The notes under the pieces: generated by a model
Database searches by the model: none
Told to the model about the DNA's origin: nothing
What the model saw: the letters and a program-made list of their open reading frames with translations, nothing else
Shown: positions 1-64,000 of the stretch, piece after piece
Numbering within the stretch: position 1 is the first letter of the stretch
Layout: each line of letters begins with the position of its first letter
Position numbers and translations under genes: made by a program
Source: Promethearchaeota archaeon
GTDB lineage: Archaea > Asgardarchaeota > Lokiarchaeia > Sigyniarchaeales > SOKP01
Direction: 5' to 3'
DNA: 64,000 nucleotides
NCBI GenBank assembly: GCA_048938855.1
Contig: JBHLLT010000002.1
Span: 128,001-192,000 of the forward strand

Positions 1-113
1 TCAATACTCTTGGTTTTAGGATTAAATGGTTTTAATTGAACAATGCTTCCTTCTCTATGCATTTTCTTTAATCCTGCAAAATCCCGAGAAATCCGACTAC
101 TTCTTATACTCAT
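1..113 (-). CDS. N-terminal fragment of a protein running off the window edge; possibly an E2 (ubiquitin-conjugating enzyme)
   Basis: Not in the ORF track. ATG at 113 reads MSIRSSRISRDFAGLKKMHREGSIVQLKPFNPKTKSI with no stop before the edge. It resembles the E2 N-terminal helix (RLxxEhxxL) and lies directly downstream of the E1 on the same strand. The catalytic Cys is not visible. Confidence 0.4.
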   Translation of the reverse strand, partial: MSIRSSRISRDFAGLKKMHREGSIVQLKPFNPKTKSI

Positions 114-216
114 TTTCTTAACCGTTTTTATTTTTCCTAATTTTATATTAAAAATTTTGTCTTAAATATTTGATTTTTCCAAAAATTTTAATTTAAAACC
201 TCTTTTGATTCTATTT

Positions 217-1449
217 TTATTTTAATTTTAAGGTTGCAAAAATTTCTTTCCCTTCAAATCCTGCAATCGTGATAAATTCGTGATTTCTTAACCCATTTTC
301 AATGGGATTCTTTTCTAAATCAATTATCTTGATATCATTGAAATCTAATAAAGTTAGAATCGGCTCAGAATCTGGGTCCTGTTTAAACCCGTTTTTCTTT
401 AATATTTTAATAATATTTAAACATGGTGATTGAGGATTCATTTTTATAGATACTCTGCGAACATTTTTACCACACTGAGAACACTCTGGATTTCTTTTTT
501 TTTCAATATGGTAAAATTTCATAGTGATTCCATTAAAAATTACATATGATTTAATAGGTTCACCCAATCCCTTATGACCTTTTTTATAATGAATGATTTT
601 TATCACTTCATGTGATTGTAAAGCAGATATTACAGCATTTATCGTAATTATACCCGGATCATGCCTATCAATGATTTTAACAATGTCATCCCTCGTATAT
701 TCGGGTAGGAAGTTATGTTTGTTTACTAAATCATTGGCAACCTTTTGAATAAACTCAATATCATTTACATTTTTTGGATTCGGATCTCGATCAAATTTTT
801 CCTTAAATGCCATATCCCCTTTAAAAACACAATGAATCCTTTTGCGTGGGATTCCTACAACAGTACAAGCTGCCATCTCGTCACTCTCTGCTACAGGTAA
901 TGGATTACATTCATAACAAGCATTTTTATATGGAAATATTGTGTATATATGCCCATGATACCCAGAAACTCCTCCGTCTACTAAAGGTTTTTTAAATCTA
1001 ATACATTGAGCATTTAAATTTAGGCGGGCATTCATTGAATCAAGACCCCCAACGATAACATCAGCAGCTAGATAAAGTGCAGGATCCAATCTTTCTAAAG
1101 AAGTATGATATCCATTTACAGTAATATTTGGATTAATTTCTTTCAATTTTCTTGCTGCTACAACAGCTTTGGGTTCCCCTAACTTTGCTCCTGTGAAAAG
1201 CACTTGCCGATTCAAATTTGAATGTTCAATGATATCTAAATCTATAAGATCTAAGTGGCCAACACCAAGCATAGCTAAATTTTTAGCTATCTCACAACCT
1301 AAACCTCCAACTCCAACTATTAGAACTCTTGAGTTCTTCACTAATTTTTGAGACCATCCTTCTAAACGAAATTGACGATCATATAGGTCTCTTTCTTCAA
1401 TTGATAAATCCTTTGCAAAAAAATCTGAATCCTTATCCAATTTTAACAC
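217..1449 (-). CDS. Ubiquitin-like activating enzyme E1 (ThiF family, UBA3/UBA2-like)
   Basis: YDRQ, GVGGLGCE, D..E.SNLNRQ, Zn pairs CYEC/CSQC, catalytic CTVVGIP..IHC and a C-terminal extension (possible UFD). The real start may be the TTG a few codons in (AAGGTG SD). Confidence 0.92.
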   Translation of the reverse strand: MLKLDKDSDFFAKDLSIEERDLYDRQFRLEGWSQKLVKNSRVLIVGVGGLGCEIAKNLAMLGVGHLDLIDLDIIEHSNLNRQVLFTGAKLGEPKAVVAARKLKEINPNITVNGYHTSLERLDPALYLAADVIVGGLDSMNARLNLNAQCIRFKKPLVDGGVSGYHGHIYTIFPYKNACYECNPLPVAESDEMAACTVVGIPRKRIHCVFKGDMAFKEKFDRDPNPKNVNDIEFIQKVANDLVNKHNFLPEYTRDDIVKIIDRHDPGIITINAVISALQSHEVIKIIHYKKGHKGLGEPIKSYVIFNGITMKFYHIEKKRNPECSQCGKNVRRVSIKMNPQSPCLNIIKILKKNGFKQDPDSEPILTLLDFNDIKIIDLEKNPIENGLRNHEFITIAGFEGKEIFATLKLK

Positions 1450-1462
1450 CTTTAATATTTAT

Positions 1463-1499
1463 AAAAAAATAATAAAAAAAATTGAAGGGCATAAAGCCC
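1463..1499 (-). terminator. Short hairpin plus oligo-T tract between the Ubl and E1 genes
   Basis: GGGC-N5-GCCC (1487-1499), followed on the minus strand by T-rich runs. Confidence 0.4.
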
Positions 1500-1533
1500 A
1501 CTTATTATAATTTATGAAGAAAGTTTTAAAAGT

Positions 1534-1866
1534 TTACCCTGCTGTACTAGCAGGAATTAATAGAATATCGTCGCCATCATTAACATTATAATCTCTTAAA
1601 ACGCTGTTTTCATCCATGGTAACACCACCAGAAGATAAATGAAAGTCATTAGGATCAAGACCATATAAATTTCCTAATGTCTGCTTGATATCACTTACAT
1701 GATTGCTGTCATTCACCGTTAATTTTTCTTTTTTTTCACCAGGACCAATGGTAGACATAAAGTATAATGTTAGTTTCTTTCCACTTGAGGGGGTTTTAGA
1801 GGCAGGAGTTTTAGATTTCATTGGTTCTTCTCCGCCTAAATCTTCATCAAATTCATCAAAACTCAT
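1534..1866 (-). CDS. Ubiquitin-like protein 1 (acidic N-terminal extension, C-terminus ...ASTAG)
   Basis: Beta-grasp pattern DIK..L...YGLDP..FHL..GG..M.....LRDYNV.DGDDILLIP; adjacent to the E1. Confidence 0.88.
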   Translation of the reverse strand: MSFDEFDEDLGGEEPMKSKTPASKTPSSGKKLTLYFMSTIGPGEKKEKLTVNDSNHVSDIKQTLGNLYGLDPNDFHLSSGGVTMDENSVLRDYNVNDGDDILLIPASTAG

Positions 1867-2128
1867 TCATATCACTTCAAATTTTTTTTATTTTTTGATT
1901 TTAATTTTTTAAATTTAATAAAATGGCATTAAAAAGGTATAATAAAACCCTTTGGAATAATTTTGAAGTTTTAAAGATCTAATTAGAAATTACTTAGAGA
2001 AGAAAAGGATCTTAAAGAAATCATATTATATATTGTATGAATGCCTATCAAAATATATAAGACACATAATATTGTTATAGAGAGACTTTTTAAATATAAA
2101 AAACTTCACATATTTCAAGTATCGACTC

Positions 2129-2806
2129 ATGAGTTCTCTGGTTAAAGCGGAATCTATTGTTCTTGAATTGGTAGAAGAGTATTTGACTAAAAAAACCTTC
2201 TTTTCAATCAGAGAAATTATATCATATATAAGTAATAGAGTCAGATATAATCCCAATATAAATGAAAATAGAATAGAACTAATTTTAAAGGATTTAATTA
2301 AAAGACGTGTTATTATTCCGGGAACTCGATTGATGAAAAATAATATAATAGAACACCCAAAAAGAAACGAGATCTTTAATTTTATTAAAAAATATCCCTC
2401 TAATATTAATGAAATCATGAGAGCTCTAAATATCGGTAGCAATCAAGCATTATGGCATTTATCTTGTCTTGAAAAATTCAAATTTATTAGATCAAAACAA
2501 ATTAATAACCATAAAATGTTCTTCAAGTACGACTCAAATCCAGAACTTGACCCATTATTTTATTATTTGAAGAAGGATATCGTTCAAAATATAATTAATT
2601 TTCTGAAAAACAAAAATATTCCATTTAAAATTACAGAAATTGCAACAGGCTTGAAAAAAAATCATAGTACAATTAAAAAATATTTAGATATTCTTGTAGA
2701 TCTAGAATTAATAAAAATTGAAAAGCAGCAAAATAAAAAAATATTCAAATTAGATTTTGAGAAATATTCTCAAGTTATTAAATCAGTTCAAGGTGCATCA
2801 AATTAA
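2129..2806 (+). CDS. Multi-winged-helix DNA-binding protein
   Basis: Repeated wHTH motifs (INEIMRALNIGSNQALWHL; ITEIATGLKKNHSTIKKYL). Confidence 0.75.
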   Translation: MSSLVKAESIVLELVEEYLTKKTFFSIREIISYISNRVRYNPNINENRIELILKDLIKRRVIIPGTRLMKNNIIEHPKRNEIFNFIKKYPSNINEIMRALNIGSNQALWHLSCLEKFKFIRSKQINNHKMFFKYDSNPELDPLFYYLKKDIVQNIINFLKNKNIPFKITEIATGLKKNHSTIKKYLDILVDLELIKIEKQQNKKIFKLDFEKYSQVIKSVQGASN

Positions 2807-2885
2807 AAACTCCAAATTTATTCCAATCCCATTTAAATTTTAAATTATATATCTTAAATTTAGAAAATAATCTAATTTAAAAATC

Positions 2886-3680
2886 ATGAAAAAGAATTAT
2901 AGAATTTTAGTGATTATTGCTCTTTACACCGTATGTATATTATTCTATGCATTATTTTTCCTATTTCATATACAAAGTGTTCCTATATTTCTTTTTCTAA
3001 CTATCGGTAGTGTTGCTGTATTATCAACTGGGACAATATATACGGTTATACAATCTAAGAGCAGTCAAGACAAAATATTCAAAGAAAAAAAATCCTTTGT
3101 AAAACAAAAATCAATTCAAACTAAACCGATCGATATTATAGAAGATTATATAGAAGCGATGCCTTCAATAGAAACTTATATCGAATCAGAAGAAACTTGC
3201 AAGGACATGCCCATAATGGATAAATTTGTCTTTTCAATCTTCAGTAAAGAAGAATTAGAAAATATAAGCTTATTAGATTTACCCAAAATGGAAAAAATAC
3301 AGTTTATTAGGGAACTACTTTATTACGACCATAATGAGAGAAATGGATTAATCGAAAATATGTTGAAAAACAAGGATGAAATTGAAGGAATAATAAATTA
3401 TACCCCGCCTACAAATCCAATTGAATTGGAAGATCAGATCCGCCTTTATGTAAGATCTTTACTCGAGCCAGGTGAGAAAACAAAAATAATTATTGTTGAT
3501 ACTTCAGATTTCATCATTATTATCAAGGAAAAAATTGCAGTATTATTTGATTATAATCTAGAAGATTTTCTTTTATCTAGTGGAGGAATTTTGTTAAATG
3601 ATAACTTACTAATAAAAGATTATGAAATCGATGATGATGATGAAATTGCCCTAATTCCCGCAAGGAAGGCAAAAAAATAA
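2886..3680 (+). CDS. Membrane-anchored protein with a C-terminal ubiquitin-like domain (no terminal Gly)
   Basis: Two N-terminal hydrophobic helices. The C-terminal ~80 aa (PGEKTK...LSSGG...DY.I.D.DEI.LIPA) are paralogous to the flanking Ubls. Ends RKAKK. Confidence 0.82.
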   Translation: MKKNYRILVIIALYTVCILFYALFFLFHIQSVPIFLFLTIGSVAVLSTGTIYTVIQSKSSQDKIFKEKKSFVKQKSIQTKPIDIIEDYIEAMPSIETYIESEETCKDMPIMDKFVFSIFSKEELENISLLDLPKMEKIQFIRELLYYDHNERNGLIENMLKNKDEIEGIINYTPPTNPIELEDQIRLYVRSLLEPGEKTKIIIVDTSDFIIIIKEKIAVLFDYNLEDFLLSSGGILLNDNLLIKDYEIDDDDEIALIPARKAKK

Positions 3681-3696
3681 TATAGACCCCAAATAC

Positions 3697-4122
3697 TTAA
3701 CCAGCAACACTTGCTGGAATTAAAAGTATGTCATCCCCATCAGAAACATTGTAATGTGATAATGGATTAGTTTCCTCCATAGTTACACCACCTGATGATA
3801 AATAAAAGTCAGCAGGATCTAAGCCAAATAAATTCGCCACAGTTTCTTTTATGTCTCCAACAAGGTATCCATCATTAACAGTTAATTTTTGCTTTTTCTC
3901 TCCAGGACCTATAGTGGACATAAAAAATACTGAAATCTTCTTCCCTTCCCTAATACTTTGAACAGTTGGAACCTTAGATTCAACTACTTCTTCTGGAGTC
4001 TTTACAACTGGCTCCTCTCCTTCATTATCAAATCCTTCATCTAGATCTTCATCTAGATCTTCCAAATCTTCATCGAACTCTTGTTCATCAAACTCATCAT
4101 CAAATTCCTCATCAAAATCCAT
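3697..4122 (-). CDS. Ubiquitin-like protein 2 (long D/E-rich N-terminal extension, C-terminus ...ASVAG)
   Basis: Close paralogue of 1534..1866 (FMSTIGPGEKK.KLTVND...GLDP.DF.LSSGGVTM). Confidence 0.88.
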   Translation of the reverse strand: MDFDEEFDDEFDEQEFDEDLEDLDEDLDEGFDNEGEEPVVKTPEEVVESKVPTVQSIREGKKISVFFMSTIGPGEKKQKLTVNDGYLVGDIKETVANLFGLDPADFYLSSGGVTMEETNPLSHYNVSDGDDILLIPASVAG

Positions 4123-4303
4123 AAAAAAACCTCAAAATCTTTGATATTATAAATAATTTTAATAAATCTTTAAAAAAATAATAGAAACTAAATTATATAA
4201 ATAGATTTAACTAAGATTAATTTTTGCATAAAAGTCATACAAACACTTTAGAATCAATATTAATATGAATTTATTAATAGAGTAAATTATGATATGAAAT
4301 ATT

Positions 4304-5461
4304 ATGAACGATGAACAAATTCCTAAATATCAAATTCGGGAAAAGACTCCAGATGAGGAATTAGAAAATATCCCCGAAAAAAAATTAATAAAAAAGTTAA
4401 AAAAGGAACGAATCAAATTAGATAAAGAAAAAAGTGAATGGGAAAAAGTTATTCACCAAATTCAGGATTACAAAGATAGTGTTGAAGATTTAGAAAAGAA
4501 AAGAAAAGAAAAAGAACTCAAAATAAAGTTTCTTCTAGATCAAAGAGAAAACTTGAAAGAGGAATTAGCGACAACTAATAATCTAATAGAACAACAGAAA
4601 AATGAATTAGCTTCCAAAGAAAGGCAATTTAGAGAAAAGATAAGGAATAAGAATGAAGAATTGAATCGCAAAAATGCTGAATTAGAACAATTTCAAGACA
4701 GATTAGATAAATTAAGAGATGATATCGCAAATCAAAAAAAGAATTTAGAATGGGAAAAAGAGAGAACAGAAAAACGAATAAAGGAAATTAAAACAAAAAT
4801 TCCAGGTATGGAAAGAAGAGAAAGCGCTTTAGAAAGAACGATTAATGATTTAGAAAATAAGTTACATGAATTAAAAAGTGAGATAAATAATTTACAGAGA
4901 GAAAGAGACAATCTAGATAGAGAAATCAATAACTTAAAGAGAGAAATTAAAGATGAGAAAAATCGATTTTCTGATGAAAAGCAAAAACTTAAAGAAGAAC
5001 GAGAAAAAACTCGCTATAAAAAGCAAGATTTAGACCTACGGACTCGTGAACTTGATAAAAAAAAGGTCGATCTTAAAAAATATAGAGATAAAGCAGAAAA
5101 TGATGTAAATAATTTAGATAAAAGAAGAAGGCGAGAAGAAGCAAGATTAAAAGAATTGGAAAAAAAAATTCCAGCAGCGGAAAGTAAGTATAATTCATTA
5201 AATCGCAAAATTCCAAATTTAGAGGAAAAATTTAATAGATTAAATAATGAATATAGTAAATTGGAAAAAGAAAAAACAAACCTAGAAAGGGAAAAAAGTT
5301 TAATAAAACGCGAAAGAGACAAACTAGAAAAAGATAAACAAAGATTTCTAGATGAAAAAAGAGAATTTGAAAGAGAATTGAGACGAATTAAATCAAAAAC
5401 ACCTTCAATTAAGACAAAAACGCCTTCTAATATCAAAACTAAAACTCCTTCAAAATATTAA
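4304..5461 (+). CDS. Long coiled-coil protein with a C-terminal KTP repeat tail
   Basis: Heptad K/E/R/L-rich sequence over ~330 aa with no ATPase motif; ends IKSKTPS-IKTKTPSN-IKTKTPSKY. Confidence 0.8.
   Translation: MNDEQIPKYQIREKTPDEELENIPEKKLIKKLKKERIKLDKEKSEWEKVIHQIQDYKDSVEDLEKKRKEKELKIKFLLDQRENLKEELATTNNLIEQQKNELASKERQFREKIRNKNEELNRKNAELEQFQDRLDKLRDDIANQKKNLEWEKERTEKRIKEIKTKIPGMERRESALERTINDLENKLHELKSEINNLQRERDNLDREINNLKREIKDEKNRFSDEKQKLKEEREKTRYKKQDLDLRTRELDKKKVDLKKYRDKAENDVNNLDKRRRREEARLKELEKKIPAAESKYNSLNRKIPNLEEKFNRLNNEYSKLEKEKTNLEREKSLIKRERDKLEKDKQRFLDEKREFERELRRIKSKTPSIKTKTPSNIKTKTPSKY
5387..5461 (+). repeat. Three degenerate coding repeats (IKxKTPS)
   Basis: ATTAAATCAAAAACACCTTCA / ATTAAGACAAAAACGCCTTCT / ATCAAAACTAAAACTCCTTCA; divergence is mostly synonymous. 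Confidence 0.75.
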
Positions 5462-5472
5462 TCACTAATTTT

Positions 5473-6522
5473 GTGAATTTCATGAGGATTGCTAAAGCAA
5501 TTGAAGGGGATTATATAGAAACGATAGATGATAACTTATTTTTTGATGTGAAAGGAGTACTCCATCCAAATGATTATATCATTAGCTTTATACGATTTTT
5601 TCCACATCCAGATGGCGAAAGAAAAAGAAAAGGGACAAACTATAAAAAGCTTTATAATCTAAAGGAAAGATATGAATTTTTAAAGAAAAACTTTCCTAAA
5701 TATCTTTTTTATTCTGATGAACTAGATTTAGAGATTCAAGGAGTTAAAAAAGATGAAATTAAGAAAATATATACTCCAAGACATTTCTTTAAATATTTAA
5801 ACAAAAAGAAATCATTATCCCCCAGTGAAAAATATTCTATGGACTTATGCGAATTATTTGTTACAGAAGGAGAGATTTCTGAAAATTCAATTGGAATCAC
5901 GGGATCTATTATGGTTGGGCTAAATACTGAATATTCTGATATTGATCTAATAATATATGGTACAGAAACAAGTATTAAATTCCAAGAGAACTTGAGTAAA
6001 ATATTCAAAAAATCAAATAATTGTCGGAAGTATACTTTAGATGAGTATAAATCACATTACACTTGGAGATTTGGTGGATCGGATATTTTATTTAAAGATT
6101 TTCTGAAAAGTGAACAAAGAAAGCAACATCAAGGGAAATTTATGGATCATGATTTTTTTATTAGGTATATCAGAAGCCCCAATGATTGGAAAGGCAGTTT
6201 TTATGATTATAAATACCAAAATCTTGGTAGAATCAAACTCAAAGCAGAGATTATCGATTCTAAAAATGCTATCTTTACACCATGTTCATATAAAATAAAA
6301 CCCCTAAAAATTTTTGAAAGTAATATTGAATTAGAAAAGTTAAATATGAGAGATATAAATGAAATTAATTCATTCCGAGGCCGCTTTTGTGAGCAAGCAA
6401 AAACAGGAGAAATTGTTTTTGCAGAAGGTAAATTAGAAAAAGTCATTTTTAAAAATAATATTGAATATTATCGAATATTATTAACTGATCAAACAAAAGA
6501 TAAATTACTTATTTTGAATTGA
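5473..6522 (+). CDS. Archaeal predicted nucleotidyltransferase (Pol-beta superfamily)
   Basis: GITGS...SDIDL motif; C-terminal OB-like segment (FTPC.Y...SFRGRFCEQA..GE...A.GKLE). Confidence 0.75.
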   Translation: MNFMRIAKAIEGDYIETIDDNLFFDVKGVLHPNDYIISFIRFFPHPDGERKRKGTNYKKLYNLKERYEFLKKNFPKYLFYSDELDLEIQGVKKDEIKKIYTPRHFFKYLNKKKSLSPSEKYSMDLCELFVTEGEISENSIGITGSIMVGLNTEYSDIDLIIYGTETSIKFQENLSKIFKKSNNCRKYTLDEYKSHYTWRFGGSDILFKDFLKSEQRKQHQGKFMDHDFFIRYIRSPNDWKGSFYDYKYQNLGRIKLKAEIIDSKNAIFTPCSYKIKPLKIFESNIELEKLNMRDINEINSFRGRFCEQAKTGEIVFAEGKLEKVIFKNNIEYYRILLTDQTKDKLLILN

Positions 6523-6557
6523 ATCCAAATAATTAATGCTTTATTAAAATCTTTTTA

Positions 6558-7892
6558 TTGAAGTATTGTCTTTTATTACTCATGGATACTTTTAATGCCG
6601 ATCTCCATATTCATAGTCCACATTCAATCGCTGTATCGAAATCGCTGAATTTGGATACGATGATAGAGACCTGTAAGAAAAAGGGGCTCAATATACTTGG
6701 AACAGGGGATATTTTACAACCAGAATGGTTTAAATACATGAAAAGTAATTTAGAAAAGCAAATAGATGGATCCTTTCTATATAATGACGTTTTTTTTATC
6801 CTTCAGACAGAAATAGAAGATCTGGAAAGTATTCATCATGTAGTTTTATTTCCTGATTTTAATTCTGTGGTTGAAATTCAGAATAAATTGAAACCCTATT
6901 CTAAAAATATTTTAGATGAATGGGGCGGAAGACCTAGAGTCAACTTATCTCCTTCCGCTTTAGTAGAAATAATAACTGATTCTGGGGGGATAGTAGGCCC
7001 TGCCCATGCTTTTACTCCATTTAAAGCAATATTTCGACAAGGAAAGTTTGAATCTCTTGAAGATTGCTATAAAGGGGCATCAAAAAAAATTAACTTTATT
7101 GAATTAGGCCTTTCTGCTAATACTGATTTAGCAGATCGGCTAGAATCTCTGAAAAATGTTTCCTTTCTAAGTAATAGTGATGCCCATTCGCAAGATCCAC
7201 GCTCACTTGGAAGAGAATTTAACAGATTCGAAATTGATAATCCTTCTTTTGATGAAATTTTATTAGCTTTGCAGAGAAAAAATAGGAGAAAGATATCTCT
7301 GAACGTGGGTCTACACCCTAAACTCGGTAAATATTATAATATGTTTTGTAATAAATGTCGGAGAAGGATATTATTTAAGAAAGTGAAAAAAGAAGTGAAT
7401 GCCCTTTTTAATCAATATTCTATTACTAAAAATTTTGTCATTTACTCCTCTATTGATCCTATTTCTTCAAGATTAGATTATTTAGACCAAGTTTCTAAAA
7501 ATAAGATGATCTGTCCAGCATGTAAAGAGCAATCTAACAAAAAAGCTAAGATAAAATTAGGAGTAAGTGAAAGAATTGAAAAAATTTCTACATTTCTTGA
7601 ACCTAATCATCCAGATCATAGACCTCCATATATTAATGCTATACCCTTAATTGATATAATTCGTGCTGTGAAAGGAATTAAAAGTACAAATAGTAAAACG
7701 GTCTTAAATGATTACAACAGAATAATTAAAGAACTTGGAACTGAATTTGAAATATTAATCGATACTCCTATTACTAAAATTAAGAATTTTAATAAAAATA
7801 TATCTTCTGTCATAAGTGCTTTTAGAAATAATGAAGTAGAGTACACTCCTGGAGGAGGAGGTACATATGGCCAAATAAAGTTTGATATCTAA
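6558..7892 (+). CDS. PHP-domain Zn-ribbon protein, endonuclease Q / TIGR00375-like
   Basis: ADLHIHS, GTGD, GPAHAFTP, ELGLS, SNSDAHS, LGRE, GKYY..C..C, CPAC, PGGGG.YG. Likely start is the ATG near 6582. Confidence 0.85.
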   Translation: MKYCLLLLMDTFNADLHIHSPHSIAVSKSLNLDTMIETCKKKGLNILGTGDILQPEWFKYMKSNLEKQIDGSFLYNDVFFILQTEIEDLESIHHVVLFPDFNSVVEIQNKLKPYSKNILDEWGGRPRVNLSPSALVEIITDSGGIVGPAHAFTPFKAIFRQGKFESLEDCYKGASKKINFIELGLSANTDLADRLESLKNVSFLSNSDAHSQDPRSLGREFNRFEIDNPSFDEILLALQRKNRRKISLNVGLHPKLGKYYNMFCNKCRRRILFKKVKKEVNALFNQYSITKNFVIYSSIDPISSRLDYLDQVSKNKMICPACKEQSNKKAKIKLGVSERIEKISTFLEPNHPDHRPPYINAIPLIDIIRAVKGIKSTNSKTVLNDYNRIIKELGTEFEILIDTPITKIKNFNKNISSVISAFRNNEVEYTPGGGGTYGQIKFDI

Positions 7893-7927
7893 CTGAGATT
7901 TAATTTGTTTAGAGCTAGATATAATCA

Positions 7928-8167
7928 TTAAATATTAAATTCTAAATCTAGTTTTATTAGATCTCCACATGTATTGCAGGTGATAAATTCGAAAACCTTT
8001 ACTGCTACGGTTAATAATTCAAGATCTTTTCGGGGAAATTGATTTCTAAATTTCTTTTTGTAACCACAATTTGGGCAGCTGAGTATCGCTCTTACTTGAA
8101 TTAATTCGCTTTCTTTTGAAGCGCCAATAGCTTTTTCGCTACTGTTTTTAGTATTCTCAATTTCCAA
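7928..8167 (-). CDS. Small Zn-ribbon protein
   Basis: CPNC...CNTC. Confidence 0.7.
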   Translation of the reverse strand: MEIENTKNSSEKAIGASKESELIQVRAILSCPNCGYKKKFRNQFPRKDLELLTVAVKVFEFITCNTCGDLIKLDLEFNI

Positions 8168-8278
8168 GTTTTATACCCCCAAGCATGATAATCAAGAAAA
8201 TTTAGGTTTATAAATTTATTCTCTATAATGTTTTTTCTGCTTTTTCAAACGAAAAAAATTATTTAATATATTATTGTC

Positions 8279-8380
8279 TAATACGCTTAGAAATTAAATC
8301 GAAAAATGTGAGAATAGATATTTCTACCGTATTATCTTCGTATTACTTTCTTATATTATACTGATATCGTTCTCGTATTA
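8279..8380. promoter_or_regulatory. Repeated CGTATTA boxes upstream of ftsZ
   Basis: CGTATTA at 8328, 8339 and 8374; inverted copy TAATACG at 8279. Confidence 0.45.
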
Positions 8381-8415
8381 TAATATATATAAATCATTTT
8401 TTGTGATGATTTTTC

Positions 8416-9567
8416 ATGAGTGATGATATTTTTGATTTGGTTGAATTGGCTAACAAAAGATCTTCAGTAAGGGAAAGATTTAATGAAATTGCAAAAAATA
8501 ACCAAAATCCTAATAATAACCCCAATTGTGATGATGATAAATTTTTAGCAGACTTATTAAAAGTTCTGAAAATAAAAACTTATGTAGTAGGCGTTGGTGG
8601 AGCAGGAAACAATACTGTCTCGCGATTAGAAGATATGGGTATCAATCATGCTGATACCATAAATATTAATACTGATGCACATGATTTATACTATTCCAGC
8701 TCAAAACAGAAAATACTAATAGGAAAAGAACAATGTAATGGACTTGGTTCTGGTAATGATCCAACAATTGGAGCTAAAGCAGCAGAAGAAGATCGTGAAA
8801 GATTAAGTCAAACATTAAACGCAGATATTATCTTTTTAACATGTGGTTTAGGTGGTGGAACAGGTACAGGTGCAGCTCCTATAATTGCTGAGGAAGCGAA
8901 AAAAAATAATGCTATTGTTGTAACTTTTTGTTCTCTTCCTTTTATGTCTGAAGGTAAGCAAAGATCGGCTAGAGCTCAATTAGGATTAAGAAACCTTGCT
9001 CAATATTCTGATTTTTTAATTCCTATTCCCAACGATAATCTCTTAGAAATTGTTGGAAAAATCCCTATGATAACTGGATTTAAAATTATGGATGAAATAT
9101 TAATTAGAAATATCGGTGAAGTTGTAAATCTAATTAATAATTGCGGTTTAGTTAACATCGATTTTGCAGATGTCAAGAAAACACTTCTGGAAAATCCAAA
9201 TGGAAAATATCCCTCTGGTTTAGTAGGAATCGCCGAATGTTTAGGAGAAGAATCAGATTTAGTTGAAAAAGCAAAGTTAGCCCTGAATAATCCTCTTTTA
9301 AAGCCAGACCCAAGACAAGTGAATAGATGTCTGGTATCGGTAACAGGAGATCACACATTAACATTATCAAAAGTCGATAAAGTTGTATCAACTATTTCAA
9401 ATGAGATTCCTGAAGATGCTCAATTAAAATTTGGAGTCCAAAACAAACCAGATATGGGATCAAAAATAAAAATAATGGTTTTAGCTAATGGTCCTGTATC
9501 TCCATATGTACGTGCTGCTGTGGATTCAGATATCGATTTCACACCAACCAGTATCGTTGGTTTTTAG
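8416..9567 (+). CDS. ftsZ: Cell division GTPase FtsZ
   Basis: GVGGAGNN, NTD, GLGGGTGTG signature, PF..EG, T7 loop NIDFADV. Confidence 0.95.
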   Translation: MSDDIFDLVELANKRSSVRERFNEIAKNNQNPNNNPNCDDDKFLADLLKVLKIKTYVVGVGGAGNNTVSRLEDMGINHADTININTDAHDLYYSSSKQKILIGKEQCNGLGSGNDPTIGAKAAEEDRERLSQTLNADIIFLTCGLGGGTGTGAAPIIAEEAKKNNAIVVTFCSLPFMSEGKQRSARAQLGLRNLAQYSDFLIPIPNDNLLEIVGKIPMITGFKIMDEILIRNIGEVVNLINNCGLVNIDFADVKKTLLENPNGKYPSGLVGIAECLGEESDLVEKAKLALNNPLLKPDPRQVNRCLVSVTGDHTLTLSKVDKVVSTISNEIPEDAQLKFGVQNKPDMGSKIKIMVLANGPVSPYVRAAVDSDIDFTPTSIVGF

Positions 9568-9666
9568 AATAAAGATCAAATATATTTAACTATTTTTCAC
9601 AAATTATTTCTTCCTTAATTCATTTCTTAGTACAAATTAAAATCATGATATAATGGGTAGTTAAGG

Positions 9667-10113
9667 ATGAATCAAAAAGAAATGCCTTTAGAAGAGCTTA
9701 AAAAAGAAATTTCTAATTTTTTAGATAAAAGGAAAGTTCTAGTACTTTGTACTTGTAATAATAATATTCCTCGTGCTACTCCGATGGATTTTTATACAGA
9801 AAAAAATAGTTTCAATATTTATGTTGGACCTGCTCCAGGAAGAAAAATAAAAAATATAGAAGTTAATCCAAATATTAGTATAGGTATATACACACCAATG
9901 TCAGAAGGAAAAATTCAAGGAATGCAAATAACTACTTCAGGAACACATAATTTGATATTTTTAAAGGAGGGGGATGAAGATTTCGATAAAGCCCAAAAAA
10001 TTGTACGAGGAAAGAGGAAACTAATTTTAAAGATAATTCCTGAAAAAATTGAGCTTTTAGACTATGATTTTGCTAAAAAGGGCTATTCAAGATTACAAAC
10101 TCTAAATTTATAA
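9667..10113 (+). CDS. Pyridoxamine 5'-phosphate oxidase-like FMN-binding split-barrel protein
   Basis: LCT..NNIPRATP, K.KNI..NPNI, KI.PEKI. Confidence 0.8.
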   Translation: MNQKEMPLEELKKEISNFLDKRKVLVLCTCNNNIPRATPMDFYTEKNSFNIYVGPAPGRKIKNIEVNPNISIGIYTPMSEGKIQGMQITTSGTHNLIFLKEGDEDFDKAQKIVRGKRKLILKIIPEKIELLDYDFAKKGYSRLQTLNL

Positions 10114-10140
10114 ATTCCACATTTTAGTCTTTCGAATATT

Positions 10141-11436
10141 TTAACTAAAAATTAATGTATATAACATAGTATAGCCTAATGTAAAGAGAAGGTGCAGTGA
10201 TGCAAAAAAAGCTCCATTTTTTAACAATCTTCTATAATTTAAATTTTTTACTTTATATTTTTTTGCCATTGAAAGAGTAAGAATGTCACATGCAGAACCT
10301 TGGGGTAAAAAATTTCCTGCCATGTTAACACCACTTATAAAAGCAATAATGATGGGATTAGGAAAAGCCCATTGCTCTGAGAGTAATGCAAAAATTGGAA
10401 GCAGAATAATGGTAACAGGTGTACCTGCTAGAAATGCAGATAGTAGAGATGAGACTCCTAATGTTATCAAAACAGCAATGTATATGTTATTATTTGAAAA
10501 TGCCACTAATCCGGCAGAAATTAAATCCGAAAAGCCAAAATATGATAAAGAATTTGATAAAATAAACAAAATCGCAAACAATATGATAATTCTCCAAGAT
10601 ACTTCGCTTTTAAAATCTGAGAAATTAATTTTCTTTGAGTGAATAATAAGAAGAAACGCAGCAGCTAGGGTGGCAATTAAAGCAGGTTCAAATCCCAAAA
10701 TCATTAAAACAAACATAATAACCAAAGTAGCAATAGTTGTTGTAAAGAACTTTTTATCTTGAATTACAATTTCAGGTTCAAGCATTTCTAATAAAATTTT
10801 CTTGTTTCTTTCAGTAGGCTTTTCTTCCTTTTTCAATATCAATCTATCTATCAAAAAAAGGGTTAATACTAAACTTAACACAAATAAAATGCTCATATTA
10901 GCAAAAAAATCACTAAATCCCCACCCAAACTGCTTTGAAATAATGAGGTTTTTTAAACTTGAGATTGGTGTAAGTATAGCACCGATATTTATTGTAATTG
11001 TCATTCCCATCATATATGTACCAGCAGGTATTTTTAAAACACTACATGTTCTATAAATTAATGGAATTAATATTAATGAAAGAGTTAAATCTTCAATAAA
11101 GGCTACAATTATTGCCGTAAATAGACATATCATGTAGAAGAATAACCGATTATTTCCTTTTGTAATATGGATCAATTTAATAGCTAAATATTCCAAAACT
11201 CTATCACTTGTAGCAAAAAAGACGACTATTTGCATTGCAAATATGAAAATTAAGGTGTTAAATTTAATAAATCCAAGAATTTCAACTTCATCAACATTAG
11301 CGATAGTGATCATAAATACTACAGCGATAACTCCTATGATTAACGCTATTGGAAAATAATCGATCTTATCTTGCGAAAAAAAAGCCATCAAAACCGCAAA
11401 TAAAACCAAGATTAAAATTATTGCTAGTACATTCAT
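10141..11436 (-). CDS. ArsB/NhaD/SLC13 (ion transporter superfamily) permease
   Basis: About 11-12 TM helices; NIGAILTP, SAFL..TP, GNFLPQGS. Confidence 0.8.
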   Translation of the reverse strand: MNVLAIILILVLFAVLMAFFSQDKIDYFPIALIIGVIAVVFMITIANVDEVEILGFIKFNTLIFIFAMQIVVFFATSDRVLEYLAIKLIHITKGNNRLFFYMICLFTAIIVAFIEDLTLSLILIPLIYRTCSVLKIPAGTYMMGMTITINIGAILTPISSLKNLIISKQFGWGFSDFFANMSILFVLSLVLTLFLIDRLILKKEEKPTERNKKILLEMLEPEIVIQDKKFFTTTIATLVIMFVLMILGFEPALIATLAAAFLLIIHSKKINFSDFKSEVSWRIIILFAILFILSNSLSYFGFSDLISAGLVAFSNNNIYIAVLITLGVSSLLSAFLAGTPVTIILLPIFALLSEQWAFPNPIIIAFISGVNMAGNFLPQGSACDILTLSMAKKYKVKNLNYRRLLKNGAFFASLHLLFTLGYTMLYTLIFS

Positions 11437-11488
11437 TCAATTAAAAGAAATGGTTTTTATGTTAAAAAGTATCACTTAGATACAAATT

Positions 11489-12433
11489 TCAATTATTTGC
11501 GATTATCAAAAACGATGTATACTTTTTAAATCCAAAATTCTCATACAATTTTTGGGCAGGAATTCCATCTGTAACAGTTAATATCACTTTTTTATATCCC
11601 TGTTCATATGAAACTCCTAAAACTTTTGAAAGCAATGCCTTACCAATCCCTCTCCCTTGGTATTTTTGTATAACTCCTATATCCTGAATTATTACTTCAT
11701 CTTCCTCATCTCCTTTTTCTATTAGACAAAATCCAGCGATCTCCCCATTTTGGTCAATTGCGATGAATGAACATTCTCTTAGGAAATATGTCTTAAAACT
11801 TGCTTCTAAATATTTTAAATAAGAAGGAACTGTATTAATTTCATCCCAAAAGGAGGAGTCAGGATGATCCTTAAATAATTCTACACTAGTTTCCGCTATT
11901 TTTAAAACATAGTCTTTCTTAAATTCTGTGAATAAAAATGCTTCTGGTAATTCATATTTCGGTTTGAAAGAATCTAATTTATAATTCATATTATGCCTTT
12001 TAACTGTCTTAAAGCCTAATCTTTTAAATGGCTTAGACAATAAATCTTCTGGAAAAGTAAAAGCTGCATTACGAAATCTTTCTATATTATATGTTTGCTT
12101 TAAACATTCAATCGCTGCTTTTAACAACATATAAGCTAATTCTTCCCTATTTTTAGTATCTATAATGAAGAAATGCCTTATTAGGAAAAATTCATTTTTA
12201 ACAAGACGAGTCGTTATGAAACCCATAACCTCATCATCACATCTAATTTCAAACGAGATGTATGCATCACTCTCAGATTTAACAATACTCTCAATCCGCT
12301 CAAACCAAACATCAGCTTCTTTTATATTCTCTTGAACTGTTACTGTGAAATATTCAACCAACGATTCTCTCAGTACAGTAAGAATTTTTTTATAGCTCTT
12401 CTCTGAATATCTAATTTTTCTTACTTCATACAA
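11489..12433 (-). CDS. Tandem GNAT acetyltransferase
   Basis: V...YQGRGIGKALL motif A, A..LYE.FGF; degenerate N-terminal GNAT. Confidence 0.85.
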   Translation of the reverse strand: MYEVRKIRYSEKSYKKILTVLRESLVEYFTVTVQENIKEADVWFERIESIVKSESDAYISFEIRCDDEVMGFITTRLVKNEFFLIRHFFIIDTKNREELAYMLLKAAIECLKQTYNIERFRNAAFTFPEDLLSKPFKRLGFKTVKRHNMNYKLDSFKPKYELPEAFLFTEFKKDYVLKIAETSVELFKDHPDSSFWDEINTVPSYLKYLEASFKTYFLRECSFIAIDQNGEIAGFCLIEKGDEEDEVIIQDIGVIQKYQGRGIGKALLSKVLGVSYEQGYKKVILTVTDGIPAQKLYENFGFKKYTSFLIIANN

Positions 12434-12481
12434 AAAAATTCACTATTAAATTTAATATAAAAAAAAGAATTTTTATTGGAA

Positions 12482-12781
12482 TTAAAGCATCATTTTGATA
12501 GCTTCCTCAGCATCCAATAATAATTCTGGAAAGTATCTGTAGCCCTCCACTGTGGCATATAAATTATATCTTTTTACAATTGCTTTCATAGTTTCCTTTA
12601 TTTTATCATCTGGGAACTCATATATGGCATATGTCTTATAATTGCCATCTGAAGCCACTAAAGTCCAGTGGTGTATCTTTTTTAGGAAATCAGGATAAGC
12701 TGGTTTATTTTTTGACGTATATGCCTTCAGTAATTCTTGCCCCTTATTTGGAGGATAAAAAGCTGTTACTAACATATGCAT
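12482..12781 (-). CDS. Hypothetical small alpha/beta protein
   Basis: Clean ORF with GAGGT SD. Confidence 0.65.
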   Translation of the reverse strand: MHMLVTAFYPPNKGQELLKAYTSKNKPAYPDFLKKIHHWTLVASDGNYKTYAIYEFPDDKIKETMKAIVKRYNLYATVEGYRYFPELLLDAEEAIKMML

Positions 12782-13006
12782 TTTGATTTCTACCTCTTAG
12801 AAAAGTTTTAGATTTTAATTTTTGTAAGTAAAGAATATTTAGATAGTATAAAAGCTTTTTCGGTGGACAAATCTTAATTAGGTTATTGCTTTTAAATAAA
12901 AGTATAATTAGGAAAAAGTATAATAAAATTGTTAAGAAACAAAAAATTAAATAAATTTGATATTGAAGAATTGTAATTCATTATAATTTGTTTAGATTAT
13001 CTTAAT

Positions 13007-15973
13007 TTGATCAAAGTGCTCTCAGAAAAAGAAAAGTTAGGACTGAAGGATGCTTATACTGATAAGGAGTTAAAGCAAATATTTAAAATAATAGCTTCTA
13101 AAAATCCTGATGCCTATTTTCCTACCAAGGAACTTAGAGAATTAGGTTATATAAGGAAAAATTGCGAACGTTGTGGCACATATTTCTGGACGATACTTAA
13201 GGAAAGGAATGTTTGTGGAGATCCTGCCTGTGCTGGAGGTTTTCAGGTTGTAGTGGATAATCCTTCTAAAATAAAATTATCTTTTATTGGAGTTTGGGAA
13301 AAAATAGTTGAGATTTTAGAACCTCGAGGTTATGTTCCAATTAAACGGTATCCCTGTGTAGCTCGATGGAATCCAACCTCTGAATTTACAATTGCATCTA
13401 TCTCAGCTTTTCAGCCTTATGTAATAACTGGAGAAATAGAACCTCCTGCTAAAAAGCTTGTAATCCCACAATTTTGCTTAAGATTTAATGATATTGAAAA
13501 TGTAGGTATAACTGGAAGCCATTGTACTGGTTTTGTAATGATTGGCCAACATGCTTTTGTATCTCCAGAAGAATGGGATCAAGGCCAACTTTTCATGGAT
13601 ATACATGATTTTATTCATAAAGGAGTGGGGCTCCCTTTAGAAGAAATCACTATTCATGAAGATTCTTGGGCAGGAGGTGGTTCCTTTGGATGCAGTTTAG
13701 AATTTTTTAGCAGGGGAGTTGAATTATTCAATCAAGTATATACTATGTTTGAGCAAACTCCGCAAGGGCCAAGAGAACTAAAACTTAAAGTTCTTGATAT
13801 GGGTCTTGGCCAAGAGCGAGTGGCATGGTTTTCACAAGGTACACCAAATATATATGAAGCCATTTTTCCTTTAGTTCTATCAAAACTAAGAGAAATAACT
13901 AAAATAGATTTAGATTTAGAATTATATAATCGATTTTCACAATATTCTGCATATCTAAATGTGGATGAAGTAGATGATATGGATAAGGCTTGGGATCGTG
14001 TAGCAAAAGAATTAGATATCGGTGTAAAAGAACTTAGAAACAAAATATTGCCTATGACTGCTCTTTACTCAATTGCAGAGCACTCACGAAGTTTATTATT
14101 TGCCATAAATGATGGAAAATTGCCTTCTAACGTTGGAGGGGGTTATAATCTGAGAGTCATATTCAGACGTGCTATCAGTTTTATTGATAAATTCAAATGG
14201 GACATAGATGTAGCGGATGTATGTATCTGGCATGCTAATGAATTAAAAAATATATTTCCAGAAGTTTCTGAACATTTAAATGAAATTCGGGAAATATTAG
14301 ATGTTGAAAGAGAGAAATATTATGCTACTAAGAAAAAAGCAGGAAAGATTTTAGAAAAAATATTGAAAAAAGGAGAAATCTCTACTGAAACACTTATAGA
14401 ACTTTATGATTCCAATGGTATAAGTCCTGACATGGTAAAAAACACAGCTAAAAAATATGGGATAAAAATAAACATTCCCGATAATTTTTATCAATTAGTG
14501 GTTGAAAGACATGAAAATACTGAGCAGATTCATGCTACCAAAAAAGAAATTGAATTAGACTTAAAAGGAATCCCAGAAACGCAATCTCTCTATTACAATG
14601 ACTATACTAACACTTCAAATGAAGCAAAAGTATTGAAGATCATTGATAAGATGGTTCTTTTGGACAAAACAGTTGTATACCCTACTTCTGGTGGGCAACT
14701 TCATGATGTGGGTAAAATAAATGGAATCCCATTTTCTGACGCATTTAAACAAGGTAATTATACTATTCATGTTCTAGATGCTAAACCTAATTTTAAGGAA
14801 GGAGATATTGTAAAAGTGGAAGTTGATAAAAATTGGCGCCGTCAGCTTTCTCAACATCATACTGCAACTCATATTGTGAACGCAGCATCCCGAGAAGTTT
14901 TAGGGAGCCATGTAAATCAAGCAGGAGCTAAAAAAACCCTAAAAAACTCTCATTTGGACATCACTCATTATGAACAAATACCAAGAGAAAAAATTCTTGA
15001 AATTGAAAAGAGAGCAAATAAAATAGTTGAAAAAGGAATAGATCTAAATCTTAGTTTCATCCCTCGTGCAGAAGCAGAACAAAAATATGGTATGACAATA
15101 TATCAAGGAGGAGCCGTACCAGGAAAATTATTAAGGATTGTTGAGGTACCAGGAATTGATGTTGAAGCTTGTGGAGGTACACATTTAAATAATACATCAG
15201 AAACAGGTTATATTCATATTACAAAATCACAAAAAATTCAAGATGGCATTGTAAGACTAACATTTACCGCTGGTAAGGCTACCGATGAGTTAAAAGAAAA
15301 ACATAAAAGAATACTTAATGAATTAAAAGAGATCCTAAATGTTGACCGTAAACAACTCGTACCCCGTGTAAAAGAGTTATTTGAAAAGTGGAAGAATGTA
15401 AATAAAGCACTAAAATCGGGTAAAGCAGATGATAAGGATCTTACATTAAATTCTTCGGAAACATTTGAAGGTGATGTTCTTTCAGAAATTTCTCAATTTT
15501 TAAATGCTAAAAAAGATGATGTTCCTATCAAAATTCAAAAGTTTTTTGATGAGTGGAAAGAAAGAACCCAGAAATTATCAGAAATCAAGCAATTATTTAG
15601 CGATGAAAAGATTGAAGAACAAATAGGAAAGGCTTGGAATTATAAGAATGTTAAAATTATTTTTGAATCTATAGAAGGATTAACTCAAAATGATGTAAAA
15701 AACTTAAGTCAAAAGATCTTAAAGAAAAATGATAATATTGTGGTGTTTATCACAAATCAGAGTGAAAAAGGATTAATGCTTATGGGTATGGCAGGAAGCA
15801 AATTATCAAAGAATTCAGATATAAATGTGGGTAAGATTGTATCATATACGGTTAAACATTATGGTGGTAAAGGAGGCGGAAAATATGATTATGGACAAGG
15901 ATTCATAACTAAAAAGGGAACAACCTCTTCAGAAGTTTTAAAGTTCGTAAAAGAAAAAGGTCTTAAACCTTGA
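13007..15973 (+). CDS. alaS: Alanine--tRNA ligase (archaeal type)
   Basis: C..C..FWT..C..C Zn motif, RYP.VARW, F.IASI..FQP, DMGLG.ER, editing HTATH and CGGTH, C-terminal GGKGGG. Confidence 0.97.
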   Translation: MIKVLSEKEKLGLKDAYTDKELKQIFKIIASKNPDAYFPTKELRELGYIRKNCERCGTYFWTILKERNVCGDPACAGGFQVVVDNPSKIKLSFIGVWEKIVEILEPRGYVPIKRYPCVARWNPTSEFTIASISAFQPYVITGEIEPPAKKLVIPQFCLRFNDIENVGITGSHCTGFVMIGQHAFVSPEEWDQGQLFMDIHDFIHKGVGLPLEEITIHEDSWAGGGSFGCSLEFFSRGVELFNQVYTMFEQTPQGPRELKLKVLDMGLGQERVAWFSQGTPNIYEAIFPLVLSKLREITKIDLDLELYNRFSQYSAYLNVDEVDDMDKAWDRVAKELDIGVKELRNKILPMTALYSIAEHSRSLLFAINDGKLPSNVGGGYNLRVIFRRAISFIDKFKWDIDVADVCIWHANELKNIFPEVSEHLNEIREILDVEREKYYATKKKAGKILEKILKKGEISTETLIELYDSNGISPDMVKNTAKKYGIKINIPDNFYQLVVERHENTEQIHATKKEIELDLKGIPETQSLYYNDYTNTSNEAKVLKIIDKMVLLDKTVVYPTSGGQLHDVGKINGIPFSDAFKQGNYTIHVLDAKPNFKEGDIVKVEVDKNWRRQLSQHHTATHIVNAASREVLGSHVNQAGAKKTLKNSHLDITHYEQIPREKILEIEKRANKIVEKGIDLNLSFIPRAEAEQKYGMTIYQGGAVPGKLLRIVEVPGIDVEACGGTHLNNTSETGYIHITKSQKIQDGIVRLTFTAGKATDELKEKHKRILNELKEILNVDRKQLVPRVKELFEKWKNVNKALKSGKADDKDLTLNSSETFEGDVLSEISQFLNAKKDDVPIKIQKFFDEWKERTQKLSEIKQLFSDEKIEEQIGKAWNYKNVKIIFESIEGLTQNDVKNLSQKILKKNDNIVVFITNQSEKGLMLMGMAGSKLSKNSDINVGKIVSYTVKHYGGKGGGKYDYGQGFITKKGTTSSEVLKFVKEKGLKP

Positions 15974-16136
15974 AATAACAAACACTATTCTTATTTTATA
16001 CAATTCTTTTTTTAAGGTATTTTTTCTATATAGAATATATAGACTTTATATATTATTATCAAAACGCTTAAAACTCTAAATTTTTTATTTTATTAATAAG
16101 TGAAAAAGAGAAACTATATATAAAAAATATTAAAAA

Positions 16137-16307
16137 ATGTTTAATCAATATCTATTAATCTTACTAGAACAAAAACAAGAATATAAAAAATTAATGGAAG
16201 CGGTCGGTGAAACACCTCTTAAGAAATCTATTGAGTACGTTCTTAAGAAGATTAATGCTGATATTGATAAAATAACTCAATTAAATCAAATTGAATATAT
16301 ATATTAA
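16137..16307 (+). CDS. Small helical hypothetical protein (56 aa, not in ORF track)
   Basis: ATG...TAA, MFNQYLLILLEQKQEYKKLMEAVGETPLKKSIEYVLKKINADIDKITQLNQIEYIY; amphipathic helical hairpin pattern. Confidence 0.55.
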   Translation: MFNQYLLILLEQKQEYKKLMEAVGETPLKKSIEYVLKKINADIDKITQLNQIEYIY

Positions 16308-16330
16308 AATTACAGATTTGGAGAAAAAAA

Positions 16331-16513
16331 ATGAAAACTATATTTTTAGAGTTTATATGTCCACAATGTGGAGAAAAACGCTATGTTAATGTTAGTGGTA
16401 TTTGTTTTGATTGCAATAATGAAAATAATCTTTTAACGGTAGCAAAAAAGCGTAAATTATCTCATAAACTCGATATTCTAGAACAATCTCTTAGTTTAGA
16501 GAATTATAAATAA
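16331..16513 (+). CDS. Small Zn-finger protein
   Basis: CPQC...CFDC; GGAG SD. Confidence 0.65.
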   Translation: MKTIFLEFICPQCGEKRYVNVSGICFDCNNENNLLTVAKKRKLSHKLDILEQSLSLENYK

Positions 16514-16674
16514 AGCTTTTTTTGTTTTAAAATAAATTTGAGTTTTATATTCTAAGACATTTTATTTAAGATTTTTAATCTTATCAAAAACATTTTAATT
16601 TTGTGCCAATTAATAAATTTATAAATTTAGAAAATCTCTCTTAGAAGTTTTATATTTAAGATTGGTGTAGTATT

Positions 16675-17496
16675 ATGGTTAATGTTGTTCATATTAGCGA
16701 CCTACATTATGGATCGGAGTTTGTCCCCGAATATATGGAAAATATTATTAATTATGTAAAAGAAAAAAAGCCGGATGTTGTTATATGTACTGGAGATATA
16801 GTACATAAAGGAAGAGTAGTTCAAATTAGAAAATTTCTGCCTTATTTAGAACGTATAAAAAAAATCACTAACTTTTTAGCTGTCCCAGGAAATCATGATG
16901 CAAAAAATTCTGGATTAATATTCTTTGAGAAGCTTATAGGTCCTAGGCGCTCAAGGTTAATCCTTGAAGACAAAGATACCATAATCGTTGGAGTTTGTTC
17001 TGCTAGAGATGATATGGCTGAGGGAATGCTTGGTGACGAGCAACTCGACTGGATTGGCCGCCAATTTAACAAAAATTTAGAAAATAGAATAATTGCATTA
17101 CATCATCATTTAATTCCAATTCCCATGTCTGGCCAGAAATTCACAACGGTTCGAGATGCAGGAGAAATTTTAGAATTAACACAATTATTTGAAGTTGATT
17201 TAGTATTGATGGGACATCGCCATGTTCCCCATGCTTATACAATCTCATGGAGGAATTCGTTTAGTACAACCTTCCTATATAGCGGTACTTCAGCCTCAAA
17301 CAAGGTACGTGCTGACGATACACCAAGTTTTAACCGTATCTACCTTGAAAAGGGTGATTTAGAAGTTTATATGGTGAATTCAACTAATCTTGAGGAGACA
17401 TTGTTATTAGAGCGTAAAGAAAATCATACTGAATTTATTAGACCAAGAAAAACTAGAATTGAACACCTGCTAGCATCAGCAGTATGGGATGAATAA
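16675..17496 (+). CDS. Calcineurin-like metallophosphoesterase (Icc/CpdA-like)
   Basis: SDLH, TGD, PGNHD, HHH, GHRH. Confidence 0.9.
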   Translation: MVNVVHISDLHYGSEFVPEYMENIINYVKEKKPDVVICTGDIVHKGRVVQIRKFLPYLERIKKITNFLAVPGNHDAKNSGLIFFEKLIGPRRSRLILEDKDTIIVGVCSARDDMAEGMLGDEQLDWIGRQFNKNLENRIIALHHHLIPIPMSGQKFTTVRDAGEILELTQLFEVDLVLMGHRHVPHAYTISWRNSFSTTFLYSGTSASNKVRADDTPSFNRIYLEKGDLEVYMVNSTNLEETLLLERKENHTEFIRPRKTRIEHLLASAVWDE

Positions 17497-17929
17497 AATT
17501 ATGTCTAGACCTATAACCCCACTCCTTACTGTTGATGCGGTTATTTTAATAAATAATAAAAGGGACTTAGTTCTGATAAAAAGAAAAAATCCTCCTTTCC
17601 AAGGATATTTAGCGTTACCTGGAGGATTTGTTGATATTGGTGAAACTGTGGAAGATGCTTGTATTAGGGAAGCATTTGAAGAAACTAATATCAATGCCAA
17701 AATTCTAAGCCTTATTGGTGTCTTCTCTGATCCAAAAAGAGATCCGAGAGGACATACAGTCACAATCGCATTTCTGTGTGAACCAAAAACCAAAAATGAA
17801 AAGCCAAAAGCGAAAGATGATGCAGCTTCATTAGAAATTGTGCCTTTAATAAAAATCTCTTCTCTAAAATTAGCATTTGACCATATGCAAATTATCAAAA
17901 GTTCAGGGATTTTGGATAAATCCGATTAA
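17489..17929 (+). CDS. NUDIX hydrolase
   Basis: LPGG.VD.GE....A..RE..EET Nudix box; RDPR; LAFDH. Confidence 0.92.
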   Translation: MNKIMSRPITPLLTVDAVILINNKRDLVLIKRKNPPFQGYLALPGGFVDIGETVEDACIREAFEETNINAKILSLIGVFSDPKRDPRGHTVTIAFLCEPKTKNEKPKAKDDAASLEIVPLIKISSLKLAFDHMQIIKSSGILDKSD

Positions 17930-17934
17930 ATTAG

Positions 17935-18321
17935 CTACACTTCCTTTATTTCATAGAGATTTTGGAAAGCATCTTTGATAAAAAGATAATATCCGGTACC
18001 ATCATTCCTTGGAACCTTAATCACATCAAAATTCATTGAATTAGCCCTATTTACAAATTCGTCACGATTTTTTATTAATAAACAGGAATGAGTGAATAGA
18101 TCCTTAGCTTTACTCGTATCATTAGTTATAAATATTTCAAAATTGGAATCATCCTTTCCATAAACAATAAATTTTTGCTCCTGGTTTATTCCAAAAAATT
18201 TTTCCATTAAATCAGAAGGCACAGATTTCGATCTAATTTTGTTTAGTCCCAATAAATCAACAAAAAATCTATCAGCTTCTTCTTCTGAATTGTATCCTAC
18301 TGCTATATGTTCAATTTTTAT
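17935..18321 (-). CDS. VOC/glyoxalase-family protein (extended upstream of the track start)
   Basis: Frame stays open upstream of 18252: (ATA)KIEHIAVGYNSEEEADRFFVDLLGL is the typical VOC first strand/helix; C-terminal FIKD.F.NLYEI. Confidence 0.75.
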   Translation of the reverse strand: MKIEHIAVGYNSEEEADRFFVDLLGLNKIRSKSVPSDLMEKFFGINQEQKFIVYGKDDSNFEIFITNDTSKAKDLFTHSCLLIKNRDEFVNRANSMNFDVIKVPRNDGTGYYLFIKDAFQNLYEIKEV

Positions 18322-18441
18322 TTCATATCACCTATTTCCAAACAATTTTATACTTATTAATCTAGAATAATTTTATTTAATCTCTCATATCTATATATAT
18401 CATTTTACAGATCTCGATTTAATTATTAAAGTGAAATTCAA

Positions 18442-18891
18442 ATGGAAATTAATAAAATATTAAGAATAATTGCGGGAAGTATATGTATCATAGTGGCAAT
18501 AACTCGTATTTTGTTTGTTTTTTTAGATTTAGGAGGGGCTATGGTTTATTCTTTTTTCTTTCTTGATCCAAATGAGGTGGGTAATATATTCGGATTATTA
18601 ATAGTTGCTATATTTGGAATCATTTTTACTATAATTGACACAATAATCGCTGTAGGAGTGTATACCGTTTTAGGCATTCTTCAAATTACGTTGAGAAAAT
18701 ATAAAACACCAACTATAATATGTACAGTTTTTAGCTCTATTAGTATTATATTAAGTGTTAGAGCGATAATTCTTTTAGCAACTATAAGTGTATTTGACAT
18801 TTTTACAACACTGTTAATGGTTATGTATATTGTCATTCTTTCTCTATGCATCATCTCCTACATAAAATTTAGAAAGCAAAAGAATAACTAA
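18442..18891 (+). CDS. Hypothetical membrane protein (~4 TM)
   Basis: Hydrophobic segments. Confidence 0.7.
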   Translation: MEINKILRIIAGSICIIVAITRILFVFLDLGGAMVYSFFFLDPNEVGNIFGLLIVAIFGIIFTIIDTIIAVGVYTVLGILQITLRKYKTPTIICTVFSSISIILSVRAIILLATISVFDIFTTLLMVMYIVILSLCIISYIKFRKQKNN

Positions 18892-19026
18892 AATAAGTAA
18901 TTTCTTTTTTTCTTCAATTATATTGAAACATCTAAATTTCGTTTAAAATTTAATACTTGTAATATTATAATATTATTAGATTATTAGAGTTCAAAAAAAA
19001 AACATATTTAATTAGGTATTTAGCGG

Positions 19027-19896
19027 ATGACTAAGGTATCTGAAGCAGATTTTCTAAATAAACTCTTAGAAGTTGTTTATAAACTCTCAAACATCGTGAA
19101 GACTCAATCTCCTCGTTTTAAGAAAAAATGGGAAGAATATTTTGCGCCCCTAAACAAAGAACCCCATTTAATTCGCCAAATACCATTAAATAAACCTGAA
19201 TTTTTAACTGATATTAATTATAGGATAAAAACTCTGAAAATCGTAGAACAAGCAACTCTTGACGGCTTTTATTCAGTAAAAACATTATTGCAAACTTTTT
19301 ATGAGACCTATTTCGAATCAGAACTATTTAAAAAGGATTTCTCTGAAGATGATCAATTAATTCTTAAATATCTTGTCGCAAAAGAAATTTTAGGTAACTT
19401 AATTCAGTATAATAAATTGGATCATGAATCAGTCCCAATGAAATACAATATTATCGCCAGAAATTACACAATGATTAAATTAAAAGGTCAATTGGATAAA
19501 GAAATTTTAGATAACATGCAGAAATTGAACATAAAAGATCTAAAACTCGAGGATATCCAGAATATAATGAAAGAAGTTGAATCAGATGGAATAATAAATA
19601 TTAATAGTAAGATAACAAATTTTTTCTACAAATTAAATAGAGAACTAATCCTAAGTAAAGAGGGAAGTAAATTTTATAGCCAAATCCTGCAACCCTTAGT
19701 GGATTTTCCTACACTATTCTTTCGGAGCTTCTTTAATATTAGAGAATTAAATGTCACTCTTGAAGAGGACACTAAATATTATGAATTTCTGCAAAAAATT
19801 CTTCTAAAAACGGCAACGCAAGGTTTCAGTCCAACGAACTACGTCTTTAAAAACCTGATTAAATATTATGAGAAAATACAAGCTGAACCTGAATAA
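19027..19896 (+). CDS. Hypothetical protein, possible internal winged helix
   Basis: Long clean ORF; L..I..IMKEVESDGII pattern. Confidence 0.65.
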   Translation: MTKVSEADFLNKLLEVVYKLSNIVKTQSPRFKKKWEEYFAPLNKEPHLIRQIPLNKPEFLTDINYRIKTLKIVEQATLDGFYSVKTLLQTFYETYFESELFKKDFSEDDQLILKYLVAKEILGNLIQYNKLDHESVPMKYNIIARNYTMIKLKGQLDKEILDNMQKLNIKDLKLEDIQNIMKEVESDGIININSKITNFFYKLNRELILSKEGSKFYSQILQPLVDFPTLFFRSFFNIRELNVTLEEDTKYYEFLQKILLKTATQGFSPTNYVFKNLIKYYEKIQAEPE

Positions 19897-19925
19897 TTAT
19901 CTTTTAACTTTTCAATTATGTAGGA

Positions 19926-20801
19926 TTATATATCTTTAGTTTTCTCAATTGGAATATTAAAATCTTCTAAAAGGGGAATTAAATGGCCTTTATCAGCAGA
20001 GTTGGTACCCTTCCAATCAATTAGAAAGTAATCAACTTTTTCAGAAGTGTTTTCAATCATTTTCCAAATTATCGCTTTTTCTAGACTTTGAAGATGATAT
20101 TTTGGGCAAATGAATGATATCGCAATATCTTTAGTTGTAATTAACCTTTGAAAATTTGGGGCATAATGTGTGCCTCCAAAGCCTAAACATATTTTTTGAC
20201 TTTTCTTTTTTCTATATTCATCAAACTTTTGAATAGTATTAAGTATCGCGTTTGCTAAAATCACCCCAGCTTCATGAATTTTCCATTCTACCCTACTACT
20301 TCCTAATTCCATGAAAATTAAAGGGATATCTAAGATAGTTGGTCCATGATGAGTCACTTCTATATCACGTGAGAATTCTTTTAGTAGAGGTGGAAGTGTT
20401 TCTTCACTTAACGAAATAAATCCTGCCTTGTGAAGTAAAGCACTTGTTTTTGATAAATCTTGAGGATTTCCTCCAAAGTCTGCTTGTTTACCCCAATTGC
20501 CAGTTGTATGAACTAAAAATGCCGGTCGAGCTGTTTTTGAGGTATGTCGACTAGCAAAAATAAGATAATCAGGCTCTAACTTTGATCCCACTAATTTTAA
20601 ATCATTCAAAAAAATAAGAGGTTCTTTAGTAAGTCCCAAATAGATATCATCTTTAATTAAATTATTTTCTAATTTAAAAACCGGGTTGTCACACCAATTG
20701 AAATCAACTTTTTTGAAATTAAATAGGGATGAATTTAAAAATTTATGGCGAATATTCAATGAAGCATTATCTTCTGCTGAAGTTATAATTAAAAACTGAA
20801 T
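19926..20801 (-). CDS. dtdA: D-aminoacyl-tRNA deacylase (archaeal DTD2)
   Basis: FASRH.S, VH.TGN, EVTHHGPT, F.E.GS, GFGG.HY, IDWK. The family N-terminus (LII.S..D.AS.NI) lies upstream of the track start at 20759. Confidence 0.92.
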   Translation of the reverse strand: MQFLIITSAEDNASLNIRHKFLNSSLFNFKKVDFNWCDNPVFKLENNLIKDDIYLGLTKEPLIFLNDLKLVGSKLEPDYLIFASRHTSKTARPAFLVHTTGNWGKQADFGGNPQDLSKTSALLHKAGFISLSEETLPPLLKEFSRDIEVTHHGPTILDIPLIFMELGSSRVEWKIHEAGVILANAILNTIQKFDEYRKKKSQKICLGFGGTHYAPNFQRLITTKDIAISFICPKYHLQSLEKAIIWKMIENTSEKVDYFLIDWKGTNSADKGHLIPLLEDFNIPIEKTKDI

Positions 20802-20920
20802 TGATCATCACCATGAGAAATTTTAATTATTCGACTTATTAATCAAAATCAATAGAGAATTTAATAGTTTATACTCTATATCTAAAAATTTTAAAAATTC
20901 CTAAAACAATAAAATTAGTA

Positions 20921-21154
20921 ATGATGGATTTTCTAGTTAAGATCTTAACTGCAATTGCTTTTGGGATATTCTTCTTCATTGATGATTATTTTAAACTTAA
21001 AATCATTCAACTATACGCTTCATTTATCTCCAGAGTATCAGTAGTTTAATTTTTAATGGGTTTAATTTGATACACTATTGGTATCATCATCATCAACGTT
21101 TATACTAACATTCTATATTTTATGATGACTCTCTGAGATAGTTTAGAATACTAA
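20921..21154 (+). pseudogene. Possible decayed membrane-protein gene
   Basis: MMDFLVKILTAIAFGIFFFIDDYFKLKIIQLYASFISRVSVV*FLMGLI*YTIGIIII...; the hydrophobic frame continues through in-frame stops. Confidence 0.35.
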
Positions 21155-21275
21155 TTAAAATCTTTATAAATTAGAAAATATATACAATATATTCTTTTTC
21201 CTCATAACTCTATTATTTATAAAGATTTAAATCTATTAAAAACAAGTTTAAATTAATACGAGGTTATGAAATAAA

Positions 21276-21842
21276 ATGGATATGAAGAAAAAAAGTTTTA
21301 ATGAATTGTTGGCCATCGATGATGATGATAAAAAAATCATCGAAATGATAGAGAGAGACCCCGATATAACTCATAGCGATATTGCTAAAGAGATCGATAA
21401 GTCTCAACCTGCTGTAGGGGCAAGAATCATTAAACTTGAAAGAAAAAGTCTTTTAACTAAACAAGTTGGGTTCAACATTAAAAAAGTAGATATTAAAGTA
21501 GCGATAGTTTATATTTCCACCAAAGATGTTGATGATATCGTTCAGAAAATTGAAAAATGTCCATTTATAAATCATGCATTCAAAATTTCAGGAGAATTTA
21601 ACGTTCTCGCCTTTATTGCTGCTTCTGATTTACAAACAATTGAAAAACTTGTTGATTTATGCTTCCGTAGAGATAAAAATGTAATTAATGTAAAAACAAA
21701 TATAGTAATTGAGAGCATCCATGATTTTGTAGTGCCAATAGATTTTCAGATTGAGAATTTCGATGGAAGATATTGTGGCCCTGGTTGTTCGCTCCAAGAA
21801 GATTTACCGAAATTTAAATTCAGTCAAAAAGAAGAAGAATAG
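21276..21842 (+). CDS. Lrp/AsnC family regulator with Cys tail
   Basis: D..I...TH..IA.....SQP.VG.RI.KLE HTH; RAM domain ISGEFN; tail CGPGC. Confidence 0.9.
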   Translation: MDMKKKSFNELLAIDDDDKKIIEMIERDPDITHSDIAKEIDKSQPAVGARIIKLERKSLLTKQVGFNIKKVDIKVAIVYISTKDVDDIVQKIEKCPFINHAFKISGEFNVLAFIAASDLQTIEKLVDLCFRRDKNVINVKTNIVIESIHDFVVPIDFQIENFDGRYCGPGCSLQEDLPKFKFSQKEEE

Positions 21843-21895
21843 GTTTTTTTTAAGCAATTAAAAAACATTAATGATAAAAAAATAACCTTATTTAT

Positions 21896-22441
21896 CTAAT
21901 GTTTTGTTAACCCCTTTGCTTTCGCAATCTTGTAAAGGCATTTTTCTCCGCATCCTTCTTCTAGTGTAGGGTTATGGTTTTCAGAATCGAAATCGATTGG
22001 CAAGATAAAATCCTTTGCAATATCAATTACAACCTCCATAGAAGCATTAGATATTTCAGGATTGTTTCGAAAATGATAATTCACAATATTATCCAGTTTT
22101 TGAAGCTTTGAGCTAGCAAGCAATATGCAAATATTATGCTCCCCCGATAATCGAAATGCGTTTAGCATAAAGGGACAATGTTTAGCCATTTCCATTATCT
22201 CATCAGGATTTTTAGTTTTTAGTTCTACGGTAGCTAAATGTAAATCTACCTTCTTAAAATTAATTCCTGGCTGGAATTGCAAAATACCGTTTTTTTCCAG
22301 TTTCTTAATTCTCATCCCAACAGTAGGTTGTGATCTATTTATTTTTGAGGCAATCTCAGTATGAGTGAGATTAGGATCTTCTTGGACGAGTGAAATAATC
22401 TGCTTATCTACATCATCAAGCTTTAACTTATCTGAAATCAT
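21896..22441 (-). CDS. Lrp/AsnC family regulator with Cys tail
   Basis: Same motifs; tail CGEKC. Confidence 0.9.
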   Translation of the reverse strand: MISDKLKLDDVDKQIISLVQEDPNLTHTEIASKINRSQPTVGMRIKKLEKNGILQFQPGINFKKVDLHLATVELKTKNPDEIMEMAKHCPFMLNAFRLSGEHNICILLASSKLQKLDNIVNYHFRNNPEISNASMEVVIDIAKDFILPIDFDSENHNPTLEEGCGEKCLYKIAKAKGLTKH

Positions 22442-22476
22442 AATATGTATTGATAATTTTTTTTATTCTAATTATG

Positions 22477-22528
22477 CAAAAATAATAGTAACTTATATTT
22501 ATTTTTCATAAGTTACTATTTATTTTTG
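22477..22528. promoter_or_regulatory. Long inverted repeat upstream of an Lrp gene
   Basis: CAAAAATAATAGTAACTTAT-N11-ATAAGTTACTATT(T)ATTTTTG; perfect 13-bp core arms at 22484-22496 and 22508-22520. Confidence 0.6.
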
Positions 22529-22856
22529 ATAAATTCAGTTTTATATAATTTTTTATATTCAATATTAAATATGAGAGTTCATTTGAATCTTAAATATAAA
22601 GCTTGATATCTCGATTTTCTTCCAAAGTATTTTTTAAAATTGTATTTTGGAGGATTATTATGATAAATTTAGGTAGTGCTTAAACCTAAATAGAAAAATG
22701 TCTATAAAGTATTTTAAACATATTTGTCAGAAGTATAGAGACGTTAAAAAACATGGAGAAAATTGATAAATTTTTGAATGACCTATTTAAAACTATTTAC
22801 TCTGCTGGAATCTTTAACTCATCTGGTTGCTATTATTGCGTATTCTAATAGAAATT

Positions 22857-23525
22857 TTAAAATTCCAATAAGGGGATTTTGTGGCAATAGTAAATCATTT
22901 TACCATCAAATTTTATCTGAACAGCAATAATTTTAATCCCTTTTTCTCTTGCTTCACTCAAATTTTTAGAGAAATTAGGATCCATCTCTGTATTTGGAGC
23001 GAAAGCTATAGTCTTACGAAATATTAAAAAAAAGATTATTCCATTATGTTCAATAATCTCTCTTACATGTCTAGCTCCCCGTTCAGTAGGAGCGTCAGGA
23101 AAAAGCGCAATATTATCCTTAATTAGAGTTACCCCTTTTACTTCTAAAGGAACGTCATCGAGAAGAAAATCAATTCTACTATTACCAATCTTTATTTCTT
23201 TCCGAATTTGTCTAATATTAGAGAATTCTGGTAATAATTTAAATACTTCTTGAGCAATTCTTGAGTGTAAAGCAGTATCTATAAGAACCCATTCATCCTC
23301 AGCTTTAATCGCCTTAATATAATACTTCAATTTTCCACGAGAATAAGTAAATAAGACCTCAGCACCTTCAATAAGTAATTCCTTCAATCTACCAGGATCA
23401 TGAATATGGGCAAATTCTACAAGTCCATTGTATCGTATTTCACCGATAAATCTATTAGGTCTCGAGATGAATGTCCCTTTCATTAAGTTCGGAATTTTAA
23501 ATAATGGGATCATATTAGCATTCAT
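22857..23525 (-). CDS. sfsA: SfsA family DNA/RNA nuclease (sugar fermentation stimulation protein)
   Basis: RPNRF, H..DPGRL.ELL, SRIDF, EVKGVTL, FPDAPT.RG.RH. Confidence 0.92.
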   Translation of the reverse strand: MNANMIPLFKIPNLMKGTFISRPNRFIGEIRYNGLVEFAHIHDPGRLKELLIEGAEVLFTYSRGKLKYYIKAIKAEDEWVLIDTALHSRIAQEVFKLLPEFSNIRQIRKEIKIGNSRIDFLLDDVPLEVKGVTLIKDNIALFPDAPTERGARHVREIIEHNGIIFFLIFRKTIAFAPNTEMDPNFSKNLSEAREKGIKIIAVQIKFDGKMIYYCHKIPLLEF

Positions 23526-23582
23526 TTTATTATAATATATAATCTTAATAGATAAAAAGAAATTTTTATTTGATTAATCATA

Positions 23583-23822
23583 ATGGTTAAAACAGAAACT
23601 CAATCTATATTTGAAAGCTATACATTTCATCATATAGATATATCAAAATGTGCTCAATGTCGAGATTTTTCCTGTGAAGAAGCATGTTTTAGAGGGATTT
23701 ATGAAGTTATAAATAAAGATTCTACTCCTAAATGTATTGTAGTGCAAGATCGTGAGGATAGATGTGTAAAATGTCATATGTGCACTACTGCTTGTAAATA
23801 TAAAGCAATTAAAATTGATTAA
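23583..23822 (+). CDS. Ferredoxin (4Fe-4S dicluster type)
   Basis: C..C....C...C and C..C..C...C motifs. Confidence 0.85.
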   Translation: MVKTETQSIFESYTFHHIDISKCAQCRDFSCEEACFRGIYEVINKDSTPKCIVVQDREDRCVKCHMCTTACKYKAIKID

Positions 23823-24005
23823 TCCTATTTTGTACATTTCTAAATAGAAGATTTTAAAAGATTTTATTAACTTTTAAAATAGGATAAAAATCTTAATGGA
23901 ATGGTAATAACAATATTGGAATCTAAAAATACAGGTTAATTAAATTATTGATTTAGATTAGTAATTCTTAAAAGGTTTAATTTCTTTTAATATTCACCTT
24001 AGTAG

Positions 24006-24245
24006 GTGCTCATCATGGTTGAACGTGGAGGTTTGGGAGTAATGGGCATTTGTACTAGAATAATGTTTCTGCTATTCTATTTATCATGTATTATTTCTTT
24101 GTTTTCAGATCCTTTAAGCATACCAGTAGATTCCAGATTAACTTACATTATTACAGGTTATGCTTTACTGCTCTTAGGTTTTGCAATCTTCTTTCTTAGT
24201 TTCATTGAAGATTTTATTAAATATAGAAAAGATAGAAAGAGGTAA
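24006..24245 (+). CDS. Small 2-TM membrane protein
   Basis: Two hydrophobic helices and a basic tail; start uncertain. Confidence 0.5.
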   Translation: MLIMVERGGLGVMGICTRIMFLLFYLSCIISLFSDPLSIPVDSRLTYIITGYALLLLGFAIFFLSFIEDFIKYRKDRKR

Positions 24246-24256
24246 TTCAAAAGGAT

Positions 24257-24796
24257 TTAACAGTTACATTTTTCACAGCAAGTCGCTTTTAAATTAAGGT
24301 TACCAAACTCAAGATTCAAATCTATTGGTAAAACAAAATCATTAACAACGTCAGAAATCACATCAATGTGAACATCGCAAACTTCAGAATCATTTCTAAA
24401 ATGACGATTAACAACATAATCGAGATCTTTAAGACTTAAACCGATCATCAAAATACTCATATTAGATTCACCACTTAATCGAAATGCGTTTAACATAAAG
24501 GGGCATTTTTTTACAATCTCAATAACTTTTCTTGGATTTTTTGTTTGAAGCTCAACCCTTGCAAAGCAGAGATCAGCTACTTTGATATTAATGCCTGCCT
24601 GATACTTCAAGACACCCAAATTTTCTAATTTTTTAATACGCATCCCTACTGTGGGTTGACTTCGATTTACATAATGAGCGATTTCAGTGTGAGTGAGGTT
24701 TGGCTCTCTTTGAATTAGATCCATTATTCTACAATCAATATCATCAATTCCAATCTTTTCACTTATCATAAACATTTCCCTCCTTGATTGATACAA
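24257..24796 (-). CDS. Lrp/AsnC family regulator with Cys tail
   Basis: Paralogue of 21896..22441; tail CCEKCNC. Likely start is the ATG near 24769. Confidence 0.9.
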   Translation of the reverse strand: MYQSRREMFMISEKIGIDDIDCRIMDLIQREPNLTHTEIAHYVNRSQPTVGMRIKKLENLGVLKYQAGINIKVADLCFARVELQTKNPRKVIEIVKKCPFMLNAFRLSGESNMSILMIGLSLKDLDYVVNRHFRNDSEVCDVHIDVISDVVNDFVLPIDLNLEFGNLNLKATCCEKCNC

Positions 24797-24960
24797 CTAA
24801 AAAATTAATATATAATATTCAATCATCGCGATACCACGATACATAAATATTACGATGCCATAATATTTAAACTTTTGTGTACCTTGTATTATTATAAAAA
24901 TATTAATAATCCATTAAAACAAGCTTTAAAAACTAGAAAAAAAAATAATCTAATAAATCG

Positions 24961-25296
24961 ATGAGCGAATTAAGAAAATACATTGTTGAGTTTTTAAAAG
25001 TATTAGCTGATCCAACTAGATTGGAAATCTTAAATCAATTAAGAAATAGAGAGAAGAATTCATCAGAAATTCAGGATGAAGTGAGCAAATCACAATCAAC
25101 AATTTCTAAACATTTGAAGATGCTCGTTGATAATAATCTCATAGAATTTGAAAGAAAAGACAATATAAAATACTATAAGATAAAAAATATTGATATATTC
25201 ACACTTCTTTCTCAAATAAATTCAATAGTAGCAAATATTAACACAGAGAAACTTAAAGACTTGAGAGATGTTGATATATATAATACATTATCTTAG
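24961..25296 (+). CDS. ArsR/SmtB family regulator
   Basis: LKVLADPTRLEIL, SQSTISKHLK.L. Confidence 0.9.
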   Translation: MSELRKYIVEFLKVLADPTRLEILNQLRNREKNSSEIQDEVSKSQSTISKHLKMLVDNNLIEFERKDNIKYYKIKNIDIFTLLSQINSIVANINTEKLKDLRDVDIYNTLS

Positions 25297-25334
25297 TTTT
25301 AGAACATAATTGATTTCAAAATTCCAAAAAAGCA

Positions 25335-25883
25335 ATGAAATCCTTAAAAGAAGATCAACCAGTCAATGAATCAATAAAGATAGTACTTATAGGTTTAGAT
25401 AATAGTGGGAAAACTTCAATATTGAATTGTTTAAAGGGTATCAAATGTATTTCTGCCTTTAATAACCCAATGCCTACAAAAGGTCTTGATGTGCAATCAT
25501 TTGAAGCTTTAAATTCAAAGTATGCAATCTGGGATCTTGGTGGGCAGGAAGCATATCTTGATGACTATTTTAATGATTTTAAGAAAATTATTAAAGAAAC
25601 TAATAAAATCATATATGTAATTGATATTCAAGATACTAAACGTTATGATTCTGCGCTTAAATATCTGAGAAATGTTATAAATTCAATAGAGGAATCAAAA
25701 AATATTGATTTTTCAGTTTTTTTGCATAAGTTTGATCCAGACTTAGTATTTAACGATGATTTAAACGATTTAGTCATTAATGAATTTATTTCAAAAATCA
25801 AAGAGACTTTTCCATCAAAATTTGTGTATTCAATAAACAAGACAACGATTTATGCAATCTTTGAAAAAACAACAGTCATATAA
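25335..25883 (+). CDS. Small GTPase, Arf/Rag-like (Asgard eukaryotic-signature protein)
   Basis: G1 GLDNSGKTS, G2 PTKG, G3 WDLGGQ, G4 HKFD, G5 TTIY. Confidence 0.92.
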   Translation: MKSLKEDQPVNESIKIVLIGLDNSGKTSILNCLKGIKCISAFNNPMPTKGLDVQSFEALNSKYAIWDLGGQEAYLDDYFNDFKKIIKETNKIIYVIDIQDTKRYDSALKYLRNVINSIEESKNIDFSVFLHKFDPDLVFNDDLNDLVINEFISKIKETFPSKFVYSINKTTIYAIFEKTTVI

Positions 25884-25998
25884 ATGAATTAAATCTATTT
25901 ATATTTGTAATTTTAAAGTATTTTAGAAATTTTAAACTATATTTAGAAAGAACACTAAATACTATCGTAGAAAAAAAAATATCAAGATCTACCAATTT

Positions 25999-28185
25999 AT
26001 GTTATCACAAATCGATAAAACAGAAGTCTTAAGCAGAAAGAGATATAGCTCATCTATAGTTCTTTTCGCGCTAATATTGTTTTTTATTTTTTTAACTCAA
26101 TTCTATAGTTTTCTTTTATTTCATGCAATAGCTGAATTGTTTAGTGTAGTTATTGCATTTGGAATTTTCATGATTGGCTGGAATACCCGAAAAAACATAG
26201 AAAGTTCTATATTTTTAGTTTTAGGTGTAAGTTTATTATATATTGGCTTAATTGATCTAATCCATACTTTAGCATATAGTGGGATGAATATATTTGAAGG
26301 TTATAATGCAAATTTGCCCACACAATTATGGATCACTGCTAGATATCTTCAATCAGGTTCTTTTCTCATGGCATTTCTTTTAATGCATAAGAAGATTAAT
26401 CCAAATTATTTAGTGATTGGTTATACAGTTATAACATCGCTTTTGTTAATATTAATTTTTACTAGGATTTTTCCAGATTGCTATATTGAAGGGATTGGGC
26501 TTACACTTTTTAAAATTATAAGTGAATATATAATTATTGGAATTTTAGCAATATCTATGATATTATTATATAAAAATAGAAAAGAGCTCAATTTAACAAC
26601 ATTCCGTTTAAAAATGTTTTCTATTTTATCTATGATAGTAGCGGAGTTCGCTTTTACTTTTTATGTTGGCGTATATGATTTATCTATTGTAGTAGGTCAT
26701 CTCTTTAAAATAATTTCTTTTTATCTTATATATTTAGCAATTATCCAAAAGGGATTTGAAGATCCCTTAAACACTTTATTCACAAAATTAAAAGAGAGTG
26801 AGAAATTTACAACGGCTGCATTAAATGCTCAAATGGATACTTTTTTTGTTTTTGATCCAGTGACTGGTAAAGCGATAAGATGGAATAAAGCTTTTAATGA
26901 GCTTAGTGGATATAGCGATACGGAAATATTATCTATGAAAGCACCTGATTCCTATTACAGCCAAGAAGATTTAATAAAAGCTGAAAAGGCAATACGCAAT
27001 ATAATAGAAACAGGAAATACTCTTGTTCAAATGGAGTTAATTACGAAATATAAGGAAAAAATACCGTTTGAATATTTAGGCTCAACTATTACTAATGATC
27101 AAGGAGATATTAATTATATAGTTGCAGTTGGTAGAAATATTACTGAACGCAAAAAAACAGAAGAAGAAATTAAAAACATTGCAAGGTTTCCTTCTGAGAA
27201 TCCAAATCCAATACTAAGAGCCAGTAATGAGATTATCTTATATATAAATGATGCTGGTAAGACATTGTTTAATATTATGATCGGAGATAAAGTACCTCCT
27301 AGTTTAAATAAGGTAATAGAGCAAGTCTTTCATACTCAAAAGATTCAACAAATCGAGCTTGAACTAAAGGACCAATATTATTCGTTTACTATAACCCCCA
27401 TAGCTAAAGAAAATTATCTAAATATTTATGGTCTTAATATTACAGAGAGAGTCTTAGCAGAAAGAAGAATTAAAAACTTGGTGTCGACAGTTTCTCATGA
27501 GTTAAGAACTCCTATCACTGTTTTAATGATGTCATTAGATATTTATAAACAAAAAAAAGATTCACTTACTTCTGATATGCAAAATAGTATTATAGAAACC
27601 GAAGAGAGAAATGTTTTACTTTTAAAGCAATTATCAGAAGACCTTCTACTAGTGTCTCAAGTTGATGAGCATAAATTAAAACTGGATTTAATTGAGTATA
27701 ATCCTTTCAAATTATTAGAAAAGATATTAATATTTTTAGAACCTTTTAGTCAAGAAAAAAATTTAAATTTCAGACTTGATGTAAAAGAGGACATAATGTT
27801 GAAAGGGGATATTAAAAGAATCGATCAAATCTTTCGCATTATTTTAGATAATGCAATAAAATATTCATATGAAAATACCATTATAGAGATTAGTGCGTTA
27901 GATAATTATCAAGGTGAATATAATCCTAAACGGGTTAACGGGCTTCTTTTTCAAATTAATAATTTTGGCATTGGAATTAGCAATCAAGACCTTCCTCGTA
28001 TTTTTGAAAGGTTTTATAGAGCTTCAAACGTAAGTGGCACTTCTGGAACAGGATTAGGATTATCTATTGCTAAAGATTTAATTGAACTTCATCAAGGAAA
28101 TATTTTTGTTGAAAGTGAACTTGGTGAAAAAACTACTTTTTCAATATTTTTTCCAAAAATAAATTCTGTTCAAAATAACATTTAA
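25999..28185 (+). CDS. Membrane sensor histidine kinase (MASE3-like TM domain, PAS x2, HisKA, HATPase)
   Basis: FH..AELFS, H.LAY.GM, NL.TQLW..AR, GHLFK (MASE3 pattern); SHELRTP, N box DNAIKY, G boxes. Confidence 0.92.
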   Translation: MLSQIDKTEVLSRKRYSSSIVLFALILFFIFLTQFYSFLLFHAIAELFSVVIAFGIFMIGWNTRKNIESSIFLVLGVSLLYIGLIDLIHTLAYSGMNIFEGYNANLPTQLWITARYLQSGSFLMAFLLMHKKINPNYLVIGYTVITSLLLILIFTRIFPDCYIEGIGLTLFKIISEYIIIGILAISMILLYKNRKELNLTTFRLKMFSILSMIVAEFAFTFYVGVYDLSIVVGHLFKIISFYLIYLAIIQKGFEDPLNTLFTKLKESEKFTTAALNAQMDTFFVFDPVTGKAIRWNKAFNELSGYSDTEILSMKAPDSYYSQEDLIKAEKAIRNIIETGNTLVQMELITKYKEKIPFEYLGSTITNDQGDINYIVAVGRNITERKKTEEEIKNIARFPSENPNPILRASNEIILYINDAGKTLFNIMIGDKVPPSLNKVIEQVFHTQKIQQIELELKDQYYSFTITPIAKENYLNIYGLNITERVLAERRIKNLVSTVSHELRTPITVLMMSLDIYKQKKDSLTSDMQNSIIETEERNVLLLKQLSEDLLLVSQVDEHKLKLDLIEYNPFKLLEKILIFLEPFSQEKNLNFRLDVKEDIMLKGDIKRIDQIFRIILDNAIKYSYENTIIEISALDNYQGEYNPKRVNGLLFQINNFGIGISNQDLPRIFERFYRASNVSGTSGTGLGLSIAKDLIELHQGNIFVESELGEKTTFSIFFPKINSVQNNI

Positions 28186-28235
28186 ATATAATTTTAATTG
28201 ATATTTTCAATATAAGATCTGTTAGGCGAACCATA

Positions 28236-29150
28236 ATGAAAACTGATTCTCAACCTTTAATACTTATTGTTGATGATAATGAGGATATTTTATTCCATTT
28301 AAAACTCTTATTGGTAGATTATAACTACAATGTTAAAACTGCAGTGAATGGCAAGGTAGCATTAAGCCTTTTATCTGAGTTAAAATCACCTCCAAATTTA
28401 ATCATTAGTGATATTATGATGCCAGAAATGAATGGTTACGATTTTTTTGCCGCAGTCTCTAACACATCTCAATGGAATAGAATTCCATTTTTATTTCTTA
28501 CAGCTAAATCTACACCTGAAGATATTCGATTAGGTAAAATGTTAGGTGTGGATGATTATATCACCAAACCATTTAAAAAAGAAGATTTATTGGCATCAAT
28601 ATCTGGGAAAATAGCTAGAAATAAAAAATCTGCTCTTTTAGATAAGGAAATTAAAGAAATACTTACAAAATCAAATATTAAAACCCAACTCCCATTGTTA
28701 AATAAAGAAAAACCTTTTATATGTTTATTATTAGTATATTGGGACGATAGAATGGGTCCAATTGTTGATAAGGCTTACTATCTTGACGAGAATCTTCCAT
28801 TTTCAATTGATATCATAGGAAATCAACTATTCCACGCAGCTACCTCGATGTATGGGCATGATAAGATAAAAACTGCTCAAGGTATTTTATTAAATATTGA
28901 AAATATCCAAAATAGGGGATATTTATTTTTTGATTCTTACCCTGATGAAAATGAACGTTTTGGAGAAAAACAGTACATGTTAGCAATAATTACCCCTAAT
29001 TTAACCTATTTTGATTCACTCAAAATTAAGGAAATTCTTAAAGAAATTTCTGAAAAAATAAAAATTAACCAAGACTGGGAAATAGAAGACTATTGGAAAA
29101 AAATTCTTGAAGTAATTAAACCAGGAACACCTCTAATAGAAAACCGATGA
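28236..29150 (+). CDS. Response regulator: receiver domain fused to a longin/uDENN-like domain
   Basis: REC: VDD, D59 (ISDIMMP), LTA, DYITKPF. C-terminal domain: LLVYWDDRMGP...D...R.G..Y.LAII. Confidence 0.8.
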   Translation: MKTDSQPLILIVDDNEDILFHLKLLLVDYNYNVKTAVNGKVALSLLSELKSPPNLIISDIMMPEMNGYDFFAAVSNTSQWNRIPFLFLTAKSTPEDIRLGKMLGVDDYITKPFKKEDLLASISGKIARNKKSALLDKEIKEILTKSNIKTQLPLLNKEKPFICLLLVYWDDRMGPIVDKAYYLDENLPFSIDIIGNQLFHAATSMYGHDKIKTAQGILLNIENIQNRGYLFFDSYPDENERFGEKQYMLAIITPNLTYFDSLKIKEILKEISEKIKINQDWEIEDYWKKILEVIKPGTPLIENR

Positions 29151-29327
29151 TAGTCCTCTTGCTTAAAGAGCAAGAATTATTTTTTAAAAATTATATCTAT
29201 TTTAAATTTAATCTTAAAGGGAAAATATGAAGTTCCTTAATATTCTATAGAAAGAACTTTTAAATCTACTATTTAGATTTCAAATACATAGAAATAAAAA
29301 TACTAATTTTATAATAAGGTGAAATAT

Positions 29328-29642
29328 ATGTCTGAAATAAAAGAAGAACAAAAGTATTTAACATCCCCCGATGTGTGTTCTTGGGCTGATGATGAAGAAA
29401 ACATATATAAAATCGAGATACAATTACCTGGAGTAGATAAGGATTCAATTAAACTTAAAATGCATGAGGATAGTTTTTTCATTAAAGGAGAAACCGAAGA
29501 TACTATTTATATAGGGTCATATGGAGTATGTTGCCCCATAAAACCAGAAGAGGCAAAAGCTAATTATAAAAATGGATTATTAAAAATTAAAGTACCTTTT
29601 AAAGAGCCCGAGTTTCAAAGTATTGATATAGAAATTGAATAA
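29328..29642 (+). CDS. Hsp20 / alpha-crystallin small heat-shock protein
   Basis: LPGV.K..I, A.Y.NGLL.I.VP; ATG at 29328 follows the AAGGTGA SD. Confidence 0.88.
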   Translation: MSEIKEEQKYLTSPDVCSWADDEENIYKIEIQLPGVDKDSIKLKMHEDSFFIKGETEDTIYIGSYGVCCPIKPEEAKANYKNGLLKIKVPFKEPEFQSIDIEIE

Positions 29643-29684
29643 ATAAAATTTTTATTTTTTCATTTTATTTTTTGGCTATGTATT

Positions 29685-30629
29685 TCAGTATTCAATGTTC
29701 ATTTCTTTAACATAATCAAATGCCGAATAAGCAGCAATTACACCTTCAGAAACACCTGTAATAGCTTGCTTAAAAGGAGCATCAGCCACGTCTCCTGCAG
29801 CAAAAATCCCAGGAACATTTGTTTCTGATTTACGATTTATTTTAATTTCTCCCTTTTCATTGGTTTCTACACCAATCCTTTCTGCTAAGTTAGAATTAGG
29901 TAGAGATCCAATTTCAATAAAAACTCCATCGATCTCAAACTCTTTTCCATTATCAAAAATAACTGATTTTACTGACCCATCTCCTTTGATTTCTACAATA
30001 TTAGTCTTATAGATTAATTCTATTTTAGGATTATTGAGTACTCGTCTTTTATTTATGGGTTCTGCTCTAATTTCCTCTCTTCTATAAATAATATATACTT
30101 TTTTTGCACTTTGAGCTAAGAATAATGCCTCTTTGGCAGCAGAATCACTTCCTCCAATTACAGCTACTGTTTTATCTTTATAAAATGGTCCATCACAAGT
30201 AGCGCAATATGAAACACCCTTTCCTGTAAATTCCTCTTCACCGGGAATTCCTAATTTCTTTCTATCTGAACCAGTTGCTAAACAAATTGAATAGGCTTTA
30301 AACTTTTGAAAAAATGAATGAAGTTCAAAATGATCTTCAATTTTTTCAATTGATCGTATCTCATCTGTTATATAGGGTATTTTTAGAGAGTCCATATGAT
30401 CTCTAAACATATCCATTAAGCCTTGTCCACTTATGGATGTAATAGCAGGATAATTTTCTACAACATGAGTAGTCGCAATTAATCCACCAAAAATTTTTCC
30501 TACAATTAATACATCCATGGCAAAACGAGCAGCATATATTGCACATCCAATTGCTGTCGGTCCACCACCTAATACAATCAAATCATATATTTTTTCTAAA
30601 TCAAGACTTTCCATATCAATATTAAACAT
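29685..30629 (-). CDS. trxB: Thioredoxin-disulfide reductase
   Basis: GGGP, GVSYCATCD, GG.DSA, T..PGIFAAGDV. Confidence 0.93.
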   Translation of the reverse strand: MFNIDMESLDLEKIYDLIVLGGGPTAIGCAIYAARFAMDVLIVGKIFGGLIATTHVVENYPAITSISGQGLMDMFRDHMDSLKIPYITDEIRSIEKIEDHFELHSFFQKFKAYSICLATGSDRKKLGIPGEEEFTGKGVSYCATCDGPFYKDKTVAVIGGSDSAAKEALFLAQSAKKVYIIYRREEIRAEPINKRRVLNNPKIELIYKTNIVEIKGDGSVKSVIFDNGKEFEIDGVFIEIGSLPNSNLAERIGVETNEKGEIKINRKSETNVPGIFAAGDVADAPFKQAITGVSEGVIAAYSAFDYVKEMNIEY

Positions 30630-30675
30630 TTATTACTCTCCCTATAATTTCTTCATTATAAATTTTTAAATTTTA

Positions 30676-31329
30676 TTATGTTATAACCATATTCTTTCCA
30701 ATGAGTTCCTCCAAAAATTCATTTGGTCCATAACAACCAATTATTGGCTCTTTATCATTAATGATTGTAAATGGAACACTTGAAGAATCATATAATTCTC
30801 CAATATCCGGATTTTCCATTAAATCAATTATAACTGTTCTTATTTTTCCTCCTGACGCAAGAGCAAATTGAGAAGCAATACTTACCATTTGAGGGCAATA
30901 AGCACAGGAATTAGTGATCATCAGTTTAATAGTTGAAGGAGGAATATTTTTAAGATTTTTTTGGATAGCTTGTTCATAGTAATTCGTAGCTCCTGCAAAT
31001 ACTAGTAAAGATTGAATAAAAGGTTTTATTTCACTTCCTTGTGGAACTGCTAAATATCGGATGAGTTCATTCTCGTTATTATCAATAAACAATATTGTTG
31101 GTACGCGTTCAATATTATATTTTTTTACTAAGTTTGGATGGTTTTTTATTGGCAACTCTATAATTGTTAAGAATCCATTGGAGTATTCTTCATAAGTTCT
31201 TAATAGAGACATTGAATATTCATAATTTTGAGATTTATCTATAAAAACATGGAGTTTAACAGGTTTAGTAAGTTTCCTCATTTCTTCTCTAATTATTTTT
31301 TTAAAAATATATGAAGCTGGCAATCTCAA
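30676..31329 (-). CDS. Protein disulfide oxidoreductase (two Trx folds; N-terminal CxxC absent)
   Basis: C-terminal CAYC; paralogue of its neighbours. Confidence 0.85.
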   Translation of the reverse strand: MRLPASYIFKKIIREEMRKLTKPVKLHVFIDKSQNYEYSMSLLRTYEEYSNGFLTIIELPIKNHPNLVKKYNIERVPTILFIDNNENELIRYLAVPQGSEIKPFIQSLLVFAGATNYYEQAIQKNLKNIPPSTIKLMITNSCAYCPQMVSIASQFALASGGKIRTVIIDLMENPDIGELYDSSSVPFTIINDKEPIIGCYGPNEFLEELIGKNMVIT

Positions 31330-31353
31330 AACCTCCTGTAGCCATAAGAAGGA

Positions 31354-32037
31354 TTAGTATGTAACTCGTATATTACCTCCAATTAGAGCTCTTAAAATCT
31401 CATTTGCCCCAACCATACCAACCAAAGTCTTCTGATCGTTTATAATAGTATATGGGACACCTGCAGCATCATAATATTGTCCAATATCAGGATTAGCCAT
31501 AATATCTACAATGATAGTTTTTATCTTTCCATTAGAAGCGATAGCAAAATTATTTACTATTGTACAAACCGTAGGACAATATGGACAAGTCTCAGTTATC
31601 ATAACTTTTATAGTAGAGGGTTGAATTCTGTCTAAATTTTGTTTTATCGTTGCTTCATAATAATTTGGTGCTCCAGCAAAAGCAAATATTGCTTGAATAA
31701 AAGGCTGAATTTCACCACCTTGAGGAGCTGCTAAATACCGAATAATCTCTCTTCCATTCGAATCAATAAATAAGATTGTGGGTACTCGAGTGATATCATA
31801 TCTCTTAGCAAACTCGGGATCGTCATCTAAGCATAACTCCTCAATTTTTAACATTCCATTTGAATTTTCTTCATAAACCTTCAGCAATGCCATAAATTGA
31901 TTGCAATCCATACATTCTCTTATTTGACTGCCTGGTGGTTGTTTTTCTCTACAGGTGAAAACTTTAAGCCTAACAGGTTTAGTTAATTTTTCCATTTCTC
32001 TTTTGATTATTTGTCTATATTTATCATCTTGAGACAT
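31354..32037 (-). CDS. Protein disulfide oxidoreductase (AhpF N-terminal domain-like)
   Basis: CMDC and CPYC, P.G.E..PFI. Confidence 0.88.
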   Translation of the reverse strand: MSQDDKYRQIIKREMEKLTKPVRLKVFTCREKQPPGSQIRECMDCNQFMALLKVYEENSNGMLKIEELCLDDDPEFAKRYDITRVPTILFIDSNGREIIRYLAAPQGGEIQPFIQAIFAFAGAPNYYEATIKQNLDRIQPSTIKVMITETCPYCPTVCTIVNNFAIASNGKIKTIIVDIMANPDIGQYYDAAGVPYTIINDQKTLVGMVGANEILRALIGGNIRVTY

Positions 32038-32059
32038 TTTTTAATATCACCTACTTATA

Positions 32060-32767
32060 CTATGCATACATTCCTCCAAAATCTCTACCTTTAGGGCCTA
32101 CCAATTTATCTAATAAATCTTGAGGTGTAAACATCCCGTGAATTACTTCCTTTTCATTTATAACAGTCATGGGAACACCTTGAACATTATATTTCATACC
32201 AAGATCTGGATTTAGATTAACATCTATTACTTCTGCGGAAATTTTTCCTTTCGAAACTAAAGCGAATAGTGTAAGAACTGGAACAGTAGCAGGGCAATAT
32301 GGACATGTTGGAGTAATAAAAATTTTCATCTTCCCCTTTTCTATTTTTTTAAGATGAGTAAGAATTTGATCCGCATAATAAGGTCTTACTCCTGAAAAAT
32401 ATTGAATACTATTAAGAAAGGGTACAAATTCAGATCCTGTTGGATATGCCAGATAGCGAATAATTTCTTTGTTTTGATCATCAACAAATAATATTGCCGG
32501 AATCTTAGTGATATTAAATTTTCTTGTTTCTTCCTGATTCTCTTCAATTGAGATTTCTTCAATTTCAAGTTTACCTTTTGATAAATTCTCAAGCATTTTT
32601 AGTAATTCAAATGTCCCCTCACAAGCCATGCACTTTCTAATTTTTGTGCCGTCCTCTTTGGTTATATAATCAGTATAAAGTTTAATTACCACTTTATCTT
32701 TTAATTTTCCCATTTCTCTTTTAATATTATCCATTTCATTTTCAGAAAATAACAAAAAATCACCCAT
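32060..32767 (-). CDS. Protein disulfide oxidoreductase (AhpF N-terminal domain-like)
   Basis: CMAC and TPTCPYC, V.GVP. Confidence 0.88.
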   Translation of the reverse strand: MGDFLLFSENEMDNIKREMGKLKDKVVIKLYTDYITKEDGTKIRKCMACEGTFELLKMLENLSKGKLEIEEISIEENQEETRKFNITKIPAILFVDDQNKEIIRYLAYPTGSEFVPFLNSIQYFSGVRPYYADQILTHLKKIEKGKMKIFITPTCPYCPATVPVLTLFALVSKGKISAEVIDVNLNPDLGMKYNVQGVPMTVINEKEVIHGMFTPQDLLDKLVGPKGRDFGGMYA

Positions 32768-32906
32768 TAATTCACTCTATTATGAATATTTGCTTTCATA
32801 CTTAAAAGAATTTTTCATTTAAATTATAAAAAAAACTCATTTTAGATTATTTTTGAATAAAATTGAATATAGTGATATTAATAATTCAAAAGGTAAGATA
32901 TAATAG

Positions 32907-34067
32907 CTAAATATTAATTTCCGCAACGTATTTTTTAAAAATAAAATAAAGTATTAATCCTACTAGAAAACCAAGAGCTATGTTAAAAATGAAGCAGATA
33001 ATAGCTGATATCAATATAATTGTAAAGGATTTGAAATTAAAATCTTTGAAAGCTATTTTCCCTAATAAAAAGGCAGTATAAATGAGCATTGCCCCCAAAA
33101 TTGCCACAGGGAAATTCTTAAAAAGGATAAGTAAAGTTTCAGAGAAAAATAAGCCGAGAATTAGTTCCATTATGCCCTCTAATATCATTGAACCGCCAGT
33201 TCTTGCACCAAAAGCGTATTGAGACATTAATCCTCCAGAACCATGGCATAATGGCATTCCTAATATGAAAGGATTAATCAAATTCATAGCTCCCATGTTA
33301 AAAGCTAACGTATTAGCATCAACTCCTTCTTTTTCTGGAAAGAGTTCTTTAATTAATACAACTGTAGCTATCATGACATTCGTTAAAGTCAAGAATAATT
33401 GTGCAATTCCCGCATATAGCATACCCAACAAAAAATTCTCCCAAGTTGGAAACTGGAAAGCTAATATAGGAAGTCCAAATTGTAAATCTGTAAGGTTAAT
33501 CGCGCCTGTAAAAAAAATAATAACTATCCCCCCAATTGTAAGAATAATCGCTGAAGGGATAGGTCGATTCTTTATTAAAATCAAAATTACAATAATAGAA
33601 ATAAATCCGAGCCAAAAATTTTCAGAAAATAATAATATCCCTGTCCAACCTAATATTAATGCTAGACCTAGTTGTATTCCTCTTACTGCAATAATTGGGA
33701 CTTTACTTACAATCTTATTGAGTTTTTTTGTAAAGCCAAGAATAAACCATATTACTCCTGTACCAAACCCAGTTGATATAACCATATTAGGTGTCCAAGG
33801 AGTTGATATAGCTACTGCACCAATAGTTTTTTGTGGTTGAACAGGTAAGGGGAGATTGAATTTTAAACCTAATACAATATTTGTCAACCCTAATGTAAGG
33901 AAGATTCCTGCAGGATTTAAGCCTACGATTGAAATATAACCTATAACAAAAGGAATTAATGTTCCCCAATCTCCAAAAGCTCCTCCGAATTCTCTTAAAG
34001 TGAATTTTCTGTACTTTCTTTCACTTTTCTTTTCACTGCCATCAACACTTAGGTTCAAATTAATCAA
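32907..34067 (-). CDS. Putative molybdate/sulfate transporter (MOT1-like)
   Basis: E..GA.GD.GT..P, P.PVQP.K, MP.CHGSGGL..QY.FGAR.G, FP..ILG. Confidence 0.85.
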   Translation of the reverse strand: MINLNLSVDGSEKKSERKYRKFTLREFGGAFGDWGTLIPFVIGYISIVGLNPAGIFLTLGLTNIVLGLKFNLPLPVQPQKTIGAVAISTPWTPNMVISTGFGTGVIWFILGFTKKLNKIVSKVPIIAVRGIQLGLALILGWTGILLFSENFWLGFISIIVILILIKNRPIPSAIILTIGGIVIIFFTGAINLTDLQFGLPILAFQFPTWENFLLGMLYAGIAQLFLTLTNVMIATVVLIKELFPEKEGVDANTLAFNMGAMNLINPFILGMPLCHGSGGLMSQYAFGARTGGSMILEGIMELILGLFFSETLLILFKNFPVAILGAMLIYTAFLLGKIAFKDFNFKSFTIILISAIICFIFNIALGFLVGLILYFIFKKYVAEINI

Positions 34068-34276
34068 ATATAAAAAAAGTACTAACTATATTAAACTTCT
34101 TAAAAAATTTTAAAATAACATATTTCATACACCAAATAACACTTGAAAATGTGTATTTTGCCTTTCAACAAATTTAAAAGTATTCAATTTATCATATTTG
34201 CAGATTTAGCTTTAGCTAATAACTCTTAATAACTCGAAGAACAAATATTATATTCTTTTGAATAAGGTGTGTCTCC

Positions 34277-35917
34277 TTGTCCATCGAAAGCAGGTTAAAT
34301 TTTGAAAAAATAATTTCGAGCATTTCCTCCCGATTTGTGGGTAAAGTTAATCTTGATGAAGCTATAAATTTATCTTTTGATGATATGGGAATTTTATCAA
34401 AAGCAGATCGCGTAAGTTTGTTTCTTTTTGATGAAAATAACAAATATTTTACAAATACACATGAATGGTGTGCAGATGGGGTTAATGCCCAAAGAATAAG
34501 TCTTCAAAAAGTGGATATTGGGATAATATCTTGGTGGATTGCACAAGTCGAGAAAAAGAGTTTTGTCAATATCCGAGATATATCAGAATTGCCGGAGAGA
34601 GCTCAAGCAGTAAAGAAATTTATGGAGATACAAAAAATCCAATCATTTTTAGCCTTTCCAATCTATATCAGCGGTACAATAAATGGATTTGTCTGTCTTA
34701 GTAAAATTAATGAAAAAATCCAATGGAAAGGCAAAGATTTCGTAATCTTGAGAATATTTGGTCAAACTTTAGGTGATACTATAGAACGATTAAATGCAGA
34801 AAAAGCCTTAAAAGGAAGTCAAGAGTTATTACGTGCTACATTCGAAGCTACCGCTGATGGCATTATTGCTATTGATAATAATGGTGTTATTAAACAATTG
34901 AATGAAAGATTTGTTTATATGTGGCGTATACCTAAGGAATTTGTTGCTCAAAAAGATTTTAATGAAGTATTAAATTATATGTTAAAAGAATTAAGAAATC
35001 CAGATGCTTTCTTATTAAAGCTAACAAATCTTGAAAAAACGTCCAAAGACGCTTATGATATGATCTTTTTTAATGATGGACGTATCTTTGAACAATATTC
35101 TTGCCCTTTAGTTCAAGATGAGAAAAAAGTTGGGCGTGTGTGGAGTTTTAAAGACATAACTGAACATCAACATGCAGAACAAGAATTGAGAAAATCTGAA
35201 AAATTATATCGAGAAGCATACGAAAGAGCAGAGCTTTTCAAAGATATTTTTACTCATGATATTAACAATATTTTCCATAATATTAAATCTTCAGCAGAAT
35301 TGATATCAATGTTAAAAGCGAAATCAGGAAATTTAGATAACTTGGATGAATTTTTCCAAATAATAAACAATCAAATTGATAGAGGTATTAAACTAATAAA
35401 CAACGTGCAAAAATTATCAAAACTCGATGAATCAGATATAAAATTAAGAGATGTGTGCGTTTCAGAAGTATTAGAAGAAGCAATTCAATTTGCCTATAAA
35501 AGTGCTCAAGATAAAGAAATAGACATTCAAATTTATAATAAAAATCCTGATACTTTAGTGATCGCAAATGAATTTCTCTTAGACGTGTTTGAAAACATTT
35601 TACATAACGCTATAAAATATAATCAAAATCAGCCAATTAAAATTGAAATAAGGATTTATAGAACCGAAAATAACAGAAAATCTAATATTTTAATAGAATT
35701 TAAGGACAATGGTATAGGAATTACTGATAAAAGTAAAGAAGTTATATTTCAAAAAGGATACAAGAAAGAAAATCATGTGAGAGGAATGGGAATTGGTCTC
35801 TCTCTTGTGAAAAAGATTATTGAAAGCTATAATGGTAAAATTTGGGTTGAAAATCGCATAAAAAATGATTATAATCAAGGCAGTAATTTTATCCTAGAAA
35901 TTCCAGAAGCAATTTAA
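34277..35917 (+). CDS. Cytoplasmic GAF-PAS histidine kinase
   Basis: NTHEWC GAF, DGI PAS, THDINN H-box, NAIKY, DNG.GI, G.GIGL. Confidence 0.9.
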   Translation: MSIESRLNFEKIISSISSRFVGKVNLDEAINLSFDDMGILSKADRVSLFLFDENNKYFTNTHEWCADGVNAQRISLQKVDIGIISWWIAQVEKKSFVNIRDISELPERAQAVKKFMEIQKIQSFLAFPIYISGTINGFVCLSKINEKIQWKGKDFVILRIFGQTLGDTIERLNAEKALKGSQELLRATFEATADGIIAIDNNGVIKQLNERFVYMWRIPKEFVAQKDFNEVLNYMLKELRNPDAFLLKLTNLEKTSKDAYDMIFFNDGRIFEQYSCPLVQDEKKVGRVWSFKDITEHQHAEQELRKSEKLYREAYERAELFKDIFTHDINNIFHNIKSSAELISMLKAKSGNLDNLDEFFQIINNQIDRGIKLINNVQKLSKLDESDIKLRDVCVSEVLEEAIQFAYKSAQDKEIDIQIYNKNPDTLVIANEFLLDVFENILHNAIKYNQNQPIKIEIRIYRTENNRKSNILIEFKDNGIGITDKSKEVIFQKGYKKENHVRGMGIGLSLVKKIIESYNGKIWVENRIKNDYNQGSNFILEIPEAI

Positions 35918-35962
35918 GAATAATTTTCTTTTAAAATCCTTAAAAAGTTTTTTTAAATGATA

Positions 35963-36952
35963 TTAAAGTAATAATTCAAATAGATCTATAGCTTTTGGAT
36001 GAATTTTACATTGTTTACTAAAACGACGAAGAATCCACCAACAAGAAGGGCAATATGTAGTGACGTAATCAAGATCTTCTCGATCAAAATCAGACATTCT
36101 CTTACGAGCGATTTTTTCTATTACATCTGTCCGTCCCATCCATCCAGATCCACCACCACAGCACCAATGAGGAATATCTATAACATCATAACCAACAGAA
36201 TTAAGAGTATTATTAATATTTTCCTCTACATCCTCTCTACCTCTATTTGTTAATTGACATAAGTGTTGCACTCCCACTCTTCCTTTTCTCATGATATCAG
36301 AAGGTTTAATGTAATCAGCAATATACTTTACTTCGGCATTCAAACCATCCATTTCATTTTTAAAGAGATAATAACATGCAGGACACAAGCAAATGATCTC
36401 TTTGAATTTTCTACTATTAAAAATCTTTCTATTTTCTTCTACGCAAACTTTATACTCCTTATCTAATCCACTAATTTTGAGATGCCATCCACAACAAATT
36501 TCCTTCTCTAAAATAGTAAAATCAATTCCTTGTCGTAATAGATATTGAAGAGCATGATTCGTATATTGAGGGATTCTTATCGTTGAAAGACATCCCATAA
36601 AAAAAAGAGTATCAGATTCACTCGGAATTTCTTTTATTCGCTTAATACGCATGGTATTGGAAGGATATGGTGATTTAAATTTCTCAAAATTTTCACACAT
36701 CTCATTAATTCCTTCAAAACTATTTCCATCATTAATATATTTCTGTTTCAAAGAAATTCGTTCAAATTCGGTCTCACATTCTCCACAGTGAACACAGTTA
36801 TAGAGTTTATTATAATCATCTAAACTAAACTCAATATCGTCTTTAGTGCTAAGAAGTTCTTTAACGGTCTCATCACTTAGAAAGTTATTATGGTCGACCT
36901 CATCTGTAGGATAATTCTTTCTTCCTTTTATTCTTTCTTTTATAGGAATCAC
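35963..36952 (-). CDS. Fe-S / CCG-domain oxidoreductase (HdrD/GlpC-like)
   Basis: CVHCGEC, FMGC, EICCG, CPAC, CCGGG, CPSC. Confidence 0.85.
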   Translation of the reverse strand: MIPIKERIKGRKNYPTDEVDHNNFLSDETVKELLSTKDDIEFSLDDYNKLYNCVHCGECETEFERISLKQKYINDGNSFEGINEMCENFEKFKSPYPSNTMRIKRIKEIPSESDTLFFMGCLSTIRIPQYTNHALQYLLRQGIDFTILEKEICCGWHLKISGLDKEYKVCVEENRKIFNSRKFKEIICLCPACYYLFKNEMDGLNAEVKYIADYIKPSDIMRKGRVGVQHLCQLTNRGREDVEENINNTLNSVGYDVIDIPHWCCGGGSGWMGRTDVIEKIARKRMSDFDREDLDYVTTYCPSCWWILRRFSKQCKIHPKAIDLFELLL

Positions 36953-37108
36953 CTCAAAATACCAAATTTTATCTTTTAATTAAATATTTACATTTAAAAA
37001 AATAAGATTTTATAAAGATAATTGAATTCAATAGAGATATGATATTTTCATTCAAAGTATATTTTCTTAAATATTAATTCATGATTACAATCTTTATATT
37101 GAGAAAAA

Positions 37109-38215
37109 ATGATTGAAGATTTATTGATAATTAATGAAGCTGGCGCACTTCTATTTAATTGGCACCCTGAAGGATATAGAGATGAGGGAAACGATGATTT
37201 ACTCAGTGGATTTTTGACCGCAATGAACAGCTTTGCAACTGTAGAAAGAGGTGAAGATATAAAATCGCTAAAAATGAAGGAAACTCAAATTATTTTTGAA
37301 AAATATGAAGAACTACATCAAAAACTAACATTTGTAATAACAACAAAAAATGAAGAATTAATTGAATTACTTCATGCTATTATTCACGATATTATGAATA
37401 AATTTACAGAACTTTATTTCGATGATTTAAACAAAGAATTTAATGGGATGATATCACAATTCCAAACATTTAATGAACATGTAGAAGCTATAATTAAGTC
37501 ACATGGCTTAGATGTGCTAGATGACGCTATTAAAACTATTGATGAAATTACAACATTAAAAGGTGTTATATTTCTTGAACCAAAAGGAGGTAACATCTAT
37601 TATATTCATGCTAAGCAATATGTAAATAAAGAAAAAATTAGCTTCCTTATTCCACTGATAATGAATTCTGCAAAATTGCTTTATCAAAATAATCTTAATG
37701 AAAAATTATACTGGATATTGCTTAATACTGTCAAAAATGAAAATTTAATAGTAGAACCTCGAAATAAAATTCTTATAGTAAAGCAATATCAGTTGCAGGA
37801 AAATATTGAAAAAGAATATCTTCAATTGAAGTTTTTTAAGGAAAAAGATAAGTATATTAAAAGACCTCGAAAATTGATTGAACAATTTGATAAAATAGTT
37901 TGGAATCCAAAAATAAAGCAGATATATTTAGTTGATCTAGTCGGTAAAATAGTTTATTCTAAAATTTTAGATGAATCTTATGATTGTTCAGAGTATATTC
38001 CAGAAACTATAAGCTTTTTAACATCTTCCAAAAAAGCCAGCGAAGAAATTTATAATAGAATTCTTTTTAATGCCAGTATTGGTGGAGAAAAATTAACAAC
38101 AATTTGTATGAATTTCAATAATTTTGCTTTAACTTTAATTGGTAAAATTCATGATTTTACGGATTATAAAGTAATTCAGAAGACTTGTATAGATATTTAT
38201 AAACAATTAATATGA
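37109..38215 (+). CDS. Multi-domain longin/roadblock-like protein
   Basis: N-terminal longin (IIN..G..LF, LLSGFL.A..SF); two further h-h-h-D/E-x-x-G-x-I beta-hairpin starts. Confidence 0.7.
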   Translation: MIEDLLIINEAGALLFNWHPEGYRDEGNDDLLSGFLTAMNSFATVERGEDIKSLKMKETQIIFEKYEELHQKLTFVITTKNEELIELLHAIIHDIMNKFTELYFDDLNKEFNGMISQFQTFNEHVEAIIKSHGLDVLDDAIKTIDEITTLKGVIFLEPKGGNIYYIHAKQYVNKEKISFLIPLIMNSAKLLYQNNLNEKLYWILLNTVKNENLIVEPRNKILIVKQYQLQENIEKEYLQLKFFKEKDKYIKRPRKLIEQFDKIVWNPKIKQIYLVDLVGKIVYSKILDESYDCSEYIPETISFLTSSKKASEEIYNRILFNASIGGEKLTTICMNFNNFALTLIGKIHDFTDYKVIQKTCIDIYKQLI

Positions 38216-38343
38216 TTTAATTCATATACAATTAAATTCAATGTAAATTATATATGAAAAATTCATATTTAGGATTAACATATTGTGAAATTATATTGAT
38301 TCCAAATTCAATCAAAATAAGAAAAAAATGTGAGAATATTTAA

Positions 38344-39399
38344 ATGGCTGCTATGGAAATATGGATTGAACTAATGATATTACAAACAATAATAGGATAT
38401 TGCTTTGTTTTGGCAAATGATTTCATTGGAATATATAATATAAGAGATTTAAACTTAATGAAAGGAGATTTTGTAATAGTTAAATATCATAAGAGGTTTG
38501 GATGGACTGAAATTACAATTTTCTACGCTTTATTTGCCCAGTGCATGTATATGCTTGCTCAACATATTATCGCTGCTGATCCATTATTATTAATTCCCTC
38601 TGGTGTTTGGTCGCATACCTGGATCGGTGGTTTAATCGGTACTATTCTAGTAAGTTTTAAATTTATTGTTGCTAGATTTAAAAAAAACAGTATATATTTA
38701 TATGGTAAATATATAGGTCCTATTGGATTTCTAGGATGGAGTTTAGCCCATTGGACAAATCTTTATAACTTTTATTTTGTTACATTACCCGCATGGCAAC
38801 TTTCAGGGTATTCAACTATAATAGCACCTGCTTCCTTTATATGGGCAGCTATTATTCCATTTATAGGTGGTGCTGGATTATTTCTTTTAGTTCTCTTCAA
38901 AAGAGGAAGAACTTTAAAAGAAAAAACTCGCTTTGCTTTTAATCAGATTGCATTTTTACTTCATGGAGTTACTTTTGGTTATGAAAAATCAGCTAAAGAG
39001 CTACTTGGAACACCAACTCTATTCAAATATGTTGTACCGAGAACTTATGAGTTTATTGAGAAGATGATGACAATGTCAGGACTAAACATGAAAAAGCTAG
39101 AAAAATTAAGCCTTTCAGATGCTTTAAATGAATTCATAAAAATGGCAGAGAAAATTGGTATGGCAGAAAAAGTTAAAATAAAGTGGGTGTCTGAAAAATC
39201 ATTTACAATTGAATCAGTAAATTGTTCTACAGCTCCGGTGAGAAGTGTTATGACAAAGGAAGAATTAACAAATGCTATTTGTCCATGGGCGATTTTTGCT
39301 GCCTCTATTGCAAATAAAATAACTGGAAAAGAATTAAGAATGGAACCTTCAGACTTTAATGAAATTGGAGCTTTTACAAAATTAACATTAGTAGATTGA
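38344..39399 (+). CDS. Membrane protein with a C-terminal V4R/HNOB-like domain
   Basis: About 5 TM helices containing His residues; C-terminal NC...CPW pattern. Confidence 0.6.
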   Translation: MAAMEIWIELMILQTIIGYCFVLANDFIGIYNIRDLNLMKGDFVIVKYHKRFGWTEITIFYALFAQCMYMLAQHIIAADPLLLIPSGVWSHTWIGGLIGTILVSFKFIVARFKKNSIYLYGKYIGPIGFLGWSLAHWTNLYNFYFVTLPAWQLSGYSTIIAPASFIWAAIIPFIGGAGLFLLVLFKRGRTLKEKTRFAFNQIAFLLHGVTFGYEKSAKELLGTPTLFKYVVPRTYEFIEKMMTMSGLNMKKLEKLSLSDALNEFIKMAEKIGMAEKVKIKWVSEKSFTIESVNCSTAPVRSVMTKEELTNAICPWAIFAASIANKITGKELRMEPSDFNEIGAFTKLTLVD

Positions 39400-39435
39400 G
39401 TATAATATACCCAACAATAATAAAAAAAAATTATT

Positions 39436-39591
39436 TTAATCTTTTTTTAATTTTACATCAGTTCGCTGAATTCCTACTTCTTTATTGCTTGGTAAAGGAG
39501 ATCCACAGTGGTCTCTTAACCTTTCACTTTCTTTAAATGCTTTATCAAGTTCGTCTTCTAAATCATCATCTGTAATTTCTTTATCTGGCAT
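39436..39591 (-). CDS. Small acidic hypothetical protein (51 aa, not in ORF track)
   Basis: MPDKEITDDDLEDELDKAFKESERLRDHCGSPLPSNKEVGIQRTDVKLKKD. Confidence 0.55.
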   Translation of the reverse strand: MPDKEITDDDLEDELDKAFKESERLRDHCGSPLPSNKEVGIQRTDVKLKKD

Positions 39592-39710
39592 AATAAATAA
39601 AGAGAATCTGTACTATTTAAGGGTTTTAATTATAAAAAATTGACGATAGAAATCAAATCTTTCTATAAAAAATAAGAAAATTCAAATAAATATTAAAAAT
39701 ATTAAAAAAA

Positions 39711-40076
39711 TTACTGATTAAAATATTCAGAAACTGCCTTCTCCTTTTCAATAGGTCTCCTTTCAGGAACAACTATGTAATCTTTCCTTATCGTTTGATA
39801 AAAATTTTCACGCATATATAAATTGCAATAACAAGCACCAAATTCTTTTACATCAAGAGGAGCATAATCACATGGACATATTAAATCCCTGTCTAATTCT
39901 CTGTTTCCCGAAGCTAGACGACATGGACAAGATTGGTAACCTAATCTTATCTTATTATCCAATAATCCATCAATCAAATCGTTGAAGGTATTACTATCCA
40001 TATTTAATATCCAATTGTTTTTCTCACTTACCTGTTCAACATATTTAGTCATACCTTCCTTCGTTTCCATATCCAC
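39711..40076 (-). CDS. Ferredoxin:thioredoxin reductase catalytic subunit
   Basis: CPCR, ICPC, CYC motifs. Confidence 0.92.
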   Translation of the reverse strand: MDMETKEGMTKYVEQVSEKNNWILNMDSNTFNDLIDGLLDNKIRLGYQSCPCRLASGNRELDRDLICPCDYAPLDVKEFGACYCNLYMRENFYQTIRKDYIVVPERRPIEKEKAVSEYFNQ

Positions 40077-40077
40077 T

Positions 40078-40389
40078 CTAACTACCTCCAGATTTCATTA
40101 ATTCCTCATATTTTCCGGGATTGTATCCAACAACGAAATCATCATCACAAATCATAAATGGATAGGAAATTCTAGATTGATACTTTTCTCGTAAATATGA
40201 TAAAATTTTGGATTTATCTTCAAATTCAATTTTATCTACATCCACATATTTGTATTGAACATTACGGTCATTTAGCCAAGCTTTACATTTTTTACACCAC
40301 ATACATGTAGATAAGGTTAGAAGGGTAATATCTCTACTGTTATTTGATCCTTCAACTGTTTGGGCTAAATTATTAATAATTTCAGACAT
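40078..40389 (-). CDS. Glutaredoxin-like protein
   Basis: LSTCMWC, SYP, VG; abuts the FTR gene. Confidence 0.9.
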   Translation of the reverse strand: MSEIINNLAQTVEGSNNSRDITLLTLSTCMWCKKCKAWLNDRNVQYKYVDVDKIEFEDKSKILSYLREKYQSRISYPFMICDDDFVVGYNPGKYEELMKSGGS

Positions 40390-40427
40390 AATATAATTTA
40401 AACCTAATTTTTAATTAATTTATCGAT

Positions 40428-40877
40428 TTATAGTGTTTTAACATTCATTTTCCAATTAGGATCAATACACTCAAAAGCCTCTTCTGTGAGCTTTCTAATA
40501 TCATTATGACAGGAATCTAATAAGATACCTAAATGCTCAAGTGCTCTTTTGTCTCCTATTTTCATTAGGCTCTCTATAATAATAAATAATCTATTTTTAT
40601 CTTGTTCTTCTTCTGGTTTCTTTAACTGTTCTTTTAAGAAATCAATAATGAGCATTGTTGCTTTTGGGTCTTTAATTTCACCCATTGCTTCAATAATTCG
40701 ATTAATAACCACAGTATCCTTTTCAGATTTTAACGCTCTCGCTAAAATATTTGTTGCTCTTCCCTCTTTCATTTGTCCTATACTTTGTGCTGCTATAGCT
40801 CTATCTTTCCAATTCGCGCTACTAAGTAAAACTTTAACATGCTTATTATATTCTTCATTTTGTGTTTTATGATCCAT
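40428..40877 (-). CDS. HEAT / PBS-lyase repeat protein
   Basis: R..AA..IG, A.GEI.D..A, L.KIGD.RA repeats. Confidence 0.82.
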   Translation of the reverse strand: MDHKTQNEEYNKHVKVLLSSANWKDRAIAAQSIGQMKEGRATNILARALKSEKDTVVINRIIEAMGEIKDPKATMLIIDFLKEQLKKPEEEQDKNRLFIIIESLMKIGDKRALEHLGILLDSCHNDIRKLTEEAFECIDPNWKMNVKTL

Positions 40878-41147
40878 CTTAAGAATAGAATAAGCATAAG
40901 AAATAAGAATCTGATCATAATAATTTATTAAAAATTGAAAAAAAATAGATTAAATGAAAAGTAAAAATTGGTTTTTCTTTTTGTTTTTAATAATTTATTT
41001 AGGAAGATTTTATGAGTGAAATATAAGTATTTATGATTTGTTATATTAAATCACCTTTTTAGATATAAAAAATTTATAACTTAGAAGCTAAACTTTTTTT
41101 ATTATTCTCGTTTATCTCTAGAAATAAAAAAAAAGAAATGATTAAAT

Positions 41148-41444
41148 ATGGCTGAATCAAAGACCCCAATAGTGATAAGTAAGGAAGACTGCCACAGGTG
41201 TGCGGAATTAAAGGAATGGTTAAAGGAGAATGACGTTAGATACATTGAACGAGATATAAATGATGAGGAATTTGTCCATGAATTACTTCATGACGGTAAT
41301 TTTTTAAAGACGTTTTGTGATGCTGATGGATGTATTGTGAATACTCCAGTAGTAATTCATAAAGGAAAATACTGGTTTAAAGAACTCTGGGGTATTTCTG
41401 GTCTCAGAGAGAATGAAGCAAAAAAATTATTTGGAGTTAAATAG
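41148..41444 (+). CDS. Glutaredoxin-like protein
   Basis: CHRC, TPV cis-Pro; additional C....C insert. Confidence 0.8.
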   Translation: MAESKTPIVISKEDCHRCAELKEWLKENDVRYIERDINDEEFVHELLHDGNFLKTFCDADGCIVNTPVVIHKGKYWFKELWGISGLRENEAKKLFGVK

Positions 41445-41473
41445 ACATATTTTTAATCTTTTAATTTAGGTAT

Positions 41474-42073
41474 TTATTTTTTAAATTCTACTAATCTTTT
41501 TATAACTTTTCGGACGGTTCTTAACCCTTCTTCGTCTTGTTCAACACCTTTTTTACCTAAATCTTTACTCCACAAACTAGCACCTAGATTCGCGCCAAAA
41601 GCCCCACCAGATACTGATATGATATGGTTTTGCTGATAAAAATCTAGAATACTTCTAATCGCAATCTCTTGTCCTCCATTTCTATCTCCTCCAACTGCCA
41701 ATACTGCTCCAATTTTATCTTTAAACACATTAGGATTCTTTGCAACCAATGCACGGCACCGATCCAATACCGTTTTTAATTGACCTGATAAATTGCCTTG
41801 AAAAACTGGAGTACCAAATAAGTAAAATTTAGCATTTTCCAATTTAGAATAAAGTTCTACCATATCATCCTTATGGATACATCCCTTTTTCTCTCGAATA
41901 CAATAATCATCATGAATACAGAATTTAATTTCTTTCTTTCTAACACTCCAATATTCAGTTTCAAACCCAAACTTTTCAGCAGCATAATTTAAAGCATACT
42001 GAACTGCATATTCCGTTCCTTGTCTTCTTGGGCTTCCAGAAATTCCAAGTAAAAGATTCTCAATTTCTACCAT
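41474..42073 (-). CDS. Iron-sulfur flavoprotein / multimeric flavodoxin family
   Basis: ISGSPR, C..D..C......C..KDD, GTPVF, DR, GG.RNGGQE. Confidence 0.88.
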   Translation of the reverse strand: MVEIENLLLGISGSPRRQGTEYAVQYALNYAAEKFGFETEYWSVRKKEIKFCIHDDYCIREKKGCIHKDDMVELYSKLENAKFYLFGTPVFQGNLSGQLKTVLDRCRALVAKNPNVFKDKIGAVLAVGGDRNGGQEIAIRSILDFYQQNHIISVSGGAFGANLGASLWSKDLGKKGVEQDEEGLRTVRKVIKRLVEFKK

Positions 42074-42159
42074 AATAATACTTTTAACTTGTTTTTATTA
42101 ATAATTAATCATTATTGTATAAAATAAAGTTTTAAAATCTAAAAAACTAGTATTTCAAA

Positions 42160-42813
42160 ATGGCTTCAGATAAACCAAGCTTAGCTAGAATTAAAATCAA
42201 GTTTCCAGAACCACTTTGGTTCTCTGAAATTTTTAGGAACTATCCTGATGTAAAAATGGAAATTTCACATTTTCTTCCTTATGATCTTGAGAGATCTATA
42301 GGCAATAGCGTAATTGAGATAATGCATTATAATATAGATTCTATAATAGAAGAAATTAGTGTCCATCCTTCTGTATTTGAGCTAAGTGTTATAGAGAGAG
42401 AAGAAAACTATGTAAAATTTAATATAAAAACAAAAGATCCTTATTTATTATATGCAATAATAAAATGTGGAGTACTTGTAGATTTTCCAGTAAGAGTGGA
42501 AGATGGTTTTGCTTATTGGAGGTTAATTTCAAGTCGAGATAGAATAGATCAACTCCTAACTCTTTTTGAAGAGAGAAATATTAACTTCGAACTGCTAAGA
42601 ATCGGGATTGCACCCTATAATATTGAGGATGAAAAATATAAATTAACTTTGGATGAATTAAATGTTCTTGATAGAGCTATTTCCTCTGGTTTTTTTGAAA
42701 TTCCTAGAAAAATTTCTCTAGAAGAATTAGCTAACGAATTAGGTAAATCTAAATCAGCATTATCGGTAATGCTTAGAAAAATCATTAAAAAGAAAGTTTT
42801 ATTTGAAAAGTAA
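42160..42813 (+). CDS. Archaeal regulator with C-terminal HTH_10 (Bat-type)
   Basis: LT......L..A...GFFE.PR..SL.ELA..LG.SKS..S..LRK. Confidence 0.88.
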   Translation: MASDKPSLARIKIKFPEPLWFSEIFRNYPDVKMEISHFLPYDLERSIGNSVIEIMHYNIDSIIEEISVHPSVFELSVIEREENYVKFNIKTKDPYLLYAIIKCGVLVDFPVRVEDGFAYWRLISSRDRIDQLLTLFEERNINFELLRIGIAPYNIEDEKYKLTLDELNVLDRAISSGFFEIPRKISLEELANELGKSKSALSVMLRKIIKKKVLFEK

Positions 42814-42832
42814 ATAATAAAGAAAAAAGAAA

Positions 42833-43618
42833 TTATATCCATTCTTCTTTTAAGATGTTTCCTTGTATTCCTACAACAATATATTTTATAGGAACTTTCC
42901 GATTTGCTCGTTTGGCGCCCTCTTGAGCTAAGGCTAATAATCCTCCGCAACATGGTACTTCCATAATCGCAACTGTGAGAGTGTTAATCTTAGCATCATC
43001 TATTAACGTTCTAATTTTTTCAATATAGACTTCTTTACCTTGGTCAAGTTTAGGACAGGCAATAGCAATTGATTTCTGTTTCATAAAGTCTCTATGAAAA
43101 TCGCCATAAGAAAATCCAACACAATCAGCTGATAGTAGAACATCTGCACCTTGGTAGTAAGGAGCCCTAGGATTAATTAAGTGCATTTGAACAGGCCATT
43201 GTCGTAAAGTTGAAGATATCTTTCCAGATCCTTCTTTTTGCTCTATTGGTTCCTCAAATACCATTGTTTGAGCCGATGGACAACCACATTGGTGTGTATG
43301 TTCAGAAATAATTTGCTCTACTTGATTTACCTCAACTTGTTTAGAATTTTTACTAGATTCTAAATGTTTCTCAACAGCTTCTTCATCGAACTCTAAAGCT
43401 TCTCTTTCGATAATTTCAAGCGCACCTTCAGGACAACCTGAAATACATGCGCCAAGACCATCACAAAAAACTTCATTTATAACCTTAGCTTTTCCATTAA
43501 TAACCTTTAAAGCTCCCTCTGCGCAATCTACAACACAATTTCCGCATCCTGTACAGAGATCTTCATCAATCTTAATAATTTTTCTTTTTACCATTTTATT
43601 TAGTTTTGCTTCAGTCAT
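42833..43618 (-). CDS. Ferredoxin-domain Fe-S protein (family often linked to hcp/cooS)
   Basis: C.GCG.C...C.EGAL, CDGLG.C...CP, CGCP, WPVQ, ADC, CPKLD, MEVPCC. Confidence 0.85.
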   Translation of the reverse strand: MTEAKLNKMVKRKIIKIDEDLCTGCGNCVVDCAEGALKVINGKAKVINEVFCDGLGACISGCPEGALEIIEREALEFDEEAVEKHLESSKNSKQVEVNQVEQIISEHTHQCGCPSAQTMVFEEPIEQKEGSGKISSTLRQWPVQMHLINPRAPYYQGADVLLSADCVGFSYGDFHRDFMKQKSIAIACPKLDQGKEVYIEKIRTLIDDAKINTLTVAIMEVPCCGGLLALAQEGAKRANRKVPIKYIVVGIQGNILKEEWI

Positions 43619-43657
43619 GATTAAATCAAATAGAGAGGATTATATATTTTTAATTTC

Positions 43658-43667
43658 GAACATGTTC
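43658..43667. promoter_or_regulatory. Palindromic operator candidate GAACATGTTC
   Basis: Perfect 10-bp palindrome just upstream of a TATA-like run; recurs at 45707. Confidence 0.6.
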
Positions 43668-43724
43668 AAAATAAGAAAAAAAATAAAATAAACAAGAAAT
43701 TGAATAAAAATCTATAAATAGATA

Positions 43725-45629
43725 CTAAATACCTAACTTCTTACGATTTGTCTCTATATGGTCCATCATGGCATCTACTGCTTCTTTTGTGTCTGTTTCT
43801 ACATGTAAAATCCCACCGGTTAAATCCTTACAATCTTTAGTTAAAAGTTTCACTAAATCAGCACCACCAGTAACAGTAGGAACAGGATTAATATATGTAT
43901 ACAATCCGAAAGCTAGAGCAAACACACCATCTATCGTGGCTTTTTGTTCCATATATTCTGGAGCTACGGCAACTATAGGAAGATCTGGAATTGGTACACC
44001 ACCAAGCGCGGCAGAGATAGCTCCTACTAAGTCTGCGATTCTGCCAGTATCAGTGCAAGTTCCATAACTTAGTACTGGGGGAATGCCTAATTTTTCACAA
44101 ACCGCTTTTAGACCGGGACCTGCCATTTCTTTTGCTTCTGGGATACATAATCCCCCAACTTGTAATGCTCCATTACCACATCCCATTGATAACACTAAAA
44201 TATCTCTTTTAATTAACTCTTTTGCCACTTCAATAACATGTACATCTTGTCCATAATCTCTTAATGTAGTACAAGAAACTAGTCCTGCAACCCCTCGTAT
44301 TGTACCATCTTTAATTAAATCGAGTAAGGGTTCTAAAGTTCCTCCTAGAGCAGCAAGAATACTTTCACTTGAAAATCCAACTATCGCTTCATTCATATCC
44401 AAATCAGTAATGGGGTCAACGCTAGCTCTGCGTTCTCTGAAATTATCAATTGCCATTTGTAGTAATTTTGCTGCTTGAGATTCGGCTTTTTCAGGTTTAT
44501 AATCTACTCTCTCATTAATTCCTTCGAATACTACTACTTCTGAGACTGGTACTAATCTAAATTTATATTTTTCAGCATAAATCGGATCAATTGGCATACA
44601 ACAATTCATATCACAAATAAAGGCATCAATGCAACCACTTGCTAAGACGGCTTCTTGCATAATCCAATTACCAGTAAATCCATAAAAAACATCATCCATC
44701 TCCCATCTTTGTATCATTTCTTGCCCCGTCTCAATATTCGCTATTATTCTTAATCCCTTTGCACCTACGGATTTAGCTTTTTCTTGCCATTCAGATTTAC
44801 GAGCAAGTTGAACCATTGCAAACCCTAAAAATGGCTCATGGCCATTTGGTAGTATATTTACATAGTCTGGGTCTAAAACTCCGAGATTAACCCTCATCTT
44901 ATGGGGTCTGGGGATATTGAATAAAATATCTTGAGTAAATTCATTCACAATTTGGCTTTGATAAGCCATGGCGATTCCTAATCTCATTGCTTTAAGAGCT
45001 AAACTTGCATAATAACCATCTACATTTGTGAGGCAAGAACTGGTTGAGAACATAAGTTCACCATGTAATCCTCCTGGAAAGATTCCTAATTTTTTCCATA
45101 CTTCTTGTCTTTCGGGTGGGGCTAATTTTTCGACAATTTTGCTTGCTTGGTCATAGGATCTATTGAAATCTTCCATAACAAAATTATATAACCTTAGAGC
45201 TATGTCTTTTTCTGACCCAGAATTATCTAAACCAAGGCGTTGAGCGAAACTTTTTAGTTTTTCTGGTTCAGAGATTTTAAAAGGTGTTTGACTTTCTACC
45301 GTTGCCTTTAGGGTTTTTAAAGTTGTTTCAGTATGATAGTGATAAGTAGATGCTCCCATTACATTTCTAAGAAGCATCATTCGCATTGCCATTCCATCAG
45401 CAGTAATACCACATACACCACGTTTATCAATTGATGAGTCCGCTCTACATGGACCATTGGAACATAAGTCACAGCGTGCTCCTTTTAAGCAGAATGGACA
45501 TCTTTTATCGGGATCTCCTCCAAATCCTTGAGCTTCAAATCGATCCCAAATGTTGGTCATTCTATCTTTTTTAATTCTCTCATATACTTTTTGAACAGAT
45601 CTATGATATGAAATTCTCTCGTTTTCCAT
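43725..45629 (-). CDS. cooS: CO dehydrogenase catalytic subunit homologue (atypical, CooS-V-like)
   Basis: C.FC..G.RC..C..GPC, GVCG, GHEP, GCG, G.C.D, E...QKA; cluster-C region altered to NIETGQE. Confidence 0.9.
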   Translation of the reverse strand: MENERISYHRSVQKVYERIKKDRMTNIWDRFEAQGFGGDPDKRCPFCLKGARCDLCSNGPCRADSSIDKRGVCGITADGMAMRMMLLRNVMGASTYHYHTETTLKTLKATVESQTPFKISEPEKLKSFAQRLGLDNSGSEKDIALRLYNFVMEDFNRSYDQASKIVEKLAPPERQEVWKKLGIFPGGLHGELMFSTSSCLTNVDGYYASLALKAMRLGIAMAYQSQIVNEFTQDILFNIPRPHKMRVNLGVLDPDYVNILPNGHEPFLGFAMVQLARKSEWQEKAKSVGAKGLRIIANIETGQEMIQRWEMDDVFYGFTGNWIMQEAVLASGCIDAFICDMNCCMPIDPIYAEKYKFRLVPVSEVVVFEGINERVDYKPEKAESQAAKLLQMAIDNFRERRASVDPITDLDMNEAIVGFSSESILAALGGTLEPLLDLIKDGTIRGVAGLVSCTTLRDYGQDVHVIEVAKELIKRDILVLSMGCGNGALQVGGLCIPEAKEMAGPGLKAVCEKLGIPPVLSYGTCTDTGRIADLVGAISAALGGVPIPDLPIVAVAPEYMEQKATIDGVFALAFGLYTYINPVPTVTGGADLVKLLTKDCKDLTGGILHVETDTKEAVDAMMDHIETNRKKLGI

Positions 45630-45705
45630 AAATTATCACTTTTTTTTTATGTTTATTAAAGTTTATCTATTTAAAGAATAAGGTATTATGATTTAAGGTT
45701 ATAAT

Positions 45706-45717
45706 TGAACATGTTCA
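45706..45717. promoter_or_regulatory. Palindromic operator candidate TGAACATGTTCA
   Basis: Perfect 12-bp palindrome in the divergent cooS / oxidoreductase intergenic region. Confidence 0.6.
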
Positions 45718-45786
45718 TTAGGTTACTAATTCAGATTACAATCTATAATGAAAACGTTAAAATAAGATGTATAAACTAATTATTCT

Positions 45787-47139
45787 ATGAAAGTTTTAAT
45801 AATCGGGAACAATATTTCTGGAACATTTACAGCTCAAAATATAAGAGCTCTCAATGATGAAGTCGATATTCAAATCTATACTCAAGAAAGTTATCCATAT
45901 TATACAAGGGTAAAGCTACCAGAATTAATTTCAGAAAAAGTTACAATTGATGATATAATCGTTTTTAATGAAGATTGGTATAAGAACAAGCAAATTCGCC
46001 TGCACTTAAACAAAATAGTCAATAAGATTGACCCGGCATCAAAAAAAGTTCAGATTGAAGGTGAAAGTTCATTAGTTTCCTATGATAAGCTTATTTTAGC
46101 TCTTGGAAGCATGCCAAATATTCCTCCAATTAAAAATGCAAACGAATTTAAACAAGAAAAGAAAGGTGTTTTTACATTACGAAGCATTAATGATGCTCTA
46201 GAAATAAAAGATTTTATTAAAAAGGAGCATGTAAAAAGAGCAATAGTAATTGGCGGAGGTTTATTAGGTTTAGAATTAGCTAATCAAATTAATGATTCTA
46301 ATTTAGAAACTACTGTAGTAGAATTCTTTCCTAGATTGTTACCAAGACAATTAGACGAAGAATGCGGTGCTATGCTAAAAGATGAGATAGAAAGCCGAGG
46401 AATTAAAGTAGTTTTAGATGCCGCTACTGAAGAAATTTTAGGTAATGGATCTGTAACCGGGATTAAATTAAAGGGAGGACAACAAATAGAGTCGGAAATT
46501 GTTTTAATCCAAGCAGGGATTAGACCTACTATCGATCTAGCCAAAGAAGCTGGCATGCAAACCAATAGAGGGATAATTGTTAATGAATTCTTGGAAACTA
46601 GTGAACAAGATATCTACGCGGTAGGAGATTGCATTGAATACAAAGAACAAATATGGGGTATTATTCCTGCTTGTATGGAGCAGTCAAAAATAGTTGCAGC
46701 TTCTGCTCTTGGTTTGAAAAAAGTTGACTATAAAGGAACAACTCCTAAAAATACTCTTAAAATTATCGGATTAGAATTGACTTCAATGGGTATTATTGAT
46801 CCCTCTCAAGAGCAAGGTGGAGCTTGGGAAATACTGAAAAAAGCAGATAAAAAAGATTGTTGTTATCAGAAAATAGTATTGAAAGGAAGCAAGTTAAAAG
46901 GAGCAATTTTGTTTGGTGATAATAAAGCAATGTCTTACGTCTCGAATAAAATGGAGGAGGACGTTGATAGAGAGGAATTGAAAAGATTATTAGAATTATA
47001 TTCCTATTTATGTAATAACTGTGGAATGGAGTATGATGAGGCTAAAACGGGTATTCTGTTTAAAGAATTACCTCCCGATTGGACATGTCCAAATTGTAAA
47101 GGTCCAAAAAAAGAATTCACAAGAAAAGATACTCCTTAA
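45787..47139 (+). CDS. NAD(P)H:rubredoxin oxidoreductase-like flavoprotein with fused C-terminal rubredoxin
   Basis: YDKL.LA.GS, IGGGLLGLE, T...DIYA.GD; C-terminal CNNC...LP.DW.CPNC. Confidence 0.9.
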   Translation: MKVLIIGNNISGTFTAQNIRALNDEVDIQIYTQESYPYYTRVKLPELISEKVTIDDIIVFNEDWYKNKQIRLHLNKIVNKIDPASKKVQIEGESSLVSYDKLILALGSMPNIPPIKNANEFKQEKKGVFTLRSINDALEIKDFIKKEHVKRAIVIGGGLLGLELANQINDSNLETTVVEFFPRLLPRQLDEECGAMLKDEIESRGIKVVLDAATEEILGNGSVTGIKLKGGQQIESEIVLIQAGIRPTIDLAKEAGMQTNRGIIVNEFLETSEQDIYAVGDCIEYKEQIWGIIPACMEQSKIVAASALGLKKVDYKGTTPKNTLKIIGLELTSMGIIDPSQEQGGAWEILKKADKKDCCYQKIVLKGSKLKGAILFGDNKAMSYVSNKMEEDVDREELKRLLELYSYLCNNCGMEYDEAKTGILFKELPPDWTCPNCKGPKKEFTRKDTP

Positions 47140-47162
47140 TAAAATATCAAAAGAGGTGAAGA

Positions 47163-47321
47163 TTGATTTCTATCTATCGCTGTAAAAGATGTAATTATAT
47201 TTATGACAATAGTGAAAAAGAGATTCCTTTTGAAGAATTAAATGAAGATGAATTTAAATGCCCTAAATGTCGTTCTTCAAAAAATTTCTTTATAAAAAAA
47301 GATATGAATAGAAATAAATAA
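47163..47321 (+). CDS. Rubredoxin-like protein (not in ORF track)
   Basis: YRCKRCNYIYD...FEEL....F.CPKC...K..F; GAGGTGA SD. Confidence 0.85.
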   Translation: MISIYRCKRCNYIYDNSEKEIPFEELNEDEFKCPKCRSSKNFFIKKDMNRNK

Positions 47322-47557
47322 TAGTTTTTACACATCAAAAAACACTAGTTATAAATAAACAGAAGTTTAATTCATATCTAATTTAATATTTTTAAGTAAA
47401 AGAGCATCAAGAAAAATTAAATAAACTTAATTTATCATTATTTTTTTCTATTCTTTCATTATTTTTATAAATTATTAAATTAATATTTTTAATATAATTC
47501 CAATTTAAATCAATCATAGTATACTAAATTATTAATTATAAAGTAAAGGTTTAAAAC

Positions 47558-47695
47558 ATGTCTCGTTATGAGTGTCAAGCTTGCGGTTACATATATGATG
47601 AAGACGCAGAAGGTACAAAATGGGAAGATCTCCCTGACGATTGGACCTGTCCCGTATGCGGAGTAGGAAAAGATATGTTCGAAAAAATTGATTAA
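47558..47695 (+). CDS. Rubredoxin, 45 aa (not in ORF track)
   Basis: [45 protein letters not shown]. Confidence 0.95.
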
Positions 47696-47838
47696 CCTAT
47701 TTTAACTTCACTTATTTTATTTTTTTTTTAACTCTTCTCTCAAAAACTTTATAATAAATAGGATATAAGTTTTTAATTTGATTTGAATTTATATTACGAA
47801 AATACTATTTAATCTCATTAAATAAAGGTGAAATTGAA

Positions 47839-49044
47839 ATTACACATTTAGAATTAATGAAAGATATTTATTATGTTGGCTATGTTGATTTTGAAGTTCG
47901 TAATTTTCATGGATATTCCACGCATCGAGGTAGTAGTTATAATGCTTATATTATCAAGGGAGAAAAAACTGTACTGATTGATACTGTTAAACGTCCCTAT
48001 TTTGAATATTTTTTGAAAAATATTAAGGAGGTATGCGATCCTTCTGAAATCGATTATTTCATTACAAATCATGTAGAAATGGATCATTCTGGGTCGTTTC
48101 CATTAATTATTAATTATCTTCCAAATGCTGAGTTTATTGCTTCAGAAAAGGGAGTTGAAATATTAAAAGCACATTTTCATGAAGAGGTAGGAGATGATAT
48201 TTTTGACAAGATAAGAGGCGTTAAAGATGGAGATACATTAGATATTGGAAATGGTAAAAAATTAACTTTTGTACCGATACCAATGATTCATTGGCCAGAT
48301 TCAATGGTTTCATTTATGAAAGATGAAAATGGTAAGAATGTATTATTCTCTAATGATGCATTTGGTCAGCACTTTGCCTCAACAAAACGTTGGGATGATG
48401 AAAATGATTTATGTGAGGTAATGCAAGAAGCTGAGAAATACTATGCCAATATTTTGCTACACTTGTCTGGTTTAATAGCCAAAACATTACCTAAAGTAGG
48501 AGCCCTACCTATAGACATCATTTGTCCTTCTCATGGAGTATGTTGGCGCATCCATATTCCAGAAATTTTAGAGAAATATACTAAATGGTGTAAGGGTGAA
48601 ATCGATGAAAAGAGTGTAATAATAATATATGATACTATGTGGGGAAGTACAGAAAAGATTGCAAAAGCAATAGTAAAAGAAATTAGCCATAGAGGAATTC
48701 CTGTAAAACGTTTCAGATTGACTATGGCAGACTATTCTGATGTAATTACTGAAGCGATGAAAGCAAAAGTAATTATTGTGGGGAGTCCTACACTTAATAA
48801 TGGATTATATCCTACTGTAGCAGAATATTTATCATATCAAAGAGGATTAAGACCGATGAATAAAATAGGCTTAGCCTTCGGTTCATATGGCTGGTCAGGT
48901 CAGGCTCCACAAGAAATTGCCAATATTATGAAAGAAACGAGAATTGATGTTATGGACGAATTAATCAAGGTTAAATTTGTACCAAAACCAGAAGATTTAG
49001 ATTTTAAGGTAATTATAGATAAATTAATTAAGAAAATAGAGTAA
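47839..49044 (+). CDS. fprA: Flavodiiron protein (FprA / type A flavoprotein)
   Basis: G.SYNAY, IDTV, NH.E.DHSG, HWPD, SNDAFGQH, PSHG, Y.TMWGST, FGSYGW. Start may be ATT at 47839 rather than ATG at 47857. Confidence 0.93.
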   Translation: MTHLELMKDIYYVGYVDFEVRNFHGYSTHRGSSYNAYIIKGEKTVLIDTVKRPYFEYFLKNIKEVCDPSEIDYFITNHVEMDHSGSFPLIINYLPNAEFIASEKGVEILKAHFHEEVGDDIFDKIRGVKDGDTLDIGNGKKLTFVPIPMIHWPDSMVSFMKDENGKNVLFSNDAFGQHFASTKRWDDENDLCEVMQEAEKYYANILLHLSGLIAKTLPKVGALPIDIICPSHGVCWRIHIPEILEKYTKWCKGEIDEKSVIIIYDTMWGSTEKIAKAIVKEISHRGIPVKRFRLTMADYSDVITEAMKAKVIIVGSPTLNNGLYPTVAEYLSYQRGLRPMNKIGLAFGSYGWSGQAPQEIANIMKETRIDVMDELIKVKFVPKPEDLDFKVIIDKLIKKIE

Positions 49045-49058
49045 ATGGTGATAGGCGA

Positions 49059-50243
49059 ATGAATTTTATGCTAACTGAAGAAGAAAAGCTTTTACAAATA
49101 AAGGCAAGAGAGTTCGCTATTCGTGAGGTTTTACCCGTAGCAAGAAAATATGATGAGTCTGAAGAATTTCCTTTACCCGTTATTAAAAAAGCTTGGGAAC
49201 AAGGATTATTGAATTCAGAGGTTCCAAAGGAGTATGGTGGACCAGGTTTAAGTTTATTAAGTTCTTGTATTGTTGTTGAAGAAATCTCATCTGCTTGTCC
49301 AGGTATTGCCACTTCTATTTTTGACAATAATCTTGGTGCAGAACCTATCATTATTGGGGGAAATGAAGAACAAAAGCAAAGAATTTTAGGGGAATTAGTT
49401 AATGAATTTAAATTAATTGCTTTTGCCACATCTGAGCCAACGATGGGTTCTGATGTGGCAGGAATGCAGTGCCGGGCAGAAAAAGATGGGGATGAGTTTA
49501 TTTTAAATGGAACCAAGTTTTGGATCACAAATGGTGGATTTGCTGATTATATCACCGTATTTGCAACTATTGATCCTGAGAAAAAGCATAAGGGGATTGC
49601 AGCATTTATAGTAGATACTAAAACTGAAGGAGTGAAATTAGGTAAGCATATCCCTAAATTAGGCCAAAGATCATCTAACACAGTATCTGTTGGTTTAAAA
49701 AATGTAAGGATTCCCAAAGAAAATGTACTTGCTAAGCCTGGAAGGGGGTTTGTTTTGGCAATGCAAACATTTGCTCACACACGACCTGCTATAGGAGCTT
49801 TTGCTGTCGGTTGTGCTCGTTCTGCGATGGAATATTCTATCGATTATGCTCACAAGAGAGAAACTTTTGGGAGACCAATTGGAAATTATCAAGTAATCCA
49901 GGAAAAAATCGCTAATATGTATAAAGACATTGAAGCCGCACGATTGTTAACATATAAAGCAGCTTGGGAGACTGATCAAGGCATGGATAATAATTTGAGT
50001 TCCTCAATAGCCAAAGCGTTCGCTTCAGATGTCGTAATGAATGTTACAACAGAAGCAGTGCAAATTTTTGGAGGATATGGATATTTAAGAACATACCCCG
50101 TCGAAAAACTGTTTAGAGATGCAAAATTATACCAGATATATGAAGGAACAAGCGAAATTCAAAGAATAGTTATCTCTCGCTTTGTTATGAATCAATATAA
50201 GCATGCAATGCCTTTTCTTGGTAAAAAAAGGACTTCAGATTAA
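49059..50243 (+). CDS. Acyl-CoA dehydrogenase
   Basis: SEP..GSD, LNG.K.WITNG, R..FG.PI, Q.FGGYG, RDAK..QIYEGT.EIQR. Confidence 0.95.
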   Translation: MNFMLTEEEKLLQIKAREFAIREVLPVARKYDESEEFPLPVIKKAWEQGLLNSEVPKEYGGPGLSLLSSCIVVEEISSACPGIATSIFDNNLGAEPIIIGGNEEQKQRILGELVNEFKLIAFATSEPTMGSDVAGMQCRAEKDGDEFILNGTKFWITNGGFADYITVFATIDPEKKHKGIAAFIVDTKTEGVKLGKHIPKLGQRSSNTVSVGLKNVRIPKENVLAKPGRGFVLAMQTFAHTRPAIGAFAVGCARSAMEYSIDYAHKRETFGRPIGNYQVIQEKIANMYKDIEAARLLTYKAAWETDQGMDNNLSSSIAKAFASDVVMNVTTEAVQIFGGYGYLRTYPVEKLFRDAKLYQIYEGTSEIQRIVISRFVMNQYKHAMPFLGKKRTSD

Positions 50244-50261
50244 TTTTAAAATTAATAACTT

Positions 50262-50762
50262 TTATTCCAAATTTTTATTTTTTAGCTGTTCTTGCTTCTT
50301 CAATTTCTTTTTGTTAAGAAAGTCATAGTAGGTTTTGTAAAATTTCCGTTGACATAAATTATCACAGAAGAATTTGAAATTCGGGTCTAACCAAAGAGTT
50401 TTTATTTCATGAATTTTCAAAAAATTGTGAAATTTGCTAAATTTATAGATGTCCATTGGATTTTCACAGTATAAACATTTCCTTTCTTTTAATACGTTCT
50501 CAATTTTTTTTAACTCATGAATCTTGAGATATCGAAAGCACTCGCAGCAGTGAAATTCTAAAATTGAAGTTTGCCATAGTTTTAAGATATATTTGGGTGT
50601 AAAATTAACATTATCACTTAGAAAATCATAAATATTTAAATCCTTTCCACAATTCCAGCATGTTCTTTTTTTAAAATTATTTTCATGTTTAATGAGTTCT
50701 CTTAATTTTTGAATTTTGTCCCATAATTCAGCATTATTTAACTTCTTAAAGAACAAAGACAT
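50262..50762 (-). CDS. Hypothetical protein with two tandem Cys4 Zn-binding repeats
   Basis: CWNC...HCCEC and CLYC...FCDNLC. Confidence 0.7.
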   Translation of the reverse strand: MSLFFKKLNNAELWDKIQKLRELIKHENNFKKRTCWNCGKDLNIYDFLSDNVNFTPKYILKLWQTSILEFHCCECFRYLKIHELKKIENVLKERKCLYCENPMDIYKFSKFHNFLKIHEIKTLWLDPNFKFFCDNLCQRKFYKTYYDFLNKKKLKKQEQLKNKNLE

Positions 50763-50846
50763 ACTTAAAATACATTCTTATATCTTATTATAATAGATTA
50801 GTAGTAATATTACTTTATATAGGAAATCCTTATATCAAGTAAGAAT

Positions 50847-51797
50847 TTACTTTTTCTTTTTTGTTATTAACATGATGAGTGTTACAAATAATGAAATGCC
50901 AGTTAGAAAAATCAGAAAAAAGGCGATTGAATTATTTAGACGTTCTATATAGCAAAAATTATTTTTAAAAACATTACCAATACATGCATCTTCAGACCAA
51001 CAAAGTGCATCACCTTTAGAAATAAAATTATTCCTCACAATAGTATTATAATTACTTTCCCTTAACACAAGTAGAGTAGGGATCCAGGGGAATCTTGTAT
51101 TATAATCTATAGAAATTATATTCTCTACAATCAGGTTATGATGGCTACTAGATAATCTTATCACATCCCTATTATTGTTGTATAGAATATTTCTAGTAAG
51201 ATTGTTATAACTACTACTAGATAAAATAATACCCGTTTCCTCCCAGTAAAAATCATATCCGTAATTGTTACTAACATTATTTCCTAAAATAGTATTATTA
51301 TTACTATAATATAATAAAATCCCATAAGTATTACGAGAACAGGTGTTATTGATTAACTGAACGTTATTAACATTGGTTAACACTATACCTCCTCCTTCCC
51401 AATAATTAGGTTCAAATTCAGTATCCATTTCAGCATTAGAGATTTTACAATTTTCAATTCTAAAATAAACATTAGAATTTTCAATAAAAATACAATAATC
51501 GTAAGCTGACCTATTGAATACTAAATCTTCTATAACATAAGGATCAGAATAAGTGCCCTGACCTGTACAATTTGTAATATTTTTATAACTAATCCACCCT
51601 GAGTTTCCGATTATGTGAATTGAACTCTGATTTTTAGAGATTCTTAGATGAAAATCATCTACATTAGAATCCGTAGAGATCTTTGAATTATTATGAATAT
51701 CTCCCAAATTAAACACAAAGATACAGCTAAAGATAGTTGAGTAGGTAAGAACAATGCCTAACAATAATATTGATTTATACTTTGTGTTGAAGATCAT
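50847..51797 (-). CDS. Membrane-anchored parallel beta-helix (NosD/CASH) protein
   Basis: N-terminal signal/TM, G.GT..DPYVIE, GI.L..S.NN.I..N repeats, C-terminal TM + KKKK. Confidence 0.85.
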   Translation of the reverse strand: MIFNTKYKSILLLGIVLTYSTIFSCIFVFNLGDIHNNSKISTDSNVDDFHLRISKNQSSIHIIGNSGWISYKNITNCTGQGTYSDPYVIEDLVFNRSAYDYCIFIENSNVYFRIENCKISNAEMDTEFEPNYWEGGGIVLTNVNNVQLINNTCSRNTYGILLYYSNNNTILGNNVSNNYGYDFYWEETGIILSSSSYNNLTRNILYNNNRDVIRLSSSHHNLIVENIISIDYNTRFPWIPTLLVLRESNYNTIVRNNFISKGDALCWSEDACIGNVFKNNFCYIERLNNSIAFFLIFLTGISLFVTLIMLITKKKK

Positions 51798-52561
51798 CTG
51801 CTTTTAAAAGTAATGTAATTAATATCAAAAAGAAGAATAATAATGAACGTTGTAAAAAATGTAAATATAGTAGTCTGAGCTGTATATCTACCTAATGCTA
51901 CAAAATTAGATATTATAAAAAAGAATCCTAAAGATAAAATAATTAAAGTTAAAAATTTAAATTCATGTTTGACTAAGAAATTAACTACTTTAAGAAAAAT
52001 TGAATATTGTGGCTTTTCCAGTTTGTCTTTTTCTAAATCGCTTTGATTACTTAAGTTAATTGAAAGAATTTTACCGATTGAACGAATTTTACCGATTTGA
52101 GGTGAAAAAATAACGAGAATCATATTAAATGCAAACAATACTCCTACACCTACCCAAATATACATTAAAATTTGAACCAGGAGCCAAAAAGTATTGTATA
52201 AGGCTACTACATCAACAGTTCCTAAAAATATACTTATTCCAAACCAAAATGGATAAAAAAGTATAATCGATCGAATTACTTTTCTAATTTCCGATGAGTT
52301 TATTTTTACAAAATAATAAACTACAATTGACCAAGAAAGGCAACCTAAAAAGAAGAAACATAGTATATGATTATAAGATGTTCCATAAATATTAAAAACT
52401 GTACGTACTCCGCCATATTGAAATCCAGAAAAAATTAAAAAAAAAGGGCCTAGAAATATAATCCATAAAAATTTTAAAAAAGGAATATACAAAGACAAAC
52501 TGAAAAAAAAACAAAGTGCAATAAAAAAAATGAGTAAACGATTTTTAGAATCTTTATGCAT
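51794..52561 (-). CDS. Hypothetical polytopic membrane protein
   Basis: About 7 hydrophobic segments; 4-bp overlap with the downstream gene. Confidence 0.65.
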   Translation of the reverse strand: MHKDSKNRLLIFFIALCFFFSLSLYIPFLKFLWIIFLGPFFLIFSGFQYGGVRTVFNIYGTSYNHILCFFFLGCLSWSIVVYYFVKINSSEIRKVIRSIILFYPFWFGISIFLGTVDVVALYNTFWLLVQILMYIWVGVGVLFAFNMILVIFSPQIGKIRSIGKILSINLSNQSDLEKDKLEKPQYSIFLKVVNFLVKHEFKFLTLIILSLGFFFIISNFVALGRYTAQTTIFTFFTTFIIILLFDINYITFKSR

Positions 52562-52701
52562 TAGATTGCCTTCTTATTAGTTTGCTCTTTAATGATTAAA
52601 AAATTTATAACTAAATTTTTCGGTCAGTTGAGATCCAATTTCAGCTTTTATGAATATATATAATCTAATAACTTTATAAGATTTTTTAGGTTTAAAAGGT
52701 G

Positions 52702-53259
52702 TTATAAATCTAAAATTTTATTTGTTGCTTCAAAAAAATTATTGCATATTAGAGTTGGTTTAATACCAAGGTATTCTAACTCATCCAAATGCTTATCACC
52801 ATGACCAGTTGTAAGGAAAATAGTCCTACACCCAGCATTTATTCCAAATTGTATATCTGAAGGATGATCACCAATCATCCATGATTTACTAATATCAACT
52901 TCAAAATCTTTAATGATCTCATCAATAAATTTAGTTTTAGGTTTTCTACATTCACATCCATCCTCCTTTAAATGAGGACAGAAATATGTTTTCAAAATTT
53001 TTATTTCATGTTTTTTCAAGGTATGAATTAAATGTTTATTGAAAATTTGGAAATCTTGGGTTGTATAATAACCTCTCCCTATTCCTGATTGATTTGTCAC
53101 AATGAAAAAGAGAAAATCATTTTGGAGTAGCTTTAATCCTTCAATCACTCCATCTAATAATTCAAAATCTTCTATTTTGTAAGTATAATTTTTGTCTTCA
53201 ATTAACGTGCCATCCCTATCCAATATAATTGCTTTCTTTTTATTCATACTCTGCCTCAA
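52702..53259 (-). CDS. gmhB: HAD-IIIA phosphatase (GmhB / histidinol-phosphatase type)
   Basis: DRDGT, TNQSGIGRG, CPH...C.CRKP, MIGD..SD. Confidence 0.85.
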   Translation of the reverse strand: MRQSMNKKKAIILDRDGTLIEDKNYTYKIEDFELLDGVIEGLKLLQNDFLFFIVTNQSGIGRGYYTTQDFQIFNKHLIHTLKKHEIKILKTYFCPHLKEDGCECRKPKTKFIDEIIKDFEVDISKSWMIGDHPSDIQFGINAGCRTIFLTTGHGDKHLDELEYLGIKPTLICNNFFEATNKILDL

Positions 53260-54611
53260 AAAAATATAAAAATTATAGCCGCGAGATACAATATTCCAAG
53301 TACTATATGCAATAAAGCAAAAAGGCCCCCAACTTTTAATAATTTCTTATAATTCATCCCATCAACACAATATTTTGTAGATAGATCCAATGTCATCATA
53401 TCTGCAGCACTACCTTGAGGTAGGAAATTTCCGCCCAAATTTATCCCTAAAATAAATGCAATTAATAATGGAATTGATGAATAACCATCAAATATTAAAA
53501 CTTGAATTATTGGAATGAAAAGAACCGTAATAGGAACATTATCTAGGAAAGCCGAAAGAATAGATGTTAAAATCAGTATCAAAACACACAATAAAAAGAG
53601 ATTGGATGGTGCTATAGCCACTACAAAATCTTCAATAATGGCAATAATTCCAACTTTTTCAAAGCAATATACTAGCACAAATAAACTTATAAAGAAGAAA
53701 GGTAATTTGAAATCAACCTTTTTGAAGTAATAAGAGATATCAGGTTTTTTTTTTCCAGACTCACGTCTCCTAGGATTAATAAACACAAACAAAAGCATTC
53801 CAAGAAGTCCTACAAATAGAATACTAGGAATAATAATTAACATAATAAAGAAGATTAATAAAGCACCCAAATTTCGATAAAATACTTTAGGATTAACAGA
53901 TTCTTCCAGAATTATTAACTCATGTTCCTCGATATGGTCAGCTTCTAAAGATTCATTATATTCAGTACAATGAGGTGCCCAAATTTTTGTTAAATTTTTT
54001 TTAAGGATAAAATAATCTAAAAGAGTCAAGGTCAGAAAAGTAGCAAAGATAAAATAAATTGAAAGGCTCGTGAAAAACCAAACTGTTGATAGAGTAAATT
54101 TATTTGCAATCAAAATATTCTGGGCAGAACCAAAAGGAGTTAGAGTTGCAGCAAGATTTATACAAATAGTCATTCCCAATAATATTGGAGTTGGATTTAT
54201 CTTCATTTTTTCACTTGTAAATATTATCATGGGTATAAAAATAACCGCAACCGAAACATCTTCAATGAAAGCAGCGCTTAAAGTTGAAATTAAACAAATC
54301 ACCCAAAAAAACCTTCGAGTATTAGTATGGAACTTTTTCGTTATCCTTGATGCAATTTCTTGAAAAATTAATTGTTCATCTAAAATCACCACTATAGTAA
54401 ATACAGAGATCAAGAAAAAAATGACAGGCCAATCTATTGCCAAAATGAACTCCTCAATAGAAACTGGTGTTGGTGAAAAAATGAAAGTAGCTGTAGCAGC
54501 AGCTAACATTGCTAACACACTATAAGTTAGAAAATCTGTTTTCTCACGAAAGAGAGCAACCATAACAATAATAAAACAGAAGATAACAAAAATCTGTAAA
54601 AAGAGTATCAT
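53256..54611 (-). CDS. ArsB/NhaD/SLC13 permease (paralogue of 10141..11436)
   Basis: TP.GS.QN, SAFLDNVP, NLGGNFLPQGSAA. Confidence 0.82.
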   Translation of the reverse strand: MILFLQIFVIFCFIIVMVALFREKTDFLTYSVLAMLAAATATFIFSPTPVSIEEFILAIDWPVIFFLISVFTIVVILDEQLIFQEIASRITKKFHTNTRRFFWVICLISTLSAAFIEDVSVAVIFIPMIIFTSEKMKINPTPILLGMTICINLAATLTPFGSAQNILIANKFTLSTVWFFTSLSIYFIFATFLTLTLLDYFILKKNLTKIWAPHCTEYNESLEADHIEEHELIILEESVNPKVFYRNLGALLIFFIMLIIIPSILFVGLLGMLLFVFINPRRRESGKKKPDISYYFKKVDFKLPFFFISLFVLVYCFEKVGIIAIIEDFVVAIAPSNLFLLCVLILILTSILSAFLDNVPITVLFIPIIQVLIFDGYSSIPLLIAFILGINLGGNFLPQGSAADMMTLDLSTKYCVDGMNYKKLLKVGGLFALLHIVLGILYLAAIIFIFF

Positions 54612-54702
54612 AGTTTCTCTTCATAACTAATACTCATTCTATTTTAATATTTGCATTTGTATTTTAAAATTTCATTATTTTAAAATAAAAAATAAAAAAA
54701 AA

Positions 54703-55512
54703 TTAACCCAAGGCTTTAAATTCACTTTCAGAAGGATGATTTAGATCTTTATCTTTACGTGTATCATGATAACAGAAATCACAATAATCATCCCCCATCA
54801 TTAATGTTTTCGTTCTCGTAAGTATGAAGTTAGGATTTAAATTCTGTGCTCCTTGAAAATCAGAATAACATAACATTGCATAACATAGCTCTGAATCAAA
54901 ACCTTTCAATACTTTAGCCCATTCACATTTCTTAACCTTATATAGCAATTTATCTTCATCTAATGAGCCAGTAATACATTCTTGCATTCTCCATCTTCCC
55001 AAATTATTTTTAAAACGTTCTACAGATTCTTCAAATGAATCAACATAATTATTTGGATTCCTTCTAGAGAGAGAAACCTCATCCGATAAATTTTTAATAT
55101 ATTCAATTGCCTCCTCCCGATTCATTATTTTTAAAAGTGATTCCATTAAAAAATATTCGAAATGAGTGAAAGTACGTACGAGATCTAAAGTATATATTTC
55201 TATTTCAACCTCAATCGATGGAGGATTATATTTGCTATAACCTACAAGTGATAAGACATGATTTTTACTCCCATTAACTAAAACAGGATATTGATTTAGG
55301 ATTTCAAAATCGGATTTGAAAGTAACCTCATAATTTTCAATCTTTTCATAGAATCCTTTTAAAGATTCAATTATAGTAAGAAATGAATCTGGTTTGTTAG
55401 CTTTTAAGTCTTTTAAAAATCTATCACACCCATCTAAACATTGAGCAATTAAATCATGAATTTTATAATTAAGTTTGGTATTCTTATCATAAGTGCAAAT
55501 TGTGTTTTTCAT
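54703..55512 (-). CDS. L-2-amino-thiazoline-4-carboxylate hydrolase-like (ATC_hydrolase) protein
   Basis: C..A, C..D, L.R..TLM.G...CDF. Confidence 0.8.
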   Translation of the reverse strand: MKNTICTYDKNTKLNYKIHDLIAQCLDGCDRFLKDLKANKPDSFLTIIESLKGFYEKIENYEVTFKSDFEILNQYPVLVNGSKNHVLSLVGYSKYNPPSIEVEIEIYTLDLVRTFTHFEYFLMESLLKIMNREEAIEYIKNLSDEVSLSRRNPNNYVDSFEESVERFKNNLGRWRMQECITGSLDEDKLLYKVKKCEWAKVLKGFDSELCYAMLCYSDFQGAQNLNPNFILTRTKTLMMGDDYCDFCYHDTRKDKDLNHPSESEFKALG

Positions 55513-55654
55513 ATAACATCATTTTATCTATTTAATTACTTTTCAAAATTATCTACGCTATAAATAGATTAAGATGATGAACTACTATTGAAGTCTAATC
55601 CTAAAAGTTAATCCATAAATTAAAATGAAAGAAAAGAAATAAGCAGAGTTAGGA

Positions 55655-56368
55655 TTAAGGATCTTCAGAAAAAGCTCTTAAATCACTTTCAATAAAAGAT
55701 TTTCCGTAGTGTGTATACAATATAGATGCTGGATTGTGAGGGTTTGACCTGTCTTTCGCAATGAAAGTGGTTACTGGAGCTTCTGATAAATGAGTGAAAG
55801 TAATATCATGTCCCACACATAAACCTACTATAATGTTCATATCAGTTTTTGCTTTATTCAATAGTAGTGCTTGGGCTACAGGATTACACGTTACAAAACC
55901 AATTGGATACCCTGTCTTAGATATCTCAGTAAATTCTTTTGGAACCCCAACTTTAGTTTTTGGAATAGCTCCTGTCTTACAACAAACAGAATATACCTGA
56001 AATCCATATTTCTCTAAAATTTCTGCAGTTAGTTCTGCTTCATTTTGAAGGCCTACACAAGAAGCGATTCCTAATTTCTTATATTTCATACCCTTTGCAT
56101 ACTCAATCGTATCTTTAAGACGAGGCCAATGAATATAACCTTTAGCTTCCACAATGGATGCTACTTTTGTAGAATTTTTCACAAATTCATCTGATTCGTA
56201 TATCTCTTTAACTTCCTTGGCGATTTCAGGACTTATTATCATAGGACAATTTCCTATCGATTTATTTGGCTTACCTCTCGTGCAGTGATTAATGCTATCA
56301 CATTTAACACATGTAGGGCTGATTATATCATCCTTATCCCATTCAGGGTTACATGAATTTTTGTTCAT
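55655..56368 (-). CDS. DUF1847 family Cys-rich metal-binding protein
   Basis: A.C.GL..EA, SV.CK.G, CNP..QA, GLCVGHD, KDR...HNP. Confidence 0.88.
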   Translation of the reverse strand: MNKNSCNPEWDKDDIISPTCVKCDSINHCTRGKPNKSIGNCPMIISPEIAKEVKEIYESDEFVKNSTKVASIVEAKGYIHWPRLKDTIEYAKGMKYKKLGIASCVGLQNEAELTAEILEKYGFQVYSVCCKTGAIPKTKVGVPKEFTEISKTGYPIGFVTCNPVAQALLLNKAKTDMNIIVGLCVGHDITFTHLSEAPVTTFIAKDRSNPHNPASILYTHYGKSFIESDLRAFSEDP

Positions 56369-56467
56369 AATTTATGTAATGAGTAGAAGCAAATTAAAAG
56401 TGTTGAATTCGACCTTTTTATTAATTTGAAATCTTAAAAAAAAAAATAAAAAAATAAAATTTAGAAT

Positions 56468-56854
56468 TTAGCTCTTCCATAAAAAGTGTAAATTACAATA
56501 TTCTCGAGCCCAGAGACCTTCAGGATTAGCAACAGTAAAGGTTGCTTTAGGCTCCATACCAGGCTTTAAGAATCTTCTTTCATAGCATCCGTTTTTACAT
56601 ATTATTTCAATCCACATTATATAGTGCTCATCAGTCATAGGATGAGGGGTTCCCATTGAGATTCCTACATCTACAGTCACTTTATTACCATCAATAGTAA
56701 TTTTAGGAACGTGTTTTTCAGTTTTCCAGTCTTTCGTTTGTTCCTCCATTAATTTCATTGGTTCTCCGCAACATATCGTCTGAGTTACTCCGGGATTTAA
56801 AATTTCTATAACTTTGTCGCATATTGCGCATCTATAGATTTCCTTCTCTTTCAT
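56468..56854 (-). CDS. dfx: Desulfoferrodoxin (2Fe superoxide reductase)
   Basis: Y.C..C...CCG, EKHVP, HPM..EHYI.WI, YCN.H. Confidence 0.95.
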   Translation of the reverse strand: MKEKEIYRCAICDKVIEILNPGVTQTICCGEPMKLMEEQTKDWKTEKHVPKITIDGNKVTVDVGISMGTPHPMTDEHYIMWIEIICKNGCYERRFLKPGMEPKATFTVANPEGLWAREYCNLHFLWKS

Positions 56855-56946
56855 TTTTCTTCACAAATACATAATTTTTTGTTTCTACTTCAGATTATTA
56901 AATTTTTAAAAATTTTGATTTTAAATTAAAAAGGAACTTATTTTTT

Positions 56947-57537
56947 TTAGAAATCTTCGCACTTTTTTCTATAGTATTCTCGTGGATGGTCACAAGATGG
57001 ACATTTGAAGTTTTTAGGTAATTCATCCATTTCAACTTCATAACCACATTCCATACAAACCCACACTATCTTTTTACCTCGTTTAAAGAAAGCATCATCA
57101 CCAACTAGTTTGAGAAGTTTACCATATCTCTCAGAATGATGTCTTTCAGCTTTTACAATTGCATTTACCCTATTTGCAATGGCAGGATATCCTTCTTTTT
57201 CAGCAGTTTCAGCTATATCTGGATAAAGTGTTTTCCATTCCATGTTTTCTCCAGCTATAGCGGATTTTAAATTTTCAATTGTAGTTCCAAGGGTAGTTGG
57301 AAATTCTGCATCAGGGATTACCTTCATTAAATCGAAATTTTCTTCTTTTTTAAACTGTTGGAGCATTTTATAGAACCAACTTCCATGTTCTTTTTCCTGT
57401 TCCGACGTTTCATCGAAAATCTTTGAAATTAATACATATCCTTCTTTTTTCGCTACTTTAGAGAAGTAATAATAGCGATTTCGCGCTTGTGATTCTCCAA
57501 CATATGCTGTATATAATTTTTTAGCAGTTTCTTTCAT
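56947..57537 (-). CDS. rbr: Rubrerythrin
   Basis: GES.A..RY, E..H, GE..E...Y, E..H; C-terminal CMEC/CPSC. Confidence 0.95.
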   Translation of the reverse strand: MKETAKKLYTAYVGESQARNRYYYFSKVAKKEGYVLISKIFDETSEQEKEHGSWFYKMLQQFKKEENFDLMKVIPDAEFPTTLGTTIENLKSAIAGENMEWKTLYPDIAETAEKEGYPAIANRVNAIVKAERHHSERYGKLLKLVGDDAFFKRGKKIVWVCMECGYEVEMDELPKNFKCPSCDHPREYYRKKCEDF

Positions 57538-57662
57538 AGTTTTTTAACCTCCATTTTTTAAATTGGAAATTCGTTATATATGAATATATTTGGATTTAAA
57601 TTATTTCGCCTTTATTTTAACTTTTTTACTTATAATTTAAAGAAAATCTAAAAATAATTGAT

Positions 57663-60059
57663 TTAATAATAGGTATCTGACATTCTACTTTCTACCAACT
57701 CTACAGGATATCCTTTTCTATGCCACATCATCATTCCCCCTGTCAAATTTCGAATATCCTTAAACCCTGCCTGTGCTAAAATTTGAGCTGCCATCATAGA
57801 ACGGGAACCTGAATGGCATATTGAGACTATTTCTTCATCTTTATACTCCTTAATAACATCTGGGTTATTTAAAAGCTCTCCTAGAGGTATTAATCTGGCA
57901 TTCTTAATATGTCCATGAGGACCATGATATTCTTGTGGGGATCGAACATCAATCAGAAGGGTTGGTTCGTCTTCTGTATTTATACGCTCAAAAAGCTCAT
58001 CAACACTTATTTTAGAGACTGGAGGAGCATCAGGAGGTCTTAATTCCTTCCTAGTTTTCTTTTTAATAGGCTTTACAATTTCAATTGGTCGTACTTTTTC
58101 TAAGGTAGCAACTAACATTCCCTTTTCTTTTCCAAGATGTACTAAATTTACAGCATCATTTAATTTAGAATATGCTTCAACACTAGATTTAAATCCTGGA
58201 TCAGTAGCATAAACTTTTAATCTCTTATTTTCTGGTAATGTTTCAAGTCCTTTAATCATTGCATTTAAAGGACCTGGACATGATATTCCACAAGCGTCTA
58301 CCTCTATATAATCTTTACTTTCGGTAGCCTTTTCATGGACGTATTCTTCGATGACATTTTCAGATCCTCCACAAGCTGCCATTATTTCTTCAGTGGTTGC
58401 AGTTGCCATCTCATAAATTTTAAATCCTCCAGTTAACTCAAAAACTTCTTTAAATCCACTTTGTAATAGAATTCTTAATGCTAAGTAGCTTCTATATCCT
58501 ACTTCGCAATAGACATAAATTGGATTATTATTAGATAATTCACCTAGCCTTTCTCTAAGCTCCTCAATCGGTATGTTAATTGAGCCATCAATAGCTCTTG
58601 CAGAAAATTCATCTTTAGTTCGAACATCTAATAATATACTTCCATTATTCGTGATATTTATGAAATCATGCCATTGAAAAATCGGCATATCGTTTCTCAG
58701 ATAATTAGATGCCACAAAACCTGCCATATTTACAGGATCCTTAGCAGAACCATAAGGTGGAGCATATGTTAACTCCAGTTCTTCCAAGTCAAATACAGTG
58801 CCATTAAATTTTATTACTGTCGAGATCACATCAATTCTTTTTTCTGTACCTGGACCTCCTACCGCTTGTGCCCCAAGAATTTTTCCTGTAGGGACTTCAA
58901 ATATTAATTTTAATGTTATGGGTATTGCTCCAGGATAATAACCTGCATGATTATTTGGATGGATATAGATTTTATTATATTTTAAGTCTAGATTATTTAG
59001 TTGTTTTTCAGTTAAACCTACTGAAGCGATAGTTTGATCAAAAACTTTTACAACAGAGGCCCCTAGAACTCCATTATATTCTGAGGCTTTTCCAGCAATA
59101 TTATCCGCTGCTATTCTTCCTTGTTTGTTTGCAGGTCCAGCCAATGCAATTGATATTGGTTTTTTAGTTTGAAAATGTTCTAATTGAACAATATCACCCA
59201 CAGCGTATATACTTGGATTAGATGTTTGCATTTTATTATTTACTATAAGATATCCTCTATCATTGACAACTAATTTAGCCTCTTTAGCTAGTTCACTTTC
59301 TGGTCTAATTCCAATAGATAATATAATTAGATCTGTGTCTATTATCCTTCCACTTTTTGTCTTTACAAAAGGGTTATCATTATCATCTCTACCAAAAGAG
59401 TCAACAGGATCTTCTAAAACGAGGCAAATCCCATTTAATATTAGCTCTTGATGGATAAACTGTGCAATTTCCTTATCAATAGGAGGCAGGACTTGATCTA
59501 ACATTTCAATGATCTTGACTTTCACCCCTAAATGGGCTAAATTTTCTGCCATTTCTAGTCCAATAAATCCTCCACCAATCACAACTGCCTTCTTAATATG
59601 AGACTTTTCTACAAAATCACGAATTTTTATAGCATCTGGAATTGTCCATACAGTAAAATAAGGGACCTTCTCAAGGCCATCAAATGGAGGAACAATTGGT
59701 TTTGAACCAGTTGCTAAGACTAAATAATCATATTCAAGTGAAAATTCATCAGAGTGTTTTAAATCCTTTACTATAACTCTTTTCTCCTCTTTATTTATAG
59801 AAATTACTTCGTTATTAACCCGAACATCAATCTTAAACCTCTCAAGGAATCTTTCTGGTGTCACTAATTCTAACGATTCACGATCTTTGATTATATTTCC
59901 AACATAGTAGGGTAACCCACAATTTGCAAATGAAACGTATGGTCCTCGATCAAGCATAATTATTTCAAAGTCCTCTCTTAATCTTCTTAATCTAGCCGCA
60001 GTTGAAGCTCCTCCTGCAACTCCACCAACAATCACAACTCTTTTCATAACAATTGCCAA
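57663..60059 (-). CDS. CoA-disulfide/persulfide reductase with rhodanese-TusA-rhodanese C-terminal fusion
   Basis: GGVAGG, SFANC, YAPP; rhodanese YC..G.RS; TusA D..G..CPGP; second rhodanese ICHSGSRS. Confidence 0.92.
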   Translation of the reverse strand: MAIVMKRVVIVGGVAGGASTAARLRRLREDFEIIMLDRGPYVSFANCGLPYYVGNIIKDRESLELVTPERFLERFKIDVRVNNEVISINKEEKRVIVKDLKHSDEFSLEYDYLVLATGSKPIVPPFDGLEKVPYFTVWTIPDAIKIRDFVEKSHIKKAVVIGGGFIGLEMAENLAHLGVKVKIIEMLDQVLPPIDKEIAQFIHQELILNGICLVLEDPVDSFGRDDNDNPFVKTKSGRIIDTDLIILSIGIRPESELAKEAKLVVNDRGYLIVNNKMQTSNPSIYAVGDIVQLEHFQTKKPISIALAGPANKQGRIAADNIAGKASEYNGVLGASVVKVFDQTIASVGLTEKQLNNLDLKYNKIYIHPNNHAGYYPGAIPITLKLIFEVPTGKILGAQAVGGPGTEKRIDVISTVIKFNGTVFDLEELELTYAPPYGSAKDPVNMAGFVASNYLRNDMPIFQWHDFINITNNGSILLDVRTKDEFSARAIDGSINIPIEELRERLGELSNNNPIYVYCEVGYRSYLALRILLQSGFKEVFELTGGFKIYEMATATTEEIMAACGGSENVIEEYVHEKATESKDYIEVDACGISCPGPLNAMIKGLETLPENKRLKVYATDPGFKSSVEAYSKLNDAVNLVHLGKEKGMLVATLEKVRPIEIVKPIKKKTRKELRPPDAPPVSKISVDELFERINTEDEPTLLIDVRSPQEYHGPHGHIKNARLIPLGELLNNPDVIKEYKDEEIVSICHSGSRSMMAAQILAQAGFKDIRNLTGGMMMWHRKGYPVELVESRMSDTYY

Positions 60060-60129
60060 TTTTATTCTAAAATATTGTATATCCTAACCTTTTTTATAAG
60101 GGAGTTAATATAAATTTGGTTACTATATG

Positions 60130-60145
60130 TTAGTAAGATTACTAA
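60130..60145. promoter_or_regulatory. Palindrome in a divergent promoter
   Basis: TTAGTAA-GA-TTACTAA (7-2-7); AT-rich, so it could be chance. Confidence 0.35.
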
Positions 60146-60176
60146 ATAATCCAATATTATAACTTACGATAGTACT

Positions 60177-61310
60177 ATGGATATAAACAAACTATTGACC
60201 CAAATAAATTCATGTATAGAGTGCAAGGATTGTATGGAAGTATGTGATACTTACAAAGTTACTTCTGACGAGACGAAATCACCTTATGGAAGATTAAAAA
60301 TAGCTGAAAATGTCTTCTCTAATAATTCTATTACTGAAAATGAGATCATCGGGCTCTATACTTGTACGTTATGTGCATTATGTGATTTAACTTGTCAACA
60401 AAATATTCAAATATCAGAAATTATTCATTCTTCAAAAATTAACCTTGTAGAAAAAAAGCAAGCGCCTTTAGAAATACATAATAAGATAATAAAAGGAATT
60501 ATTGAGAAAGATAACTCTGTTGGCGGAGATCCGGATGAAAGGTTAAATTGGTTACCCGAGAAATACAAAGAAAAAGAAGAATTTGAAAAGAAAGATTCAG
60601 ATACTCTATTATTTTTAGGATGCATGTCATCATTTCGAGTTACACAAAGTGCACTTAGTTCCTATGAAATTTTAAAACTTGCTGGTTATGATTTTAAAAT
60701 TCTGAAAGAGGAACCATGTTGTGGAGAATATATCTATTCTGCAGGGGATCTTCAATTGGCTAAGAAAATCTTTAAAGAGAATATTGAAATTTTTCAAAAA
60801 ATTGGAGTAAAAAATTTGATTGTTACTTGTGGGGGTTGTTTATATGCATTTGATAAAGTTTATAGAAAATATTTTGGAGATTTTAATCTAAATGTTAGAC
60901 ATATAATTGAGGTTATTTACGACTTGGAAAAAAAGGGAAAAATTACCTTAAATTCATTAAATAGATCAATTACATATCACGATCCTTGCCGAATAGGAAG
61001 AAAGCACATAAGTGGTCCTCTTTATTATGAACCTCGAGAGCTTTTAAGGAAATGTGGTTTAAAATTAAAAGATTTAGCTCTTAATCCTGAAGATACGCCT
61101 TGTTGTGGCGCTGGTTCTGGAATAAGAGGGGTAGATAGTAGCATCTGTATAAAAATTGGAAAAGAATTATTTTCCAATATAACACCAAAAGAGATTGCTA
61201 CATCATGTCCCTTATGTGTTTTTAATTTTAGATATGTTAATTATAAGAATCAACTGGATAAAGAAAGTAAATATATAACCGATTATATTTTAGAATCAAT
61301 GAAAAAATAA
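60177..61310 (+). CDS. Fe-S / CCG-domain oxidoreductase (HdrD/GlpC-like)
   Basis: C..C..C...C twice, FLGC, E.CCG, TYHDPC, CCGAG, CPLC. Confidence 0.88.
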   Translation: MDINKLLTQINSCIECKDCMEVCDTYKVTSDETKSPYGRLKIAENVFSNNSITENEIIGLYTCTLCALCDLTCQQNIQISEIIHSSKINLVEKKQAPLEIHNKIIKGIIEKDNSVGGDPDERLNWLPEKYKEKEEFEKKDSDTLLFLGCMSSFRVTQSALSSYEILKLAGYDFKILKEEPCCGEYIYSAGDLQLAKKIFKENIEIFQKIGVKNLIVTCGGCLYAFDKVYRKYFGDFNLNVRHIIEVIYDLEKKGKITLNSLNRSITYHDPCRIGRKHISGPLYYEPRELLRKCGLKLKDLALNPEDTPCCGAGSGIRGVDSSICIKIGKELFSNITPKEIATSCPLCVFNFRYVNYKNQLDKESKYITDYILESMKK

Positions 61311-61317
61311 AAAAAAT

Positions 61318-62118
61318 TTAACCTCTATAGTCTAAAATTATTACTGCATCCACAAACAATTCGTAATTTTCCTCTTCATCGAAATCGTGTATGATTACTT
61401 TTTCCACTTCGCCTAATTCTCCTTTAATTTCATTTATTTCTGATTGACGTAATAATTTAACATCAGAGTGCTTCAACTTTTTTGCTATATCCACAGTTCC
61501 TGGAATTTCTTTTGCAGAAGTTACTAAAATTACTCTTCCTGTATATTCAGTTAATTTGAGAGCTAATTCTAAAGATTCATCGCCAGTATCAACAATTAAT
61601 GTTCTTTTCTCTCTTAGTTTCTCAAGATCAGGAACTTCTAAATATACTCCTTTCCCTTTAAATTCATCAACTCCTAGAATTACTCGAACTTCTAACTGAC
61701 AAGATGTAACTACTTCGACATCTGGTTTTGTACCCTCTCGGTAATTATTGATTGCTGCTTTTAAAGCATCTGCAGCTAGATTTGAACAATGCATTTTGAT
61801 GGGAGGTAGTCCATCTAATTCCTCTGCTACATCACTTCGTGTAATCTTATATGCATCATCAAGTGTCATTCCCTTAGCCATTTCAGTTACCATTGATGAA
61901 GTTGAAACTGCAGACCCACAACCAAAAGTTTTGAATTTAATATCATCTATTATTTCTTCTCCTTTATCATTTTTACCTACTTTTATGAACATTTCCATTA
62001 AATCTCCACATACGGGATTTCCAACTTTGCCATATCCATCAGGGTTCTCAATTGAACCAACATTTCGTGGATTACGAAAATGATCCATAACTTTATCGGT
62101 ATACTTATGTACACTCAT
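61318..62118 (-). CDS. iscU: IscU/NifU Fe-S scaffold with fused degenerate thioredoxin-reductase NADPH-type domain
   Basis: DHF.NPRNVG, GNPVCGD, FGCGSA, LPP.KMHC; the C-terminal ~120 aa align with the TrxR middle domain. Confidence 0.88.
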   Translation of the reverse strand: MSVHKYTDKVMDHFRNPRNVGSIENPDGYGKVGNPVCGDLMEMFIKVGKNDKGEEIIDDIKFKTFGCGSAVSTSSMVTEMAKGMTLDDAYKITRSDVAEELDGLPPIKMHCSNLAADALKAAINNYREGTKPDVEVVTSCQLEVRVILGVDEFKGKGVYLEVPDLEKLREKRTLIVDTGDESLELALKLTEYTGRVILVTSAKEIPGTVDIAKKLKHSDVKLLRQSEINEIKGELGEVEKVIIHDFDEEENYELFVDAVIILDYRG

Positions 62119-63309
62119 TTAATTTTCCTCCTCTTGTAATTTTTTTAATAAATCTGAAGGTGTAAGAGGTGATAAAATTCTTAATTGCCTTACTATTCCA
62201 GGTAATACTTCTATAATTTTATCAATATCCTTCTCTTCAGTAAATCTTCCTAAAGTTAGTAATAAACTCCCATGTGCTTCTTCGTGTAACAAACCACACG
62301 AGATTAGTGTATGAGATGGCTCTAATGTTTTTGAAGAACAAGCTGAACCTGTTGCTACTTCAACTTTTTCATCTTTTAATTTAAGAAGTAATGATTCACC
62401 TTCAATATAATCAAACCTGAAATTAGCATTATGGGACGTTCTTTTCTCGGGATGCCCATTTAAATATGAATGCGGTATCTTTAAAACTTCCCTAATTAAT
62501 TTATCCCTCAAAGTTTTTAGTCTAGCTGCTTCTTCCTTTATTTCTGCTTTCATTATCTCAGCTGCTTTAGCAAATCCTATAATCCCCGGCATATTCTCAG
62601 ATCCCGATCTCATGCCATTCTCTTGACCCCCTCCAATAAGAATAGGATTAACTCTTACCCCTTTCTTAAGATATAAAGCGCCCACACCCCTAGGACCATA
62701 AATATCATTGGAAGATAAAGTCAATAAGTCAAAAGGAACCTTTTGTACATCAATAGGTATTGCACTTTCGCTTGCTACAGCATCAGAATGAAACCAGATT
62801 TTTTTCTTTTGAGCAAGTTCTGCGATTTCTTCTACAGGCTGGATGGATCCAATTTCATTACTAGCTGTAGAAATCGATATTAAAATTGTCTCATCAGTTA
62901 TTAATCTCTCTAATTTAGCTAGGTTTATGATACCAAACCTATCCACAGGAACTCGACTTACTTTGAAACCTTGTCTTTCTAAATATTTTCCAATGTTTAT
63001 GATCGAAATATGTTCAATCTCGGATATAATGATATGGTTTCCTTTTCTTTTATTTCGAAGAGCAGCACCAATTATTCCCAAATTATTTGATTCTGTAGCT
63101 CCAGAAGTAAATATTATCTGTTCTGGACTTGGAGCGTTTATAAATTCAGCAAGCTTAAGACGAGCTTCTTCTAAGGCTTTTGTAGCATTATATCCATAAG
63201 TATGCAATGACGATGGATTTCCAAATTCTTTTGTAAAATAAGGTTTCATGACCTCAAATACACGAGGATCAACTGGTTTTGCTGCTTGGTAATCTAAATA
63301 AGCACTCAT
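62119..63309 (-). CDS. iscS: IscS/NifS-family protein, Archaeoglobus-type (Asp in place of the PLP Lys)
   Basis: YLD, FGNPSS.H, FTSGATESNN, GGGQE.G.RSG, GSACSS; SAHK motif reads SSND. Confidence 0.9.
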   Translation of the reverse strand: MSAYLDYQAAKPVDPRVFEVMKPYFTKEFGNPSSLHTYGYNATKALEEARLKLAEFINAPSPEQIIFTSGATESNNLGIIGAALRNKRKGNHIIISEIEHISIINIGKYLERQGFKVSRVPVDRFGIINLAKLERLITDETILISISTASNEIGSIQPVEEIAELAQKKKIWFHSDAVASESAIPIDVQKVPFDLLTLSSNDIYGPRGVGALYLKKGVRVNPILIGGGQENGMRSGSENMPGIIGFAKAAEIMKAEIKEEAARLKTLRDKLIREVLKIPHSYLNGHPEKRTSHNANFRFDYIEGESLLLKLKDEKVEVATGSACSSKTLEPSHTLISCGLLHEEAHGSLLLTLGRFTEEKDIDKIIEVLPGIVRQLRILSPLTPSDLLKKLQEEEN

Positions 63310-63325
63310 TGCTTCTCACTCTAAT

Positions 63326-63580
63326 TTACTTCATTTTCTTAAAGACAAAAATTAAATCTTCGCCGTCCTTCTTAAATTCAACTACTTTTGTATCAGTTCT
63401 TTTAGCCCATCTCTTAAGATCCTCTTCTGCTGCAGGATCATCAGCAAGAACCTTAAAACATTGCCCTACGCTTAAAGTTTCACTTAAATTTCTTACCTCG
63501 AACAAGGGTTCTGGACAATATAATCCACGCGTATCTAATACGCTTTCAATCTTTACTTCCTCACTTTGTTCTTCACTCAC
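63326..63580 (-). CDS. tusA: Sulfur carrier TusA/SirA
   Basis: LD.RGL.CPEP, ADDP.A..D...W. Confidence 0.92.
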   Translation of the reverse strand: MSEEQSEEVKIESVLDTRGLYCPEPLFEVRNLSETLSVGQCFKVLADDPAAEEDLKRWAKRTDTKVVEFKKDGEDLIFVFKKMK

Positions 63581-63776
63581 TTTTAAAACCTCCTAATAAA
63601 AAAAAAAGCCTTAAAGAGTATAAATCTTCGGATTATAATTTAGTATACTTTAATCCTAACTAAGAAAAATATATAAAATGCATAAAAAAATGAATTTATA
63701 ATTTATAAATTCTTTAAGGTTAATTACTAAAAGAATTAAATAAAATGAAGAAAACTCAAAAATAGAATAAAAATAA

Positions 63777-64000
63777 TTATTTAATTCCAGCAAGTTTTTT
63801 TATGTGTTTTACTCCATCTACCGCATCATCAGCAAAATCGTCTGCTCCAAGTTTTTTTGCAAGTTCCATATTTAATGGGGCTCCTCCCACAATTAATTTA
63901 ACTCTATCACGCAGTCCTGCTGCTTGTAAAGCCTCATGAACAACTTTAATATGTTCTACAGTCATGGTCAATAAAGAACTTAATGCGACTATTGTAGCTC
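63777..64000 (-). CDS. Corrinoid (B12-binding) protein, C-terminal part; 5' end lies outside the window
   Basis: Frame open to the edge: IVALSSLLT.T...GLRD.VK..VGGAP.....A...GAD..A.DA. Confidence 0.88.
   Translation of the reverse strand, partial: ATIVALSSLLTMTVEHIKVVHEALQAAGLRDRVKLIVGGAPLNMELAKKLGADDFADDAVDGVKHIKKLAGIK

Follow-up and report, generated by a model that had tools for sequence, protein, structure and literature searches.

An Asgard ubiquitin-like modifier ending in Ala-Gly and its putative dedicated conjugation pathway

Two small ubiquitin-like proteins (Ubls), UblA and UblB, are encoded at the left edge of a stretch of 64,000 nucleotides from a Promethearchaeota archaeon (the window; contig JBHLLT010000002.1, positions 128,001 to 192,000), and both end in a single glycine preceded by alanine. 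Which enzymes would such a modifier use, and is it kin to ubiquitin or to UFM1? Most probably, the genes that surround it encode a dedicated ubiquitin-type conjugation pathway that would serve the Ala-Gly modifier in parallel to the Gly-Gly Ubl. Gene content and order, intact catalytic motifs, the invariant Ala-Gly and co-occurrence were computed directly; from them we infer every chemical step and the E3 activity.

The operon and its enzymes

An initial annotation, made from the letters of the window, had proposed a self-contained locus of 5.5 kb. Its reading frames for the E1, both free Ubls, the winged-helix (wHTH) regulator, the membrane Ubl protein and the coiled-coil protein were all found again in place (Table 1), and its three Ubl domains match Pfam ubiquitin (3/3). 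When the contig is extended leftwards, the probable E2 at the edge becomes a complete UQ_con E2 (E=5e-25), and the E3/JAB genes then suggested as worth a search appear as a JAMM protease and a membrane RING-type candidate. These last two lie beyond the window, after the E2, so that the locus extends beyond 5.5 kb. The operon order is Ubl-E1-E2-JAB-RING, with the coiled-coil gene, a conserved neighbour of the Ala-Gly Ubl, in divergent orientation. The wHTH regulator, seen in loci of the window's own family only, the lineage-specific membrane protein and the second Ubl form a lineage-specific block outside the operon core. The Ubl domain of the membrane protein belongs to the same family as those of UblA and UblB; judged from its sequence it is not conjugatable, having no terminal Gly.

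Table 1. Genes of the Ala-Gly modifier locus (window positions unless a C49 or L001 position is given)
Feature	Position	Strand	Remarks
UBC-type E2, 5' end	1..113	-	whole gene C49:127586-128113 = L001:14586-15113, 175 aa
JAB/JAMM protease, 270 aa	L001:13764-14576, outside window	-	profile E=5e-15
Membrane RING-type E3 candidate, 401 aa	L001:12529-13734, outside window	-	RING-like profile and fold matches
E1, 410 aa, single-subunit, UBA2/UBA3-like	217..1449	-	
UblA, 110 aa, Ala-Gly modifier	1534..1866	-	ends ASTAG-stop
Winged-helix (ArsR-like) regulator	2129..2806	+	
Two-helix membrane protein, degenerate C-terminal Ubl domain without Gly	2886..3680	+	
UblB, 141 aa, UblA paralogue	3697..4122	-	ends ASVAG-stop
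Coiled-coil protein, 385 aa	4304..5461	+	

The catalytic residues of the operon enzymes are invariant across 26-28 orthologues. The E1 displays a GxGxxG motif, two CxxC zinc pairs and an invariant catalytic C195 aligned with the catalytic motif of UBA2, in a Cys domain of the UBA2/3 type; profiles of UBA2, UBA1 and UBA3 match it with E of about 1e-38 to 1e-36, UBA2 being best, against 2e-15 for UBA5. A Val after its DGG was considered as an adaptation to the Ala of the modifier and the idea was dropped, as orthologues carry Thr or Val there. In the E2, an invariant H82-P83-N84 is separated from the catalytic C99 by an insertion of about seven residues, and its best 60 matches in the PDB all belong to the canonical UBCs, not to UFC1-like proteins; UFC1 is an E2 without the HPN motif. 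The metal site of the JAB protein is intact (E112, H175-S-H177, S185, D188), with its motif in 26 of 26 orthologues. The RING candidate has about five hydrophobic helices, and its sixth ligand position is invariably Glu. It is matched weakly, by the RNF24 profile (E=2.6e-4) and in fold comparison (best E=1.7e-3, in a list made mostly of RING/U-box proteins), while a Pfam search found no domain in it. Against a pathway of this kind speak this weak RING match, with Glu replacing a Cys ligand, and the C-terminal domain of the E1 (about 80 aa), where no profile match to ubiquitin or Ubl families was found.

The Ala-Gly end and the kinship of the modifier

The Ala-Gly end is present in 85 of 85 distinct Ubl genes and in 223 of 223 protein matches. 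The penultimate codon is always GCN, with all four synonymous codons in use, and GGN occurs in none of the 85 genes; the single Gly is therefore neither chance nor error, and the single-Gly end first read on both free Ubls is confirmed. UblA, which ends in S-T-A-G, has its terminal Gly in register with Gly76 of ubiquitin; its domain follows an acidic arm carrying two SKTP motifs. UblB (S-V-A-G) has a domain 70% identical to that of UblA and a longer acidic arm with KTP/KVP motifs. That no processing protease would be needed, as had been supposed, holds for these two copies and fails for the family at large: 32 of the 85 genes carry short C-terminal tails (1-7 residues in the loci measured), head-to-tail polyproteins of 2-3 units exist, each unit closing with S[TQ]AG (on two contigs too short to reveal neighbours), and the JAMM protease is fixed in the operon. 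In view of these tails and polyproteins, the JAB protein probably matures the Ala-Gly modifier. The Rpn11 of Caldiarchaeum still cleaves an Ala-Gly mutant, slowly (PMC6043591). Since in all 85 genes the mature modifier lacks the C-terminal di-glycine of archaeal ubiquitin systems, the system is classed, by its sequences, as a variant of archaeal (Caldiarchaeum/Asgard) ubiquitination, not as ubiquitin proper.

Profile searches, which had been proposed as a check, and folds place the Ala-Gly Ubl in the ubiquitin family. Pfam ubiquitin, which outscores Rad60-SLD, is matched by 38 of 38 members, and Pfam Ufm1 by none; hhalign gives a probability of 94.6% for ubiquitin and 6.5% for UFM1, and HMM bits are 15-30 and 5-11, respectively. 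The predicted structure (pLDDT 91.9) finds its best Foldseek match in the ubiquitin of Caldiarchaeum (CsUb; E=5e-8, TM 0.84; fold comparison (VIA): Z 14.4, rmsd 1.5, 77 aligned). UFM1 was not among the fold-search matches listed, beyond which further families could still match. The Pfam Ufm1 search gave no match in the window's own genome and zero above cut-off in 301 Asgard genomes, its weak matches missing the Ala-Gly Ubl positions listed. The kinship with UFM1 that the initial annotation had drawn is thus not borne out by the profile and fold of the tag, by the UBA2/UBA3/UBA1-type E1, which is not of the UBA5 type, or by the HPN/Cys UBC: the register of its by-eye alignment is reproduced, without statistical significance, which leaves a weak case with UFM1 as the next-nearest family only. 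The phylogeny it had called for was run and, on saturated branches, rejects none of the groupings of the Ala-Gly Ubl with UFM1 (p-AU 0.21), ubiquitin (0.22) or the Loki Gly-Gly Ubl (0.55), so that no ancestry is claimed.

It is nevertheless conceivable, if rather unlikely, that the tag is an Asgard orthologue or sister of UFM1, perhaps the very family that Kostlbacher et al. (2026) call 'Asgard Ufm1', with ubiquitin-type enzymes later replaced in eukaryotes by UBA5/UFC1. As a matter of ancestry, this would be compatible with the conjugation mechanism proposed here. The unrejected tree grouping is in its favour, as are an hhalign alignment of 72 columns reaching the terminal Gly, the coincidence of conserved P16, G55, G72, I78-P79 and G84 with UFM1-invariant residues, and feature clustering, where Ufm1 comes nearest once ubiquitin-like families are excluded (0.84, a lead only). 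Ufm1 homologues, some partial or with multiple matches, are described for nine Asgard clades in PMC12962969, a pattern with which the fusions and polyproteins of the present family would agree. Against it stand the profile scores, the Pfam counts, the Caldiarchaeum fold match and the UBA2 preference of the E1 given above; the P-x4-G spacing of the tail, moreover, is found too in the MoaD-type protein of this genome.

Distribution and alternative roles

Among 301 Asgard genomes, which are related so that neither these counts nor those of motifs are independent, 121 have the Ala-Gly Ubl (Hodarchaeales included), 116 the operon E2, 113 both and 177 neither. Loki-type, Sif/Borrarchaeum, Hodarchaeales and other loci share the Ubl-E1-E2-JAB-RING order; in Heimdallarchaeaceae the Ala-Gly Ubl is flanked by these same genes, and the cultured Lokiarchaeum ossiferum proved, in a separate search, to have the full operon. 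The distribution of the separate Gly-Gly Ubl follows that of a different E2. Eleven Loki-class genomes, which represent roughly four lineages together with three genomes that are incomplete, have neither the Ala-Gly Ubl nor the operon E2; the Gly-Gly Ubl is kept in 10 and the other E2 in all 11. Co-occurrence thus supports the earlier proposal of a distinct Asgard Ubl class with its own E1/E2, apart from the Gly-Gly modifier. It was less apt to call it separate from the canonical operon, since the Lokiarchaeum literature already contains this operon as its E1/E2/JAB cluster, and the Gly-Gly Ubl of the window's genome stands alone.

Could the enzymes have another main client? That this Gly-Gly Ubl has no adjacent E1/E2, and that one family member of the locus (2886-3680) has lost its Gly, would suit a general E1/E2 chiefly charging the Gly-Gly Ubl (Lokiarch_37670 type), with the Ala-Gly proteins as minor substrates or non-conjugated adaptors; the joint loss of operon E2 and Ala-Gly Ubl where the Gly-Gly Ubl and second E2 stay, the invariant terminal Gly, and the precursor-like tails and polyproteins make this improbable. 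Hardly to be entertained is a sulfur carrier of the MoaD/ThiS/SAMP/Urm1 kind, adenylated and then turned into a thiocarboxylate: the last strand and tail do resemble MoaD/ThiS, with weak ThiS matches (best E=0.04), but E2 and RING genes are fixed in the operon, the E1 bears a UBA2/3-type catalytic Cys, no conserved sulfur-transfer gene was found near the loci, and the genome encodes MoeB-like E1s and a MoaD-type protein elsewhere. Slightly less improbable than the general E1/E2 is genuine conjugation whose main role would be antiviral defence, as in bacterial Bil/Bub; patchy presence (121/301 genomes, with repeated losses) and enzyme classes shared with published bacterial Ubl defence operons agree with it. 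Yet the operon E2 is almost always single-copy, its similarity falling with taxonomic distance (55-96%), metabolic genes are among the operon's neighbours, and PADLOC returned generic E1/JAB matches only, with none for Ubl or E2. A sigma-70 promoter scan, a model unsuited to archaea, stayed at chance level.

Proposed mechanism, relatives and significance

In the dedicated pathway, the E1 would adenylate the terminal Gly of the modifier, hold it as a thioester on C195, and hand it to C99 of the E2, whereupon the membrane RING protein may promote transfer onto target lysines. Cutting after Ala-Gly, the JAB protein would trim poly-Ubl chains or the tails of precursors, and it would also remove the tag. 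The Gly-Gly Ubl would be served by a different E1/E2, the penultimate Ala presumably helping to insulate the two pathways. Candidate acceptors come from a conserved hydrophobic-x-S-K-T-P motif, present in the arm of the tag and in the neighbouring protein. KTP occurs in 41 of 47 arms (shuffle mean 1.5), and K[TIV]P counts are 44 against 1.8 in coiled-coil neighbours and 55 against 11 in Heimdall-type neighbours. The coiled-coil protein has KTP motifs at both ends, with three [ST]KTP in its C-terminal tail; among 3600 ORFs, two or more such motifs occur only in this protein and in the two UblA copies. The predicted complex of this tail with E2, Ubl and RING scored 0.41 against 0.00 for the best control, with runs agreeing in 1% or more of contacts and a partner pLDDT of at least 59, which is weak support: of 80 solved pairs 58 passed the mark, as did 2 of 110 mismatched ones, but those that passed it at 0.60 or below were only 7 of the 80 solved pairs and both mismatches. 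The coiled-coil protein is a candidate substrate or partner. We tentatively suggest, at somewhat less than even chances, that the motif lysine is an acceptor, so that SUMO-like chains would form on the arm and the neighbour would be modified; the motif may just as well serve for docking or phosphorylation.

SUMO has a disordered N-terminal arm, a Gly-Gly end and the motif psi-K-x-E. The present system resembles it in its arm with a conserved lysine motif, its parallel pathway with its own E1/E2, and its best E1 match, UBA2, and differs by Ala-Gly and psi-x-S-K-T-P (of putative role). With the UFM1 system it shares a lone terminal Gly preceded by a residue other than Gly, an I-P-x4-G tail, a long first loop and short precursor tails; its tag profile is far closer to ubiquitin, its E1/E2 are of the ubiquitin/SUMO/NEDD8 type, and JAMM and a RING candidate stand in place of the UFSP cysteine protease and UFL1. 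MoaD/ThiS/SAMP/Urm1 proteins, in contrast, have a Gly-Gly end and a MoeB-type E1 without E2, where the operon has Ala-Gly, a UBA-type E1 and a linked E2. A close parallel is Caldiarchaeum subterraneum, whose reconstituted Ub/E1/E2/srfp/Rpn11 system unites the same five activities in a single cluster (PMC5654768, PMC6043591), likewise with a single-subunit NEDD8-E1-like E1 and a precursor tail cleaved by JAMM. Its Ub ends in Gly-Gly and its RING is small and soluble, whereas the Asgard operon has Ala-Gly and a multi-pass membrane RING variant, and adds an acidic arm of 25-60 residues, the E2 insertion before Cys, paralogues, fusions and polyproteins.

The gene cluster itself is already known, reportedly being listed by Spang et al. 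in 2015 as Lokiarch_29280-29340. The window E2 is the orthologue of Lokiarch_29330 / A0A0F8VF99 in Lokiarchaeum sp. GC14_75 (active-site segment one residue off in the alignment of PMC9192718; clearly the same protein at full length), which places the operon within published Asgard ubiquitin surveys; Heimdall orthologues are HeimAB125_09840, HeimC2_08360 and HeimC3_05760 (labels of the PMC9192718 supplement), and the Loki ubiquitin of that paper is the Gly-Gly protein Lokiarch_37670. Within a literature search that left subscription journals mostly outside its coverage, no account of an Asgard modifier ending in Ala-Gly, or of its likely target motif, was found, and the literature searched on the Lokiarchaeum cluster mentions neither the Ala-Gly end and SKTP arm nor the membrane RING and coiled-coil partner. 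The Ala-Gly end matters in practice, as proteomics based on di-Gly remnants would overlook the conjugates. The operon also offers candidates for a natural substrate and for an acceptor motif, where the reconstituted archaeal ubiquitin system had artificial substrates, and with Lokiarchaeum ossiferum in culture and its raw proteome data public, the Ala-Gly claim is directly testable.

A conserved Asgard operon and its enzymes

By its gene content, the window (contig C49:128001-192000) holds one half of an operon conserved among Asgard archaea and predicted to carry out ubiquitin-type conjugation of a modifier ending in Ala-Gly. The reading frames listed in the initial annotation lie where it described them, and the frame cut by the window edge, taken there for a probable E2 fragment, becomes a complete E2 when the contig is extended leftwards (UQ_con, E=5e-25). 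Further left in this 3.95 Mb genome, most of whose homologues bear the label Promethearchaeota/Lokiarchaeota, come a JAB protease gene (E=5e-15) and a gene for a membrane protein of 401 aa, rich in Cys and His at one end. The order on the minus strand is UblA, E1, E2, JAB, RING. Among the loci compared, the wHTH and membrane-Ubl genes are found solely in the window's own family. An FtsZ/tubulin-family GTPase gene, 3 kb right of the locus, is syntenic in close relatives.

The E1 matches UBA2, UBA1 and UBA3 with E values of about 1e-38 to 1e-36, against 2e-15 for UBA5; its catalytic Cys, C195, is in register with the UBA2 catalytic motif and unchanged in 27 orthologues. Every E2 orthologue compared has HPN and the catalytic C99, the closest solved structures being canonical UBCs, and the JAMM motif of the JAB is complete in 26 of 26. 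The last gene encodes about five hydrophobic helices plus a RING-like domain with an RNF24 profile match (E=2.6e-4) and, in a fold search, matches mainly to RING/U-box (best E=1.7e-3), an invariant Glu occupying a position usually held by a Cys ligand. Taken together, these profile and fold matches make this membrane protein a likely E3.

The gene cluster is already known in the literature: the operon's E2 is the orthologue of Lokiarch_29330, with Heimdall orthologues alongside (Hatano et al. supplement, PMC9192718), in a work that takes the Gly-Gly Lokiarch_37670 as ubiquitin. The reconstituted Caldiarchaeum cascade provides a mechanism model (PMC5654768), and by analogy with archaeal ubiquitination the operon is predicted to work similarly, even though it failed the di-Gly test. 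No description of the Ala-Gly end, the lysine motif or the membrane RING was found in the papers searched, mostly outside subscription journals.

The Ala-Gly end and the UFM1 question

The Pfam ubiquitin profile is matched by 38 of 38 diverse modifier members, the Ufm1 profile by none. In the predicted structure (pLDDT 91.9) the best Foldseek match is Caldiarchaeum ubiquitin, and VIA matches it to ubiquitin-family folds. When it is aligned to ubiquitin, its terminal Gly falls on Gly76 and the Ala before it on Gly75. The codon before the terminal Gly is GCN in all 85 distinct genes, with all four synonymous codons in use. A stop directly follows the Gly in 53 of these genes; the other 32 have tails, and two metagenomic proteins, P0121 and P0127 (loci L244-L246), string three and two Ubl units head to tail, S[TQ]AG ending each. 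Every such unit carries SKTP and an acidic arm and ends in Ala-Gly, an arrangement resembling eukaryotic polyubiquitin genes. Tails and poly-Ubl units suggest that the Gly acts as processing and attachment site and that many relatives probably depend on the JAB; the earlier view that no protease is needed holds for UblA and UblB, and probably fails for those relatives. It is known that Caldiarchaeum Rpn11 cleaves an Ala-Gly mutant of its own ubiquitin precursor, slowly (PMC6043591).

Kinship with UFM1, also proposed at the outset, has fared unevenly. Using genuine UFM1 genes of confirmed identity, hhalign recovers the by-eye register over 72 columns, several conserved residues coinciding, yet it gives UFM1 a probability of 6.5%, where ubiquitin reaches 94.6% and the Loki Gly-Gly Ubl 86%. 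Only once ubiquitin-like families are taken out does UFM1 come nearest (0.84, a lead). The P-x4-G spacing that it has in common with the modifier is also present in the MoaD-type protein of the window's genome. The Ubl tree is uninformative on ancestry. Descent linking the modifier to UFM1 is unsupported and unlikely. Membership of the UFM1 system failed on the tag profile, the E1 and the E2. According to a 2026 paper (PMC12962969), nine Asgard clades have Ufm1 homologues; its 'Asgard Ufm1' family may be the same as the Ala-Gly Ubl family.

Distribution and companion systems

Two weak hits aside, 121 of 301 Asgard genomes, spread over nine families, carry the ubiquitin-type Ala-Gly modifier and 116 the operon E2; both are present in 113 and both absent from 177. 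Among the named carriers are Sifarchaeum, Borrarchaeum, Hodarchaeales, Heimdallarchaeaceae and Lokiarchaeum ossiferum, a cultured species whose operon is complete (Ubl NEF87_002996, E2 NEF87_002994). Neither Ala-Gly Ubl nor operon E2 was found in 11 Loki-class genomes, of which 10 keep the Gly-Gly Ubl and all 11 the second E2. This co-occurrence and paired absence uphold the idea of a distinct Asgard Ubl class with its own E1 and E2, apart from the Gly-Gly Ubl. Support for the pairing is good, but independent events are not many, because three of the 11 double absences are in incomplete genomes and the others trace to about four lineages. Since the Ala-Gly Ubl has no match in two single-contig closed genomes of the L. 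ossiferum family (G213 and G306, 4.4 and 4.3 Mb), the system looks dispensable.

The window's genome also carries a Gly-Gly Ubl, a second E1/E2 pair and a third set, which may resemble Cluster III of PMC5654768. In the Gly-Gly Ubl gene, ATT stands where relatives have ATG, in the four genomes of the genus that were checked and in one of another genus; the start is probably non-canonical, and gene callers may therefore overlook this protein. A near-twin of UblA, differing by two residues, sits alone, with no E1 or E2 nearby. Several genomes of the genus carry extra close UblA copies on other contigs, so that a true duplicate is more probable than contamination. The P-loop ATPase-Ubl fusion adjoins the operon in two cases and, a large protein, could itself be conjugated. 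A gene judged by eye to encode a probable proteasome beta subunit also adjoins the coiled-coil gene in some Loki genera.

Features of the operon and related loci (plain numbers, window; C, contigs of the same genome; L, extracted loci)
Feature	Location	Occurrence or context	Remark
FtsZ/tubulin-family GTPase	8416-9567 (+)		
UblA near-twin	C66:49007-49339 (L213)		
Gly-Gly Ubl	C34:15281-15535 (L210:782-1036)		Lokiarch_37670 orthologue
Second E1/E2 pair	C34:205534-209485		
Third system, consecutive JAB-E1-E2	C58:14951-22402 (L212)	Gly-Gly Ubl about 5 kb off	
P-loop ATPase, about 590 aa, C-terminal Ala-Gly Ubl domain	L036:1910-3718; L039:12072-13814; L051:238-2016	Sif/Borrarchaeum-type genomes	HerA/FtsK-like by eye
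Other Ala-Gly Ubl-ended fusions	L065:6583-7506; L046:13770-14660; L049:11703-13658		Roadblock-like N-terminal domain, CxxC zinc-ribbon family, by eye
Conserved multi-pass membrane protein, about 195 aa	L043:5186-5770; L045:3615-4202; L053:4921-5466; L060:4259-4837	Heimdall-type loci	Directly after RING gene
690-aa protein	L046:4285-6372; L047:11432-13507; L048:11766-13817	Some Loki genera, beside coiled-coil gene	Weakly similar to the genome's UEV/RING protein

A candidate acceptor motif

Of the 47 Ubl arms compared, 41 contain KTP (shuffled mean 1.5, maximum 6), within the consensus hydrophobic-x-S-K-T-P, and K[TIV]P lies close to both ends of the neighbouring gene's protein. Eleven coiled-coil neighbours total 44 K[TIV]P against 1.8 expected, and nine Lys/Pro-rich neighbours in Heimdall-type loci 55 against 11. 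There is no proteome-wide KTP enrichment in the window's genome (171 against 169 expected), where both copies of UblA and the coiled-coil protein are the only proteins with two or more [ST]KTP. The motif Lys is retained while Thr is frequently Ile, a pattern easier to reconcile with an acceptor lysine than with a phospho-Thr. When the coiled-coil tail was modelled in complex with E2, Ubl and RING, the score was 0.41 against 0.00 for the best control (contacts agreeing to 1% or more, partner pLDDT 59 or higher), which would weakly back their association. The mark for such support is attained by 58 of the 80 solved pairs and by 2 of the 110 mismatched ones, but at scores this low by only 7 of the 80 and by both mismatches. 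We tentatively propose this lysine as an acceptor, a reading with somewhat less than even chances.

The Ala-Gly tag and the motif can be tested with purified proteins, and public L. ossiferum proteome data, deposited in raw form in PRIDE as PXD074767 and PXD068820 (PMC13716822), allow a test as well, the calculated tryptic remnant of its tag on lysine being DGDTVLLIPASTAG, +1310.67 Da. A specialist would know the operon; its invariant Ala-Gly tag, its own enzymes and its candidate target motif would probably be unexpected.

Follow-up and report, generated by a model that had tools for sequence, protein, structure and literature searches.

The window, the whole 64,000-nucleotide stretch of Promethearchaeota archaeon DNA that we analysed, opens on a ubiquitin-like locus (Table 1). 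Its operon runs in the order Ubl1-E1-E2-JAMM-membrane finger. The rest of the E2, then the JAMM gene and then the gene of a polytopic membrane protein that carries a Cys-rich finger, lies just beyond the window edge. In Pfam, the E2 is a canonical UQ_con protein (E 5e-25) and the JAMM protein matches JAB (E 5e-15); the membrane finger protein has no Pfam match, RING included. On the other side of Ubl1 lie a gene for a tandem winged-helix protein (wHTH) and one for a protein that joins transmembrane (TM) helices to a ubiquitin fold, which we denote TM-Ubl. An earlier note, made from the letters of the DNA, had placed TM-Ubl downstream of the wHTH gene and convergent with Ubl2, and so it lies: the wHTH gene is 79 nt upstream, and TM-Ubl and Ubl2 are separated by 16 nt from stop to stop.

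Table 1. Genes and features at the start of the window.
Feature	Position in window	Strand	Description
E2 (UQ_con), N-terminal part	1..113	-	remainder beyond the window
E1-like enzyme (ThiF family)	217..1449	-	410 aa; Pfam ThiF, E 9e-61
Free Ubl1	1534..1866	-	110 aa with C-terminal TAG; opens the operon
Intergenic spacer, Ubl1 / wHTH gene	1867..2128	.	divergent; candidate regulatory region
Tandem winged-helix protein (wHTH)	2129..2806	+	225 aa; ArsR/TrmB-like wHTH in the C-terminal part
TM-Ubl gene	2886..3680	+	264 aa plus stop; open ORF
Transmembrane hairpin of TM-Ubl	2904..3050	+	TM1 aa 7-27, TM2 aa 32-55; Kyte-Doolittle scan
Domain X of TM-Ubl	3108..3380	+	aa ~75-165, ~85 aa; helical, predicted wHTH docking site
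Ubiquitin-fold (beta-grasp) domain of TM-Ubl	3426..3662	+	aa ~181-259; Pfam PF00240, Foldseek
Basic tail RKAKK of TM-Ubl	3663..3677	+	stands where the free Ubls have (T/V)AG
Free Ubl2	3697..4122	-	141 aa with C-terminal VAG; acidic extension at the N-terminus; convergent with TM-Ubl

We found that this gene order is a fixed cluster in 18 of 20 loci: a membrane RING-like protein, JAMM, E2, E1 and Ubl1, followed by wHTH and TM-Ubl, and then by Ubl2. At locus L002, the Ubl1/wHTH/TM-Ubl/Ubl2 core is conserved and only E1 fragments lie beside it; the neighbourhood at locus L005 (CP070805.1) looks fragmented and is uninformative. Among orthologues of the free Ubls, the C-terminus is AG, in some cases followed by a propeptide of 2-7 residues. 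TM-Ubl itself is a Lokiarchaeial family, with 394 homologues that are nearly all 260-269 aa long and 57-79% identical. Our genome survey covered 251 Asgard genomes. TM-Ubl was present, full length or in pieces, in 16 of the 18 genomes of one genus (g1), and in the remaining two, which are incomplete, the only match was a partial one, to the Ubl or to domain X; full-length copies were found in 19 of 21 genomes of genus g4 and in one genome of genus g6. TM-Ubl has the wHTH gene immediately upstream in all 29 genomes for which both coordinates were listed and in all 20 fetched loci, and 38-42%-identical relatives share the three-gene arrangement. The earlier note had proposed co-occurrence with the -AG Ubls as a check, and the check came out in its favour, with TM-Ubl always sharing its locus with -AG Ubls and E1/E2. 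In genera g2, g6 and g8 the Ubl operon also occurs without the wHTH/TM-Ubl pair, which makes the pair an accessory to the operon rather than part of its core. An alignment of 20 orthologous spacers between Ubl1 and wHTH contains conserved blocks such as TATTATAAAACC..TTGGAATGATTTTGAA (at least 80%); a search of this spacer for inverted repeats gave AT-rich matches only and no convincing operator.

A membrane hairpin and a Gly-less ubiquitin fold

From N to C terminus, TM-Ubl consists of a two-helix membrane hairpin, a helical middle region and a ubiquitin fold. The protein begins MKKNYR, and the hairpin is seen both in the Kyte-Doolittle scan and in the AF2 model, which has helices at residues 3-26 and 32-58; the two TM helices and membrane tether described in the earlier note are therefore borne out. 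The loop between TM1 and TM2 is only four residues long (H/R-I-Q-S/N), and a Lys-rich stretch follows TM2, which is unusually conserved in the family, with invariant S42, Y52 and T53. Among 122 family members, the mean number of K and R residues is 2.6 before TM1 versus 4.9 within 20 residues after TM2. Because of these charge counts and the architecture of the paralogues, we predict an N-in/C-in topology, in which both ends and the Ubl domain face the cytoplasm rather than the extracytoplasmic side.

The ubiquitin-fold part is marginal in Pfam (PF00240, residues 189-256, E 9.2e-6, 25.8 bits at a cut-off of 25.4), and 50 of the 120 homologues listed carry a precomputed PF00240 match. AF2 models this part with pLDDT 82-91. 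Using Foldseek, we found that the model matches ubiquitin chains with probability 1.00, TM scores by target of 0.85-0.92 and an rmsd of 1.0-1.6 A across 74-79 residues; the matches include ubiquitin, NEDD8, ISG15 and Caldiarchaeum ubiquitin (6fno_D, TM 0.77 by target length, rmsd 1.3 A). By BLASTP, TM-Ubl is 36% identical to Ubl1 (E 2e-19) and 32% identical to Ubl2 (E 6e-15), and PGEK, LSSGG and D.D.I.LIPA are invariant in a three-way alignment. The view that TM-Ubl carries the same Ubl domain as the free Ubls, as a paralogue, is thus confirmed by BLASTP, by the shared motifs and by the fold. From these sequence relationships, the domain appears to be derived from the locus's own modifiers with its conserved loops kept. 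We take these loops (PGEK, LSSGG and LIP(A/S)) to correspond, by their position in the beta-grasp, to the Leu8/Ile44/Val70 patch of ubiquitin.

The C-terminal end of the domain is another matter. Ubl1 ends in TAG and Ubl2 in VAG; TM-Ubl ends in RKAKK. Within the family, Gly is absent from 110 of 119 tails and is the last residue of a single one; AG occurs in none. A conjugatable modifier has a C-terminal Gly that is exposed or that precedes a short propeptide, and TM-Ubl has neither. With the C-terminal Gly missing, TM-Ubl would therefore be neither activated nor conjugated; the Gly-less end is kept across the family, in agreement with its earlier description as non-conjugatable. All other Ubl fusions in related genomes retain AG.

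Domain X and its predicted winged-helix partner

The middle region of TM-Ubl had been described as a helical linker. The region is indeed helical, but it forms a conserved domain of its own rather than a linker; this domain recurs in other proteins, and we refer to it as domain X. In an hmmsearch, the domain X profile matched TM-Ubl at residues ~73-165 with E 1.1e-35 (the coordinates 78-170 in the output refer to a stop-to-stop frame with five extra N-terminal residues), and the genome search gave E 2e-35. Domain X aligns with the extreme C-termini, after the TM helix, of surface proteins of the beta-helix/NosD, LamG, Ig and WD40 kinds. Three domain X proteins are encoded in the same genome. 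In two of them, which are type-I surface proteins, domain X follows the TM segment, and the genes of both have wHTH paralogues within 42-59 bp downstream. In family f1, at least 53 of the 68 domain-X genes other than TM-Ubl, among the matches listed, directly adjoin a wHTH paralogue on the same strand. There are up to ~12 such pairs per genome, and the pairing is also found on three metagenomic contigs. TM-Ubl shows both features of these pairs, namely the match to the domain X profile and an adjacent, co-directional wHTH paralogue across a 79-nt gap. It is one member of a set of lineage-specific two-gene modules, in each of which a membrane protein carries domain X in the cytoplasm and is accompanied by its cognate wHTH. 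The variable part of the module is a large extracellular domain in other members and the cytoplasmic Ubl in TM-Ubl.

As far as sequence comparison can tell, domain X is a new domain of ~85 aa that is paired gene by gene with winged-helix regulators. It has no Pfam match and no match at E<=10 in a profile search of PDB sequences, and a Foldseek search of the PDB with its fold found nothing (best E 1.9). VIA-align wide returned generic three-helix bundles only, with Z about 5, within the noise of helical models. A shape search of the ESM Atlas retrieved domain X's own family, another Promethearchaeota cluster and then weak ParB-HTH-like rows, and a feature search there gave nothing usable. The AF2 confidence of domain X alone is moderate (pLDDT 67). 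We also considered a UBA/CUE-like ubiquitin-binding role for the domain and set it aside, as the searches run gave no supporting match.

The wHTH protein matches Pfam HTH_5 (E 6.7e-8) and ArsR-family proteins in a PDB sequence search. In sequence it is closest to ArsR/TrmB/Lrs14-type DNA binders, not to Vps25/Vps22, and we consider it a likely DNA binder. When wHTH and domain X were co-folded, the pair scored ipSAE 0.75 (0.74-0.76 over three runs) against 0.05 for the best of three controls; this score is the model's own confidence, and a pairing with a close paralogue of the true partner may pass as well. The partner pLDDT was 78-80, and contacts agreed between runs to at least 90%. By rough counts obtained with author-made alignments, the ipSAE mark is passed by 58 of 80 solved complexes and by 2 of 110 mismatched pairs. 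PDB sequence and fold searches with domain X gave no similar solved complex. In the co-fold, domain X contacts the N-terminal winged-helix domains of wHTH and partly covers the recognition helix of the second, and the tightest predicted contacts join the invariant wHTH residues F25, S26 and G65 to F116 of TM-Ubl. Invariant residues are enriched on the wHTH side of the interface (14/37 versus 28/188, Fisher p = 0.002); the domain X side shows no clear enrichment (13/39 versus 15/58). On these models, domain X most likely holds the neighbouring wHTH regulator. The earlier note had proposed a membrane receptor, decoy or adaptor; given a probable docking domain with wHTH as its genomic and predicted physical partner, the likely role of TM-Ubl shifts from that of a plain adaptor or decoy towards that of a tether for a regulator.

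Possible roles of TM-Ubl

With moderate confidence, and leaning on the predicted complex, we read TM-Ubl as a membrane dock, probably an anti-factor, for its own wHTH regulator. The conserved two-helix hairpin would fix TM-Ubl at the inner face of the membrane and leave its two ends cytoplasmic, and domain X would bind the N-terminal winged-helix domains of wHTH, such that the presumed transcription regulator is held at the membrane with the recognition helix of its second wHTH partly covered, in the style of an anti-sigma factor. Because the variable part of the module is the Ubl in TM-Ubl and an ectodomain elsewhere, we infer that the Gly-less Ubl is an input domain, here a cytoplasmic one that would take its input from the ubiquitin-like machinery. 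It could be read by the E1/E2/JAMM/membrane finger machinery or by a receptor for the Ubls of that machinery, or it might be an acceptor for Ubl chains, much like a non-removable ubiquitin degron. Recognition of the Ubl would then alter the retention of wHTH and could thereby provide feedback control of the divergent Ubl operon. Whereas the architecture, the fold, the missing Gly, the synteny and the gene pairing come from the sequence analysis, and the topology and the domain X-wHTH complex are predictions, this reading infers that wHTH binds DNA and is freed from the membrane, what the Ubl does and which genes are regulated.

TM-Ubl is fixed in one locus with an E1, an E2, a JAMM protein and a multi-TM, Cys-rich finger protein, it retains the loops common to the free Ubls, and its strongly conserved polar TM2 hints at an intramembrane partner. 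These features would suit a membrane adaptor in the style of the MUBs or of HERP, Usa1 and TMUB1, much as the earlier note proposed: its Ubl, held at the membrane, would bring in the E2, the E1, the finger protein or a Ubl-binding ATPase for the modification of membrane proteins, and wHTH would be secondary. Such an adaptor leaves unexplained, however, the constant presence of domain X and wHTH and the pairing of domain X with wHTH paralogues in at least 53 other modules that lack a Ubl. Sister genera, too, have the operon without TM-Ubl. We regard the adaptor as rather unlikely to be the main explanation, but it is compatible with the dock, and both could hold together.

A second alternative takes wHTH to be a winged-helix adaptor, comparable to Vps22/Vps25 of ESCRT-II, that links domain X tails to cytoplasmic machinery for sorting or remodelling. 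On this view, TM-Ubl would belong to the sorting system as a member that bears a Ubl mark and behaves like a cargo or acts as a regulator. The tandem WH domains of wHTH recall the Asgard ESCRT-II subunits, which are tandem-WH proteins, and Asgard ubiquitin and ESCRT systems are linked (PMC9192718); that domain X proteins are mostly surface proteins would also fit. On the other hand, each membrane protein has a wHTH dedicated to it, and a genome can have up to ~12 such pairs, which speaks of signalling specificity rather than a shared adaptor, and the wHTH protein is closest to ArsR/TrmB/Lrs14-type proteins rather than to Vps25/Vps22. More distant wHTH paralogues in the same genome are moreover fused directly to TM segments, like membrane-bound transcription factors, and we hold the ESCRT-like alternative to be improbable.

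Still less probable, in our view, is that the Gly-less Ubl acts as a decoy for soluble machinery, competing for the E1, the JAMM protein or Ubl receptors and so damping conjugation near the membrane, with domain X and wHTH irrelevant. Conserved Ubl-family loops without the reactive end are what one would expect of a decoy, but the conserved membrane hairpin and domain X would both be superfluous to it, and a one-to-one inhibitor must match the abundance of its target. That TM-Ubl is a decaying or non-functional paralogue, whose Gly was lost after fusion to a membrane segment, has the missing Gly and nothing further in its favour and is scarcely credible for 394 homologues of near-constant length and 57-79% identity with all three parts conserved, in fixed synteny that extends to the three-gene arrangement of relatives at 38-42% identity.

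Comparison with known systems and wider meaning

Membrane-fixed, unconjugated ubiquitin folds, such as those of HERP, Usa1, TMUB and MUB, are treated as eukaryotic devices that bring ubiquitin machinery to membranes. HERP/HERPUD1, yeast Usa1 and TMUB1/2, which are integral-membrane proteins of ER-associated degradation, resemble the predicted TM-Ubl in that an unconjugated ubiquitin fold lies on the cytoplasmic face beside a transmembrane hairpin and is encoded, or acts, alongside an E2 and a ligase-like protein that is polytopic in the membrane. HERP, however, has its UBL at the N-terminus and its hairpin at the C-terminus, the reverse of the order in TM-Ubl, and HERP, Usa1 and TMUB have neither a domain X nor a winged-helix partner. 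The polytopic finger protein of the TM-Ubl locus is conserved but has no Pfam RING match, in contrast to the RING ligase of these systems, and a Pfam search found no sequence relationship between them and TM-Ubl past the ubiquitin fold. The MUBs of plants and animals, which bind and regulate E2s, likewise have a membrane-tethered ubiquitin fold without a conjugatable end (PMC4996978). They are anchored by a prenylated C-terminal CaaX box, whereas TM-Ubl is anchored by two TM helices at its N-terminus; there is no Cys in its last five residues, nor in those of the 59 distinct family C-termini listed.

Membrane anti-factor/regulator pairs include the anti-sigma/ECF sigma factors and sensor-repressor pairs of the BlaR1-BlaI type. 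They share with TM-Ubl/wHTH one-to-one co-encoding, an expanded family, variable sensor domains and, going by the predicted interface, the covering of part of a recognition helix, but their folds and sequences are unrelated to those of TM-Ubl/wHTH. In eukaryotes, Spt23/Mga2 and NFE2L1 are membrane-tethered transcription factors that are released through ubiquitin, and in these cases ubiquitin or proteasome genes are also controlled.

The earlier note had drawn a parallel with ER-localised UFMylation, for which we found no support; a UFM1-type system was rejected, as the E2 is UQ_con by Pfam and the Ubl matches ubiquitin in both Pfam and Foldseek. The operon of Caldiarchaeum subterraneum (Ub-E1-E2-RING-Rpn11; PMC5654768 and PMC6043591) and the Asgard Ub clusters (PMC9192718) are like the TM-Ubl locus in combining a modifier, a ThiF-type E1, a UQ_con E2 and a JAMM/Rpn11-like protease. 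The TM-Ubl locus differs from the known archaeal ubiquitin operons in that its modifiers end in Ala-Gly instead of Gly-Gly, in its polytopic finger protein and in the extra wHTH/TM-Ubl/Ubl2 insert. A term search within PMC9192718 found no mention of a membrane-anchored Ubl, and wider literature term searches, which cannot establish absence, gave no paper that connects Asgard archaea with TMUB1, HERPUD1 or MUB and no description of a membrane-anchored archaeal Ubl.

A wider picture, which we offer tentatively and consider doubtful as a whole, is that one Lokiarchaeial family has a form of transmembrane signalling of its own. Surface proteins would sequester cognate wHTH factors by their domain X tails, and TM-Ubl would have swapped the ectodomain for a built-in Gly-less Ubl, such that ubiquitin-like machinery, by reading or modifying the Ubl, releases the factor and the operon is autoregulated. 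If true, the closest relatives of eukaryotes would have a prokaryotic equivalent of the ubiquitin-dependent release of membrane-bound transcription factors such as Spt23/Mga2 and NFE2L1. TM-Ubl may thus connect a ubiquitin-like system with gene control located at the membrane, and the occurrence of a complete Ubl/E1/E2/JAMM/membrane finger locus with an Asgard TM-Ubl suggests that ubiquitin folds fixed in place for docking or signalling predate eukaryotes. The domain X-wHTH modules, which number in the dozens and are receptor-like, would be a candidate signal-transduction system in a group whose signalling is poorly understood.

Architecture and C-terminus of the membrane-tethered Ubl

The window is AT-rich (G+C ~29%) and is part of a contig of 461 kb; the names of homologues place the genome, 3.95 Mb in size, in the Lokiarchaeia/Promethearchaeota. 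The protein studied here, TM-Ubl, has three parts: a transmembrane (TM) hairpin, a middle region that we call domain X, and a C-terminal ubiquitin fold. Its N-terminus, MKKNYR, leads into hydrophobic helices at residues 7-27 and 32-55, with a four-residue loop between them and a Lys-rich stretch after the second. The C-terminal part gave a Pfam ubiquitin match just over the cut-off, and its AlphaFold2 model (pLDDT 82-91) superposes on ubiquitin, NEDD8, ISG15 and Caldiarchaeum ubiquitin with TM-scores by target of 0.77-0.92 and rmsd of 1.0-1.6 A (single-domain chains). The fold is a clear paralogue of the free Ubls encoded at the locus, Ubl1 (E 2e-19) and Ubl2 (E 6e-15), and has the motifs PGEK, LSSGG and D.D.I.LIPA in common with both. 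TM-Ubl ends in RKAKK, where the free Ubls end in TAG and VAG instead. The hydrophobic segments, Pfam match, model and pairwise similarity thus bear out what the earlier note had read from the sequence: two TM helices, a paralogue of the free Ubls and an RKAKK end.

Nearly all of the 394 homologues of TM-Ubl are 260-269 aa long and 57-79% identical over their full length, with identity down to 38% in more distant ones. Conservation spans all three parts, including the polar residues of TM2. When we inspected the tails past the (L/I/V)IP strand in 119 family members, we found no Gly in 110 and AG in none, with a single member ending in Gly, which upholds the proposal of a non-conjugatable end. 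The free Ubls of 20 orthologous loci end in AG or in AG plus 2-7 residues, as expected if the operon's JAMM protease trims these modifiers to their mature form. In many genomes Ubl1 and Ubl2 end exactly at Ala-Gly, while in others residues follow, as in AGYLV, AGKLI and AGKCIC (loci L006-L025); these extra residues would fit JAMM precursor processing and a single-Gly mature end. AG is kept by all other Ubl fusions seen in sister genera, among them one with a Roadblock/LC7-like N-terminus (a weak Pfam match, E 0.004, below cut-off) and several that, judged by eye, carry a Cys-pair (zinc-ribbon) motif and a coiled coil ahead of the Ubl. Because the family tails lack the AG that the free Ubls and other fusions have, the loss of Gly is specific to TM-Ubl and maintained. 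TM-Ubl belongs to the family of ubiquitin folds and lacks the defining mark of a conjugatable modifier.

Features of the locus and of related loci (G000, the genome carrying the window; C, its contigs; L, fetched loci)
Feature	Position	Strand	Description
TM-Ubl	window 2886-3680	+	ORF, 264 aa, three parts
Ubl1	window 1534-1866	-	ends TAG
Ubl1/wHTH spacer	window 1867-2128		262 bp, divergent
wHTH	window 2129-2806	+	225 aa
Ubl2	window 3697-4122	-	ends VAG
Four genes beside Ubl2	window 4304-8167
E2		-	UQ_con, E 5e-25
JAMM		-	JAB, E 5e-15
Polytopic membrane protein		-	401 aa, Cys-rich finger, no Pfam match
Other Ubl fusion	L032 2583-3506	+	AG kept
Other Ubl fusion	L030 3619-4401	-	AG kept
Other Ubl fusion	L031 6703-7470	+	AG kept
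Other Ubl fusion	L031 7765-8658	+	AG kept
Other Ubl fusion	L033 7770-8660	+	AG kept
Split E2 (genome G138)	L030 8740-9296	-	ORFs of 85 and 94 aa
Domain X/wHTH pair	G000 C6 99440-103013	-
Domain X/wHTH pair	G000 C54 43574-45594	+
Protein with domain X-like repeats	G000 C34 375748-378296	+	549 aa
TM-fused wHTH paralogue	G000 C66 17381-18388	+
TM-fused wHTH paralogue	G000 C34 316619-317869	-
TM-fused wHTH paralogue	G000 C60 54703-55422	+

Genomic context and distribution

Ubl1, E1, E2, JAMM and a polytopic membrane finger protein are encoded on the minus strand, reaching just outside the window. Placement of TM-Ubl downstream of the wHTH gene and convergent with Ubl2, as previously described, recurs in 18 of 20 fetched loci from two genera (g1 and g4), in the fixed order finger-JAMM-E2-E1-Ubl1, divergent wHTH-TM-Ubl, convergent Ubl2. 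Past Ubl2, the same 18 loci encode coiled-coil, nucleotidyltransferase, PHP, Zn-ribbon and FtsZ proteins. In the window, the first four are a coiled-coil protein (385 aa) whose tail is KTP-rich, and nucleotidyltransferase-like, PHP-domain and small Zn-ribbon proteins; these four genes hold a fixed order beside Ubl2 in nearly all loci.

Among 251 Asgard genomes searched, full-length TM-Ubl was found only in one Lokiarchaeial family (f1): in 16 of 18 g1 genomes, full length or in pieces (partial matches only in two incomplete genomes), in 19 of 21 g4 genomes and in one g6 genome. The whole TM-Ubl profile matches 97 of the 251, outside f1 mostly via the Ubl part, and by these matches a free Ubl of this type is more widespread than TM-Ubl. 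In this search and the fetched loci, TM-Ubl never occurs without -AG Ubls, the co-occurrence that the earlier note had called for. Since the Ubl-E1-E2-JAMM-finger operon is present without wHTH and TM-Ubl in genera g2, g6 and g8, TM-Ubl is a lineage-specific addition rather than a core component. In one genome the operon's E2 is split, possibly through a frameshift, decay into a pseudogene or misassembly.

Domain X and its predicted winged-helix partner

The middle region, formerly described as a helical linker, is helical but not a mere linker: residues ~75-165 form a discrete domain that recurs at the C-termini of other proteins. In an exhaustive profile-free search, these residues alone matched the extreme C-termini of large beta-helix/NosD, LamG, Ig or WD40 proteins, where the domain comes past a TM helix and often past a Cys/His zinc finger. 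As defined by an alignment of 34 segments, domain X is a helical domain of ~85 aa with the approximate core F..(F/L)S.EEL.KIDLL.LS..EK..FI.E.L.L...ER..LI..ML. Sequence and fold searches returned no known family; the C-terminal half of the domain forms a three-helix bundle of a generic kind, and AlphaFold2 modelled the domain alone with moderate confidence (pLDDT 67). Many surface-protein tails (P0160, P0167, P0168, P0171-P0174) carry a zinc finger, C-x2-H...C-x2-C...C-x2-C...C-x2-C, ahead of domain X, by eye similar in style to that of the operon's polytopic membrane protein.

An HMM search of the window's genome found domain X in three proteins: once in TM-Ubl, twice in a second protein of 961 aa, and in a third of 444 aa. 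Both of the others begin with a signal-like segment, continue with an N-x-S/T-rich ectodomain, one TM helix and a basic stretch, and finish with domain X, a layout that independently places domain X in the cytoplasm. Around the TM-Ubl hairpin, mean K+R is 2.6 ahead of TM1 vs 4.9 in the 20 residues past TM2 (122 family members), and by the positive-inside rule both ends are predicted to be cytoplasmic. The charge bias and the position of domain X in surface proteins thus predict a cytoplasmic Ubl, as the earlier note had supposed.

The wHTH protein consists of tandem winged helices, the C-terminal one ArsR/TrmB-like, and its family is multi-copy in f1 genomes. Paralogues begin 42 bp and 59 bp past the stops of the other two domain X genes of the window's genome. 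Cross-matching the coordinates listed by the wHTH and domain X genome searches, we found a directly adjacent, same-strand wHTH paralogue for at least 53 of 68 domain X genes other than TM-Ubl, among the matches listed; the remainder lie mostly at contig edges or may pair with wHTH matches beyond those listed. Some genomes hold about a dozen pairs. This layout recurs on three metagenomic contigs, where upstream genes share 38-41% identity (30% for one) with the window's wHTH. In each of the 29 genomes for which coordinates were listed, the gene immediately upstream of TM-Ubl is the wHTH orthologue, and wHTH also adjoins TM-Ubl relatives of 38-42% identity. The surface protein of such a pair is receptor-like, with an ectodomain of beta-helix, LamG, Ig or WD40 type, a single TM helix and a cytoplasmic domain X; its partner is a ~225-aa tandem winged-helix protein. 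Domain X occurs in 45 of 54 f1 genomes vs 0 of 196 other Asgard genomes (E<=1e-6), and by these searches the two-gene module is lineage-specific and expanded, found only in f1 among the 251 genomes. More distant wHTH paralogues in the window's genome are joined directly to N-terminal TM segments and would be membrane-bound winged-helix proteins. Elsewhere in the genome, a 549-aa protein with a zinc-ribbon-like N-terminal motif carries repeats at its C-terminus that look like the core of domain X (…EEQVKYIEAIVNL…, …EEQVRFVQFLEENA), and a 298-aa wHTH paralogue starts 3 bp past its gene; the pair may represent a form of the module that is soluble or has diverged.

We co-folded wHTH with domain X, using alignments of 24 and 34 rows, respectively. 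Three runs gave ipSAE of 0.74, 0.75 and 0.76 vs 0.05 for the best of three controls, with partner pLDDT of 78-80 and contacts agreeing by at least 90% between runs. In calibration, 58 of 80 solved complexes had scored at or above the mark, as had 2 of 110 mismatched pairs, a rough guide here since our own alignments were used. Recall of a known structure is unlikely, because domain X has no similar solved complex. The modelled interface sets wHTH residues 15-31, 47-68 and 104-117 (the first winged helix and, in the second, the region aligned to HTH recognition helices) against TM-Ubl residues 81-163, with the tightest contacts at invariant residues (wHTH F25, S26 and G65; TM-Ubl F116). On the wHTH side, invariant residues are over-represented at the interface (14/37 vs 28/188, p = 0.002), with no clear enrichment on the domain X side. 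The model supports a predicted binding of wHTH to domain X.

A putative membrane dock

On the best-supported reading, TM-Ubl would dock its wHTH at the membrane, as the membrane proteins of the paralogous modules would dock theirs. The paralogous modules vary in their extracellular domains, and TM-Ubl has no ectodomain and a cytoplasmic Ubl in its place, from which we infer that this Ubl serves as the input domain. This Ubl retains the free-Ubl beta1-beta2 loop (PGEK), beta3-beta4 region (LSSGG) and beta5 (LIP). The equivalent elements of ubiquitin make the Leu8/Ile44/Val70 patch used by most partners; we take the TM-Ubl elements to map to it, by topology only. Since these elements are kept, some of the machinery should still recognise the domain, although activation is impossible without the Gly. 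The Ubl could be bound, or could accept Ubl chains like a non-removable ubiquitin degron, and either event would alter wHTH retention. The adaptor role proposed in the earlier note, with recruitment of E2, E1 or ATPases much as by MUBs or HERP, is also possible and compatible with the dock reading.

As for what a docked wHTH might regulate, the divergent spacer contains blocks with at least 80% conservation over 20 loci that share only 55-90% identity in their proteins, e.g. TATTATAAAACC..TTGGAATGATTTTGAA and TATA.TATAAATT..ATGAA. Such blocks may be promoters or operators; against the AT-rich background, the spacer has no palindrome that clearly stands out. Given the divergent layout and these blocks, the Ubl1 operon is the obvious candidate target. 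We infer both this target and Ubl-dependent wHTH retention.

The closest functional analogues are eukaryotic integral UBL proteins of ERAD and MUBs, anti-factor/regulator pairs, and ubiquitin-dependent release of membrane-bound transcription factors. TM-Ubl falls outside all three groups: it has no CaaX box and no sequence link to them, and its domain order differs. Term searches of the literature, which cannot exclude such a paper, found none describing TM-Ubl. The domain X/wHTH module is a more novel element than TM-Ubl itself.
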